A stretch of 64,000 bases of DNA. Origin: Felis catus. Taxonomy: Eukaryota. Below the pieces are notes generated by a model. The model saw nothing but the letters and a program-made list of their open reading frames with translations. It did no database searches and was not told the origin of the DNA. The stretch lies in the NCBI RefSeq assembly GCF_018350175.1, contig NC_058368.1, positions 32,180,001-32,244,000 on the forward strand. Direction: 5' to 3'. Below are positions 1 through 64,000 of this stretch, one piece after another. Position 1 is the first letter of the stretch, and every line of letters starts with the position of its first letter. The position numbers and the translations under genes are program-made.

Positions 1-649
1 CAGAGAACATTTTCTAAAATTCAATCTTTAATTCCACAGTTTATAAGAATGTAGTTCAGAGCATTACTTTCATTTCTGAAAATTTATATCTGCATAGGAA
101 ATTGGGTCAGATTATTTCTTGCCGAATGAAATTCCCAAAGAAACCATTTTCAAAGAAGGAGCAAATTGAATTATATACTTTTTTATCTATGCTTGGAAGT
201 AATTACCAGGAAATGTTCAACCTGTTTAGATAGATTTTATGTCAAAAAACAATCAAACAAAAAGCTAATTTTGGACCCCACCTTTTCTGTAAACCAAACC
301 ATGTATTTTCACTAGATGACAAGGACAACTTTCTTTCAGTAGTCCAAAAAAAAATGTCTTCAACATCATTTCAAATCACCATCCTCTTTGTAATAATAAA
401 CTATGTTGTACCTATAACATACCTACAAAAGCATTAACATTTTTGTAACACTTTAAGCTCTGTAACACTAACTTATTTATTAAATTCAAGGACTTCATTC
501 AAATTTTAACATTCTGGCATGAAAGAATTACTTGTACATGGTGCAACTAATGTATTTAAACCTGAATTCTTGAAAAAAGAAATGAGGCCACACTATATTT
601 AAGTTTTGTAACTAAAATTATATTATATTCCGCAGCTGGAATACCAGAG

Positions 650-855
650 CTTCACTCTCTGGTAGTATAGCCACAAACCACAAGTAGCTATTTAAATTTA
701 AATTAATGTAAGTTAAATGAACATTTTAGTTCCTCAGGCAACACTAGCCACATTTCAAAAATGTTCAACAGCCGCGTGTGTTTAGTAGCAACCCTACTGG
801 AGAGCACAGATATAGAACATTTCCATTATCTCAGAAAGCTGTTTGTAAAGTGCTG
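650..855 (-). mobile_element. MER3-like hAT-Charlie MITE
   Basis: Matches the reverse complement of MER3 as I recall it: tagccac...tttaaatttaaattaa...gttcctcag...cacagatatagaacatttccatt. Confidence 0.75.
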
Positions 856-864
856 ATTCATAGC

Positions 865-1075
865 AGAAGATGGCAAACTTTTTCTGTAAAGTGCCAGTTA
901 CTAAATGTTTTAAGCTTTGTGGGCTATATGTTCTCTGATAGAATTACTGAATTCTACTATTGTAATGGGAAAACAGTCATAAACAATAAAGGAGTGTGGC
1001 TGTGTTCAAATAAAACTTTATTTACAAAAACAGATTTAGCCAGATTTGGCCTATGGGCTATTTTTTTCTTGCTCT
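865..1075 (-). mobile_element. MER58A-like hAT-Charlie MITE
   Basis: ggcaaactttttctgtaaag...gtggctgtgttcaaataaaactttatttacaaaaacag; explains ORF 778..1149 as spurious. Confidence 0.8.
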
Positions 1076-1635
1076 TGATCTATATTAATGTTTATTTGAT
1101 CAATCTGCATAAGAATTTAAGTACTTTTCCAAGTGTATATGTCATATAAGAATATTCAGTATTTTGAACATAATGTCCATAAAAATTGTTAATAGGTAAG
1201 TGTTACAACCATTTTAGTATTTTTTACATCTGTGTAGTCATCAGCTGTAATAGGAAATGGCTTAATTTATTTTTATCTTTTCCACAGAATTTTAGTAGAA
1301 AGTTTTTATCCATATTTTCCAAAGAGAGGTTACATAATTTGTAGTTGAATGTATGTTAACAAATTTGTGATTGTATTTAGGACAACTAGTTTTTGCTATA
1401 CTCAATAGACATTATTTCATATACTCATTATCTGTTAAGAAGTTTTCATTTCATATACTATTGAATTGTCTTACAATAGCCCATAACTTATTTTTATAAT
1501 TATAATTTTAATGCTCTATCGGGGCATTCAGTTTTGTACTTTGTGTCTATTTCTGCACATGATTTATATTTTTCCCATGGTGACACAAACTGTAGTCCCT
1601 CAGTGCATAAATGCTTTTGAAAATAAAATGTTGTA

Positions 1636-1720
1636 GGGGTACCTGATTGGCTCAGTTGATTCAGCATCTGTCTTGACCTCTGCTCAGGTCTTGATCTTAG
1701 AGTAAATCAATAAAAAATAA
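1636..1720 (+). mobile_element. Very short Can-SINE (tRNA-derived head plus A-rich tail)
   Basis: ggggtacctgattggctcagttg...gctcaggtcttgatct followed directly by an A-rich tail. Confidence 0.65.
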
Positions 1721-1814
1721 CACATGTAAAATTTATCTTTTTCTCTCCAAGAATGTGATTTCTCCCATTTTTCTTGAAACATATTGCTCTAATATTAGTC
1801 ATTTTTTAAAAATA

Positions 1815-2235
1815 TTTTATGGATTATTTGGTAGCCCCTAAAAGATATACCCATGTCCTCGCCCTGGAACTTCTGAATGGGATTTTGTTTGGAAAAATGG
1901 TTTAAGTAGATAATCTAGATTTAGTCTGGGTGCCTAAATCCAATGGTAGGTGGACTTATAAGAGAAAGGTGTAGGAGATTTGGGAGTTAGATACATAGGA
2001 AGAAAGGCCATCTACAAAGGCAGAGTTGGGAGTGGTATAGCCCTAAGACAAGGAACTCCTGGAGCCCCAGAAGCTGAAAATGGTGAGAAAGGATTCTCCT
2101 CTTGAGCCTCTGGAGGGAGCTGGGCCCTGTCAGCATCTTGATTTTAGACTTCTGACCTCCAAAACTGTGATACAAAAGATTTCTGTTGTTTTAAGACACC
2201 AGCTTTGTCATAATTTATACAGCAGCCCTATGACA
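1815..2235 (+). mobile_element. MLT1 (MaLR) solo LTR, MLT1B/C-like
   Basis: aaggattctcctcttgagcctctggagggagc...cttgattttagacttctgacctccaaaactgtga...ttctgttgttttaag. Confidence 0.8.
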
Positions 2236-2400
2236 TCAGTTCACTTGTGTGTGAAATTAGTTTTGAACTGTTTTATTGAAAATGGAAAAACAAGCCTAAT
2301 ATTAATGAAATTTTTCACTTTATTTTGTTATGGGGGAAAATACTGTGGTTATTATGGAAAAGTAGGGAAGGCAAATTTCATCTGAAAACAGCAACTATTT

Positions 2401-2577
2401 TGTGATGTCTGGGTGGCTCAGTTGGTTAAGCTTCTTATTCTTAATTTTGGCTCAGGTCATGATCCGAGGGTCGTGAGATTGAGACCCACATCAAATTGCA
2501 CTGGGTGTGAAGCCTACTTAAGATTCTCTCTCTCAAAAACTAATAATAATAATAATAATAATTAAAAAATAAAAATA
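2401..2577 (+). mobile_element. Old Can-SINE
   Basis: SINEC head, (CT)n, (TAA)n/A tail; TSD aaaacagcaactattt / aaaacagcaattattt. Confidence 0.85.
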
Positions 2578-2827
2578 AAAACAGCAATTATTTTGCTTAA
2601 GTCTATTTTTGACATATAGAAACATGAATTCATACTTTCTGAGCTTTTTGAGAGAGTTTGGAAATAATATATTTTATATCATATGCTCTAATAATTAAAA
2701 TTTTAAATGATACTAATGAGTAAAATTCATATTTCACACAAAATTTTGACTTAGATAACTTAGTTTATAGCCTCAGATATATTGTGTGATATCAAAAATT
2801 GAAAATAAAAAAGATGCTGCATAGTTT

Positions 2828-3300
2828 TGTAAAGGTGGCAAGATAAACCTCTGCCCTCTTAGAGGTTTGGCTGACCCTGAAAATTAAAGTGACATAAGGC
2901 AGATCGACAAGAGAAAGGCATACTAATTTATTTAATTCAAATTTCACACACCATAAGAGCCCTCATAAGGACATGAAGGCCTCAAGAAGTGCAGACTAAA
3001 TGTTTTATACTAGACTGAACAAAGAGGCACTTGTGGAAAAGTAACTATGTGGGAAACTAAAGGAAGGTAAGAATTATTTTAACAAAGGCTGTTTCAACTT
3101 TCCAGTCTTGGGTGATAAGAATGTTACTTTTCTTCTGATATAAGGACGTCTTCCAAATGGGGATTTTATTTGGGCTTTAAGGTAAAAAGGGGAGAGTCAG
3201 AATACTCCTTTTGCACTTGCTATTTTTTTAAGTGCCTTTATATAAAATAATTTTTATGCCAAAGGGGCATATTTGGAAGTACATATTCTAGTTTCCTTTG
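2828..3300 (-). mobile_element. ERV1-type solo LTR (MER34/carnivore-LTR-like)
   Basis: Begins tgtaaagg; tttatt (polyA signal on minus); ends with aaaataatttttatgccaaaggggcatatttgg, typical of reversed ERV1 LTR starts. Confidence 0.55.
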
Positions 3301-4166
3301 CTATTACTATCTATCAGGTATATATTTTCACTTAAAAGTCAATTAATGCACTATAGTTAATTCATTTTCTTAGTTCATTTTGTTTTTTGATTATTATCCC
3401 AGCCTTTACCCCAAGACTTAAGCAGATCTCTAGAATTGTTCTGGTATTCTTAAAGCTTTATTCAGACAATGCTTGTTACTCCCATCCTTTACTAATTATT
3501 TTTGAGACTAGTGAACTGATTCTTACTCTCTTTACTTGGCATTTACTAGTTCCCTTGTCCTTCCTTTTTCAGGTTTATTTTCTTATTTTATGAGAACAAA
3601 TCCAAAGGAACTTGTTGAGGATAATATTGCTCTAGTCAGTGTCTCTAGCAAACAGCAAAGCTCATTAGAAAAATGATACCAGCCAGAGTTTAATTCCTTT
3701 ATCAGAAAATCCTGATTGTTGTTCTTGTTATTATTATATAGGTGATGCCATATTCCTTCTGGATTTGGGGGAACATTTCTTTATTCTTGCTTTCTTTTAG
3801 TTTCAAAATGAAAGAACTTGATGTGGATTTTTTTTCCCTAATGTACATGATAAATGAAACCTTTAAACTGGTGTTGAATCCTTTTAGGCTTATTTTGTAA
3901 ATTACCTTATCATTTCTTACAATGCATGAATTAGTCCTCTACTTTTATATTTTTCTCTCACATTTTGTCCTCTATGTATTATTTCCTCATGTTGAGATAT
4001 TTTCATTTACTTTTCTTTCAAACATTCCATTGATTTCTTTTATATTTTCAAAGTCTTGCTGCCACTCCTTGAATATTTCTTTTATGTAACTTTTTATTTT
4101 TATATTATTGATGCAGCATTCAGTTAGAGTGTTTCTTGTTTATTATTAAATTGGCTCTGTTTTGTG

Positions 4167-4290
4167 AATTTTATTGCCTTGGGAATCACATGTTCTTTTT
4201 TTCTTTCTTTTCTTTCTTTAATTTTGTTGCCTTGGGAATCACGTGTTCTTTCTTTCTTTCTTTCTTTCTCTCATTCTTTCTTTCTTTCTT
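4167..4290. repeat. Local duplication of about 53 bp running into a (CTTT)n microsatellite
   Basis: ttgccttgggaatcacatgttcttt and ttgccttgggaatcacgtgttcttt, each followed by CTTT repeats. Confidence 0.85.
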
Positions 4291-6139
4291 TCAAGAAATC
4301 TCTTGTTTTTGTTTATCTGTATTTAAATGCTCTTATTCAAATATAAGGGGAGCATAGCTTTTTATTTATATGAAGTACTTAGAAAGTCCATTAGAAGCCT
4401 AAGTCATGTGATTAGGTTTTCAAATGGGAAGCTTTGCCCCTTAGGGTGAAAAAGCAGAAAATTAGCAGTTAAACTTTGGAAAACCTAAATGTCTAAATAC
4501 AAGGGTCTTTGTTCTAGGACATTAGCTGCTCAAGTTTTTCAAGCTATTTTTGTGTGTTTGTTTTGGTAACTTTTCTAATCTAACCCTGTTTTATCAACTC
4601 ACTTCTTTGGGGGTGATAAATGATTGGAGGGAGTATATTTCATGTGGAAATGTGTGTATGGGAGGCGTGTCAGTGACTCTTCTTTTATTCTTCCCATTTC
4701 ACATACCTACAGTTTAGTCCCTAAGATATGAGCTGACCTGGTATTCTACAGGCTAACATGCTTCTATGTAGGCCCTCATCCCTGTGACCTATAGATTAGG
4801 CAGCATCTTTCCTTTCCTGCTTCATTAATCACTATCTATAGTGGTTGAAATCTGTTATCTGCTGGTGTCACTATTTCCCAATTTCTTCAAACCTTGTATT
4901 CTTTTGCCATGGACCATTAAAAGAATGAGAAAAGTATAAATGTTGTCTTTTTGTCTTATAGGACAACACTGGTATCTCCTAATTTCTTCTCTAGATTTAT
5001 ATTAGTAAAATCAGAAAACATATCAATAATATCAATCAGAAATCTGTATTCACTGATAATGTGATTGATCACAATGCCATTATTTTATATCCAGAAACTT
5101 TTATTGTAAGGACTTTACTAGAGTATTTTGATTTATTTAACTATATTTTTTAAAAATAGTACATGAGCGTGAATTCTAAATTGTAGCTAAGAACATAAGG
5201 GAAGATAATGGGAAATAAGCTTCTTAACATGCAAAATATAGTTAACCATATTTCTCTTGTTGGAATGCTATGAAAATTTATTGATAAAACATATATGGTA
5301 ACTTATCTGGTATGCTATCTAGCAAAACATAGTGCTAACTCAAAACTACCATTTTACAGTCTTTCAATTGTAAAATATCTATACACTGAAGATTTTCAAG
5401 TAGAAATTGGATAGTTATTTGTATGGCTTATTTCATAAGTAGAACCTTAACTAGATACAGGGATAGACCAAAAATCCTGAGATACTCTCATTTCATGATG
5501 TCTCTAATTTTATAGCAACTTTTCTGTAAGGTGCCATAATACAGATTTTTACTACAAAATCTGACACTGATTGTGAAGCTTATCAGAAAAGAGAAAACAT
5601 AGTTTTAGAGAGAGCTATGGATATCTAAACTCTAAGGACCTTTTGTTGTGTATTTATATATGCTGAGAAGTAGGAGAAATGTATGTTGCAAAAGCCTTAG
5701 TAATGTACAAAAAATTGATTTGCATTTTTCCAAGTAGATTCTTTTATACTAAAGGCTTTGGAACAGTGGGTAACAGAACCATTTACAGCAACATGAATAA
5801 ACTTTAATTTAACCAGAACATTTGATTAACTACCATTTCAGTTTCATCCAACATGCTGGATAATCAAGTTATAGCAGCACTTTGATATAAGCAGTATGTA
5901 AGGTTTTTCTATGGAATGTTTTTCAAAGTCCTAATTTAACATTTTTAAATATTTATAACAATTCTCACATATCAATGAATATCAAGGCGTAAAAGTACTT
6001 GCTTTAACTGTGACTGTAAAAAAGAAAGAATAAAGATGTGAGGTGGAATGAAGGGCAAAAGTTCTTTCAATATTATTGACTCTTGTAGAGGTAGAGATTT
6101 GAAAGTTAAGCTTGTAATCACACACCACACCACAAGCCT

Positions 6140-6320
6140 TTGAATTCATACCATGCCTGGACCATTTTCTTCCTGAATGCCATTAACTGAATCTCTCTGA
6201 GCCTTAGTTCTATTATGTAAAAATGTGGCTAAACAGCTCTACTCCTAGAATTGTTAAATATTTCATGAATATAAATTACCTGGGCAGAGACTATTAAATG
6301 GTTTCTAAATTATCATCATT
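6140..6320 (+). mobile_element. MIR fragment
   Basis: MIR core-like ctctctgagccttagttctattatgtaaaaatg. Confidence 0.55.
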
Positions 6321-7431
6321 GTAAGACATTATTATAAGAAATATTTTCATTATTTCATTTAACAACTAGTTAGTGATCCCTGACTTATGCCATGTATATA
6401 GTCAGGTGCCGGGGATTCTACTCTTAATGGGAAAGCCATGGTCTGACTAAAATGGAGCTGACATTATATTTAGCTGCAGACAATACAAGAAATCAACTAA
6501 AAATGTACAGGTTTTGATGTGCTAAGTAAATATGCCATTGCCTAGAACGAACAGTGCAAAGCCTATTTTTGAACAGGCTTGTCAGAGGAAGATTCTCAGG
6601 GAGGATATATTTACTCAGAGATTTTTAGAGTGAAGAATCAGCCAAGTAAAGAGTGAAGGGCAGAAGGTTACATACATATGAAAAAAACAAGTTCAAGTTC
6701 ACTGAAGCCCTCTCCCCACAAAAGAAGTTTCTCTTCTAGAAACTACTGGGAAAACAGTGTGTCTGAAGCAAGAACAGTAAGGGGAGCACAAGATGAAGTT
6801 GTATAAGAGTACACAGACCAGATCAAGGAAGATCTTGCAAACTTTTGTAAAGAATTTTGATGTTTTTTTTGAAGTTCAGTGAGATGTATTTAAATGTGAA
6901 GATCACATAATCTTTTTTTTTTTTTTTAATGTTTTAAAATATCCCTCAGCTGCTGACTGAAGAGAAGGAAAAGGAAAAAGGAACCGTGATAAAGTGATAT
7001 TAGTGGTTCAGGATTAAATCAATGAAGTTTGGGTTAGTGAAAGGATAGTTAAGATAAGAATGAATACATTTGAAATAATTTTGGTGTAGAAGAAGTGGGG
7101 GCTTAACATTTAAGCTAATAATGATATATCACACTCTGTGCCTCAGATGGTGGATCAGGTAACTTAGAGAGTTTATGAGTAATCACAAGATGACTCCAAG
7201 AGTCCTGGGTTTTGCTACTAGGTGAATGGTAATAACATTTACTCTGATAGGGAGTGCTGGATAAGGAATAGAATGGGAAAGGGGAAATCAAAGTTTGTAG
7301 TATTGACATGCTAAATTTGTGGTGCCTAGAAGGCATCCAAGTACAGTTGTCAAGTAGACAGACAGATATGTGAGTTTGGAGAATCCAGGAAGGCCCTGGG
7401 ATGGAATATTAATTTAAAATCATCACTATCA

Positions 7432-7657
7432 GGGGCGCCTGGGTGGCTCAGTAGGTTAAGCAGCCGACTTCGGCTCAGGTCGTGATCTCACGGTCTGTGA
7501 GTTCGAGCCCCGTATCGGGCTCTGTGCTGACAGCTCAGAGCCTGGAGCCTGTTTCAGATTCTGTGTCTCCCTCTCTCTGACCCTCCCCTGTTCATGCTCT
7601 GTTTCTCCCTGTCTCAAAAAATAAATAAAACGTTAAAAAAAAGTTAAAAAAATAAAT
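7432..7657 (+). mobile_element. Young felid SINEC_Fc
   Basis: ggggcgcctgggtggctcagt...gagttcgagccccg; CT tract; A tail; TSD aaaatcatcactatca / aaaatcatcagtatca. Confidence 0.97.
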
Positions 7658-7674
7658 AAAATCATCAGTATCAA

Positions 7675-7745
7675 AGTATTAACCTTTAAATATCCCACAA
7701 TTTTATTTGTCAATTATATCTTAATAAAGATGAAAAAAAATTGGA
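7675..7745 (+). mobile_element. L1 extreme 3'-end stub
   Basis: cacaattttatttgtcaattatatcttaataaagatgaaaaaaaa resembles the carnivore/L1MA terminus. Confidence 0.65.
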
Positions 7746-9820
7746 AAAACTCATCTGTACTTGTTTTTTAATCATATATACAAATAAAATTACTAGGGAA
7801 TAAAATATATAGAAAGATATAGTATCCAGGATATAGCCTTAAACCTTGAAAAAAGGATAAAAGAGCAAGAATTCAGCAAAGGACACTAAAAAGTTAAAGT
7901 CTGTGAGTTAGGAAATTGAATGGGGTATTGTCTTAGAAGCCACAAAGGAGAACAATATTTCAATAGTTGTCAATATATCTAAGAAGCTTGTTATTTGAAG
8001 ACAGAGTGGATTAGAATAGTGTGCCTTATTCAACCATTCCACCGAAAAGAATGAACTTAAAATCTATTGTATGCTAGGGATATACTTCAGGCACCAGAGA
8101 TATAGCAGTGAAGCAATATACCAGTGGGCAAACATTTCTGCAATTATGGAGATTATATTCTGAAGAAGAGAGATGGACAGGAAACAAGAAAAATATGAAA
8201 TATGTAAAACATATGGCATATTAGATAGTGTTAAGTTCTAAGAAGAAAAATAAAGGGGAAGTGTTAAGAATTCTTGCAAGGAGTTTACCAAATTTGGGTA
8301 GTTTTGACCTTTACATTTGGAAATGTGAGAACTATTTGTAACTTGAAGTAGAGAGAAACACTCATGATGAAAGTCCGATTGCAAAAGATTGAAGACTGAC
8401 AGGAAGAAGAAAAAGTGGAGATATAAGAGTAGAAAATTCTTCCAGGAACTCTTGTGAGTAGAAAATGGCATGGCACTATATGTGGAAGGAAATGTGGGAT
8501 CAAGGAGGGTCTACTGATGGACACATTATATGTATTTATTTACTTATAAGTAGAGATACCATATTTGCATGTTGAGATGTATGCTCTAGCAGAGATTGAC
8601 AACATAGGAAAATATGCAGAGAAACAACGGGATATATAAAGGAAATTGTGGACAAACTGACCTTTAACAAGAGAAAACACTTGATCGTCTTTAAAAATAA
8701 CAGAGGGAAAAAAAGATGACTGAGAATATACTAGTTTATAATATGATAGTGAAAAGATGAGGCAATATAATTATTTGAAAGTGATGATTAAAAATATATA
8801 TTTTAAGTGTTTGCCAAAGGATGGTTCAGTTCAATAAGGCTTAGAATTGACATCTGAATACAATGGAAGAAGAATGAAAGGTGTTGAGATTATTTTCAAA
8901 TGAGTGATTACAAAAATGAACCTTGAGATATACACTAAGCAAAATTAAATTATTATGTACAAGAGAGGACCAATGAATAAAATATCTTACTGAGGTCAAA
9001 TATTTAAGGCAGGGGTATTCAAGGAACACTGAAGTCAAAGTGTACATCAGAGGGAGAGCTGTTTGAAAGTAAGTTTCAATAAAGAACTCAAAAGAAAGGG
9101 AATATTAAATTCTTTTGAAAGCAAGTGTTCTGGATATCATTTTAAAATATACATTTAAGTCAATTTTTGTTCTGAACTTTCCATTTTTTCCTAACCCACT
9201 ACTTTTCATTCCCACAACTTAAGTAAGGAAGCATTTGGCATCAATTGACTGGGGGAAAGGTGTCAGAGTGGAAAGTAAAGTAGTCTTCAAGGTTTCCTGA
9301 TTTCCATTATTAAGAGTTAAAGATCTAAGACTGAATATTTGTTGTGGAGGAAAGAGAAAGTCCTTAGAGAGGTGGATATTCTGTATGAAAGATTAAAGTA
9401 AAGGGAATTGTTCAAGCAGACCAGGACATTGTGCTGCATCCCTTAGAAAAGTAGAAAGATTCAAGGTGATGAATCAAGGCACATGGGAACACAAGCAAAG
9501 GTACAAGAATATCTGTGGCTTTAGAATGTGTGGAAGAAGCACCATCTGCAAAACAACAAATAGAACCACGTTGGCATGTATGTCCAGAGATGCATATGCT
9601 TTCCCACCTTCTTGATATGCAGTACTGTTCCTGGAGCATGATATAGCATAGGAGGATGGAGTTGAGACTGAAAAATAGAAACTTAAAGGAGAAAATAATA
9701 TCCTGGTATAGGCTGCTCTTCATCTCAGAGCTCATTCTTCCAAATACATGCAGAAATTTATGGAGGAAGACAAGAGAAATGAAGGAAAATTTTACTCCTT
9801 CCCCTCTTCAGAAGGACACT

Positions 9821-11428
9821 AAGAATAAATATTGTTAAAATGTCAATACTACCCAAAGCTATCTACACATTCAATGCAATCCCAATTAAAAATTGCACCA
9901 GCATTCTTCTCAAAGCTAGAACAAGCAATCCTAAAATTTGTATGGAACCACAAAAGACCCCGAATAACCAAAGTAATATTGAAGAAGACCAAAGCGGGAG
10001 GCATCATAATCCCAGACTTTAGCCTCTACTACAAAGCTGTAGTCATCAAGACAGTATGATATTGGCACAAAAACAGACACATAGACCAATGGAATAGAAT
10101 AGAGACTCCAGAATTGGACCCACAAAAGTGTGGCCGACTAATCTTTGACAAAGCAAGAAAGAATATCCATTGGAAAAAATACAGTCTCTTTAACAGATGG
10201 TGCTGGGAGAACTGAACAGCAACATGCAGAAGAATGAAACTAGACCACTTTCTTACACCATTCACAAAAATAAACGCAAAATGGATGAAGGACCTGAATG
10301 TGAGACAGGAAACCATCAAAACCCTAGAGGAGAAAGCAGGAAAAGACCTCTCTGACCTCAGCCGCAATTTCTTACCTGACACATCTCCAAAGGCAAGGGA
10401 ATTAAAAGCAAAAATGAACTATTGGGACCTCATGAAGATAAAAAGCTTCTTCACTGCAAAGGAAACAATCAACAAAACTAGAAGGCAACCAAGGATATAG
10501 GAAAAGATATTTGCAAATGACATATCAGACAAAAGGCTAGTATTCAAAATCTATAAAGAACTCACCAAACTCCACACCTGAAAAACAAATAATCCAGTGA
10601 AAAAATGGGCAGAAAACGTGAACAGACACTTCTCTAAAGAAGACATCCAGGTGGCCAACAGGCACATGAAAAGATGTTCAACATCACTCCTCATCAAGGA
10701 AATACAAATCAAAGCTACATTGAGATACCATCTCATGCCAATCAGAATGGCTAAAATGAGCAAATCAGGAGACTATAGATGCTGGAGAGGATGTGGAGAT
10801 ATGGAAACCCTCTTGCACTGTAGGTAGGAATGCAAACTGGTGCAGCCACTCTGGAAAACATTGTGGAAGTTCCTCAAAAAATTAAAAATAGATCTACCCT
10901 ATGACCCAGCAATAGCACTGCTAGGCATTTACCCAAAGGATACAGGAATGCTGATGATAGGGGCACTTGTACCCCAATGTTTATAGCAGCACTTTCAGCA
11001 ACAGCCAAATTATGGAAAGAGCCTAAATTTCCATCAACTGATGAATGGATAAAGAAATTGTGGTTTATATACACAATGGAATACTACGTGGCAATGAGAA
11101 AGAATGAACTATGGCTTTTTGTAGCAATGTGGATGGAACTGCAGAGTGTGATGCTAAGTGAAATAAGCCATACAGAGAAAGACAGATACCATATGGTTTC
11201 ACTCTTATGTGGATCCTGAGAAACTTAACAGAAGATCATGGGAGAGGGGAAGGGAAAAAAATAATTAGAGAGAGAGAGAGAGAGCCAAACCATAAGAGAC
11301 TCTTGAAAACTGAGAATAAACTGTGGGTTGATGGGGAGTGGGAGGGTGGGTGATGGGCATTGAGGAGGGCGCCTGCTGGGATGAGCACTGGGGGTTGTAT
11401 GAAAACCAATTTGACACTAAATTTCATA

Positions 11429-11463
<35 letters not shown>

Positions 11464-11465
11464 AC
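9821..11465 (+). mobile_element. 5'-truncated felid L1 (ORF2 C-terminus, 3'UTR, (AAAT)n tail)
   Basis: ORF2 peptides [59 protein letters not shown]-rich 3'UTR; stops and frameshifts. Confidence 0.97.
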
Positions 11466-11619
11466 AAACACATACATTAAAAAATTTAATTACAATACAG
11501 AAACAGAACCATGAGTTAAAATCAGAGGGGAAATAAAAAATATTACAATTAGCCATACAAATATATCATTTATTTATTGTATCTGATGGAGACTGTCAAA
11601 TAAGAATACATAATATGTA

Positions 11620-12065
11620 TCAAGAAATCAAAGAGTTGCTTGATGGAAATATTCTTTTTCTTAATTTGGTGAAGATACATGACTAAATATATTTGTCAAA
11701 AACTTGTGGAATGTTACATCCATGAGAGTGAATACTAGCTTGTAGATTGGAACTAAAACCTTACTTTTAAAAGAAATACCATCTACAAAGATCATTAAAA
11801 AAAAGAGTACTGTGGGACACAGTTAAAGTGATTATTAGAGAGACATTTATGCTTTAAAGTCTTCAAGTTTAAAAAAATAAAGGCTGAAAAGATCTAAAAC
11901 ATCAACTTTAAACAATAACAAATAAAATGAAACAAATAGTCTAAAGAGAATAGAAAAGAGAAATAATACAATAAATGCTTAATGTAATAGAAAACAATTA
12001 TCCAGTAACAAGTGCCAACAAGGAGATAAAAGTTGACTTTTTAGAAAGACTAAATATTCAATATC
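11620..12065 (+). mobile_element. Ancient L1M fragments (3' end and ORF2 piece)
   Basis: gatggaaatattctttttctt...tatatttgtcaaaaact; ctgtgggacacagttaaagtgattattagagagacatttatgc (LWDT.K...RG.F-like). Confidence 0.55.
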
Positions 12066-12330
12066 CTCAGTAACATGTTACTACCAGAACTCTCTTGAAA
12101 ACTATTCAGTCAACAAATGACAGCTGTTTCACTAACCATGCTTCTGAAAGGCCACCAGCAACAGACACTCTGATAACCACAGCTTCACAGCTAAATGACT
12201 AAACAATCATGAAACACTTGCATCTCTGTGATTGGGACAATCCCTGAACTCAGTGCTTGAAAAATCCTCAAGAAATATTCTCTGGTTTGCTAAAAGAGAC
12301 TGTAATAAATACAGCCTTTTTAGACACTCG

Positions 12331-12355
12331 AAAGAAAGAGAAAGAAAAGAAAGAG

Positions 12356-12398
<43 letters not shown>

Positions 12399-12429
12399 AA
12401 AAGAAAAGGAAGGAAGGAAGAAAGAAAGA
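12331..12429. repeat. (GAAA)n/(GGAA)n microsatellite
   Basis: Directly visible. Confidence 0.95.
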
Positions 12430-13147
12430 TCATTTCTCTGTTAATAGGAGCAAATGCAACCATTAGAGCACAACTGGGGGAAAAAAGTTTTAAGGAAGTA
12501 GTTCTCTGAGGAAAGTGAAACTATAAAAGATGCTATTTTTGCTCTCTGAAAACTTTGGTGAAGAATGTGAAAACAAAATGTCCTCAAACATCAAAACCAA
12601 GAATAATGCAAAAGAAACTTAACTCATCAGAACACAGCAGGATCATTATATGCTATTGTAGGAAAGAATCCATTTCAGAGAGAGAAGAACAAATGTAGAA
12701 ATGCCCCTACAATGGCATACAAGATTATCAGGAAAGCTTTGATTTGTAAATGTACTGTGATACTTAATGTAGAGAAATCTTAAATCTTAGCCCAGTATAG
12801 AAATCTATCATTCCCGATAGTATGAGAACTCTGGATGTTCCAATATCCAAGCAGAAGGTAGACAATCATCCGCATATGAGTTAGGACAAGGTGAATTTTA
12901 AGGTGCTGATAAATACCAAAAATCAATATAAAACATAGAATATACGCACAAAATATAATTGTGCAATGGAGGGCAATTGTCCAGTATGGATGGAAAGAAA
13001 CACTTGTTTATGTATTTATTTCATTATTATTGGTCTTTCTTCTGTGAAAATCTCTTGAACGTGAGAATTTTTGGCATTCCTAAACTTGCAAAAATTATAT
13101 GGCTATAGAATATTGTGTATAAAATGCTATTTAAAATAGTACACACT

Positions 13148-13345
13148 GGGGTGCCTGAGTGACTCAGTTGGCTAAGCATCTGACTCCTTTTGAGCTCAGG
13201 TCATGATACCCTGGTTCATGATGTCAGGCCCCACCTTGGGCTCTGCACTGACAGCTTGGCGCCTGCTTGGGATTTTCTCTCTTTGCCTCTCTCTGTCCCT
13301 CCCCACCTCTCAAAAATAAATAAATAAACATTTAAAAAAATTAAA
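13148..13345 (+). mobile_element. Can-SINE
   Basis: ggggtgcctgagtgactcagttgg...CT tract...A tail. Confidence 0.92.
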
Positions 13346-13574
13346 CAAAATGGCACATAGCTATGAAACATATTATATTAAATACTATTGACTCATAATG
13401 GAATTTATGTGGGAAAAGTGTTATAATTGGAGTTAATAAAGGTTAAGTGAATACATATTTCATTTTGTTACATTATTAGAAAATTAGATATCACCTTCTT
13501 TGTTCTGCTTAATAAAGAGTTGTCAATATATTTCATTTCATAACTCCTCTTAACATATGTACTGCACATCCATC

Positions 13575-13657
13575 AATAAAAGGAGGACATTACACAAAGG
13601 CATGACTATCAGAAGGCAGGAATCATAGGGGCCATTGTTAGATACTATATACCACAT
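13575..13657 (-). mobile_element. MLT1 LTR 5'-end fragment
   Basis: cacaaaggcatgactatcagaaggcaggaatcataggggccattgttaga...taccaca. Confidence 0.55.
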
Positions 13658-13749
13658 GCTCCCAATTTAGAAACTGTGTAGTAGTTATGAGAACCAAATA
13701 AGAAAGAATATACAACTGAGGTCATGGAATAATAAGGGATGAGATTAAT

Positions 13750-14450
13750 AAGAATTATTAATATTGCATTTAATATTTGCCAGTCACTGTGTTATATACT
13801 TAAGTATATCATCTTAATTATCAAAATAATCCTATTAATTTGATAGCTTTATTAATATAATGAGAGCAAAAAATACACCAAAGCAGTGTTGGTGATTGGA
13901 CCACTCTGCCTCTTCTTTATAATATGAACATATAGCCACACTCTTTGACTTGGCACTTTTCAGAGCTTCTGAATAGAGACTTGAATTATATTTCCACACC
14001 CACTGATTTTGGGATCCTTTATGATTTAAGTCATAATTTAAATTTATTTTAAGTCATAAAAATGTTTTATTTTAACCAGCAGTATATGAGAAGGAGTGAT
14101 AGTGTGCCAATTGTGAACACAGGTTTTAAGCAGCATCACATATTTTTTCTTGATCCTCTTGAACTCCAGCACTCAGTCTGAGTTCCAGAAAGAGATGTGT
14201 ATTAAGTGGACCTGCACACAACATAGGAGCTGGAGTCAAGCACAGTTCAACCCAACTAGCAGAGCAGGGCCATATCCACAGCCAACCTGTAAACCAAGAT
14301 TTGTGTTTGTGAGCCACTGAGATTTGGGGGTCATTTGTTGCAGAAAAAAAGTTGATGAATACAACAGTAAGCAACTCAGCCAGTTACAGAACTAGTAAGT
14401 AAAAATTTGACCTCTGGCTGTCTGACTCCAGGGCCACTGCTTGAAAATAC
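13750..14450 (-). mobile_element. MIR split by an MLT1 LTR (pieces about 13750-13865 and 14363-14450)
   Basis: tttgccagtcactgtgttata... then ...agaactagtaagt...tttgacctctggctgtctgactccagggcc. Confidence 0.55.
13885..14362 (+). mobile_element. MLT1I/J-like MaLR solo LTR
   Basis: gaaggagtgatagtgtgccaatt...gagccactgagatttgggggtcatttgttgcag...tgaataca end. Confidence 0.7.
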
Positions 14451-14679
14451 AGTGTTTTTTGATCTCTAGTATCAGTAAAAATGAAATGTAGACGTCGTTT
14501 ATTTAAAGTTTTCCATTGATTTGTTCAGCACTAAAATGCATTTGAGAATCCTAAATGTGCCCAGCTCCATGCAATTATTTAAAAAAAAATGTAGAAGTAA
14601 ATAAATTATTATCCCTGCACTCAACAAGCCAAAAAAAATAACATAGTGCTGAATACCCCTTTTTTCTCTATTAACTCTT

Positions 14680-14757
14680 TTTTTGCTCCAAGTTTTTATT
14701 TAAATTCCAGTTAGTTAACATACAGTATAATATTAGTTTCAGGTGTAGAATTTAGTG
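14680..14757 (-). mobile_element. L1 3'-end micro-insertion of about 80 bp with TSD
   Basis: polyT, then tttatttaaattccagttagttaacatacagtataatattagtttcaggtgtagaatttagtg; TSD attaactctt at 14670 and 14758. Confidence 0.85.
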
Positions 14758-16280
14758 ATTAACTCTTAAATCTAGAACTATGTTAATAGTTGAAAGTACT
14801 ACCTCAAACTTACTTGAAGTTAAGTCAACAGAGAAAAGGGAAAGCTAATTAGAAATGGTTTATCACTTAATTTTTTAAAAATAAAATTTAGATTTACATA
14901 GATTTGAGGGTTAACATGATAGCAGGCCAAGTGTCCTAAATAAAAAAGATATAGCATTTGGTTTATTACTTGATGGTGTCATGAATATGTTGAGCTTTTA
15001 AATTTTATTTCATCTATACACTCATATTATTTAACAAATTAGAAATGTGAGATTTAAAATTATTAAGTAATGTAAACCCAAGTTAATTAGTGGCATAACC
15101 TAGAATCTGTCTTTAGTCAGTCTCATCCAACAGACTATGCACTTACTCACTCTCCTATGAAGGCTCCTTATAACACAGGCTCAAGCAACATGTTGTTAAC
15201 CACATAGACATGTCCCTAAAGGCCCCAAGGAAATTTAGTGAAGGGGGAAAGTCTGGATTTTCCCCATGGACTCATCAGAAACTGGAATAACTTCTTTTTT
15301 CCATTATGTGAGACAATCAACATAACTTCAACAGAGTAATACGGTAATACCTGGTAATGTGGCCAGAGCCTAATAGTTGACAGATTCTAAGGGTAATAAA
15401 GCTCTTAGAATACTGTCCATAATTTGTGTATTGCTTGATAAGTGTTAAATAGTAATAGTAATAATTGGAAATACACTGTACTAAATCCTTCCTTATAAAT
15501 ATATGAATCTACAGGATAGAATACATATTTTAAGCCAAAACAATAAAATGAATACTTAACACACAAAATACACATCAAAACACATGTAAACCTGTCTTGG
15601 TGAAAATAAAATCAAGGATTACAAAATGAACTCTTCTCAAATTCAAATATTAATGCTGGTGATTGATGTGATGAGTCGTTTAAGAGAGCTAAGATGGGGT
15701 AAACTTTGTCCAAGTCAGAATGGCATGTCCTTAAAATAAATGCAAATTATGTGATGATTTGCCTTCCTATAAATTTTCCCATAGTTGTAAGGATTTAATT
15801 AAAAAAAAAACTATAATAGGCATCAGGATATCCTATAAATCAAAACTATAAACAATAAAAAAAATGGAAATATGCTCTATGTTTGCTTTATCCAAAATCA
15901 GTGAACTTAGTATAAAATGTTTATCATATCTTTAAAGTGTAATGAAAATTCATTCATTTTGGCTAATACTTTCAAATTATTCCTTCATAACTTCCATGAA
16001 CAAACTATGTTCTTTTTTTTTTTGTCTTGTGATGAATGGCTTTGTTTGGTTTCTAGGAAAATAAATAAAAATTCAAAATGTAAAATTGTAGTCTATGTAC
16101 ACAGAATATTTTAATAAAATATATGCTTTAAACTTTCTTATGTCCTGAGTTATTTTGTATGTATTTACATGTAAATCTTTCTCAGGTAAGTTCTGAGAAA
16201 ATTTTACCTGTAAAACGAGATCTATGTGATTTTGAATATTTCACCTTAATATTTTTTCTGGTCTAAAAGATGTCTGCTAC

Positions 16281-16470
16281 AGGGTGCCTGGGTGGTTCAG
16301 TCAGTTGAGCATTTGACCCTTGATCTTGGCTCAGGTCATGATCTCATCCCACAGTCCCTGGGATGGAGCCAATACAGGTTCTGCACTGAGAGTGCAGAGC
16401 CTGCTTAGGATTCATTCTCTCCCTTTGTCTCTGCCCCCACCCGTCAAAATAAATAAGTAAAGTTAAAAAA
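16281..16470 (+). mobile_element. Can-SINE
   Basis: SINEC head and tail; diverged TSD aaaagatgtctgctac / aaaagatgtcaactat. Confidence 0.92.
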
Positions 16471-16832
16471 AAAAGATGTCAACTATAATACACCTTTCAA
16501 CTCTTTAGAAAAAAAAAGACAAGTCTTACAGTCTGGACAGGCATTAAAATTTTAGAGGGTTGGGATCAATCCATATTATATGCGGTAGAAATGCAAATAT
16601 GAAATGCAGAATCATACTTTATTCGATGAAATTTAAAAGTTCAGTAGGAAATATGTCAGTATCAGAAAATGCAGTATCAAATAAGCACAGAGAAGAAATT
16701 TTAACAAAATATATTTATGCTACGATTTTTACCGGCTCCTCAAATGTTTCTAATTTCTTTGAGGTAGGATATTGTTGTTTAACGGAGTGGAAGAATTTTC
16801 TTTTGGTTACCTGGGTTTAAAACAAAGCAATA

Positions 16833-17045
16833 AGGGTGCCTGGGAGGTTTAGTCTATTGAACATCCAACTCTTGATTTTTGCTCAAGTCATGATCTCAAG
16901 TTTGTGGGATTGAGCTGTGTATATTGCCCCATATTGAACTCTCCCCTTGGCATGGGGCCTCCTTGGGATTCTCTCCTTCTGCTCCTCCCCACCACTTGCC
17001 ACTCATGCTCTCTCTCTCTAAAATAAAAAAAAATAAATATTAATA
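16833..17045 (+). mobile_element. Old Can-SINE
   Basis: SINEC head and tail; TSD aaaacaaagcaataag / aaaacaaagccataag. Confidence 0.9.
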
Positions 17046-17994
17046 AAACAAAGCCATAAGATATGTGCTTTAAAAAATTATCTTTCTTTTTCTCTTTCCT
17101 TAAAGAAATGTCCTTTAAAATGTCCCCTTCGATTATTTAATCTGTTAACAGTTGGCTAGGATCTGATTATATTTCATAAGAACTTCAGTTAAGTTTTAAC
17201 TCGTTTTAGTGAAGTTTTAGATGTGTGGCCACGTATGTAACAGCTGAACCCTCACTTTTTTTTTTTTCTAATCATGTCTAAAGCAATGACTTAAAAATAG
17301 TCAGGACCATTAAAGAAATTCTCTCATACTTCAGAGTAGAAAACTGAGGTCATTATCTGGCCACATTTCTCTAATCTTTCACTAAAATCAAGTGTATATA
17401 CACCATTAACCTGAATCTAGGGCCTTGTAAAACAACTTCCTAGTAAATTAATTTACCTCTCAATGCAAGTATGCACATAGATGTGTCTATTCTTGATTTA
17501 AGTTTAATCAGATGGGGACTTTTACAGTTTGTTTGTTCTGTAAGGTATGACATTATAGAAGATTCCTTACCATGCCCCTGGTTATTTGTGACTTAGAAAA
17601 AAACAATTTATTTTTGTTTTTGCAAACATACCAGGCATAATTATTTAAAATAGCTCTGTGAACTCCTTAGACAACTGTTCAATCTTTATATTTTATATGG
17701 AAAATAGAGCTATGACTTTGTTCTTGGATTTCAAATGAAATTTCTTATCTTTCAATGACTTTCTTATCTGATTCTTTCATTCTTCTGTCATTCTTCTATT
17801 ATGTGTTCCCTTATATTTAACTTTATTTAATTTATTCCTTTAAACAAACCTCTTTACTGGGTTCCGTTTCCTCTTACAACTTTATGTAGCTCCAATTGTA
17901 TACAGTACAAGAAATTACTTTTCTTAATTTCTTCACCAATTTAGAATTTTTAAAGTAATTGTATTGGTGGTATCTAATCCTTTCTGGGTAATTC

Positions 17995-18223
17995 TTTTTT
18001 TTTTTTTTTAATTTTTTTTAAATGTTTGTTTATTTTTGAGACAGAGAGAGACAAAGCATGAATGGGGGTGGGTCAGAGAGAGAGGGAGACACAGAATCGG
18101 AAGCAGGCTCCAGGCTCTGAGCTGTCAGCACAGAGCCCGACGCCGGGCTCGAACTCACGGACCGTGAGATCATGACATGAGCCGAGGTCGGACGCTTAAC
18201 CGACTGAGCCACCCAGGCGCCCC
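17995..18223 (-). mobile_element. Young felid SINEC_Fc
   Basis: CpG-rich, near consensus; perfect TSD ctgggtaattctttttt. Confidence 0.97.
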
Positions 18224-18625
18224 TGGGTAATTCTTTTTTTTAATCCTACATATGAATGTAGTGGAATATGATACCTTTAAACAAATGTATTGGTTCATCA
18301 GAATTTTTAATTAACATCTATTATATGACAAGTGTTTATCTAAAAAGTGGTGGATGTAAATATTTTTAAAATAAGCTTCCGGATATATCTGTATAATATA
18401 TTTCTTACACACTGACTACATCTTCTTTTGCCTTTTTATATGACAAAAATTTTGTAATTTTTTTCTGCAGGAAGATAAGAAAGATAATTCACTCTTTTAA
18501 TATGATTGTTCTACATTTAAAAATTATTCATAGTTGAGAAAGGTTTTTTCAGTTTTACAACTTATTATAGAAGCTAAACAACTTCTTTGAAGTCTTATAT
18601 GATATGAAAAATAATCACCTACATC

Positions 18626-18848
18626 AGATGTTTGCAAACATTTTATGTAAAGGGACAGATAGTAAATATTTCAGACTTTGTGGTCCATATGGTCTCTGTT
18701 ACAACTACTAAATTCTGCCCTTGTGATGCAAACATGGCCATAGACAATACTTAAATTAATGAATGTGCCTGTGTTCCACTAAAATTTTATTTATAAAAAC
18801 AGGCAAGAGGCCAGATTTTTCCCTAGGGCCATATTTTGCTAACTGCTG
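18626..18848 (-). mobile_element. MER58A-like MITE
   Basis: cag..tttgcaaac...gtaaagggacagatagtaaatattt...tttgctaactgctg; TIR-like ends; homologous to 865-1075. Confidence 0.85.
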
Positions 18849-19004
18849 ATATATATTAATTAGTTGTCTATGGTAATCTATTTTATGAAACATATACATT
18901 ACTTGCATAGTCAACAAAACCACTAAGCTATTTAACTAGATAAAAAAATCCTGATAATTTTTCTGCTAACCATTTTGCTGACTTTCCAGGCTGCTCCGGA
19001 TTCT

Positions 19005-19230
19005 TGGTGCAGTAGTTTATAAGTAGGACCGAGAGATAAACAGTCTGGATTCAAGTCCCAGTAATATAACTTTTCAGAAATATGATGTCAGGCTTGTATT
19101 GATTTACTTTAAACTGCAATTGTCTTCATCTGCCCAATGATGACAATAAAAATAGGTACCACAGTTTTTGGGAGATAATTCACAAAAATAGTGGAAAGTG
19201 CTAAGTTCAGAGTTTGGGAAATAAAAGTCA
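19005..19230 (+). mobile_element. MIR
   Basis: tctggattcaagtcccag...cttcatctg...aaagtgctaagttcagagtttgg. Confidence 0.6.
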
Positions 19231-20429
19231 CTTTATTAACATAAACTATTGTTTTAGCTTCTTTAGGTTCTTTAGGGAATAATGACCATAATGTCTTATT
19301 CACAAGAGTGCAGAGAGATTAAAGACTATGAGAAAAATCTTTCTGAAAGTAAACTGAATTGATGCCAGGATTTTTTCTGATACCAGTGATTTGAAAACTG
19401 AAGAATGTTTGAGAGGAAAAACTTTCAAAATACCAAGTTCCAGACACCTATTTTACATTCTAAAGGCACATGACATTAGTGGGTTTTTTCTCATAAATTC
19501 TGATTATTATGTTTTTCTTTTCCTATCTAATCTTTGTTAAAAACATGTTTGCATTAAAAGAAAACAGCAAAGGTCACATTACTGAAATATCATTTCACAA
19601 TAACCAGTGATTGCATGGAATTAAAATCACTAGTGAGCAGAAATTACAAATGGGGATGAGAAAATGAATGTGCATTTGAATAATCTCCCTATGTTCTCAG
19701 TAAACAGGTTGGATGATTGTATATTCATAGGGGTGTGATGAAGATTTAGGTTATCCTTCTTTTTGAAATTATTTTACTTCAGTAACCATCATACCACTGG
19801 AGTAGAAAACAGTCATTGAAATATCATTGACACTCATGCCATTCAGTGTACTAAAAGAGAGTCAAAGCAGTAGGTGTGCAAAGTGTTGGTGCTTTTCTTT
19901 CTGGTGAACATGACATAAAAGCCTGATGATGTGTTCTGTTATTCAAGTGAAACTGCCAACAGCAGATCAATACTGGGGATGGATATCAAGTCTGAGGTAT
20001 TCACTAATGGCTATTGTAGGTCCCAGAGCAGCTGAAGAAAAGCAGATTGTGTCTTAATAAAAGTTACAGATCAGTAATGATGGGGAAATACAGAGCATAA
20101 TGTAGAGAGTTTCAAAGTTATTTTTATCATGGAACTCAGTCACTAAAATTGTAGAGGATTGATGCATTCTTAGAGTCTAACAAATATTGTTTAGTGTCCA
20201 ATATGTCACCACATAACAAGGTAAAAACTGATTCTAATAATTTAATTGTTTTAAAATTTGATTTGGCCATAAGGTCTCTGCAATGTACAACTCCAAGGAA
20301 TGTCTTCACACTGGAGTCCATATAAATACTCTCTACTATAAAACTGCAGGTGAATTTCCGGATCTCAATATATTCTTTCCACTCTCTAATGGTGTCCTTA
20401 GAGGTGTACAATACAGAAGCCCTGTTTGT

Positions 20430-20790
20430 CTGCAAGATTAAGGAACCTTGATTAAATGTTGCTTATATGTGATCTGAATCCAATTTCATAAAACCAAGTG
20501 AAAAGCTGGTAGGGTTCCCTTAAGGTCATCAGAGACAAAAATTCCCTCCATCTTTTTGTTTTGCCCTCCTTAACACATGGCATTGACCTTATGGTCCAGA
20601 CATCTTGATCACATTCCAACAAACAGGAAGAAAAAATTGGAGAAGAAGCTTAAGTTTTTCTTTTTAACGACATTTTCTAGATATTGCATACAGTAATTTT
20701 ACTTAAATCCCATTGGCAAAAGTTTAATCACAAGGCCACATGGGATGCAAAGGAAATTGGGAAATAGTCTCACTATTCTGGGTGACCATC
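20430..20790 (-). mobile_element. MLT1J/K-like LTR
   Basis: atcccattggcaaaagtttaatcacaaggccaca...gcaaaggaaattgggaaatagtct. Confidence 0.6.
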
Positions 20791-21104
20791 CAGAATGGTT
20801 AACATTTCAAGTATTAGTAAATTGTAAGACACTATTACAAACAAAAGGACATTGTTTAAAAAGGAGTTAACAAATAGGTCGGTCCTATCTGTTGGGGCAC
20901 ATAGCAATTTACTTAATCTAGTCCCCCAAGGGAAACGTGCTATCTTTATTATAAAGCTTAATGAGTAGAATGGGGATAAAAGTGTATCTGCAAAGATAGA
21001 TCTTCCTCAAATAATACAAAAATCTGCTTTGCTAATAATGTACAGTCAAAAATTATACCAGATACCTATTTTATTACTATCATTACTTTTTAAATCATAG
21101 TTAC

Positions 21105-21477
21105 TGTATTCATTTTCAATTACTTCTGTAACAAATTATCACAAAATTAATGGGTCAAAACAACACAAAGTTTCTGTGGATCTCATTCCTGGACTTATGG
21201 TCTCTTCATTTTCAAAGCTGCAGTGGCAGCTTGAGTTCTTCTCTTCTCATCACTTTCACCTTCTGCTTCTTTCTTAAACTTTTAAGGACCCTTATGATTA
21301 CTTTCAGATTACAGGAATAATTCAGGAGAACACTCTTTTTTAAAGATCTGTGCCATATCAGATAAGCAACTTTAATTCATCTGCAATCTTAATCCTAATT
21401 TCCTTTAAGGTAACATATTTACAGGTTGCTAGGATTAGAAGTGGCTATCATTGAGGACACTATTTAATTTATCACAG
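21105..21477 (-). mobile_element. MLT1D/E-like LTR (internally deleted)
   Basis: tgtattcattttc...gtaacaaattatcacaaa...ttttaaggacccttatgattac...atcaca. Confidence 0.7.
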
Positions 21478-21862
21478 TTATATAAGATATTTCTCAATTT
21501 TACATTTTAAAAGTTTAATATACTTTGGTCTCAGTATACTGCTAAGTTGCTAAGTGACTAAGTAAGGAGGCATCTGGCTATATTATTGAAGTATATGGTA
21601 GAGATAAAATCACCTCACATTGACTTGGTCCCAGATTTCTTCATGGTTATTATGCTCTATCTCACTAATTTGGGACAGAAGGGTTGGACATGATTGTCAT
21701 GGGCAAATAGAAATTAGTCCTAATTTCTCCATAGGCCTTGTCAAACTTAGTCTATATCACATATTAGATTATTATTTTTTTAAAAATGAAGACAAAATAT
21801 TTCAATATGTTCATCCTTCCTGTGTAGCGGAATCTGATTGCCAAAAAGTCACTTAAGGTAAC

Positions 21863-22229
21863 TGTATTAGTCAGAGTTCTCAAATAAAAAAGAACCAATT
21901 GTGGTTTGGGTGGTGGGGTAAAGAACTGGCTTACGTGGTCATGAAGATTGGCAAGTCTGAAATTAGCAAGGGAGGCAGTCAAGAGTTGATGCAGCAATGT
22001 TGAGTCCAAAGGCATTCTGGAGAGAATTTCTTCCTCTTTATTGGACCGCAGTCTTTTCTCTTAAGGAGGTGAACTGATTGGATGCGGTTCACCAATATTA
22101 TCAAGCATAATCTCAAAGTTTACTGATTCAAATGTTAATTTGAATCTTCACAGAAGATCTAGACTGTTGTTTAGCCAAAATCTGGGTACTATAACCTAGC
22201 CATGTTGATACATAATATTAATCATCACA
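21863..22229 (-). mobile_element. MLT2 (ERV-L) solo LTR
   Basis: tgtattagtcagagttctc...ttgatacataatattaatcatcaca; TG..CA ends; TSD gtaac/gtaag. Confidence 0.85.
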
Positions 22230-23087
22230 GTAAGGGATACTAGGGAGATAAAAAATGAGTACGCTCATCAGAACACAGAATGGTGGAGGCACCAGAAGGA
22301 CATCCGACATGCCCTTCATGGTATAAAAAATATTTAAAGCATAAAATCTCTGCTATTCAGAGCTTGTATTTCACAAATGGATAGCTTCCAGGGGATAAAT
22401 AATTCTTACCAAAAATCCATCTATTCATCCGATCATCTGACAGATAATTAAGTGCCTTCTATTATGCTAGGTTATACACATAAATCAATAATGGGACAAA
22501 ATGCCTGCTTGCATGGAGCTTACCTTCTTGTAATGCAGTGAGACAGTTCACTTCCTGGTTTATCCATCCTAGAGCAAACCTCCAGGATTCAAACATTCAA
22601 ATTCATCTCAGCAGTTCCTCTCAGTCACACTCCAGGGTATTACTTTAACAGGATCTAAATCTCCACATTTTAATGACAACTCAAGCAATTAACATCTCCT
22701 AAAGGGAATCTAAATGCAAACAGCTTATGCAAAGCAATATCCCTGAAGGGGACTTTAAGCACCTAACCCCTAAGGAACAACTTATGCAAGCAAGTATCAG
22801 TTGAAGTAGTTTACCCTTAATAAATATTTATTCAAACTAATGCCCTCGAGCGAATTCTAAAGTTTAGTTGCTATACTGTGGGGCGCCCACACGCGGACAT
22901 ACTCATACATACACACACTCATGCATACACAAATAAATGGATATCTTAAATTCTCTTCAAATAGGATGGAAAGAACAGGATGAAAAATAAGTAAAAGTTC
23001 AGAACTTGAACAACTAGACTATTAAAAACATGCATAAGAAGGTATTCCTCCACATTTATTTTTAGATGGTTAAATACAGATTTTTAA

Positions 23088-23088
<1 letters not shown>

Positions 23089-23128
<40 letters not shown>
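23089..23128. repeat. (CA)n microsatellite
   Basis: Directly visible. Confidence 0.97.
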
Positions 23129-23131
<3 letters not shown>

Positions 23132-24334
23132 TTTTTCACGTGGTACATGGTAACACACAACGACGTGAATGTACTCCTTACCAAAGTATATATTTGGCTT
23201 GATCAGTGAGTGCTCAATGCTTGCTTCAGCTCATTGGAAATGTGGATAAAAACTAGATAAAAGCATTAATTCACCAAAATTGTTTTATGGGATTTAACAT
23301 ATAAATACAAGTTGATAATGTGATGTGATTATGCAGGTAAATGTTAGAAGTTAAAATTGGTGGTTGCTATCTGTTCTTTAGTTATTTTTTTCAAAATGGA
23401 AATGGAAAATTGAAGATACACACAAATGCAAAGGTGGAAGTTAAGCACAGATAGGACTTAAAAATTACAAAGAATGTGTTTTCAATTTGGTATCTGAGTA
23501 TAGGTTTGAAAAAATCCTGAGAGTTCCAGCACTTAATATATGTGAAATAACATCATAATGAGCCAAAATTGACCCTTAAGTAATATTAACTTTAACTTCG
23601 TAGTAAAGAAATAACAGACTACAAACAATTGTATTAGAATTGACTGCTACAATTTTTAAATGCTTATTTAAATTATTAATTTTGACAAGGCAATCTATTA
23701 ATATGAAAGAATTGGATTGTTGTGTGTTGAATGCCTAACCCAAAAAATCTAGGAATTTTTGTATTTTTATTAATTTTAACATTGAATGTTAGTAATTCTC
23801 ATTTCCATTTTTGAGGAATATATATTGAAATTCGAAGATATGAGGTCATACACTTTGTTACTAATAGAAACCAAGATTATTCTTCAAAGTCTGCACTTTG
23901 CACAATGTCACAATGTATGGAACATATTGGTGTACAGTCTTTTACTATAGAGATAACACTTGAGATAAATAATGAATGTGGGAATCCTTCCACACATAGG
24001 GCCCTTGAGCAGATATAATAAAAACCAAGTTGCTGTGAGTTGGTTGTTATTTTTTTTAACTTAGATTTGAATACTGTTCTCATCATTTCTAGACTCACTT
24101 TACTCCCTGGGTTCCAGTTCTCTACATGCCTTTATCACAGCAATCCCCATTTTATTCTAGTAACCTTTGAGAAAAAAAACCTCTTATACAATGCTATTCC
24201 ATTCTCCTCCTGTAGCTCATTTTTTCTATGACTTCCACAGCATAAAACCTGAAATAAATGATACTTATCAGAAATGGCTAGAAGGTCAGATATCATTCTA
24301 ACTAAATACCTATTTCTTTTTTAGGAATATGTGA

Positions 24335-24481
24335 TTTTTTTAATGTTTATTTATTTTGAGAGAAGTGAGAGATACAGCACAGGGGAAAGGCAGAGAGAGA
24401 GAGAGAGGGAGAGAGAGAATCCCAAGGAGGCTGAGTACTGACAACATAGAGCCCCACTCGGGACTGGATCTCAGGAACTAT
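24335..24481 (-). mobile_element. Can-SINE 3' portion, interrupted by an ERV LTR
   Basis: ttttttaatgtttatttattttgagag...gagagaatcccaag...ctggatctcaggaactat, then an abrupt switch to the LTR; SINE head absent. Confidence 0.85.
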
Positions 24482-24781
24482 TGTTACAGAACCAGACTGG
24501 AACGCTGACAGAAAACTATGCAGTCCTTGGACATCTTGGTGGATTGGAGATTTATTTAACATCAGCAGGCTCAGAGAAGACCGTTTCTCCAAAGATCTGA
24601 GCTCCAAATGCAAGTGGGAAGGGTAATTTACAGCGTCATCTTCCACATTCCTGGCGGCTTTCATGCATGTGGCAAACAGGGCAGGAAGAACCCGGAACAG
24701 TAGTCTCTAAGCTAGGAACTAGAGCTTGTTTTAGTCCCGTTGACCATCTTATGGTGTAAAACTTTATTCATTTTCCCAACA
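24482..24781 (-). repeat. ERV 3' LTR (300 bp)
   Basis: On minus: TGTTG...TAACA ends; AATAAA at 24551-24556; immediately preceded by the PPT. Confidence 0.85.
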
Positions 24782-24793
24782 TTCCCCACTTTG
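24782..24793 (-). other. Polypurine tract
   Basis: CAAAGTGGGGAA on minus, directly abutting the LTR TG. Confidence 0.8.
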
Positions 24794-24816
24794 ATGCCTT
24801 TTTAAAAAATCTTTTA

Positions 24817-26340
24817 TTAGGCATTACTTTTTAGCTCTAGGGGTTCATACCCTCGGAAGGCTAAGATACATGCTACAGTTTGTCAAGCAACAGTGTTTTC
24901 AATAAAACGTACTAGGGTATTTAGTATACAAGGGCCGATGGTCACAAGTAAAATTATGGAAAGGAGGGGCCCTGCCAGGGAAGGCAGCCAGGATGCCCAG
25001 TCTGTGAGATCCCATCCTCTCCGTTGACTGATATTTTCTTGTTGTCTATGTTGAATTCCTTCCTTGAGTTCCTTAACGTTAGTCATGACTATTCCTGACT
25101 GGTTTACAAAATAGCAACATTCCTCCTCCAGATAGATACAAGTCCCCCCTTTTTGAAGTGACGAGGTCAAGGGCTTTCTTATTTTGGAGGGACACTGCTG
25201 CCAGGGAGTTTATCTGGCTTTGTAAGGTTACCAGGGAGCCCACCACCCATTCCATTTCTTCATTTAGTTCTCAAGATAGTTTGTGGTATAGCCCTACAGA
25301 TGAACCTATGCCTCCTATTCCAGTTCCTATTCCCATTGCAATTCCTGCTCCTATCAGGACGGGTAGCAGGACTGCCCATTTAGCCCGGGACTTGGGGCTG
25401 AAGGCTGTTAGGAACTGATCCTCAGTGTATACAGATATTTCCAGAATTAGGACAATGGAATAGCACATCTGAGTCCATTTGGCATCCAAGCATCGGTAGA
25501 CCGAATTGGAGCACAGAGAGAATACCCCAGGGGTTGAACATAGGTTTGTATTCCTTTTCAAGGTTATATTTCTCCCACATAGGGAGGTGCTGTCCATACC
25601 CTCAGGGACCATACAAGTTAGATTGTCGGCATTGGTGAGATGGACCCCAGTGGCCAAGGGTCCAATCAAGACAGTGGTGTTGGTTGTGATGTTTTCAGGA
25701 GCTTCTCAGGCCAAGGAGATGGGAGTGGCTAAGTAAACCCTCGGACTGAGACGCAAGCATATCCAACAGGTGTGGGTGTGGTTATCCACTTTGTGGAGGA
25801 CTTGTAGGGTGGTGTTGGCCCAGCCTTGGAGCAGGGAAATGGTGAGCATTTGATTAAAGGCTGAAAGGTTAAAACCCTGTTAGGATGCCAGGGGAGTGGT
25901 TGCCTTTACGGCTTATATTAGCCTGGTCTGGGTATCCTTTCTGACTTTTTGAAGGGCCTTGTCTTGCACCCCTCCCCCGTCTGATGTCCCTTGTTGGGGA
26001 AGTTATGTACACTAGACTCACTTTCTTTTCTGGAGGCTTTGTTTGTTACATGGGCTCCTGCTATTTTGAGTTATTTCTACAGTCCAAAACTGATGTGGTT
26101 GGTCATCTGGCTATTAGCAGAGGGTGGGTGTCTTTCCCTTTAAGAATCTTTGTGGAGAGAGGTGAGGGAGCTGAACACCCTTGCATTCCTGATACCATGG
26201 GATACTGTCCTTATTGTCTTATAACAATCCTGGGGGCAAGGTGGGTATGTGGCAGTTGTGAGGGTGAGAGAGGTTAACATAACATACAGGCAATACTTAA
26301 TAGTCCTCCCATCCAGAGGAGGTGTGTGAGACCCAGCATG
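24817..26340 (-). pseudogene. env: Decayed retroviral envelope, HERV-W/syncytin-1-like (RDR-type)
   Basis: SDGGGVQD (25961-25984), CWIC (25757-25768), RAKW (mutated furin site), fusion peptide AVLLPVLIGAGIAMGIGTGIGG, ISD LQNKKALDLV, CIYLEEECC (CX6CC), TM helix, YEPL tail; several in-frame stops and frameshifts. Confidence 0.93.
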
Positions 26341-26529
26341 AATCTTTTGTCCCATGTCCAATTTGTGGGTGCAGTCTCTATTAGCCCAACAGCAAGAAGC
26401 AAGTAAGGGGCAGGGACTGGCAGAGTTGCATCTGAACCGCTGGGCTCGGTCTGCAAGTTGATTCCTCAAGCTTCTGCCTTGCTCAGGCCAGCCAACTTCT
26501 GGGGTGTGGCTCTAGCAGGGCTGGAGATC

Positions 26530-26958
26530 TCAGGGGCCAATGTCTTTTTTGAGGGTCAGTTTAAGTGGGTTGACTGGCTCTGGATCACTTCGCCAGGTTG
26601 AGGGTTCCTCTGAGTTGGCCTTCTTAACTCTGGAATGAAGGACCCATGGGGTGATACCTGAAACTTTAAGGATTGTAGGAGTTGTTAGAATAACAGTATG
26701 GGGCCCAGACCACAGTGGTTTAAGAGGTTTCCTCTTCTAATCTTTGACCCATATGGAATCTCCTGGCAAAAACGGATGAATGGGGGTCCCTAAAGAAATC
26801 GGGGCCCTTTCTGTGGTGTATCTTTGTAACTTATTTAGGACAGCCCCCAAGGCCTGAAGCTGTTCCCCTTATTTCCATATCTCCAATCTGGTGTAGATCT
26901 CCTGGGAGTTTTCCTAAGCATGGGGGAGGCCACCCATACAGTAACTCGAAGGGGAAGA
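26530..26958 (-). pseudogene. pol: pol integrase C-terminal fragment
   Basis: Manual translation: PFELLYGWPPP...QLQALG...IHPFLPGDSIWVKD*...WSGPHTVILTTPTILKVSGITPWVLHSRVKK; one stop and at least one frameshift. Confidence 0.9.
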
Positions 26959-29900
26959 ATTCTTCTTATGTTGTTTTATTTTTTAGTTGTTTTAAGAATT
27001 ATTTTCTCCTAGTTAATATTATTAACCAGTTTGGTTTTAGTTTATTGGAAGCAGTCATGTGTTAATGAAAAATTTGTTAGGTTGAGGACTTCCATCAATC
27101 TATTACAACTTGGCCTAATTTGGCATCTTCGTTTCGGTAATCTGGCTAGTGAACTAGAATATATTTTTACCATCATACTTATATGATATATAGTTCAAAA
27201 TTTCCAGTAACTTAATTCTGTACTCGAGTATATCTTTATAGTTTTATAGTACACACTTCAATCCATTTATTTTCTTTGTAGGTTTCTACCATTTATTCTA
27301 ACCTTTCTCAATTGACTTATAATATCTACTACTAAAGCCAGTTTTTGATTAAGGAAAACTGATATCCGTATTTGTTAAAATATTATTTCTTCTCTCCCCT
27401 ACTCTGTTCTCCCTAAAACATGTGGGCTCTTCATCAATCAGATGAATGCATCAACTTTCTACTTGGCTATAAGATAGATAAGACTTTCAAGTGAGTTTCA
27501 TATGATCCTTTCAAGAAGTTTCATTATCTTTCAAGAAGTCCCACAAAAACACCTAGCAAATCATGCATTCTCAGCTCTATTCCTTAAAGTATAGATATTG
27601 TGTAATGTCGATTGCTGATTGATTAAAAAAAAAAAAGAACAGAAAATCCAGACACTTCCAATTTATTTTTTTAAAGAACTCTTAAAAAGAGAATGAAATA
27701 AGATAAAGTATGTGCATTTTTTACCAGTATTTCACATATGTGAAAGATCTATAATTCACAAATGCCACAATTTTAAGTGAGTTATATGCAGGTGCATTCC
27801 ATGATTGAAGTAAGGCAGAAAGCTCTCAGCATTTTGAAAGGATTTATTTTTGTCCTCTACACTTTAACTCTGTTTCAATTCATTCCCAACTATATTTTCC
27901 TGGAGTTATTTACTTATTGATTTGGACTGAGTGTTTTGTTGGCAGGATGAACTGTATGAGGAAAAGGAATTCATACACTGTACCAGAATTTGGCACAATA
28001 TTTTTCTCTTTTGTATTGCTAACCGAATATAACATTGGATCAGAACTTGACTCCTAGTGGAATTAAAATAATAAGACTAGACCTCTAGTCATCAAATCCA
28101 GTGACATATAAACCATCCCATTACATAGTTTGTTGATTTTAAAGAACAAAACATTACAGCCCAGCCACTCTTCCCACTCTCTGGTGCTTTATCAGAACTT
28201 CTATCGTGAACACATTTTTTGTTTGTTTGTTTGTTTATTTGTTTGTTTGTAACTTGCTAGACGCAAGCACTTCTATGCTTTTGACAGTCAACTTGTGTTC
28301 TTTTTAATACCTCATTGATTAGAGCTCTTTGTCATCATTACTTCCTGTTTCATTCTGTTCTCTGAATTTTTTATTTAAGACCCATACTTTTAATTTGTGG
28401 ATTTCAGTATTTCATGGTGTGCCCTTAAGAATATAGCTGACAAAGCAGATGGAGGGATATTGGACATCTAGGAGGACAGATGTATTCAGTAGAATGCCCA
28501 GGATGACCACAAGCAACTAATTAGATCTCCTGTGGGGAATGTTATGCCCTTGAAATACTTTTATATCCTTGTTGTTTTAAAATCTTTAGAATAGAACTCT
28601 GACCCTTTATTGTGAGAACTAACTTTGAATACATACTCTACTTTTGAGAATGTATTTTGCAGAATGGGAGATGAATAGATCAGTCACGTTGAGAAGGATT
28701 TAATATCAAGGCTAAGGGTGAACTTTTAATTTATCTTAGTTTATCCTCATTTAATCAATTCAGGGCTATATGACAGCCTAAAGCATTAACTTTTTGAAGG
28801 CCAAATGAGTCATCTTGTAATGTCGGTTAAATCATGTTGATTGCTAAGGTCTGCAGGATTTAAAAATGAGTTTACTCTTTTTACACAAGATTTGTTTTAC
28901 TTCTCTATGTTACTTGAATCTCAAAGGAAATTAAAAATAAAAATAAAATAAAATAAAATATTCCTATTCTATTGCTACATATGAATTTGAATTTTACCTT
29001 CTATATCATTGTGTGGCAAAGACACAATGGAAGAACACAATGGAAGACTAGGCATGGCACAGGGTGGAAGCCATGCTCTCTGATGATTCTTTATTTTCAA
29101 TGCGAGAAAGCTGCATCTGGCTTATACATCACTAGTTTATTCTTCCCTGGTTTTCCAATCATATAAATTGTTTCACTTTCTTTGTTATGGAATAAAATGT
29201 GGAACAAGGTCATGAGTTTTTTCACTCTTGGATTTATTTGCATATATAAGAAAATATCAAGAGTAGGTAATTAATTTTCCCCCTAAAAATGGTGTTTCAG
29301 GTGCCTAAGAGGAGAGTCAATGTAGGTGTTGGGACAGTCAGGTCTGGCATTGAGATAAGTATGAGCTAGAGCTAAGTAGAAAATAGCAATAAAGATAAAA
29401 CCACATATGAAGATAGCATAGAATGATGCTAAAGTTAGGAAAATGGATGACATTGGTAATGATAGAACTGTTTAGATGGTTTCGAATTCAATTTTCTGCT
29501 TGCACATGCAAGGTTCCAACATAAAGTTTCAATAGAGCATTGCTTTCCCTCACTCCCCTATCACTCAGCATTCATACTTAAAGAATTGGCCACTGTGGAA
29601 AAGTATATGGAGTGAATGATTATATTAAAGGATATTTAATATAGGATATTAAAGGATATTTTATAATAACTTAAAATATAAATATTGAATTATTATACCA
29701 TCACAAACTCTAAATTAAGTGAGAATTAGAGTAAGACATCAGAGGGCTCCAGGTACTAGCAATGTCTTGATCCAGGGGGACAAGAATACATAATTTATTA
29801 TTGTCCCTGGAAGAGGGGAGAATTCATCTTACCTTTCTGCTCTTTTTTTTTTACCCAACTCGCGGTGAAATAAATACTCTTAATTGGCTCCCTTAGGCTG

Positions 29901-30446
29901 CTGGATTTTCAAGCAACATACACCATAAAAATAGAATGGACCAGTAACTTAGTGGGAGTGAAAAAGGATCAACTAATACATTAATGCAGCAATTATGTTC
30001 TACAGAATGTTCAATTGTGCACAAATGTGTTAATCTTCAGAAAAAGTTAACAATTTTTATTTCAGCCACTATAATTGGTAATATAGAGGGAGACTAATCC
30101 CCAGAGAGCTGCTTCTTAGGATAGTTGTAATAACTAAATGGATGAAAATTGATATGAAAGATATCATAGCACTGTGCCTGGCTTAATTTAATCAACTAAT
30201 CAGTGTTATTATTATTAATATTATAATTTTAATTATTATTATGATTATGTAATTGTCTTTGAAGTTTTTAATAAAAATTTGCATCTCTTTTGAAGGGAAC
30301 TGTAAACTAGTACAAGTAGTTGGGTAACCTGAAATAAACTGGAATCTGAGTAACATTTAGCTCCTTTGGTATCAAATACATGTTAATCAGGGGCAGATAT
30401 CAAAAGATTCATTTACATCATTTTAATTTATTTTATTTCCTTTTCT

Positions 30447-30651
30447 CTAAATTTTTTAAAAAACTATTTTAGAAAGAGAGAGATAGCATACAGACCAGGG
30501 AGAGAGGCTGAGGAAGAGAGAAAGAGACAATCCTAAGCAGGCTCCACACTCAGTGTGGAGCCTACTGGGACTCCAGCTCATGACCTTGGGGTTATGACCT
30601 GAGCCGAAATCAAGAGTCCCATGCTCAATCAACTGAGCCACCCAGTGCCCC
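30447..30651 (-). mobile_element. Can-SINE
   Basis: SINEC reverse complement; 18-bp TSD tattttatttccttttct. Confidence 0.93.
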
Positions 30652-30829
30652 TATTTTATTTCCTTTTCTAACAAAACCAAGCCAAATAAATAATCAAGGT
30701 AGACTTTATTCTGTTTGGTTTTGCCTTCCTTTAAGTTGTGTTCAAAGTGAACATATTTTTTTTTAATTTTTAAAGGGAACATATATTTCAAGAATTAAAG
30801 AAAGTTACATTAATATATTGATTTGGTGC

Positions 30830-31100
30830 TTAGAACCATTCTCTATTTCCTTGAGGTTTTGGAAACAAAGTCCAAACTCCTTGGGATAGCAATGTCTGTC
30901 ATGATCTGGCTCTAGCCTATCTCTCTAAGTCTATTACCTCAAATTTCCAGTTCCAGCACAGTATACATACCTTAAAACACAAACATAGCATGTCCTAGTC
31001 ATACTGAAATTATTGCATTACTCTAAACATGATAAATTATATTTTCCTGATTTTGTACATTGAGCTCATATTCTCAGGATCTTACATGCTCACTATTAAA
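30830..31100 (+). mobile_element. L2 fragment
   Basis: aaagtccaaactccttgg...catgatctggctctagcctatctctct. Confidence 0.55.
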
Positions 31101-34100
31101 TGCTGAGATGTTTTCTTATTAAATAAAACAGAAATAAAGTGACAATAATCACAAAAATTATAACATGAAATTACTTCTTTTGAAAGTTTCTAGAATTTTG
31201 ATGGCTTTTGGATGATATAAATATATCCCAAGAAATCAAAGTCTGCTTGAATTTAAGAAGAATCATGGTATCTGATCTAAAGCTTTTTTGTAGGTATGAT
31301 AAATTTTAACTCAATGAAGATTTATTGTTGCTGATTTTTAATACATATTTACAGAAAGGAATATAGTACATAGGAGAATTTGGAAGTGTGTCAGGATTAG
31401 ATATCAAAATGTAGTTTCTTCTTTCAAATAGAATACTCTATGTAAGACCTTTCTCCCCAACTCATAGTTTGGACTTCCATGAATTTAATGAAAAACTCTA
31501 TTCAGTTTTGTGGTTATTTTTCAATTAAATGCAAACCAATTTATTTTGATCACATATAATTCAATAAGTATGACTGAAATGATGATTCTTCTGAAGATTA
31601 ACTTTTCTTACATCTATTTTATTTTCTTATAAGTTTGGATTGTAGATAAATGTTATTCAAATTGTTCTGGAGAATAAACCTCAGAAACCACAGTATTTAA
31701 AAATACTGAAGGATTTTATCCTTAAATAGTATTATAGATCATAAGGCAGGCTTATTATCAGTATATCTCAGAAAATTTGCTCTATGTATTTCACCTAATA
31801 GCTATAGTAATGTTTTGGTGTATTTTAAGATTAACACAATAATCAGATTTGTGTATTTGCTACAGATAAATGACAGTGTGACTACGTATAGCTTTTAGAT
31901 CAACTTCAAAACAATGTATGTGTGCAAAAATGTGACAAGAGTACTGATAAGTAAAATTTTTATTATATAAAAATTAGCATTTCTTAACCTCCTATGATGA
32001 TAGTAACCATCATCCTAAAAATTTAAGTCATTCCTGTCAACAGTAGTATTTAAGTTAATGACTCCAAAGCTAGTTTACTCTCTTTTTCACACTGGTCTAA
32101 TGCTCAAAAAAAAAAAAATTGTTGCATGCTTTGCTGATAAGTATGCATATTTTATTTGAAGAATATTTGCTGATATAATTCTTTGGCTAATCCTTGATTG
32201 TTAGAAGTGCTAGAGCAATGTGATACTACTCATGAATTCTGTTTGATTTAAATAGTGTTTCATTTTGGATTAGGTCTATTTGAGACACATTCCTCTGCAT
32301 CCACAGTGGCTATGTAGAACAAATAAGAGTTTTCATGCTATGTGGTTATCTCTGATTATTTCAGCTTACCATTCTTCCTATTAAACAAGTAGATTTAGAA
32401 TAAATCAGATAGCTTTATAATAGCTGATTGTGCATATATTTTGCAGGTAAAACATGTAAATTAGGGAGGAGAAAGCATGTTCTAATTTGAGTAGGAAGCC
32501 ATCAACTCTAAGTGCTTGTTTTCAATTAGATGACTACTGAGTTTTTTCTAACCACATATGCTTATCATACTGATTCAAAAAGTGTATACATATTTTTTCT
32601 ATAGGTAACAGCTGAGGTGAATTTATAAATGTAGCTCAACTGTTGTTACAAAAGGCAAAAATTCTTATCACTTAGTATAATGAAATTAATGACATGAACA
32701 AGGTGTGAAGATAATGGTGATTTGTAATGTCTCCAACTAGGTATCAATGTCTTCATTTAGTACATTCTAAAATATATACAGCAAGCTAAAAAATGAGATT
32801 GTTGGACATGCTCTGTTGATGAAAAAACACACTTCAGAAAAATAACACATTATTTAAAATATTTTGGAATTTACAGATTTCTCTTTCTCTCTTGTTCTGA
32901 ATATTTTTTACTCTAGCACGCTTTGTAATGAGGTAGTACCCTCAGGACTTGACTCTACCTTTAGATACACAGATAATGTTGCCGGAAAATGGAATAATTG
33001 CTTCCAGTTAAGACTTTGCAAATTAAAATACTTTCTTAACTATAGTGTTACCATAGACTAAAAATTGAGATCTCTTAATCATGGCAGAATAACAAATAAC
33101 TTTGGTAGGTGGCACGATGTTATGGATAGAAAAAGTAAAAAGAATTAGAAGATGCTGGTTTAGGATAATACATATAGTCTATGACACTGGCCAGATTAAC
33201 TTTTCTAGGAAATTACCATGATCATAATGGAAGGTGATACCATATTATTTGTCAGTGTCCTTCCAACTTTAAGTTGTTGTTACTATATACCTTTGTTTTC
33301 TATAATAGCCTGGGCATCCCACAGTGAATGTGGTTTGACTATGGGAAGTTAAAATTAGTTTAGTTGCAGTACCAAGTAAGTCAATTAGGTTTAAATAATT
33401 GTAAAGAAAATATGGAAAATAAATGTTTTTTTCTAACATTAGTAGTTTTATAAATGTATCAAAACTAAATTAACAGTAGTAAATGTCATCAATTTGAACA
33501 CATTTCTACATGTTTATTAGTCCTTTCCCATCGTATTTACCTTAAATCTTGAATTATATTGAACTCATCAAAGGGAATTGGCATCTATTTTTGTACATAT
33601 AGAGTATCTTTCTTCATGAGGGAATCATCAGTGATGCTGAGTACTTATGACTGGCCATATATAACTTCTAAATTCAAGTCCTAAAAATGTCAGTGATGAT
33701 TTTCGTGATCTAGGTACATTTTTTTTTTCTAAAGGCTGGAAATTAGGGGAGAGAGTGAAATTGTAAAGGAGTAATTTAAGTAGAGCAGTTTACAGTTTCT
33801 TTTTTTACTCTGTTTAAATAAAGTAAAATACACATAAAAAAGGAAACAAATTTAAAAACATATAAGCAGGTGTTTCCACAAATCAGCTCATTTCTCATAC
33901 CCTGACATGTGGATGGATATCTTGTACTTGCTAACTCCAATTCTGACTGTGGCCATACAGGTAATTGACTCATAGTGCCCTTAAGCATAATTGAGGTTTA
34001 TATTACAAATCCAATGACTAATCTTCTCATATTTTATTACATAAAATTCCATTAATATTTTGGTAAGGATCCAACCTTCCCAGAAGAATACAAATACTAG

Positions 34101-34789
34101 ACATAACAGAAAATATTAAAAATGTACACTATCTCATATATGTCATTTTTAAATGACTTAGAAGAACAGAAGAACTAATACCTTTCTCTTCATGTTCTTC
34201 TTTGTTGTTGTTTGATTTTAGATGTGAGGGATTCTTTTTTCAAAACAAGGCTGTCAGTGACGGGAAGGACTGATTAATCCATGTATTTGTACTGGGTTAA
34301 TTACATAAGGGTTATCTTGTTAATTTGTGATTGACTTTGTAAGTGCAATCAACCAGTGTTTATTAGCCACAAGACAAATTAATTATGCAGTGGTCCTATT
34401 TTCATCATATTTCTAAACTGTCCATCAAGAATTAAAGGATTTTGTGGGGTTATCACTTTTGAAGCAAATGAGAAGTTTCTGTTTTTCAAATAAACTGATG
34501 CCATGTCCACACAACTGCTTATTGTGTCCTGCTATTATTGCTTCCAAAAGTGAGAAGGAGAGATTGAAAAAACCTCAGCTCCTGGAAAATTCCAGTACAA
34601 ACGACACTAATACTTCTTTTTCATCTATTTGTTATATTAAATATAGACTATCTCATGTTCCTCTTCTCTAGGATTTCAGGTTACTGTGCTACCATAGTGA
34701 TACGAGAAAACAATTTCTTCAACATGACTTTCAAACGATTCCTCTTATTTTCAAACCCAAACCTTTTCTCACTGCTGATAACAACTTGA

Positions 34790-35020
34790 AGCTTTGTGTT
34801 GGAATAAAATAAACGTTCAGGTCAGATAGATTTAAGTATATACTTCTGCACTGCCATTTTCAGAGTAGGTGACTTATGGCAAACAGTAACCTCTCAATTT
34901 TAATTTCCTCTTTTGTAAATGTAGAATTATGATACCTATTTTCAAACATTACTGTGAAGGTCTCATTAGATAATATTAAGGGTCCTTGGGAATACTGTCA
35001 CCACTAAATATATGTCCACA
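34790..35020 (+). mobile_element. MIR
   Basis: ctgccatttt...gtgacttatggcaa...aacctctcaattttaatttcctcttttgtaaatg. Confidence 0.55.
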
Positions 35021-35308
35021 AATTTAATATCACTCTCATTCCTATTGTTAAGTAATATAATTTTTCATCTTGAATTCACTCCACCATTCGCTTCTAAACA
35101 AACATTCAGACACCTAACAGTCACTCAAATGGCACAGCACAACAACCAAACCGGCATTGAGAGACAAGTCTCTAAATGAGAAGTCCACAAAATCCACAGA
35201 TTAAATTCCATTAAAGAGTCATAAAACCACTCACATGTCATTATGTGTACAATGAGGTAACTGATTAGAAGCAGGAAGTGCTGATAATGAAAAATAACTG
35301 GTAGTATT

Positions 35309-35310
<2 letters not shown>

Positions 35311-35348
<38 letters not shown>
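35311..35348. repeat. (CA)n microsatellite
   Basis: Directly visible. Confidence 0.97.
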
Positions 35349-35350
<2 letters not shown>

Positions 35351-36769
35351 GGCTCGGGAATGGGAAGAACTCAAGAATGCACAAAGATCTGATATCTTCC
35401 CTGGAGAGATAAACGGACCCAGGAGATGGTATAAACTATACCATGCTATAAACTACATGCTATAAGCTACAATATACAGCAACGTACACATTGTAGGATA
35501 AAATAAGTCACTGAAAGTTTCAGAGATTTTCCGGATTGTAACAAAGGGTGTTTCTTAGCAGCTGGTGACAAATTGCATGGAAGAAATTATGGAAACCTTT
35601 TAAACTAGAGGACTTTTATCTCTATGCAATAGAGAGACGTTGTAAATTTTAGGTCAGGTAATATGGCAGAAAGCCAGTAATATTAAATTCTCATAGTGCA
35701 ATAATTAAGACCATTCACCAGCATGGTAAGAGTGGAAATTGACACTGAGGGATAGGTATGGAAGTTAGCTAGAGAGACATGATGGACAAAGTTGATTTAG
35801 GTCACAAAGGATATTTAATCATGTTATGGACTGGGAGTTTGAAAACAGTAATACACAAAAACTAAGAAAATAGGATCTGAGCTAGTTTAGAGGAGTAAAA
35901 TGTTAACTTTGGTTTGGACTGGTAAGATCTTTGGATAAGTTTCAGTAGAAATGTTTATCAACTAAATCTTGGAAAACTATGGGTGAATTAATTCATGTAT
36001 GAAGTTCTCTGAGTACTGTATTATGTAAGATAGAAAAACGCTGGAAAGATATACTCAAATGTTATTTTTCTTTCACATCTTCCCTTGATTAAATGTCATT
36101 TTTAAATTGAGGTGGTTAACCAGATGAACTGTCTAGGTAGCTAATTAACATTTTAAATATGTTTGGTTCAAATTTAGGAATGATTGGAAGTGAATAAGCT
36201 ATGATTAGGTATTATTATTTCAAGATTCTCACCAAAATCTTGGTTCTTTTAGGGGCAGTGATGATATATATATATAAAGCATCTGTGACACTCTAAGAGT
36301 ACTTCTCTAGATGACCTTTTGACATTTAATAATCAGAATTTAATATTGAGCCTGAATATCTTGTGCATGTGTGGATGATATAAATTGATATTTATTATGT
36401 ATTTAGATATACAAAATAGATAACATGATTTACATATCCTAAATTCTCACACAATTCTCACATACAAAAGCAAATCAACGTATAGCAACAAGTGATAAAA
36501 TTGATGAGAGCAAAGCAGAGGAGGTAATTGTAAATGTGGCTTTGAGTGAATCATAGACATCTGGGTAGGCTTTATATTTTATATAATATTCCAAAATGGC
36601 TCAAAATGATTTCAGAAATATGTTTCCAGGTGAATAATAAGAGAAAATTCATTTTAGAGGTGGAGACAATAGCTTAAGCCATTTTAGAGAGGGAGAAAGT
36701 AGTTTCTAAAATAGAAACAAAAGAATTAATATTCTGAAATTAAAGTTGATTGTCTAATAAGAAATCAGT

Positions 36770-37275
36770 CTGTGTATCTGATAGGAATTGCATTTACCTT
36801 CTACTAATAACAATCAGAAAAAATAGGAACTTAATCTATACTAATTGACTTCTCTCTTTGGTAAAAGAGGTCCAGAGATAGGCATTCTGGATCTGGTATA
36901 ACAGCTCCTTGTTTATCAGGGACATACATCCTATTCTAATTTTGCTCCAGCATCCTTAGTCCAGGTTTCCACTTTCAAATTTGCCTAATTATCCTTCTAG
37001 ATTCTAAGTAGGAAAGCAAGAAGTGTGGGGAAACAAAGAAATATACAGATGTCCCTTTGCCACTTTTCTATGGAGGAATCTTATTCAAGATTCCCACACA
37101 ATACATCCTGTTTTTAACATATTAGCAAACTTTTAACTTGGCCATGTCAACCTGTAGTGTACATTGGGAAAAACCTTTTAAAGCTGTTCACAATGTTACC
37201 TGAATAAAATGAGAGTTGTTTCCTGAGGAAAAAATAGAAGAGCTGACTTTGGGCAGGATACTAGGAGTTTTCACC
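36770..37275 (-). mobile_element. MLT1J/K-like LTR
   Basis: aagaggtccagagataggcattctggatctggtat...gctccagcatcctta...ggccatgtcaacctgtag...gggaaa. Confidence 0.6.
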
Positions 37276-37842
37276 ATGCATTTTCTGGAAATCATGATTA
37301 ATCCCAGTAACAGGTGAAAATATATATGGGAATATATGCAGGTGTCATTAGATGTGATGGAAGGGAATAGGGAAGGATCGTGAAGGGATGTAAATCACAT
37401 TTGGTTTCACTCAGTGGTCGATGCACTGTTTTCAGTTAGAGGGTTGTTGGTGTGATGGTAATATGACACTGTCGCTGGCTTGATCAGCTCTCTTTTACAG
37501 ATAGTATAGATATACTTCCTATACAGGTAGTATAGAGACTGCAATCACTTACCATATGATTTCTTTGATAAGTATTGGTAGTAGCTAAAGTTTGCTGAAT
37601 GATTTGAGGAAGAAGGCTATTAAGTGTCTAGAAATCATGCTGTAGGGCTTATTTTTTATTAAAATTTTTCATTTAAAAATTCTGTAGATAATAAAAAATG
37701 GAGTTACAAACCAAGGTTATAATACTGGCTTCATAATTTTCCCGTGTATTTACCTTTACTGGAGATTTTTATCATTATCATATGATGTAAGTTACTATCT
37801 AGTGTTCTTTCATTTGTATCTGAAGGACTTTGTTTAGTATTC

Positions 37843-38263
37843 TTTTTCTTTTTTCAAATTTTTGTTTAAATTCTAGTTAGTTACCAAATAATGTAATATT
37901 GGCTTCAGGAGTAGAATTTCATGATTCATCACTTACGTGTAACACCCAGTGCTCATCCCAAAAAGTGCCTTCTTAATACCCGTCACCTCTTTAGCCTGTT
38001 CTGCCTCCAGGAACTCTCAGTTTGTTCTTTATAGGTAGAGTTTATGGTGTGCTTTTCTCTCTTATTTTTTCCTTCCCATATGTTCATCTGCTTTTTTCCC
38101 CTTAAGTTCCACATATGAGTGAAATCGTATGATATTTGTCTTTCTCTGACTGACTTACATCTTTTAGCATAATACACTCTAGCTCCATCCATGACATTGC
38201 AAAAGGCAAGATTTCATTCTTTATGATGGCTGAGTAATATCCTGTTGTGGGTATAAGTGTGTG

Positions 38264-38294
<31 letters not shown>

Positions 38295-39312
38295 GTATAT
38301 ATATACACAAGGATCAGCTCCTTGTGTATATATGTATATCCTTGTGTATATACGTACATATATATACATACACCACATCTTCTTTATCTGTTTATCAGTT
38401 GATAGACATTTGGGCTCTTTCCATAGTTTGGCTATTATTGATAATGCTGCTATAAACATCAGGGTGCATGTGCCCCTTTGAATTAGTATTTTGTGTCCTT
38501 TGGGTAAATGTCTACTAGTTCAATTGCTGGGTCACAGCATAGTTCTATTTTTAACTTTTTGAGGAAACTCCATACTGTTTTCCAGAATGGCTGCACCAGT
38601 GTGCATTCCCAACAATAGTGTAAGAAGTTTCCCCTTTTTCCACATCCTCACCAACATCTGTTGTTTCCTGTGTTGTTAATTTTAGCCATTCTGACAGGTT
38701 GAGGTGGTATCTCATCATGCTTTTGATTTGTATTTCCCTGATGATGAGTGATGTTGAGCATCTTTTCATGTGTCTGTTAGCCATCTGGATGTCTTTTTGG
38801 GAAAATGTCTATTCATGTCTTCTGCCCATTTAACTGTATTATTTGCCTTTGGGGGGTTGAGTTTGATAAATTCTTTACAATTTTTTTATACTATCCCTTT
38901 ATCAGATATGTCATTTGTAAATATCTTCTCCCATTCCATAGGCTGCCTTTCAACTTTGTTGTTTTCTTGGCTGTGTGGAAGCATTTTATCTTGACGAAGT
39001 CTCAATAATTCATGTTTGTTTTTGTTTCTCTTTCCTCCGGAGATGTATCTAGTAAGAATTTGCTGGCCAAGGTAAAAAAAGTTGCTGCCTGTGTTCTTCT
39101 CTAGGATTTTGATGGTTTCTTATCTCACATTTAGGTCTTTCATCCATTTTGAATTTATTTTGTGTATGGTGTAACAAAGTGGTTCAGTTTCATTCTTCTG
39201 TATGTCCCTGTCCGGTTTTCCCAGCACCATTTGTTGAAGAGACTATCTTTTTTCCTTTGAGTATTCTTTTCTGCTTAGTTGAATATTAGTTGACCACATA
39301 GCTGTGCTTTCA
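37843..39312 (-). mobile_element. 5'-truncated carnivore L1 with an internal (TA)-rich expansion
   Basis: ORF2 C-terminal peptides on minus ([33 protein letters not shown]); polyT; degenerate TSD ttagtatt/ttagcatt. Confidence 0.95.
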
Positions 39313-39393
39313 TTAGCATTTTTTAGGGTGGTATAGCAGTATTCAACTCCTTCTGCTTTTGTTTACCAGGAGTGTCTTAATTTCTCCCTCATT

Positions 39394-40296
39394 TTATTTA
39401 TTTTTATATTTTATATTCAAGTTTTACGGGCTTTCTTTATAAAGGAAGGTCTGAATGTACCATATTCACTAACAGCCTGAAGACAACATTGAAAGGCTTT
39501 CAAAGTGACAGCACTATGAACTGTATTAGTAATATAATATATTTATAACTTATATATATAATCTTGTCAACACAATGCATAAAAGACATGCAGGAAGAGT
39601 CCTGGTTTTCACATTATGTTATATATTCAAGTAAGCTTAAAAATATATTCTCCCACTTTCTTTTTTAAAAAAATAAACTGTGGATTATAAATGACAATCT
39701 TTCATCAAAATGTATAATATAACTCTTTGGTGTGCTTTGAATTCTTCCAAGAAAAACAAAGGATGATGTTTGAAAATAAATTAATTCAACTCTACAAATA
39801 ATAGTGTTTACATACAAGTTATTAACAATGACAAAATTACATCAACCACTCACAGCACACAAAACAAATTTCTACAACCCCGGGGGATCAGGGTGTCTTC
39901 AGGATCTCTCAGGAAAATTAGTGTTCTTTAGTATATTTGTATGTTGTTTATGATGGGCTGTATTTTGTATGAGAGGTGTTGCATGAACTGAAAATGAATG
40001 ACTAAGAGTTATTGTCCTCGGTCCTTGACCTTTTTTACCATAGATTTGCAGTTCTGACAAAGGTCGCACATTCATCAGTATTTGGTGATTACTATAAAAC
40101 TTTAAATATTTTAATATGTATAGCAACTCCCTCCCTCGTTTAATGTAAATCATACACTTCACACACAATGTCATTTTCTAATGGGATACAGTTCAGTGTG
40201 TTCAGTGCTCAGGTGGAAAAAAATACATGAAATGTAGTTTCAGGCATTGAAAAGTGAAGACTTTAAAAGGTTGATACAACAATATAAAAGAGGGGT
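39394..40296 (-). pseudogene. Candidate retrocopied 3'UTR or transduced sequence of about 900 bp; parent unidentified
   Basis: Non-repeat sequence precisely interrupting the L1M, with a degenerate polyT at its left end. Confidence 0.5.
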
Positions 40297-41107
40297 TGAA
40301 AAGACAGTTTTGCTGAATATAGAATTCTAAATTGACAGTTTTGTTTTAGTTTTTTTCTTTTAGTCATTGAAATATATCATCCACTGCTTTCTGCCTTCCA
40401 GTTTTCTGATGAGACATTGGTTAATAAATTTATGGGGATCTCTTTTATGTGATGAATTGCTTCTCTCCTGTGGCTTTCAAGATTCTCTGTCTTTGGGTTT
40501 CAACAGCTTGATAATAATGTGTCCCAGTATAGATCTCTATGTTTATCCTATTTGGAGTTCATTGACTTTCATTGATTTGTAAACTATTGTATTTCATCAG
40601 ATTTAGGACTTTTTCAGCCATTGTTACTTCAAGTAATCTTTGCCCTTTGTCTCTATCTTCTCCTTCTGGTAATTTCATAATGCATTTTTTTTCCAAGCAG
40701 GGAACTGATTTGAGTTCTAGAAATTCATGGAGACAAAGGGTTAGAAAAAGCAAGGTGAATTGAAGAGTCCCAGAGTGAGTTATAAAAACAAAAACCTGTA
40801 GATTGTTTGAAATACTGTAGCTAGAGCCATTGTCCATTCCTTCAAACTTCTCTACTCATTTTGTGAAATCCAAGATGTAACAAATCTCATCACTCATCCT
40901 CCACTCCTGATACTACTTCCACAGATAGCCAAATAAATTAAGTGAATAAAGGAGATTCTACTCTAAATACATTATATTAATGGTATAAAATCATGGAGTA
41001 GCTTTTGTGAAAGCTGAAGGATTTTGTGCCCTAGCTTATAAGGTCTCAAAGCATGACATCTAATCCATGTAAAGGAAAATTGGTTGAATAATTGTTTCCA
41101 CCATTAG

Positions 41108-41111
<4 letters not shown>

Positions 41112-41156
<45 letters not shown>
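41112..41156. repeat. (AT)n microsatellite
   Basis: Directly visible. Confidence 0.97.
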
Positions 41157-41159
<3 letters not shown>

Positions 41160-43263
41160 TTTTTTTCAATTAGTTCCTATTTTTGATGGCAACCACTTTT
41201 CTGAAGTTCCAAGTATTTTGGTCCAATATGACTGGTTACTTACTAAGGTAGCTACTCATCTGCCATTCTAGAATTGCTTTTTAGTGTTCTTTTAGGTTAT
41301 TCCCTTAATTTGTACACTTTGTCTTCCTTTTTCTTAGTTTCTTGTCTTCTTTTAACAATGAAGATAAAAAAATTATTTAAACTCAATTAGATTTATAAGA
41401 AAGTATGTGTTAGATGTGTATCTTCTGAACTTGTATGTGTTTGAAAATTCCTTGAATGTTTTCCCTCACACTTCAATGATATTTTGAGTATGGAAATTCT
41501 GGTAAAATTAGGCTTTCTCCCATTGCCTTCTCAAATCTTTGCATGGTATATTCGTTGATTACTTTTTTGCACCTTGGTTAGTGTAGAGAAAAAAACTGAA
41601 TGATTCACTGTGTATGTCTCTTACAGAGTGAACCTACAACCAATCTTCATCTGTTTCAGATTTTAGGAACAGTGATAAAAGCAAAATGACAGAGAAGTTC
41701 AAACAGCGTATTAGTACTTCTCAATGGTTGTGTTAATTTGCCAATATAAGAGTTTGAAAACAGACATTTCTGCTTATAGAAACATGTAAAAGAGAGCATC
41801 TCCCTGGTTTGCTTCCATTGTGTCAGTAACACACACAGCCCTAAATAACTCATCAAACTTTTACTGACCACCAACCTTATATATGGTGTTGTGATAAATG
41901 TTGTTTGTAGAAGCCTGAAGGAATTATGTCCATCAATATGAACAGTGGAACCCCAATTTAACAAAATCACCAGCTTAATTAGCCTTCAGTGTTAAATATT
42001 TATCTTCATTTCTCTTTATAAAATCTACTGATGGATGCACCTGACATACTAAGAAATATTAACGAATTCCTTCCTTCATGACCTCATGTGCACTTATGCT
42101 CCAACCTATTGAGCTGTATGCTCTTATGAGTGAGCTGTGTTTTTTCTAAGCCACTATATGCCAGTTATAATTGTTTCCATCATTTCATTTTAAACTAAAT
42201 ATCTTTAACAAGATGATAATTTTAATTGCAAATAGAATTATCACTTTTATGAAAATTAAGTTGAATACTTTGCAAAACTTTATATAATTGTGGAAGGCTA
42301 AAATATTGCTATATTACTGAGTATTGTAGATAAAAACTAAAATGGTAAGTGCTCTTTTGTTTATTGTTTATGCAAAAAAAACAAACAAAACACACAACTC
42401 TAAAGAAAACACTCTGCAACACAAAATTATATATAGTGAATGTACATTTATATGATTTAACATAAAACAGGTAAATTACTTGTGTCATTATTTGTAATTC
42501 CATGCTTTAACTGACTTTTTGATTAATTGACCAAGTACTACTTCTGACATTGATAATTAAGATGGATTTTATTGTAATTTACCAAATTAAGTTAGAATAC
42601 TCTCCTTCCATACATTGTTATCACCCTACAAACACAAAATATTTGAACACCTACTGCATTCAGCATGATATATTAGGTGCAAGTGGAAGGATGGGCCAAG
42701 AACATTAATAATCTAGGATAATATTTACTTTTGAAAATAGATTTCCATGACCTACATTTCCCAATTCCTGCCTATATTTACAATTCACTGGGCTATCAGA
42801 GAAAGAATAGAAATATATATAGATGAGACAGAGGATGTTAAAAGCATTCTCTGTATTAGGATATTCAGTTTACTAAAATTAAGTCTCTACTTAAGAGGAA
42901 AGACATGACTATAAAACTTAGTCTCTTAAAACATAATACTAAACATACAGTGAAATAATCCATTTAAAATCAATGTCAATTTACTATAGAACTACTACAT
43001 GCAAGGCACTATAACCAAAACACAGGTAATTTAAAGATACCTTTTGTTCCTCCGGGAGCTTATGATGTATGAGAGAAATCAGATATTTACAAGGTATGTG
43101 AAATTTAAAAATTATAATGTGGAAAGTTCAAGCACAAAGTTATAATAAATAATGTGGATTGGACTGAAAGGCAGGCTGGAACAAGACCGTCCAGAACACC
43201 TCCATTTTATATCTGTGACTTCAATTTTCCATTCAATTTAGGATTTCTAAATTTTTAATTTTT

Positions 43264-43450
43264 TTTTTAATTTTTTTTTCAACGTTTATTTATTTTTGGG
43301 ACAGAGAGAGAGGGAGACACAGAATTGGAAACAGGCTCGAGGCTCTGAGCTGTCAGTCCAGAGCCCGACGCGGGGCTCGAACTCACGGACCGCGAGATCG
43401 TGACCTGGCTGAAGTCGGACGCTTAACCGACTGTGCCACCCAGGCGCCCC
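43264..43450 (-). mobile_element. Young felid SINEC_Fc with an internal deletion
   Basis: CpG-rich head; TSD ctaaatttttaattttt. Confidence 0.95.
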
Positions 43451-45021
43451 TAAATTTTTAATTTTTAATAAAGTATGAGTATTTGCATTAAATAATCTAG
43501 AATAGGCTTGTAAACATTTCAAGAAAACATAATGAACTCGTGTGTTATTTATAAATAAAGTTTTCTTCTAATCTATTAATATTGTGGGTGGTTTAGGTAA
43601 AATACATGATATTAGTGAATTTAATAGTCCTTTTATTTACCAGAGAAGTTCTGCCATTAAATACAAGAAGCTCTGGTTTTCTCAAGTTGTGGCAGGAGGT
43701 GGTCTGTGGAAAACCAAATAAAGCTTTTTTTTGTTTGCTTGTTTTTTAATGGGAAATAAGTGAAGCACTAAAGTCTCTGCATCTCCTAATCAGAGTATAT
43801 AAAGAATGAAAGAATTTACATTCTTTAGTCATTTTAATATGTATGGAAATCTGAAAATGTAAAGCTATTTATTCAAGTTGTTTGGGCAACATCTTTTATT
43901 TTGACATGAACACTTTCTGAGCAATGAGAAAAAATGGAAATATATGTTTAATGAAAGCTGACATACTAAACTTCGATTTAAAAAAAAACACTAAAAATTT
44001 TAATTTCTACAACTGTCTGCTTCCTTTTCTCATTCACTTTTGAGTTTATGCTGTTATCACTAATCTCATGGTACCCAGAAGACAGAAACTCACTGAAGAT
44101 TCAACATCCCTTTCAAGACTTATTTGAGATGTGCTATGCCCAATGAAGACAAGTTAGAAAGCAACAGAACATGCTTTTACATGTCACTTTTTAACACATG
44201 ACTTGTTCCTGAGATCAAATGACTTGTTCTAAAGTCATTTTTGCCTTCCTGATTTCCACATTTTCTTGTGCAAGTATGAAAAGTGAAGCAATAACTGTTG
44301 AAGCAATGACTCTTTGCAAATTTAGAACTTTGTAAATCGTTAAATTGTTCCAAGCTTCACAACAGTGAAATCAAATATAAAATCGGTTAATTTCAATAAT
44401 AGTTCATTTTTTAAAATCCAGCTAGTAGAATCAAAGTAAAATTTGGAAATTCATTTTGTGGAAGATGAAATTTATTATTCAGAGATTTACTTTAAATACA
44501 GTGAAAAATTTAATATTGAAAACAACATTATTTTTGTAGTAATCTGGAAAAATAATTTGGAAAAAAAGTGTTATTACTGAATGAAGAAACATGCATTGCA
44601 TTAATGTATACCAAATTCATAGTTTCATCTGAGCAATGTAGACTATCCTAACAACTGAATGCAACTAAACATAGAAACATGCAAATCTATTAAATCTATG
44701 TGTGTATGCTTGTGAGTGTGTATATTCAAATATTTATACATTGACTTAATGGAGCTGAACCCTAAATTGTTTAATAAGAATATGGTAAGCTAAAAAGCAA
44801 TACTTCAGCATAATAGTATGTATTCAGTCTTTCTGATATTTATGATCAATTAGATTTTATAAATGATTTTGCCTTTGAAAAATATTTTTCAATCAAACCT
44901 ATATATGTTATGATAATATGAACTCTCTTGTAAAAATTACTCTATATTTTGGTTGTGTTCAAAACAGGAAATTTTTAATGAAAATATTCAACATGTTGAA
45001 TTACAAAAACAGCTTTCAAAG

Positions 45022-45063
45022 TGTATTAGTCAAGATTTAACTAGAGAAGTAGAACCAGTAAGA

Positions 45064-45099
<36 letters not shown>

Positions 45100-46130
45100 A
45101 CATGCATGTGTGTGGATTTGTTACAATAAATTGGTTACACAATTGTGTGCACTACTTAGATAATCTCTGAAGGCTATTATCTAGTATTGGTGTTTGTAGT
45201 CCACACGGGGAAGGCCATCAGTGTAACTGAGTCCAAGCTCACTCTGCTCACTGCATAAGCCAATAAGTCTAAAGGCAAGATGTTGGGGTAGGAAAGCAAC
45301 TTAATTCAAAAAACCAGAAAACTGAGAAGATGGCGGACTATTGTCTTAAAGAACCATCTTAACCCAGCATGAAATTTGAGCTTTCTTTATGTTAGGAAAA
45401 GGGAAAAGCAGGAGGGGATTAGAATCAAGAGGTGAGTGATATCTATAGACATTCAGATACCTACAAAGATCCAAGGAAAGCCATGCAACTTTTATGTCTT
45501 TGGTCAGGTGATCTTTCTGTATAGGAATCTGGTCATGATACTCCTATATCTTAGACATATGCATACTTCCTTATCTCCCCAGGGGAATGTGAGCTTTGGT
45601 TACAGGCAGTTTGCATAAATGTTAACATGTCTATGTGCATAGTTAAGCAGAATTTTCTAATCTATAGGTCATAGTAGCAAGGGAAATAGAAACAATATGG
45701 AGTCAGACATGCTTAGTTTTTCCCCATTATGTCAGGAAGGGAAGATCATATGTACACCTTGGAACTTACACACAAGATCTGGAAACCCAGTGGCACACAT
45801 TGAGACTTGTGTCTATTCTTACTACCTCTGTTTGGTGATGAAGTTATCCTTCAGAAGCTGGTGTGCTTTGTAAAGTAGCTAAACATACAAACCTGGTGCA
45901 GGTGTCAGTGACACTAAAGGAGATTCCAGGGGAAGGTAGAGCAATAATTACAGGCCTGGCAGTTTCGTGGTAACAATAAGAGTCAACTAAAAAATGTCTC
46001 CTGCTTCACTTTCTCCAACTGTTCCAAGAATCTTCCTTGTAACCAACCAATTCTAATCTAAGAACAGAAGAAAGTGAATCCAGGAGATTTAGTTCAGCCC
46101 ATTCAACTTGACACATTGCAAACTTACACA
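45022..46130 (-). mobile_element. MLT2-type LTR containing (TG)n, interrupted by an ERV1 LTR
   Basis: tgtattagtcaag...agaaccagtaag...; ends ttgacacattgcaaacttacaca. Confidence 0.7.
45222..45731 (-). mobile_element. ERV1-type solo LTR nested in MLT2
   Basis: tgtaactgagtccaag...gagaagatggcggactattgtcttaaagaaccatctt...; 4-bp TSD tcag. Confidence 0.7.
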
Positions 46131-46434
46131 GGAAACATTTAGCAAAAGACAGCTTTTGTACCCAAATATTATAGACTGGAGAGCATTTTTTATTTTTTTA
46201 TTTTTATTTTTGAAGATTTACATCCAAATTAGTTAGCATATAGTGCAACAATGATTTCAGGAGTAGATTCCTTAGTGCCCCTTACCCATTTAGCCCATCC
46301 CCCCTCCCACACCCCTTCAGCAAACCTCAGTTTGTTCTCCATATTTATGAGTCTCTTCTGTTTTGTCCCCCTCCATGTTTTTATATTATTTTGTTTCCCT
46401 TCCCTTATGTTCATTGGTTTGGCTCTTAAAGTCC

Positions 46435-49400
46435 TCATATGAGTGAAGTCATATGATCTTTGTCTTTCTCTGACAGACTAATTTCACTTACCATAATACC
46501 CTCCAGTTCCATCCATGTAGTTGCAAATGGCAAGATTTCATTCTTTTTGACTGCCAAGTAATACTCCATTATATACATATACCACTTTTTCTTTATCCAT
46601 TCGTCAATCGATGGACATTTGGGGTCTTTCCATATTTTGGCTATTGTTGATAGTGCTGCTATATACATGGGGGTGCATGTGTCCCTTCAAAACAGCACAC
46701 CTGTATCCCTTGGATAAATGCCTAGTAGTGCAATTGTTGGGGCGTAGGGTAGTTTTATTTTTAGTTTTTTGAGGAACCTCCATACTGTTTTCCCGAGTGG
46801 CCACACATTCCCACCAACAATGCAAAAGAGATCCTCTTTCTCCCCATCCTCGCCAACATCTGCTGTTGCCTGAGTTGTCACTGTTAGCCATTCTGACAGG
46901 TGTCAGGTGGTATCTCATTGTGGTTTTGATTTTTATTTTCCTGATGATGAGTGATGTTGAGCAATTTTTCATGTGTTGGTTGGCCATCTGGATGTCTTCT
47001 TTGGAGAAATGTCTATTCATGTCTTTTGCCCATTTCTTCACTGGATTATTTGTTTTTGGGTGTTGAGTTTGATAAGTTATTTATAGATTTTGGATACTAA
47101 CGCTTTATCTGATATGTCATTTGCAAATATCTTCTCCCATTTTGCCGGTTGCCTTTCAGTTTTGCTGATTGTTTCCATCACTCTGCAAAAGCTTTTTATT
47201 TTCATGAGATCCCAATAGTTCATTTTTGCTTTTGTTTCCCTTGCCTCCAGAGAGGTGTCGAGTAAGAAGTTGCTGCAACCAAGATCAAAGAGGTTTTTGC
47301 CTGCTTTCTCCTCGAGGATTTTGATGGCATCCTGTCTTACATTGAGGCCTTTCATCCATTTTGACTTTATTTTTGTGTATGGTGTAAGAAAGTGGTCTGG
47401 GTTCATTCTTCTGCATGTCGCTGTTCAGTTTTCCCAGCACCACTTGCTGAAGAGACTGTCTTTATTCCATTGGATATTCTTTCCTGCTTTGTCAAAGATT
47501 AGTTGACCATAGGTTTGTGGGTCCCTGTCTGGGTTCTCTATTCTGTTCCATTGATCTAAGTGTCTGTTCTTGTGCCAGTACCACACTGTCTTCATGATTA
47601 CAACTTTGTAGTACAGCTTGAAGTCTAGGATAGTGACACCTCCTGCTTTGGTTTTCCTTTTCAAGATTGCTTTGGCTCTTCGGGGTCTTTTCTGGTTCCA
47701 TACAAATTTTAGGATTATTTGTTCTAGCTCTGTGAAGCATGCTGGTGTTATTTTGACAGGGATTGCATTGAATATGTAGATTGCTTTGGGTAGTATCGAC
47801 ATTTTAACAATATTTGTTCTTCCTATCCAGGAGCATGGAATCTTTTTCCTTTTTTTGTGTGTGTGTCTTCTTCAATTTCATTCATAAGCTTTCAATAGTT
47901 TTCAGTGTATAGATTTTTCACCTCTTTGGTTAGATTTATTCCTAGGTATTTAATGGTTTTTGGTGCAACTAAATGGGATCAATTCCTTGATTTCTCTTTC
48001 TGTTGCTTCATTGTCGGTGTGGAGGAATGCAACTGATTTCTGTGCATTGATTTTATATCCTGCAACTTTGCTGAATTCATGAATCAATTCTAGCAGTTTT
48101 TTGGTAGAATCTTTTAGATTTTCCATATAGAGTATCATGTCATCTGGGAAGAGTGAAAGTTTGACCTCCTCCTGGCATATTGGGATGCCTTTTATTTCTT
48201 TGTGTTGACTGATTGCAGAGGCTACGACTTCCAATACTATGTTGAATAATAGTGGCGAGAGTGGACATCCCTGTCTTGTTCCTGACCTTAAGGGGAAAGC
48301 TCTTAGTTTTTCCCCATTGAGGATGATATTACCGTTGGGTTGTTCATATATGGCTTTTATGATCTCTAGGTATGCTCCTTCTATCCCTGCTTTCTTGAGG
48401 GTTTTATTAAGAAAGGATGCTGTATTTTGTCAAATGCTTTCTCTGCACCTATTGAGAGGATCATATGGTTCTTGTCCTTTCTTTTATTGATGTGATGAAT
48501 CATGTTAATTGTTTTGCAGATATTGAACCAGCCCTCTATCCGAGGTATAAATCCCACTTGGTCGTGGTGAATAATTTTTTTAATGTATTGTTGGAGCCAG
48601 TTGGCTAATATCTTGTTGAGGATTTTTGCATCCATTTTCCTCAGGGAAATTGGTCTATAGTTCTCCTTTTTAGTGGGGTCTCTATCTGGTTTTGGAATCA
48701 AGGTAATGCTGGCTAACAGAAAGAGTTTGGAAGTTTTCCTTCCATTTCTATTTTTTGGAACAGTTTCAAGAGAATAGGTGTTAACTCTTCCTTAAATGTT
48801 TGGTAGAATTCGCCTAGAAAGCCATCTGGCACTGGACTCTTGTTTTTTGGCAGATTTTTGACTACTAACTCAATTTCCTTACTGGTATTGGTCTGTTCAA
48901 ATTTTCTATTTCTTCCTGCTTCAGTTTTGGTAGTGTATATGTTTCTAGGAATTTGTCCATTTCTTCCAGATTGCCCATTTTATTGGCATATAATTGCCCA
49001 TAGTAATCTCTTATCATTGTTTTTATTTCTACTATGTTGGTTGTGATCTCTCCTCTTTTTTCCTTGATTTTATTTATTTGGGTCCTTTCGTTTTTCTTCT
49101 TGATCAAACTGGCTAGTGGTTTATTAAATTTGTTAAATCTTTTAAAGAACCAGCTTCTCGTTTGATTTATCTGTTCTTTTTTTTTTTTTTTTTTTTGGTT
49201 TTAATAGCATTAATGTCTGCTCTAATCTTTATTATTTCTTGTCTTCTCCTGGTTTTGGGTTTTATTTGCTGTTCTTTTTTCCAGCTCCTTAAGGCATAAG
49301 GTTAGGTTGTGTATCTGAGATCTTTCTTTTTTCTTTAGGAAGGCCTGGATTGCTCTATACTTTCCTCTTATGACCACCTCTGCTGTGTCCCAGACATTTT

Positions 49401-50245
49401 GAGTTGTGGTGTTATCCTTTTCATTGACTTCCACATACTTTTTAATTTCCTCTTTAACTTCTTGGTTGACTCATTGATTCTTTACCTAGGATGTTCTTCA
49501 GTCTCCAAGTATTTGTTACCTTTCCAAATTTTTTCTTGTGGTTGATTTCGAGTTTCGTAGCACCGTGGTCTGAAAATATGCAGAGTATGATCTATATCTT
49601 TTTGTAGTTGCTGAGGGCTGATGTGTGTCCTAGTATGTGGTCTACTCTGGAGAAGGTTCCATGTGCACTGGAGAAGAATGTGTATTCTGCTGCTTTAGGA
49701 TGAAATGTTCTGAATATATCTGTGAAGTCCATCTGGTCCAGTGTGTCATTCAAAGCCATTGTTTCCTTGTTGATTTTTTGATTAGATGATCTGTCCATTG
49801 CTGTGAGTGGGTGTTGAAGTCTTCTATTATTATGGTATTACTATTGATGAGTTTCTTTATGTTTGTGGTTAATTTATATATTTGGGAGCTCTCACATTTG
49901 GTGCATAAATGTTTATAATTGTTAGGTCTTCTTGGTGGTACACCCCTTGATTATGATATAATGCCCTTATGCATGTCTTGATACAGTCTTTATTTTAAAG
50001 TCTAAATTGTCTTATATAAGTATGGCTACTCCAGCTTTCTTTTGTTGACCATTAGCATGACAGATGGTTCTCCAGCCCCTTATTTTTAATCTGAAGGTGT
50101 CTTCAGGTTTAAAGTGGGTCTCTTGTAAACAGCATATAGATGGATCTTGTTTTCTTGTCCATTCTGTTACTCTATGTCTTTTGATTGGAGCATTGAGTCC
50201 ATTGACGTTTAGAGTGAGTACTGAAAGATACGAATTTATTGCCAT
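46435..50245 (-). pseudogene. L1 ORF2 (endonuclease/reverse transcriptase), fragmented
   Basis: MAINSYLSVLTLNVNGLNAPIKR (EN), [26 protein letters not shown] (FADD mutated); split across many frames. Confidence 0.95.
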
Positions 50246-50345
50246 TATGATGCTTGAAGAGTTGGAGTTACTGGTGGTGTTCTCTGGTCCTTTCTAATCT
50301 TTTGTTGCTTTTGGCATTTATTTGTTTGTTTGTTTGTTTGTTTGT

Positions 50346-51271
50346 TTAATATTTATATTTCCATCTTTTCTCCCCTCTGAGAGTCCCCCTGAAAATTTCT
50401 TGCAGGGCTGGTTTAGCAGTCACAAAACTAAAACTGGAAAACTTTTTTTTGTTTGTTTGTCTGGGAAACTTTTTATCTCTGCTTCTATTTTGAATGATAG
50501 CCTTGCTGGATATAGAATTCTTGGCTGCATATTTTTCTGATTCAGCACACTGAATATATCCCACCGCTCCTTTCTGGCCTGCCAAGTTTCTGTGGATAGG
50601 TCTGCTCTGAACCTGATCTGTCTTCCCTTGTCGGTTAGGGACTTTTTTTTCCCTTGCTGCTTTCATGATTCTCTCCTTGCGTGAGCATTTTGTGAATTTG
50701 ACTATGATATGCCTTGTTGATGGTCGTTTTTTGTTGAATCTAATGGGGGTTCTCTGTGCTTCCTGGATTTTGATGTCTGTGTCTTTCCCCAGGTTAGGAA
50801 AGTTTTCTGCTATGATTTGCTCACTAATCCCTTCTACCCCTATTTCTGTCTCTTCCTCTTCTGGGACCCCTATGATTCTGATGTTGTTCCTTTTTAATGA
50901 GCCACTGATTTCTCTAATTCTTAAGCTGTGCTCTTTTCCCTTTATCTCCCTCTTTTTTTCTGCTTCATTATTCTCTCTGAGTTTGTCTTCTATATCGCTG
51001 ATTCTCTGTTCTTCCTCGTCCATCCTTTCCGCTGCTGCATCCATCTGTGATTGCAGCTCAGTTATAGCATTTTAAATTTCATTCTGGCTATTTTTTACTT
51101 CTTTTATCTCTGCAGAAAGGGATTCGAAACTATTTTCGACTCCAGCTAGTATTCTTCTTATCGTGATTCTAAATTGTGGTTCAGACATCTTGCTCCTATT
51201 TGTGTTGGTTAAATCCCTGGCAGTTGTTTCTTCGTGTTCTTTCTTTGGGGTGAATTCCTTCATTTTGTTAT
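50346..51271 (-). pseudogene. L1 ORF1, disrupted
   Basis: KRNNIRIIGVPE, ENFPNLGK, IQEAQRTP, RHIIVKF; probable start mutated to ATA with an early TGA; frameshifts. Confidence 0.92.
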
Positions 51272-53455
51272 TTTGAAGGGAGGAAATGAATTAATGAGGT
51301 AGAAAACTTAAAATTAAAAAATTAAAATTTAAAAAACATTAAAATTAAAAATTAAACACACACACACCACACACACACACACAAATCGTATAGATGATGC
51401 TAGATCCTAGGTGTGTTTCGGTTTGGGTGTTGAAAGTGTTTTGACAGATTAGAGAAAAAAAAACAGGGGGGAGAAAAAAACAAAATTGTTTGATAATTTG
51501 AAAAAATGAATACACTGAAGTAGACTAAAATGAGATGATGGTGGTAAAATAGAATGTTAAAAAATATACACAAAAGTAAAGAATGTAGGAGAAAAAATTA
51601 AAGAAAAATATTTTTAATAAAAATTAAAAATAAATATGAATCTTTTCGTTTTCTGTATTTAAGAAAAGAGAAAAGAAACGAAAAAGAGAAAAAAGAAAAA
51701 AAAAGAAAAAAGACACCATTTGAAAATTTGAAAAAGTGAATACACTGTAGTGGACTAAAATAAAATGATGGTAATAAAATAGAATTTGAAAAAATTGACA
51801 TAAAAGCAAAAGATATAGTAATATGAATTAAATAAAAATATTTTAATAGAAATTGAATGTAAAAATGAAGTTTTTCTTTCTGCATTCAAGAAAACGAAAA
51901 GAAACAAAAAAGAAAAAAGGAAAAGAAAGAAAAAAAGGAAATTGTTTGAAAATTTGAAAAAGTGAGTACACTGAAGTGGACTAAAATAAAATGATGGAAG
52001 TAATGTAGAATTTGAAAATTTTCACACAAAAATTAAAAATATAGTAATAAAAAAGAAAGGTATTTTTAGTAAAAATTGAAAATAAAAATGAATTTTTCTC
52101 TTTCTGTTTTCAAGAAAAAGAAAAGAATTGTAAAAGAGAAAAAGGAAAAAGGAAGAAAATTGAATAGATGAACCTGCTAACAGATTGAAGTAGGACTGAA
52201 ATTGCTTTGTTTTCCCCCAGAAGTCACTCTATATAGCTCTTTATAGTCCATAAATTAAGCCAGTGGCGAGACTTGTCTTCTTGAAGAGTGAAGTTGGCCC
52301 AGTTGGGCGTGGCTCAGTCTAATGGCCCCGTTCTCCACCAGATGGTACTGCTAGCCTACTTGGGTGGATTGTTGTGGTGCTGGTAGGTGTGTATGCGCAT
52401 GTGTGTGAGTGGTGAAAATGGCGCCACCCAGCTACCCAGTCTGTTTTCCCGGATCAGCAATCGCCCACCCGTCCTCTGTCTTCACCTCTCGTCCACTCCC
52501 TGCTTTTTCACTTTGCGTGACCAGGCCCCAGGCAGTACCTCTCTCCCTAGTTTTGTCTCAGATGAGGCTGTTTTCCTCGGCTTCTTACTTCTGAAGGACT
52601 GTGGCTTTGACCCCTTCCATCCCTCTGTGGGAAGGTCTCACCAAGCAATGGCCAAATGAGCAATGCCCGAATATCAGCTGCACCCAGGAATGCCCCCTGG
52701 ACCTTGTTGTTGCTGGTGCCCTGAGACTGTGGCCAGGTGCCAGCCCACCCCAAAAAAATTCTCGAGACAGTGTAGCAGCAGCTTTTCAGGGATTATGGAA
52801 AATCACAACACACATCTGGCACCAGGCTTCACCCTTAACGACCTTGTTCCAACACCAGCAAATGTGGCCATTTTCTGGGATCTGCTGGGACCAGGTGGCT
52901 TCAACAGTCTCAACCAAATGTCCTTCAAGCAGTGGAACCGCTCTTCCCCATGTGGCCCAAGAACCTCCCGGATCCCACTCTGCTCCTGGGGATTCACCCT
53001 TCGCACCAAAGTACTGCCAGGTATCGAGATGCAGAGTTGGAGCCTTTGTGCTCCCCTTGTTTACAGTCTTAATTGAATGTAAACCCTCTTCTTTCTCCTT
53101 TCTCCCTTTTTAGTTTAGTCCCTGTGGCTGTTTCCAATTTTCCAGTTTCTCTCCAGCTGCTTTTGGAGAGGGGTGCTTTTCCCATATTCCCCCCCAACCC
53201 CAGTCTCTGTCCTCTCTCTGCCCGCAAAAGCAGTTCCCTACCTTCTGCAGCTTCTTGCTCCCCAAGTTCAGCTCTCCACACTGTGTACCTGCTGAATTCT
53301 GTGGTTCAGGTTGTGCAGATTGTTGTGTTAATCCTCCAATCAGTTTTCTAGGTGTGTAGGATGGTTTAGTGTGGGTCTGGCTGTATTTCATGGATGCAAG
53401 ACACACAAAAAGCTTCCATGCTGTTCCACCATCTTGGCTCCTCCCTGGAAAGCAC

Positions 53456-53646
53456 TTTTTAAATGTTTATTTATTTTGGGGGAGAAAGAGAGGAAAAAAA
53501 AAGAAACACAAGTTGGGGACAGAGGGAGAGAGAATCCCAAGCAGGCTTCGTTTTCAGCATCCAGCCCAACTCAGGCTCAATTCCACTACCCTGAGTTTAT
53601 GACCTGAGCCGAGATCAAGAGTCAGGTGCTCAACCAACTGAGTCAC
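53456..53646 (-). mobile_element. Can-SINE lacking its first ~12 nt
   Basis: tttttaaatgtttatttattttg...gacctgagccgagatcaagagtc...caaccaactgagtcac. Confidence 0.88.
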
Positions 53647-53652
53647 TTTCCA

Positions 53653-53836
53653 AAAGAAGTTCATTTTCCAAAAGAAAATTTTGGAATGGAGGGACTAAAA
53701 ATAATAAATAATGAGAGCTCATTAGAAGTTCATGAGTTATGAACTCATGAAGTTATGAGAAGCTCATAAAGAAGTTCATTTTCCAAAAGAAAATTTTGGA
53801 ACGGAGAGACTAAAAATAATAAATAATGAGAGCTCA
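53653..53836. repeat. 69-bp direct duplication with a palindromic spacer
   Basis: Units 53653-53721 and 53768-53836 differ at 2 positions. Confidence 0.92.
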
Positions 53837-54433
53837 AATGTTGTACATAATTTAACCTACAATTCTGAAATTATACTTTGGAAAATTCTCTATTTAGGTT
53901 AAGAATTTTTGACAGAGCTACTTTTTCAATTTATATAAGTTTATATTCTGCATCAGATAAAGTAAATTTCTGGAACCTACAATGTGAAAAATACAACTAA
54001 TTTGAAAAGATTTGGTGTGTACAGTATTTTTGGAGGAAGATAATCTGAATAAAGACAAAGCATGGCGGTTAAAAATTATATCTTTCAATATAAAACTTAG
54101 AGTGGAAAAATACCCTGATTTAAACAAAATTTGCTCTGAACAGTCAGCAACTGCAGGTGAAGTAATTCTTTTTTGCAATCAAAAATAGAAAAAAGAAACA
54201 ATTTAAGGTAAAAATAAGTCTAACCAAAATATGCAACACAGTAACTGAACATAATTTTATGGAAAGTTATAAAAAAGGCCATATATAAAATAATATTTTT
54301 AATTAAAATATTAATGATATAGCATGAGAAATAGATGCATCTATGGAGCTAATTAAATACATGACTACTAAATATTTGTGCTATGTAATTATAAGTAGAA
54401 GAATTTTTAAATTTTCTTTCAATATTTGCATGA

Positions 54434-54574
54434 GTTTTTTTTTTTTTAATTTTAGAGAGAGAGAAAGAACACAAACAGGGAAGAGGGGTATAGGGAAAGA
54501 GAGAATCTTACACAGGTTCCATACTGAGCATGGGTAGTTGGACACTCAACCAACTGAGCCATCCAGGAACCACC
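54434..54574 (-). mobile_element. Can-SINE with an internal deletion
   Basis: Tail and head present, middle (B-box region) missing; TSD core atgagttt. Confidence 0.8.
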
Positions 54575-54824
54575 GCATATGAGTTTGTTGTAAAAAATAT
54601 TTTTATAGTTTATGTTTAAGATATTAACAAAAGATATAAACATATTTAGTGATCTGCATTATAATAAAAATATTTCAATAAGTATACAGTCCACGATTAC
54701 ACAATTTTCATGTTTTCTACCTTCTATTTTTATTTTCAAACTTGTTCCAGTTTGGATTCACATGGTATACTGAAGTATGGTACAGATTTCATGGAGTACA
54801 TGGCAAGTTAGCTCTTCTTTTAGA

Positions 54825-55221
54825 TGTATTAGTTTGCTAGGCCTGCCATAACAAAACAACAGAGACTGAGTTGCTTAACCGACAGAAATACATTTTCTCT
54901 CACTTCTGGAAGCCAGAAGTCCAAGATCAGGTTGCAGCAGGGTTTGTTTCTCTAAAGTCTCTCTCCCTGGTTTGCAGATGGCTGCTTACTTGCTACCTTT
55001 TCACATGGTTATTCCTCTGTGCACATGTACCCCTGGTGTCTCCCTGTGTGTCCAAATTCCCTCTTTTCAAATGGAACACCCGTCAGATTGGTGGCCCATT
55101 CTAACAGCCTCGTTTTAATCTCATCAATTCTTTAGGGGCCCCATTTCCAAACAAAGTTACATTCTGAGCCACTCAGGACTTAACATATGAATTTTGAGAG
55201 AACAGAATTCAGCCCATAACA
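54825..55221 (-). mobile_element. MLT1A/B-like solo LTR
   Basis: tgtattagtttgctagg.ctgccataacaaa...aattcagcccataaca; TSD ttaga/gtaga. Confidence 0.88.
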
Positions 55222-56066
55222 GTAGAATAGATAGGGTTTTACCTACTGTATGGGTTGTGGAGAGACAGCAGTAGAAGGATTTGAACTGAGGGAGCAGAGG
55301 TACAGAAAGAACAATGGTTAGACTGGGAACGCTGAGTTGTCCATTGCAATATTTCTAAAGAAAAAGGATCACTGCAGTCACTGGAAACTTATGTTACAGT
55401 TCTAGATTATAGAAGGCTAGGAATGTTTTGCTGAAGAACGTAGAATATTTATGTATACAAATAAGAGCCAATTATGGTTTCTGCACAGGAAAGAAGAATG
55501 TTCAAATTTATGAATTAGGAAGAAGCTTTGACCTTCAGAGAATGAGAAAATTGGAAGGAGATAGAGAGATTTGTGGTAAAAGTTAAGGAAGTATTGACAT
55601 AAATTAGACAAGAGTTAATTAAGGCCTCAAGTGGAAAAATAGTCTAATGAACAGAAAGAAGAACAATGAGAGACATTTTGAAAAACTGATGTAACTTGTT
55701 GAATTTGGATATAACAGGAAAAATCAAACCTAAATCTGAGACTTTACAACTTGTTAAATTGGAGCACATGATGACTTTAATGAATAAGGGATTCAGAAAC
55801 AGTTGGGAAACATGCTTGATTCAATTTTTGGTATATTGAATTTGAGCTTTTGATTGGACACCTGAAGAAAGAATTGTATATATGAATTCATTAATATAAA
55901 CAAAACTAATGGAAACAGAAACAGGAAAAAATATATACATCAATGCATGGAAAATAGTCGTGTCCTATGAAGATGGTAGATGGTTGAGGAGTAGAAGGTA
56001 ATAAAAGGAGAGCTTCAATTTTCAATCTGTGTTTTATATTGTTAAATTTTCAAAACAGACATGCAT

Positions 56067-56297
56067 CTGTTTTTATTTTTTTTAATGTTTATTTAACTTT
56101 GAAAGAGATAGAGAGACAGAGCGTGAGTGGGAGAGGGGCAGAGAGAGAGAGAGGGAGAAGGAGACAGAATCTGAAGCAGGCTCCAGGCCTTGAGCTGTGA
56201 GTGCAGAGCCTGACACGGGGCTTGAACTCACAAACCTGGAGATCATGACCTGAGCTGAAGTAGGATGCTCAACCGACTGAGCCACCCAGAGACCCCT
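56067..56297 (-). mobile_element. Felid SINEC
   Basis: SINEC reverse complement; perfect 15-bp TSD aaaacagacatgcat. Confidence 0.95.
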
Positions 56298-59269
56298 AAA
56301 ACAGACATGCATTTAATAATTACATATTCTATATACTGGTGTTCTACATTAGATTTTATTAAGAAACACACAGAAAAAAGGCTCAAACTGATAAAATGCT
56401 TGGAAATACTGATGTAGAGCAAGAAGAAAGCGTTTTTGTGAACAGAATCTTTAGAAATCCTCCACTTGAATTTGACTAAAGAAATTTGATCCACCATGGA
56501 AATGGAGAAAACCTGAGCAGAGGTCACTGCAAGGTCAGGAACATCCAAGGTCATAGAATCCAGTGTAGAAAAGAATTTCAAGGGGACAGTATGTGAGCCA
56601 AGTGGATATAGGGAAAGCAAGTAATACTATTGTTGTGATAACTTTAATTTTCATATACTTAAATGAGTCAACCTTAATATTTCATTAACAGGGATCGATT
56701 TTTCTTCCTACAACTTTGAAAGAGAAGAAATTCTCAATGTTATTTCTATTTGAAACATTATATAAATGATACATAAGACTTCACTTGTATAAATTTTGTT
56801 GATGCTAAGGGACGTTACACTGTGTTCTTGGAAGTATTCCACACGTGTATGATGAAATTATTGATTCCCTTGAACTTATGACTAATCCTTATGGTCATCA
56901 ACAAATACCGGTGTCTTAACTGGTGATTGTAGATAACTCTTAAACATGCTGATTGTAGATAACATAGTGGATCATGGCAATGCCGATTAATGGTGCTTTC
57001 CACATACTTTTAACCACAAATATTTTTCCTAAAATATCAAGATAGAAAATTTACTTATTTTGTGAAAATACTAAAACCATAGTAGGTTATTTATAATCCA
57101 CTGATTTCCAGCTGGTTTCATAATCTCTTGAGCAAGACCCTTGGTTTTGTCTCCCTTTTATGCTCATGAGGGTGGAATAGGAATGATGGACTGTCCAGAG
57201 CATTTGCTCTTACTGATATTACTCTCAATGGCCCACATCTACATGCATATTGCACTTCAGTATGCATAGAAACACTGGGAGGATAATAATCAGCAAAGGA
57301 AAAAGAATAACAGCAGGAAAGTCTTACTTAATGTGCTATTTTACTGCCACTTGGATATAAATTTGCCCACACAGAGTTTAGCTTCAAATTTTAATGTCCT
57401 TTATTCACATTCAAAGTCAGCAGCAATGAATTTTTCTTTTTCAGTCCTGAGGCTTGCAGTGAAGGTTAAAGAACTATCATTAATAGGAAATAGAGTTGAA
57501 TGTTTATTAATGCTGGACTTTGAAATAACCACTGATAACATAGTACGCAGCAGGTCTCAAGCAAACTCTGCTAACTCACAGTTCCCATTTACACTCTTAC
57601 CTGGATCATGGGAATATCAGAAAAAAAGTATTTGGAACCTTTTGGCAAGTCAGCAGGTAGAAAAACAAATATTATAAAACTGTCAGCTTTACCAATGCCT
57701 TTTTGGTATGCATTATGAAAACAATTCTATCACTGCACTTGTGGAAAATTTTGAAGTTTATTGGGAAAAACAAGCCTAGGTAATTCCTATGGAGTTTGAT
57801 TCACTCTTCTGGAAGAACAGAGTGCTGTATAGACCAGACATGGTCTGCCTATCTCCGTGGTCGGTCATTCATGATGTGACAATAGTTGCTGGTTTATTGA
57901 GCACCTGATGGAGACAAAGCACATGAGGCTTTTTTTAGAGCTTTTAGTTGAAACATATTTGTACAAGTAAGCAGCAAATGCAGTGTAATTCTACTGATTA
58001 CACTAATGACACAGTTTATGATGAGTTCTAATTTCTTCTAAGAGGTCACTCACTGGGAAAGCTATGAGGTAGTTAAAATTATCCATCAATCCACACTTAA
58101 TAGTGGATTTATTTTTTTCATTCAACATATGCACAAAGCACTGATATGCTGTTGATGAATGAGAGTGATGATAATGGTAATGGCTACTTGCTTTTTGTTC
58201 TGCCTGCCATTCACCTATCTTAAGTACCAAGAATGCAATAAATGATAGGCATTGTTGAAACTTCTTATGAAGAAAATGAGGTCTTCTCACTGGGAAAACA
58301 CTTTTCATCTGCAGCTTACCCAGAGTGTAAATTGATTGCCTTTATTCTTTCCTGGTTTGTTTGTTTGTTGTTTGTTTCTTTCTTTGTTTTGGTCCATCTT
58401 TAGATATGTGTGCATACAAGTATACATACATCATGAGAAATTATCCTATGGCCTACATTTTCTACCAGTGTATACAATGTTAGACCCTAGGTCTTCCAAA
58501 TTTTCTAGTCTTTTTACCAAACAGCTTTTGGGCAAGTGGCTCATATCTGTGCTTTCTGGAACTTTCTTCTAGATGTAAGTTCAGTGTCTTGTCACTAACC
58601 ATGGGAAAATACATGGGAAATTATAGAAATAAATGAGTAAAGAATGAAGTTTCTGTATGCCTTTAAACCTTGAGTATGCATTATTTTCATCTGTGCTTTA
58701 ACATCACTGTCTCAAACCTTTAGCCAAAGACTCTGTCCAATTATGCAGAATGGAGACTTTTGCCAGAGAACCAAATAAACCATGATAATTTATATTGACA
58801 TCTTACAAAAATATTTCACTCAAACCATTCCATACAGAGTTTAATCTTATCAGTTTTATTTCTGCTCAATGCCCAAAACCAACTTGTAGTAAATTACTAT
58901 TAAAAATATACACAGCACACATACCTATGAGATTTTACCTACATTGGAATATATAAACATTTGATTTGCTCTTCTTTTGTAAGGTAGCCAGCAATCACTA
59001 GGTAAAATGAAATTTTATTGTGTGTAATTTGAGAATGTATATATTCCCTTGTGCCTTAATGGTTAGCATTAAAAATGTGTCATTAATATAATTGTTGACA
59101 GAAAATTAACTCATACTTCAATATATTATGGAAAATTGGTGCTGTAATTAAAGCTACTCTTTGTTTTTTAATTATTACACAACTTGATATTCCTATAATA
59201 AGTTCTTCCTCATGCGTCCTGGATTTCCTCAGTCCGTTGGAATTTTCTGAGTTAACTCATGTTGCTAGA

Positions 59270-62218
59270 TGCTGAAGATTGTATTCTCCAGATATGACCA
59301 CCCCAATATATATCCAATCCAATATACCCCTCTTCCATTATGGTGTCTACCTATTTCTACCAAAAGGTGATGCTGTTCTCTTCACCCTGCCTGAAACTGG
59401 GCACAGTAATCACCTCACTCGGTAGAATGTGATAGAAGCAATCCTGTATGACTTCTAAAGCTAAACGTTATAAAAGGTAATGTGGCTCTGCTAGTCTCTG
59501 TCTCTCTTAATGTGCACTTGCTACAGACCCAACCATTGTCTTGCAGGAAACATAAGTCATATGGAGGGTTCATAAGTGTCTACTCCCATGAATAACTCTA
59601 GCAAGTCACTCAACTGACATTTGCCTCAGCTACTGAGTATCTAAGCGATATGCTTTCAGATAATTCTAGGCCTCAGGTTTCAAGTCTCCTAAATGAGATA
59701 TTAGGATTGTGGGGCAGAAAAAAAGAAATGTTTGTTGTGTACTGCCTGAAATCCTAGTCTATAGAAAATGTTAGATAATTGCTGTTAAACCAATAAGGTT
59801 AGGGTTAATGTATTATAGTGATAAATAGCTAGTATAGATTAATTCTTATTGCTACAAAGCTAAAAGTGTAGCTCTTCCACCAAGAAACAAAAAATCTAAA
59901 ATTTGGATCAGTGACTTTCAGACCAAGTAACAGAAGTTGAAATGAAATTGAAGAGAATGTTAGTAGAAATCTGATGACCTTTGAAGATGCTAGAAGTATT
60001 ATTATGACATGATAGAAGGTTAAAAGAAAAAAAAAGACAACAATAACCAAATTATGGAGAGGACCCAAATGGGCCTTGACTGATGGATAAAGAAGAGGTG
60101 GTATACATTAACAATGGACTATTACTAAGCCATCAAAAAGAAATAAATCTTGCCATTTGCAACAATGTGGATGGAGCTATAGTGTATAATGCTAAGTGAA
60201 ATAAGTCAATCAGAGAAAGACAAATACCATATGACTTCACTCTATATCAAATTTAAGAAATGAAACAGATGAACATATGAGAAGGGAGGGAGGGAAAAAG
60301 GAAGGGAGGGAAACAAACTACAAAGAACTCTTAAGGATAGAGAACAAACTAAGGGTTGCTGGAGGGAGGTGGGTAGGTGGGTGATGGGTACTAAGTAGGG
60401 CTGTAGTTGTGATGAGCACTGGATGTTGTATGTAAATGATGAATCACTGAATTCTATTCCTGAAACCAGTATTGCCCTGTATGTTAACTAAGTAACATTC
60501 AAATTTTAAAAATGCACTGACTTATTCAGAAAAAAGAAAAAAAATAATCTACAATAACAAAAAAAGAAGAAAATGTACCTAGTGAAGTAGATGATACAAT
60601 TAAGGAGATTTCTGTTGAATATATTGGCTGTCTTCTTCTAAATGTATTTAGTGAGACATGAATCAGAGAGAGAGGTTAAAGAATGAGTGAATACACACAA
60701 AGAAGCTATGACTTTCTGTGTCTGAAAATAAATTTTCTGACTCCCAGGCTTTACAAATGATGAATGATGCTAAAATTATGAAATGGCATCTGAGCTAAAC
60801 TTACATCAAAGGCATAGTTGAAAAACATAATCTAGAGATGAGCCTGATGTTGTGACTATAAAAGTCTTAGTGAAGATCTCAGAAAGTTTTAAATTGTTGT
60901 CCCAAACAAAAAACAAGTGCCTTTAAGAATTTTAATGCTGTTATTTTACAGCAACTTTGTGAGAAATCCAAGGTCCAGCAGAATATATTTCACCAGAATT
61001 TGTATATGTGGCTTTTTCTAACAGAAAAAAAAATCTCTATGAGTTCCATAGAAAACCCACAAAATTTTTAAAAGAATTCTATTGACAGATGTACAACCAG
61101 ATCAGAATCAAATGATAGTGAAAGTACAAAATACAAATAGGACTTCGGAGTCCAAATTACAAACAGAAAAAAGCTGAGAAAAATATTCATTGGCCATTTC
61201 TTACAGGAGTGGAATAATGACTTGTAAGGTAACCAAGAAACCAGAGTGTGTATCAAGCAGCTGTGGAAAATCATTCCCAAGAAATAGAACTGAATCCTAA
61301 ACAAGTAATCAGCAAGCGTCATGCACTGTGAATTTCATATCTTCTATGAACCAGTGACATCAGCATGCCTTCAGTTTTCTCCCTCATTTAACAGGGGTAT
61401 CTGTGGCAATTATGCCATGTCTGTATAACCACTGCATATTGGATGTGGGAGTGTATTCATTTTTCTCTTAGTTTCATGGGTCTTTAGAATGCAGGGAACT
61501 GTACTTGAAGAGCTGTACCCCAGGACCTGCAACAAAGAAGATTCATATGCATCTAACCTTATTTACATGATAAGATACTGGACTTTCAGCTGATATAATG
61601 GGATAAAACTTTGAGGAGTTGTGGGAGGGAACGAATTGGAATTATTAATATTTTTTGTGGCCCCAAAGCAAAACCACAGTAACATGATATATCCCACCCT
61701 ACATAATCTTATAGTGGGATGTTGACGGACCTGTGTGAAGAGGTGAAGGATTTTTGTTCCTTCCCACTGATGCCGGACAGATCTATGCAACAGCCTAAGG
61801 AATAGAATGTGGTGGAAGTGATGCCATTTGACATCTAAAGCTTAAACAAAACAAGGAATTCCTGAGTTTTCACCCTGCTTTCTCTCTCACCTGGGTCACT
61901 TATCATTGGAATCTAGCCAACATCTAAGGAAGCCCAGGCTATGAAGAGAGGCATGTGTAACCAACCGTTCCTGGCCAAATGTTCATCTAAGCTTCCAGCC
62001 TGGAGCCAACACAAACAACCAGATGTATGAGAGAATGAGCCTTCATTTCCTTCTGACCACGATATTCTGAGTCTTCCATCTGAGACCTTATGTTTTGAGA
62101 ATATCTCTGCTCCTGTCAACTTGAAACTTTGACAGGATAAGTGATAAATATTTAGCATTTTTTTAGACCAATAGTTTTAGGGAGGATTGTTACAGTAACA
62201 CATGACTAATTTGATGCA
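59270..62218 (+). mobile_element. MaLR (MLT1H-like) provirus: 5' LTR ~59270-59836, internal region, 3' LTR ~61675-62218
   Basis: Two homologous LTRs (tagaatgtgatagaag..gacttctaaagct vs tagaatgtggtggaagtg..gacatctaaagct); MLT-int motifs (aaaatgtacctagtgaa, aggagatttc, gactttcagctgatataatgggat). Confidence 0.7.
60037..60530 (+). mobile_element. 5'-truncated carnivore L1 3' end inserted in the MaLR internal region
   Basis: aaatcttgccatttgcaacaatgtggatggagcta...gagaaagacaaataccatatg...gatgaatcactgaattctattcctgaaacc. Confidence 0.92.
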
Positions 62219-62475
62219 GCACATTGGATCACCAAGAATCTGTATTGTATAACTTGAGGTACTGAATGTCCAGGTATCAAGTGATTTGCTTTTATACATT
62301 TTTAGATATTGCTAAATCAAAATGCCTAGATTATATTTCAAAATAATTATTTTATAAGGAATAGTTGATTTTCTAACAAAATATACAACTGAAATATATG
62401 AGGATATGTTTGCTTCACAAAAAAAGGCTTTAAATTACTACATAGGTACTGCTTTAGGTGCTTTTTAAGACTTAA

Positions 62476-62478
<3 letters not shown>

Positions 62479-62512
<34 letters not shown>
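62479..62512. repeat. (TG)n microsatellite
   Basis: Directly visible. Confidence 0.97.
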
Positions 62513-62515
<3 letters not shown>

Positions 62516-62616
62516 ACAAGTACAGCTTATGTTTAAGTTCAGGATGGCAAGTTTACCTCAAAAACATATGATGGTATATAACTTGTAAAGAAGGAGCTTT
62601 TCAAAAATAGGATATA

Positions 62617-62698
62617 GAGAGGAAGAAAGAAGGAAGGAAGGAAGGAAATGAGGGAGGGAGGGAGGAAGGAAGGAGGGAGGGAGAGAAGGAAGGATGGA
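62617..62698. repeat. (GGAA/GGGA)n purine tract
   Basis: Directly visible. Confidence 0.9.
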
Positions 62699-63684
62699 GA
62701 CTGATTTAAAATTGTCTACCCAAAATATTTCCAGTTGACATGGATGTAGGTTCTTATAAATTTGTATTTTGTAGTGTGTTACATACTTTTGTATCAATGT
62801 TCCATTACATTAAGGATCAATTACAAATCTATTACAATAAAATGACTTAGTCATTTTCCATCCAAAAATATTGACAACTATTTTCTGGTACTACACTGGT
62901 GTTTCAAATCATTAGTAAAAAAAGAACATGCAGTAATTTGTTAACAAAAATTGCTTTTAGATAAGGAATATACCATATTTTTATGCATATACATCTGTTT
63001 TTCTCAAGAGGCAAATATTGGCAACCGTTTTCAAGTACCACACTGGTGGCAAGAAGCAACACATAATAACTAAAAACAAAAACGTTTTCTTATTGGAAAC
63101 TACTTCCAGTGACTTTTGGAAGTTTTATTGGATAAAATAAAAGAATAGAAACTAGAGATGTCTTACATATTTTATATGTAAATGTATGCATTCCATTGAT
63201 TTGCTTGCTCATTTATTTTACTTGATTGCTGGGTGCTGTGTATTGTAACATAAACCATCAATTAACTCAGTAATTATGTTCTTTAATTATGTAGTAACCA
63301 AGTGAAACAATATCAAAAACTATATGAGAGTGTGTGTATATGTGTGTATATACATATACATGTAATACATATATACATATATGTACATTTCATATATACA
63401 TATACACACACAAGTCTGCTAATTGGTGTTTTACATCTCTCCTCCGTTTATTTTCCTTTAGAAATTTCATTAAACATTCTATATTCTTATACACATTCAA
63501 TATTTTATTACCTTAGTGGGTGCTTTTTAAATAGTGATTGAAATATTGAGATAATTTAGAGAGTCAGCATTTTCCCTAGTAGAAGACAGTAAATTTCTAC
63601 TCTGGCAACACCACACCTCAATATATTAGTGTCATTTATTATAATGCATACTTAAGTTTAGTTTGATTATAAAACAATGAGAAT

Positions 63685-63935
63685 CACAGTTTTAGACTAG
63701 AGAGACAACGAACTTTCAAGCCAGAAAACCCTAGGCTTCAAATGCCTCCTTTCTATTTATTATCAGTGAGGCTTTAGAATAATTACATAATGTTTTCAAG
63801 CCTCAGTTTTTTTCATCTGCGTAACAGAAAAATAGCAAAATAATGCCAGATTTCTAAATTTCTGAGAATTAAGTGAATGCATATAAAATGTATGTCTCAT
63901 AGTATACATGCAATCATTTATGGCTATTTCTATGA
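63685..63935 (+). mobile_element. MIR
   Basis: aagcctcagtttttttcatctgcgtaa...tgagaattaagtgaa. Confidence 0.7.
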
Positions 63936-64000
63936 TTGGTTAAGAGCCCATCAGCTCTGTGGGAAGGGTGATGCTGAGAGATGGAGAAACTGAGGATTCT

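Follow-up and report, generated by a model that had tools for sequence, protein, structure and literature searches.

The window analysed here, a stretch of 64,000 nucleotides (64 kb) from the domestic cat, carries on its minus strand what is probably the remnant of a feliform class I endogenous retrovirus (ERV) whose envelope protein (Env) falls in the ERV-W-like part of the RDR group, whose likely means of entry was an ASCT transporter and whose env was probably gained by recombination, the copy at hand having lost its 5' part and decayed. The element spans ~26,960 to 24,482, beyond the interval 24817..26340 singled out in the initial annotation. It is a 5'-truncated dead provirus, consisting of an integrase tail, an env gene with stops and frameshifts, and a single 300-bp LTR (Table 1).

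Table 1. Parts of the proviral remnant and the adjoining host repeat, in window coordinates.
Feature	Positions	Strand	Evidence or remarks
3' end of pol: integrase linker and C-terminal domain	26533..26962	-	Pfam MLVIN_C, E 2.2e-18
pol-env junction, signal-peptide-like hydrophobic stretches, start of SU	26150..26532	-	frame-broken; first Cys pair at 26241
Rest of the receptor-binding domain (RBD), single-domain (syncytin-1-size)	25952..26161	-	five stops; 43% to dog ERV-Fc1 env
RDR motif SDGGGxxDxx, last residue L, not R	25952..25984	-	
CWIC (CXXC) isomerase motif of SU	25757..25768	-	
C-half of SU, non-canonical furin site, fusion peptide, heptad repeat and ISD, in one frame	25163..26002	-	four stops
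Remaining TM: CX6CC, membrane anchor, short cytoplasmic tail	24817..25155	-	after frameshift near 25,150
Polypurine tract	24782..24803	-	
3' LTR, complete, 300 bp	24482..24781	-	TGTT...AACA ends; AATAAA at 24556
SINE piece (presumably a carnivore SINE), 5'-truncated; host repeat, not viral; adjoins the LTR	24310..24478	-	SINE similarity

Everything 5' of ~26,960, i.e., gag, reverse transcriptase (RT) and the 5' LTR, is missing, and the element starts abruptly inside integrase. Inspection of the sequence upstream of the element revealed neither gag nor RT, self-BLAST disclosed no second LTR in the 64-kb window, and Rfam gave no match. The integrase piece, which also matches the MLV integrase structure (E 4.1e-16), is interrupted by a stop at 26739 and a frameshift near 26,870. 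One candidate for the env start codon is the ATG at 26355; the terminal stop of env occupies 24819-24817 and leaves a short cytoplasmic tail in common with bat envs. Since the LTR is complete, the element appears to have integrated in the normal way and to have lost its 5' part by a later deletion, and an origin as an L1-made retrocopy was ruled out on the same grounds. The SINE piece next to the LTR (24310-24482) lacks its own 5' end and is 67-69% identical to three other SINE copies within the window; the provirus may have been inserted into an older SINE, the other half of which was lost with the 5' deletion. On the minus strand at 26290-26430, two hydrophobic stretches lie in different frames ahead of mature SU, and the first of them is also present in P0224, a relative of the same family; they might represent an extended signal region or else the leftover of a replaced env.

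Elsewhere in the window, two copies that we take to be LINE-derived (38094-39296 and 46418-47509), ~80-88% alike, are separated by 8.2 kb. A unit of ~228 bp is repeated three times in tandem at 51435-52058, and a 115-bp duplication is found at 53653-53854.

Decay of the element is extensive. From 26161 downwards the env pieces hold 10 internal stops, five of them in the receptor-binding part (26116, 26113, 26020, 26014 and 26005), four in the frame of the SU C-half and TM (25915, 25882, 25708 and 25273) and one in the TM remainder (24885), together with two frameshifts, near 26,150 and 25,150. This copy makes no Env; it is dead and has no function of its own. With these stops and frameshifts in place of an intact, conserved open reading frame, the window copy was rejected as a syncytin, i.e., a co-opted env. 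None of nine family sequences that were parsed for the furin site (two more were left out) has a canonical one, and the site is non-canonical in the window copy as well. An AlphaFold model of P0001 had a mean pLDDT of 37 and was unusable.

In gamma-type Envs, SU binds the receptor, the disulfide between CXXC and CX6CC isomerises, and TM fuses the membranes. The corresponding hallmarks lie on the minus strand in the order SDGGGVQD, CWIC, fusion peptide, ISD and CX6CC. All of the peptides quoted in the initial annotation are present there: SDGGGVQD at 25984-25961, the longer string at 25990-25952, and CWIC, which starts at 25768 and does share its frame with the fusion peptide and ISD of TM, as had been claimed. 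The ISD (LQNKK, at 25189) is in the CWIC frame and CX6CC, from 25140, in another. A six-frame search of the 64-kb window gives a single occurrence each of SDGGG and LQN[RK][RK]. CWIC follows DGGG by 71 codons, as compared to 70 residues in syncytin-1. The first Cys pair of the window env precedes DGGG by 87 codons, and DGGG is found at residue 116 in syncytin-1 and at 178-196 in the D-type and REV references, so that the receptor-binding domain of the window env, judged by length alone, is of the single-domain kind. A single-domain RBD is described for syncytin-1 and its close relatives, and a duplicated one for extant RDR viruses, in bioRxiv 2024.03.17.585361. What may be remnants of the three RBD cysteine motifs taken from PMC1524976 (PCXC, CYX5C and CX8-9CW) lie at matching places, but they are degraded, and stops and a frameshift divide them.

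The same study (PMC1524976) describes an 18-residue region with SDGGGX2DX2R as essential to ASCT2 binding; the motif mutants in the cited passages are of Asp, and the final Arg is not among them. The full motif does not occur in the window, where the terminal residue is L in place of R, just as the initial annotation had it, and no family sequence that we have seen ends in R: the residue is L in six of them (the window copy, P0032, P0054, P0226, P0228 and P0340) and F in P0014. Outside the family, four canid Fc1 sequences have G at this position and the bat envs P0214 and P0205 have L. The terminal L is thus a family trait rather than decay of this one copy, and the departure from R is lineage-wide rather than unique, since L or F recurs across the family, G in canids and L in bats.

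A 280-residue read-through of env, with X at each of its four stops, has syncytin-1 as its best solved-structure match, end to end (E 5.9e-54; syncytin-2, 2.6e-17), and the two env pieces match Pfam TLV_coat at E 4.5e-26 and 8e-22. Because of the end-to-end match and the Pfam hits, the env assignment is not a matter of chance. The homology to syncytin-1 and the trees below place the window env, as far as sequence can tell, in the RDR (ASCT) group, and by that homology an ASCT transporter (SLC1A4/5) was fairly likely the means of entry. Bit scores of the window env over SU and TM are 189 for syncytin-1 (identity 41%, 282 aa aligned), 140-147 for the W-like envs of dog (35% over 287 aa), bat and panda, 82-92 for the RD114-like, REV-like, MPMV and lion D-type envs, and 50-59 for seven envs of FeLV/MLV type. 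Among the references, L003 was matched to MPMV by its TM sequence in the PDB and L007 to the FeLV RBD, and we take the labels RD114, GALV and MLV to be correct. The affinities differ from region to region. The RBD remnant is nearest to the dog ERV-Fc1 env (43% over 67 aa, E 4e-12; bat env, 35%), the C-half of SU to syncytin-1 (35%, vs 29% for dog and 26% for bat), and the C-half of TM with the tail, outside the family, to bat envs (61% over 111 aa; syncytin-1, 47% over 89 aa). This split may reflect mosaicism or uneven rates.

For the pol backbone, 80 residues of the integrase tail were compared. A Harlequin-type sequence from the supplement of PMC4724089, aligned by eye and without gaps, shares 41 of the 80, FeLV 39, eight other gamma-type references 31-36 and MPMV 21. 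The single ERV-Fc reference, P0086, shares 30 of 80; we assign it to bat ERV-Fc from the match between its env and the one given for bat ERV-Fc in PMC4798954. From these counts, a backbone of ERV-Fc type seems unlikely, and one of HERV-E type is favoured on the thin margin of 41 over 39 residues for FeLV. The pol of HERV-W ends differently. We lean towards the view that recombination brought the env to a HERV-E/Harlequin-like backbone that was neither ERV-Fc nor, apparently, ERV-W. The pol-env junction sequence of the window recurs in the family copies P0224 and P0226, and in P0224 it is joined to a family TM; since P0224 carries both, the linkage of this pol end with this env is a family trait. 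No longer pol relatives were found among 129 candidates.

The element belongs to a family. Nineteen of the 359 proteins that we collected match the C-half of SU at 50% or more over at least 40 aa (51-79%), although they are mostly short fragments and some may represent the same locus; the next best match over at least 100 aa is syncytin-1, at 35%. A HMMER search of representatives gave 320 matches, 150 of them among the matches listed, and one with P0157 gave 133, with 120 among the matches listed. The open frame of P0157, a 345-aa UniRef entry from Felis catus, extends from mid-SU to the end of TM; the entry shares 73-75% identity with the window. The label "felid" given to the family at the outset proved too narrow: a 90-aa piece from the spotted hyena, Crocuta crocuta (P0245), falls inside the family clade (97/94 and 86/89 in two trees), on a long branch. 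With relatives in both domestic cat and spotted hyena, the family appears from its sequences to be multi-copy and feliform rather than felid-only. The nearest named protein and the presumed SINE type likewise point to a feliform host. The hyena piece is part of a ketoacyl-CoA thiolase gene model containing a family TM piece; the model has probably taken in an intronic copy by a prediction error. Nine relatives compared in pairs are 83% identical at the median (36 pairs, 69-94%). If decay has been neutral, this would correspond to about 4% nucleotide change per copy, with 7-8% for the window copy, and to a rough family age of ~15-40 million years, at a range of rates taken in part from PMC4373062 (2.3e-9) and with relatives that are biased to long frames. 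Twenty runs, drawn from 11 studies and no fewer than two coded organisms, contain 65-74% of the sampled words; this would be consistent with a fixed locus common to related species. Scans of viral contigs with P0001 and P0157, and of metagenomes with P0157, brought up no relative.

In phylogenies of Env, the family falls within the W-like group with support of 100/98 (SU+TM, 30 rows), 100/100 (SU+TM, 19 rows) and 93/90 (TM only), and forms a clade of its own at 97/94, 100/99 and 100/100 in three trees and 86/89, unstarred, in the TM tree. An untrimmed row (P0218) and several long branches of the 30-row tree were dropped for the 19-row tree; ERV-Fc rows, which in the first tree formed a long branch within the W-like side, were left out of later ones, and syncytin-Car1 was not among the references. 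The TM phylogeny proposed in the initial annotation as a check does place the family outside RD114 and FeLV, and it also places it with canid and panda ERV-Fc1 envs and bat envs (96/95), with HERV-W outside. The earlier assignment to an ERV-W-type env rather than RD114 or FeLV env stands, then, as regards a W-like env distinct from the latter two, and is doubtful as regards ERV-W itself. The placement of the family inside the W-like group differs between SU and TM.

Of the other origins that might be considered for this env, an RD114/ERV-DC/D-type or FeLV-type one has next to no probability. SDGGG is held in common, and felid D-type-like RDR envs are labelled "syncytin-1-like" in NCBI, but AU tests reject a grouping of the family with RD114/D-type/REV (p 0.0004, 1.8e-5 and <1e-10) and with FeLV/MLV/GALV (p 0.003 in the TM tree; p 0.057 in an earlier run that held a mis-cut GALV-like row, 20% filled), identities are 24-31%, and the RBD is of single-domain length. 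It is also unlikely, though less so, that we are dealing with a true ERV-W-group provirus of carnivores, in which W-type pol and env travelled together without recombination. Such a provirus would agree with the C-half of SU (35% to syncytin-1) and with the best SU+TM tree (19 rows), where the family stands beside HERV-W at only 77/72, but would not agree with a TM that groups with Fc1 and bat envs (96/95) and weakly rejects sistership of family and HERV-W (AU p 0.032), with a short tail that matches bat envs, or with an integrase tail that matches Harlequin and FeLV/MLV types. The SPRE core, an ERV-W marker (PMC8579622), is likewise absent near the 3' end of env, where no match was found with up to 3 mismatches allowed.

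That the family is a feliform offshoot of the ERV-Fc1 chimera already described, which combines an ERV-Fc backbone with a W-like env, is more doubtful still. The receptor-binding part and TM are indeed nearer to dog and panda ERV-Fc1 and bat envs than to syncytin-1, and a grouping of family, Fc1 and bat envs is not rejected in SU+TM (19 rows, p 0.17). Against this, the family and the dog/panda ERV-Fc1 envs are separate clades (100/99 each, 30-row tree), identity to the dog env is only 35%, the integrase residues shared with bat ERV-Fc are 30 of 80, and the cited passages of PMC4798954 name panda, dog and ferret as carriers of ERV-Fc1, with the cat carrying ERV-Fc2 only. That some locus of the family is a co-opted gene, whether syncytin-like or restriction-factor-like, is very improbable: the domestic-cat P0157 keeps its 345-aa frame over the C-half of SU and all of TM, yet it lacks a signal peptide, the receptor-binding part and a canonical furin site, the window copy is full of stops, and most family sequences are short fragments.

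In the reading that we prefer, the Env of the exogenous parent would have been gamma-type, from the ERV-W-like branch within the RDR group, with a single receptor-binding domain ending in SDGGG, SU and TM linked by a CXXC/CX6CC disulfide, and class I fusion. The parent virus would have entered cells through ASCT1/2 and acquired its env by recombination; the family would then have spread in feliforms by reinfection and decayed, the window copy integrating normally before the loss of its 5' part and its own decay. A more elaborate version, which we regard as tentative and rather less likely than its opposite, would have a HERV-E-like backbone capture an ERV-W-like env independently, as part of a radiation in laurasiatherians of single-RBD RDR envs that lost the final Arg, comprising the feliform family, caniform ERV-Fc1 and horseshoe-bat envs; the env itself would be a mosaic in which an Fc1/bat-like RBD and TM surround a syncytin-1-like C-domain.

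With syncytin-1 and the HERV-W env, the window env has in common SDGGGxxD, CWIC, CX6CC and the size of a single-domain RBD; unlike HERV-W, the window copy is dead, its motif ends in L, its tail is short and bat-like, it is without the SPRE core, its TM does not come out as sister in the TM tree, and its pol end is apparently not of the W type. ERV-Fc1, or CfERV-Fc1(a), of dogs, ferret and panda is likewise an ERV of carnivores in which a class I backbone carries a W-like RDR env of foreign origin, with a TM in the same supported group and a motif without the final R (G in dog), whereas the window family is a separate env clade (33-35% identity) on an apparently non-Fc backbone in a feliform host, and is older and decayed. 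The Rhinolophus ferrumequinum "syncytin-1-like" envs (P0205, P0214 and P0215) resemble it in the C-half of TM and the tail, and the motif of P0214 and P0205 also ends in L, but they are only 26% identical in the C-half of SU and group with ERV-Fc1 envs in SU+TM trees. That the bat W-like envs share the short tail with the window family and yet group with ERV-Fc1 in SU makes a bat-carnivore exchange possible. RD114, MPMV, REV and felid D-type-like envs share the RDR motif and gamma-type TM and differ in their duplicated RBD length. HERV-E and Harlequin have a colinear integrase linker and C-terminal domain but carry an unrelated env. The NCBI label "syncytin-1-like" is misleading for P0185, P0187, P0041 and P0186 (lion, jaguar and two lynx species), which have the full motif and, as RDR envs of D-type-like rather than W-like kind, form the sister group of dolphin envs (100/99).

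ERV-Fc1 with an ERV-W-like env is described for dog, ferret and panda in PMC4798954, the cited passages of which give the cat only ERV-Fc2 and only a canonical ERV-Fc env. A canid env with CWIC, CX6CC and a putative RDR motif appears in PMC6407205, and repeated swapping of RDR envs in PMC9967133 and PMC10536682. PMC4133949 and PMC4373062 define their felid class I families or lineages, 42 and 11 respectively, by pro/pol, so that a match to them would require RT, which this copy lacks. In the literature covered, mostly open papers and with repeat libraries outside its scope, we found no description of a feliform ERV with a W-like env, and the family has probably been catalogued as a repeat already.

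The ERV-W-like envs on record for carnivores are those of caniforms (ERV-Fc1), to which the window family adds feliforms and an apparently different backbone. It is one more data point for the known swapping of RDR envs, a gain limited to paleovirology, and it indicates that the final Arg of the motif is variable across whole lineages. It also suggests that the ancestors of cats were under ASCT-receptor pressure long before RD114.
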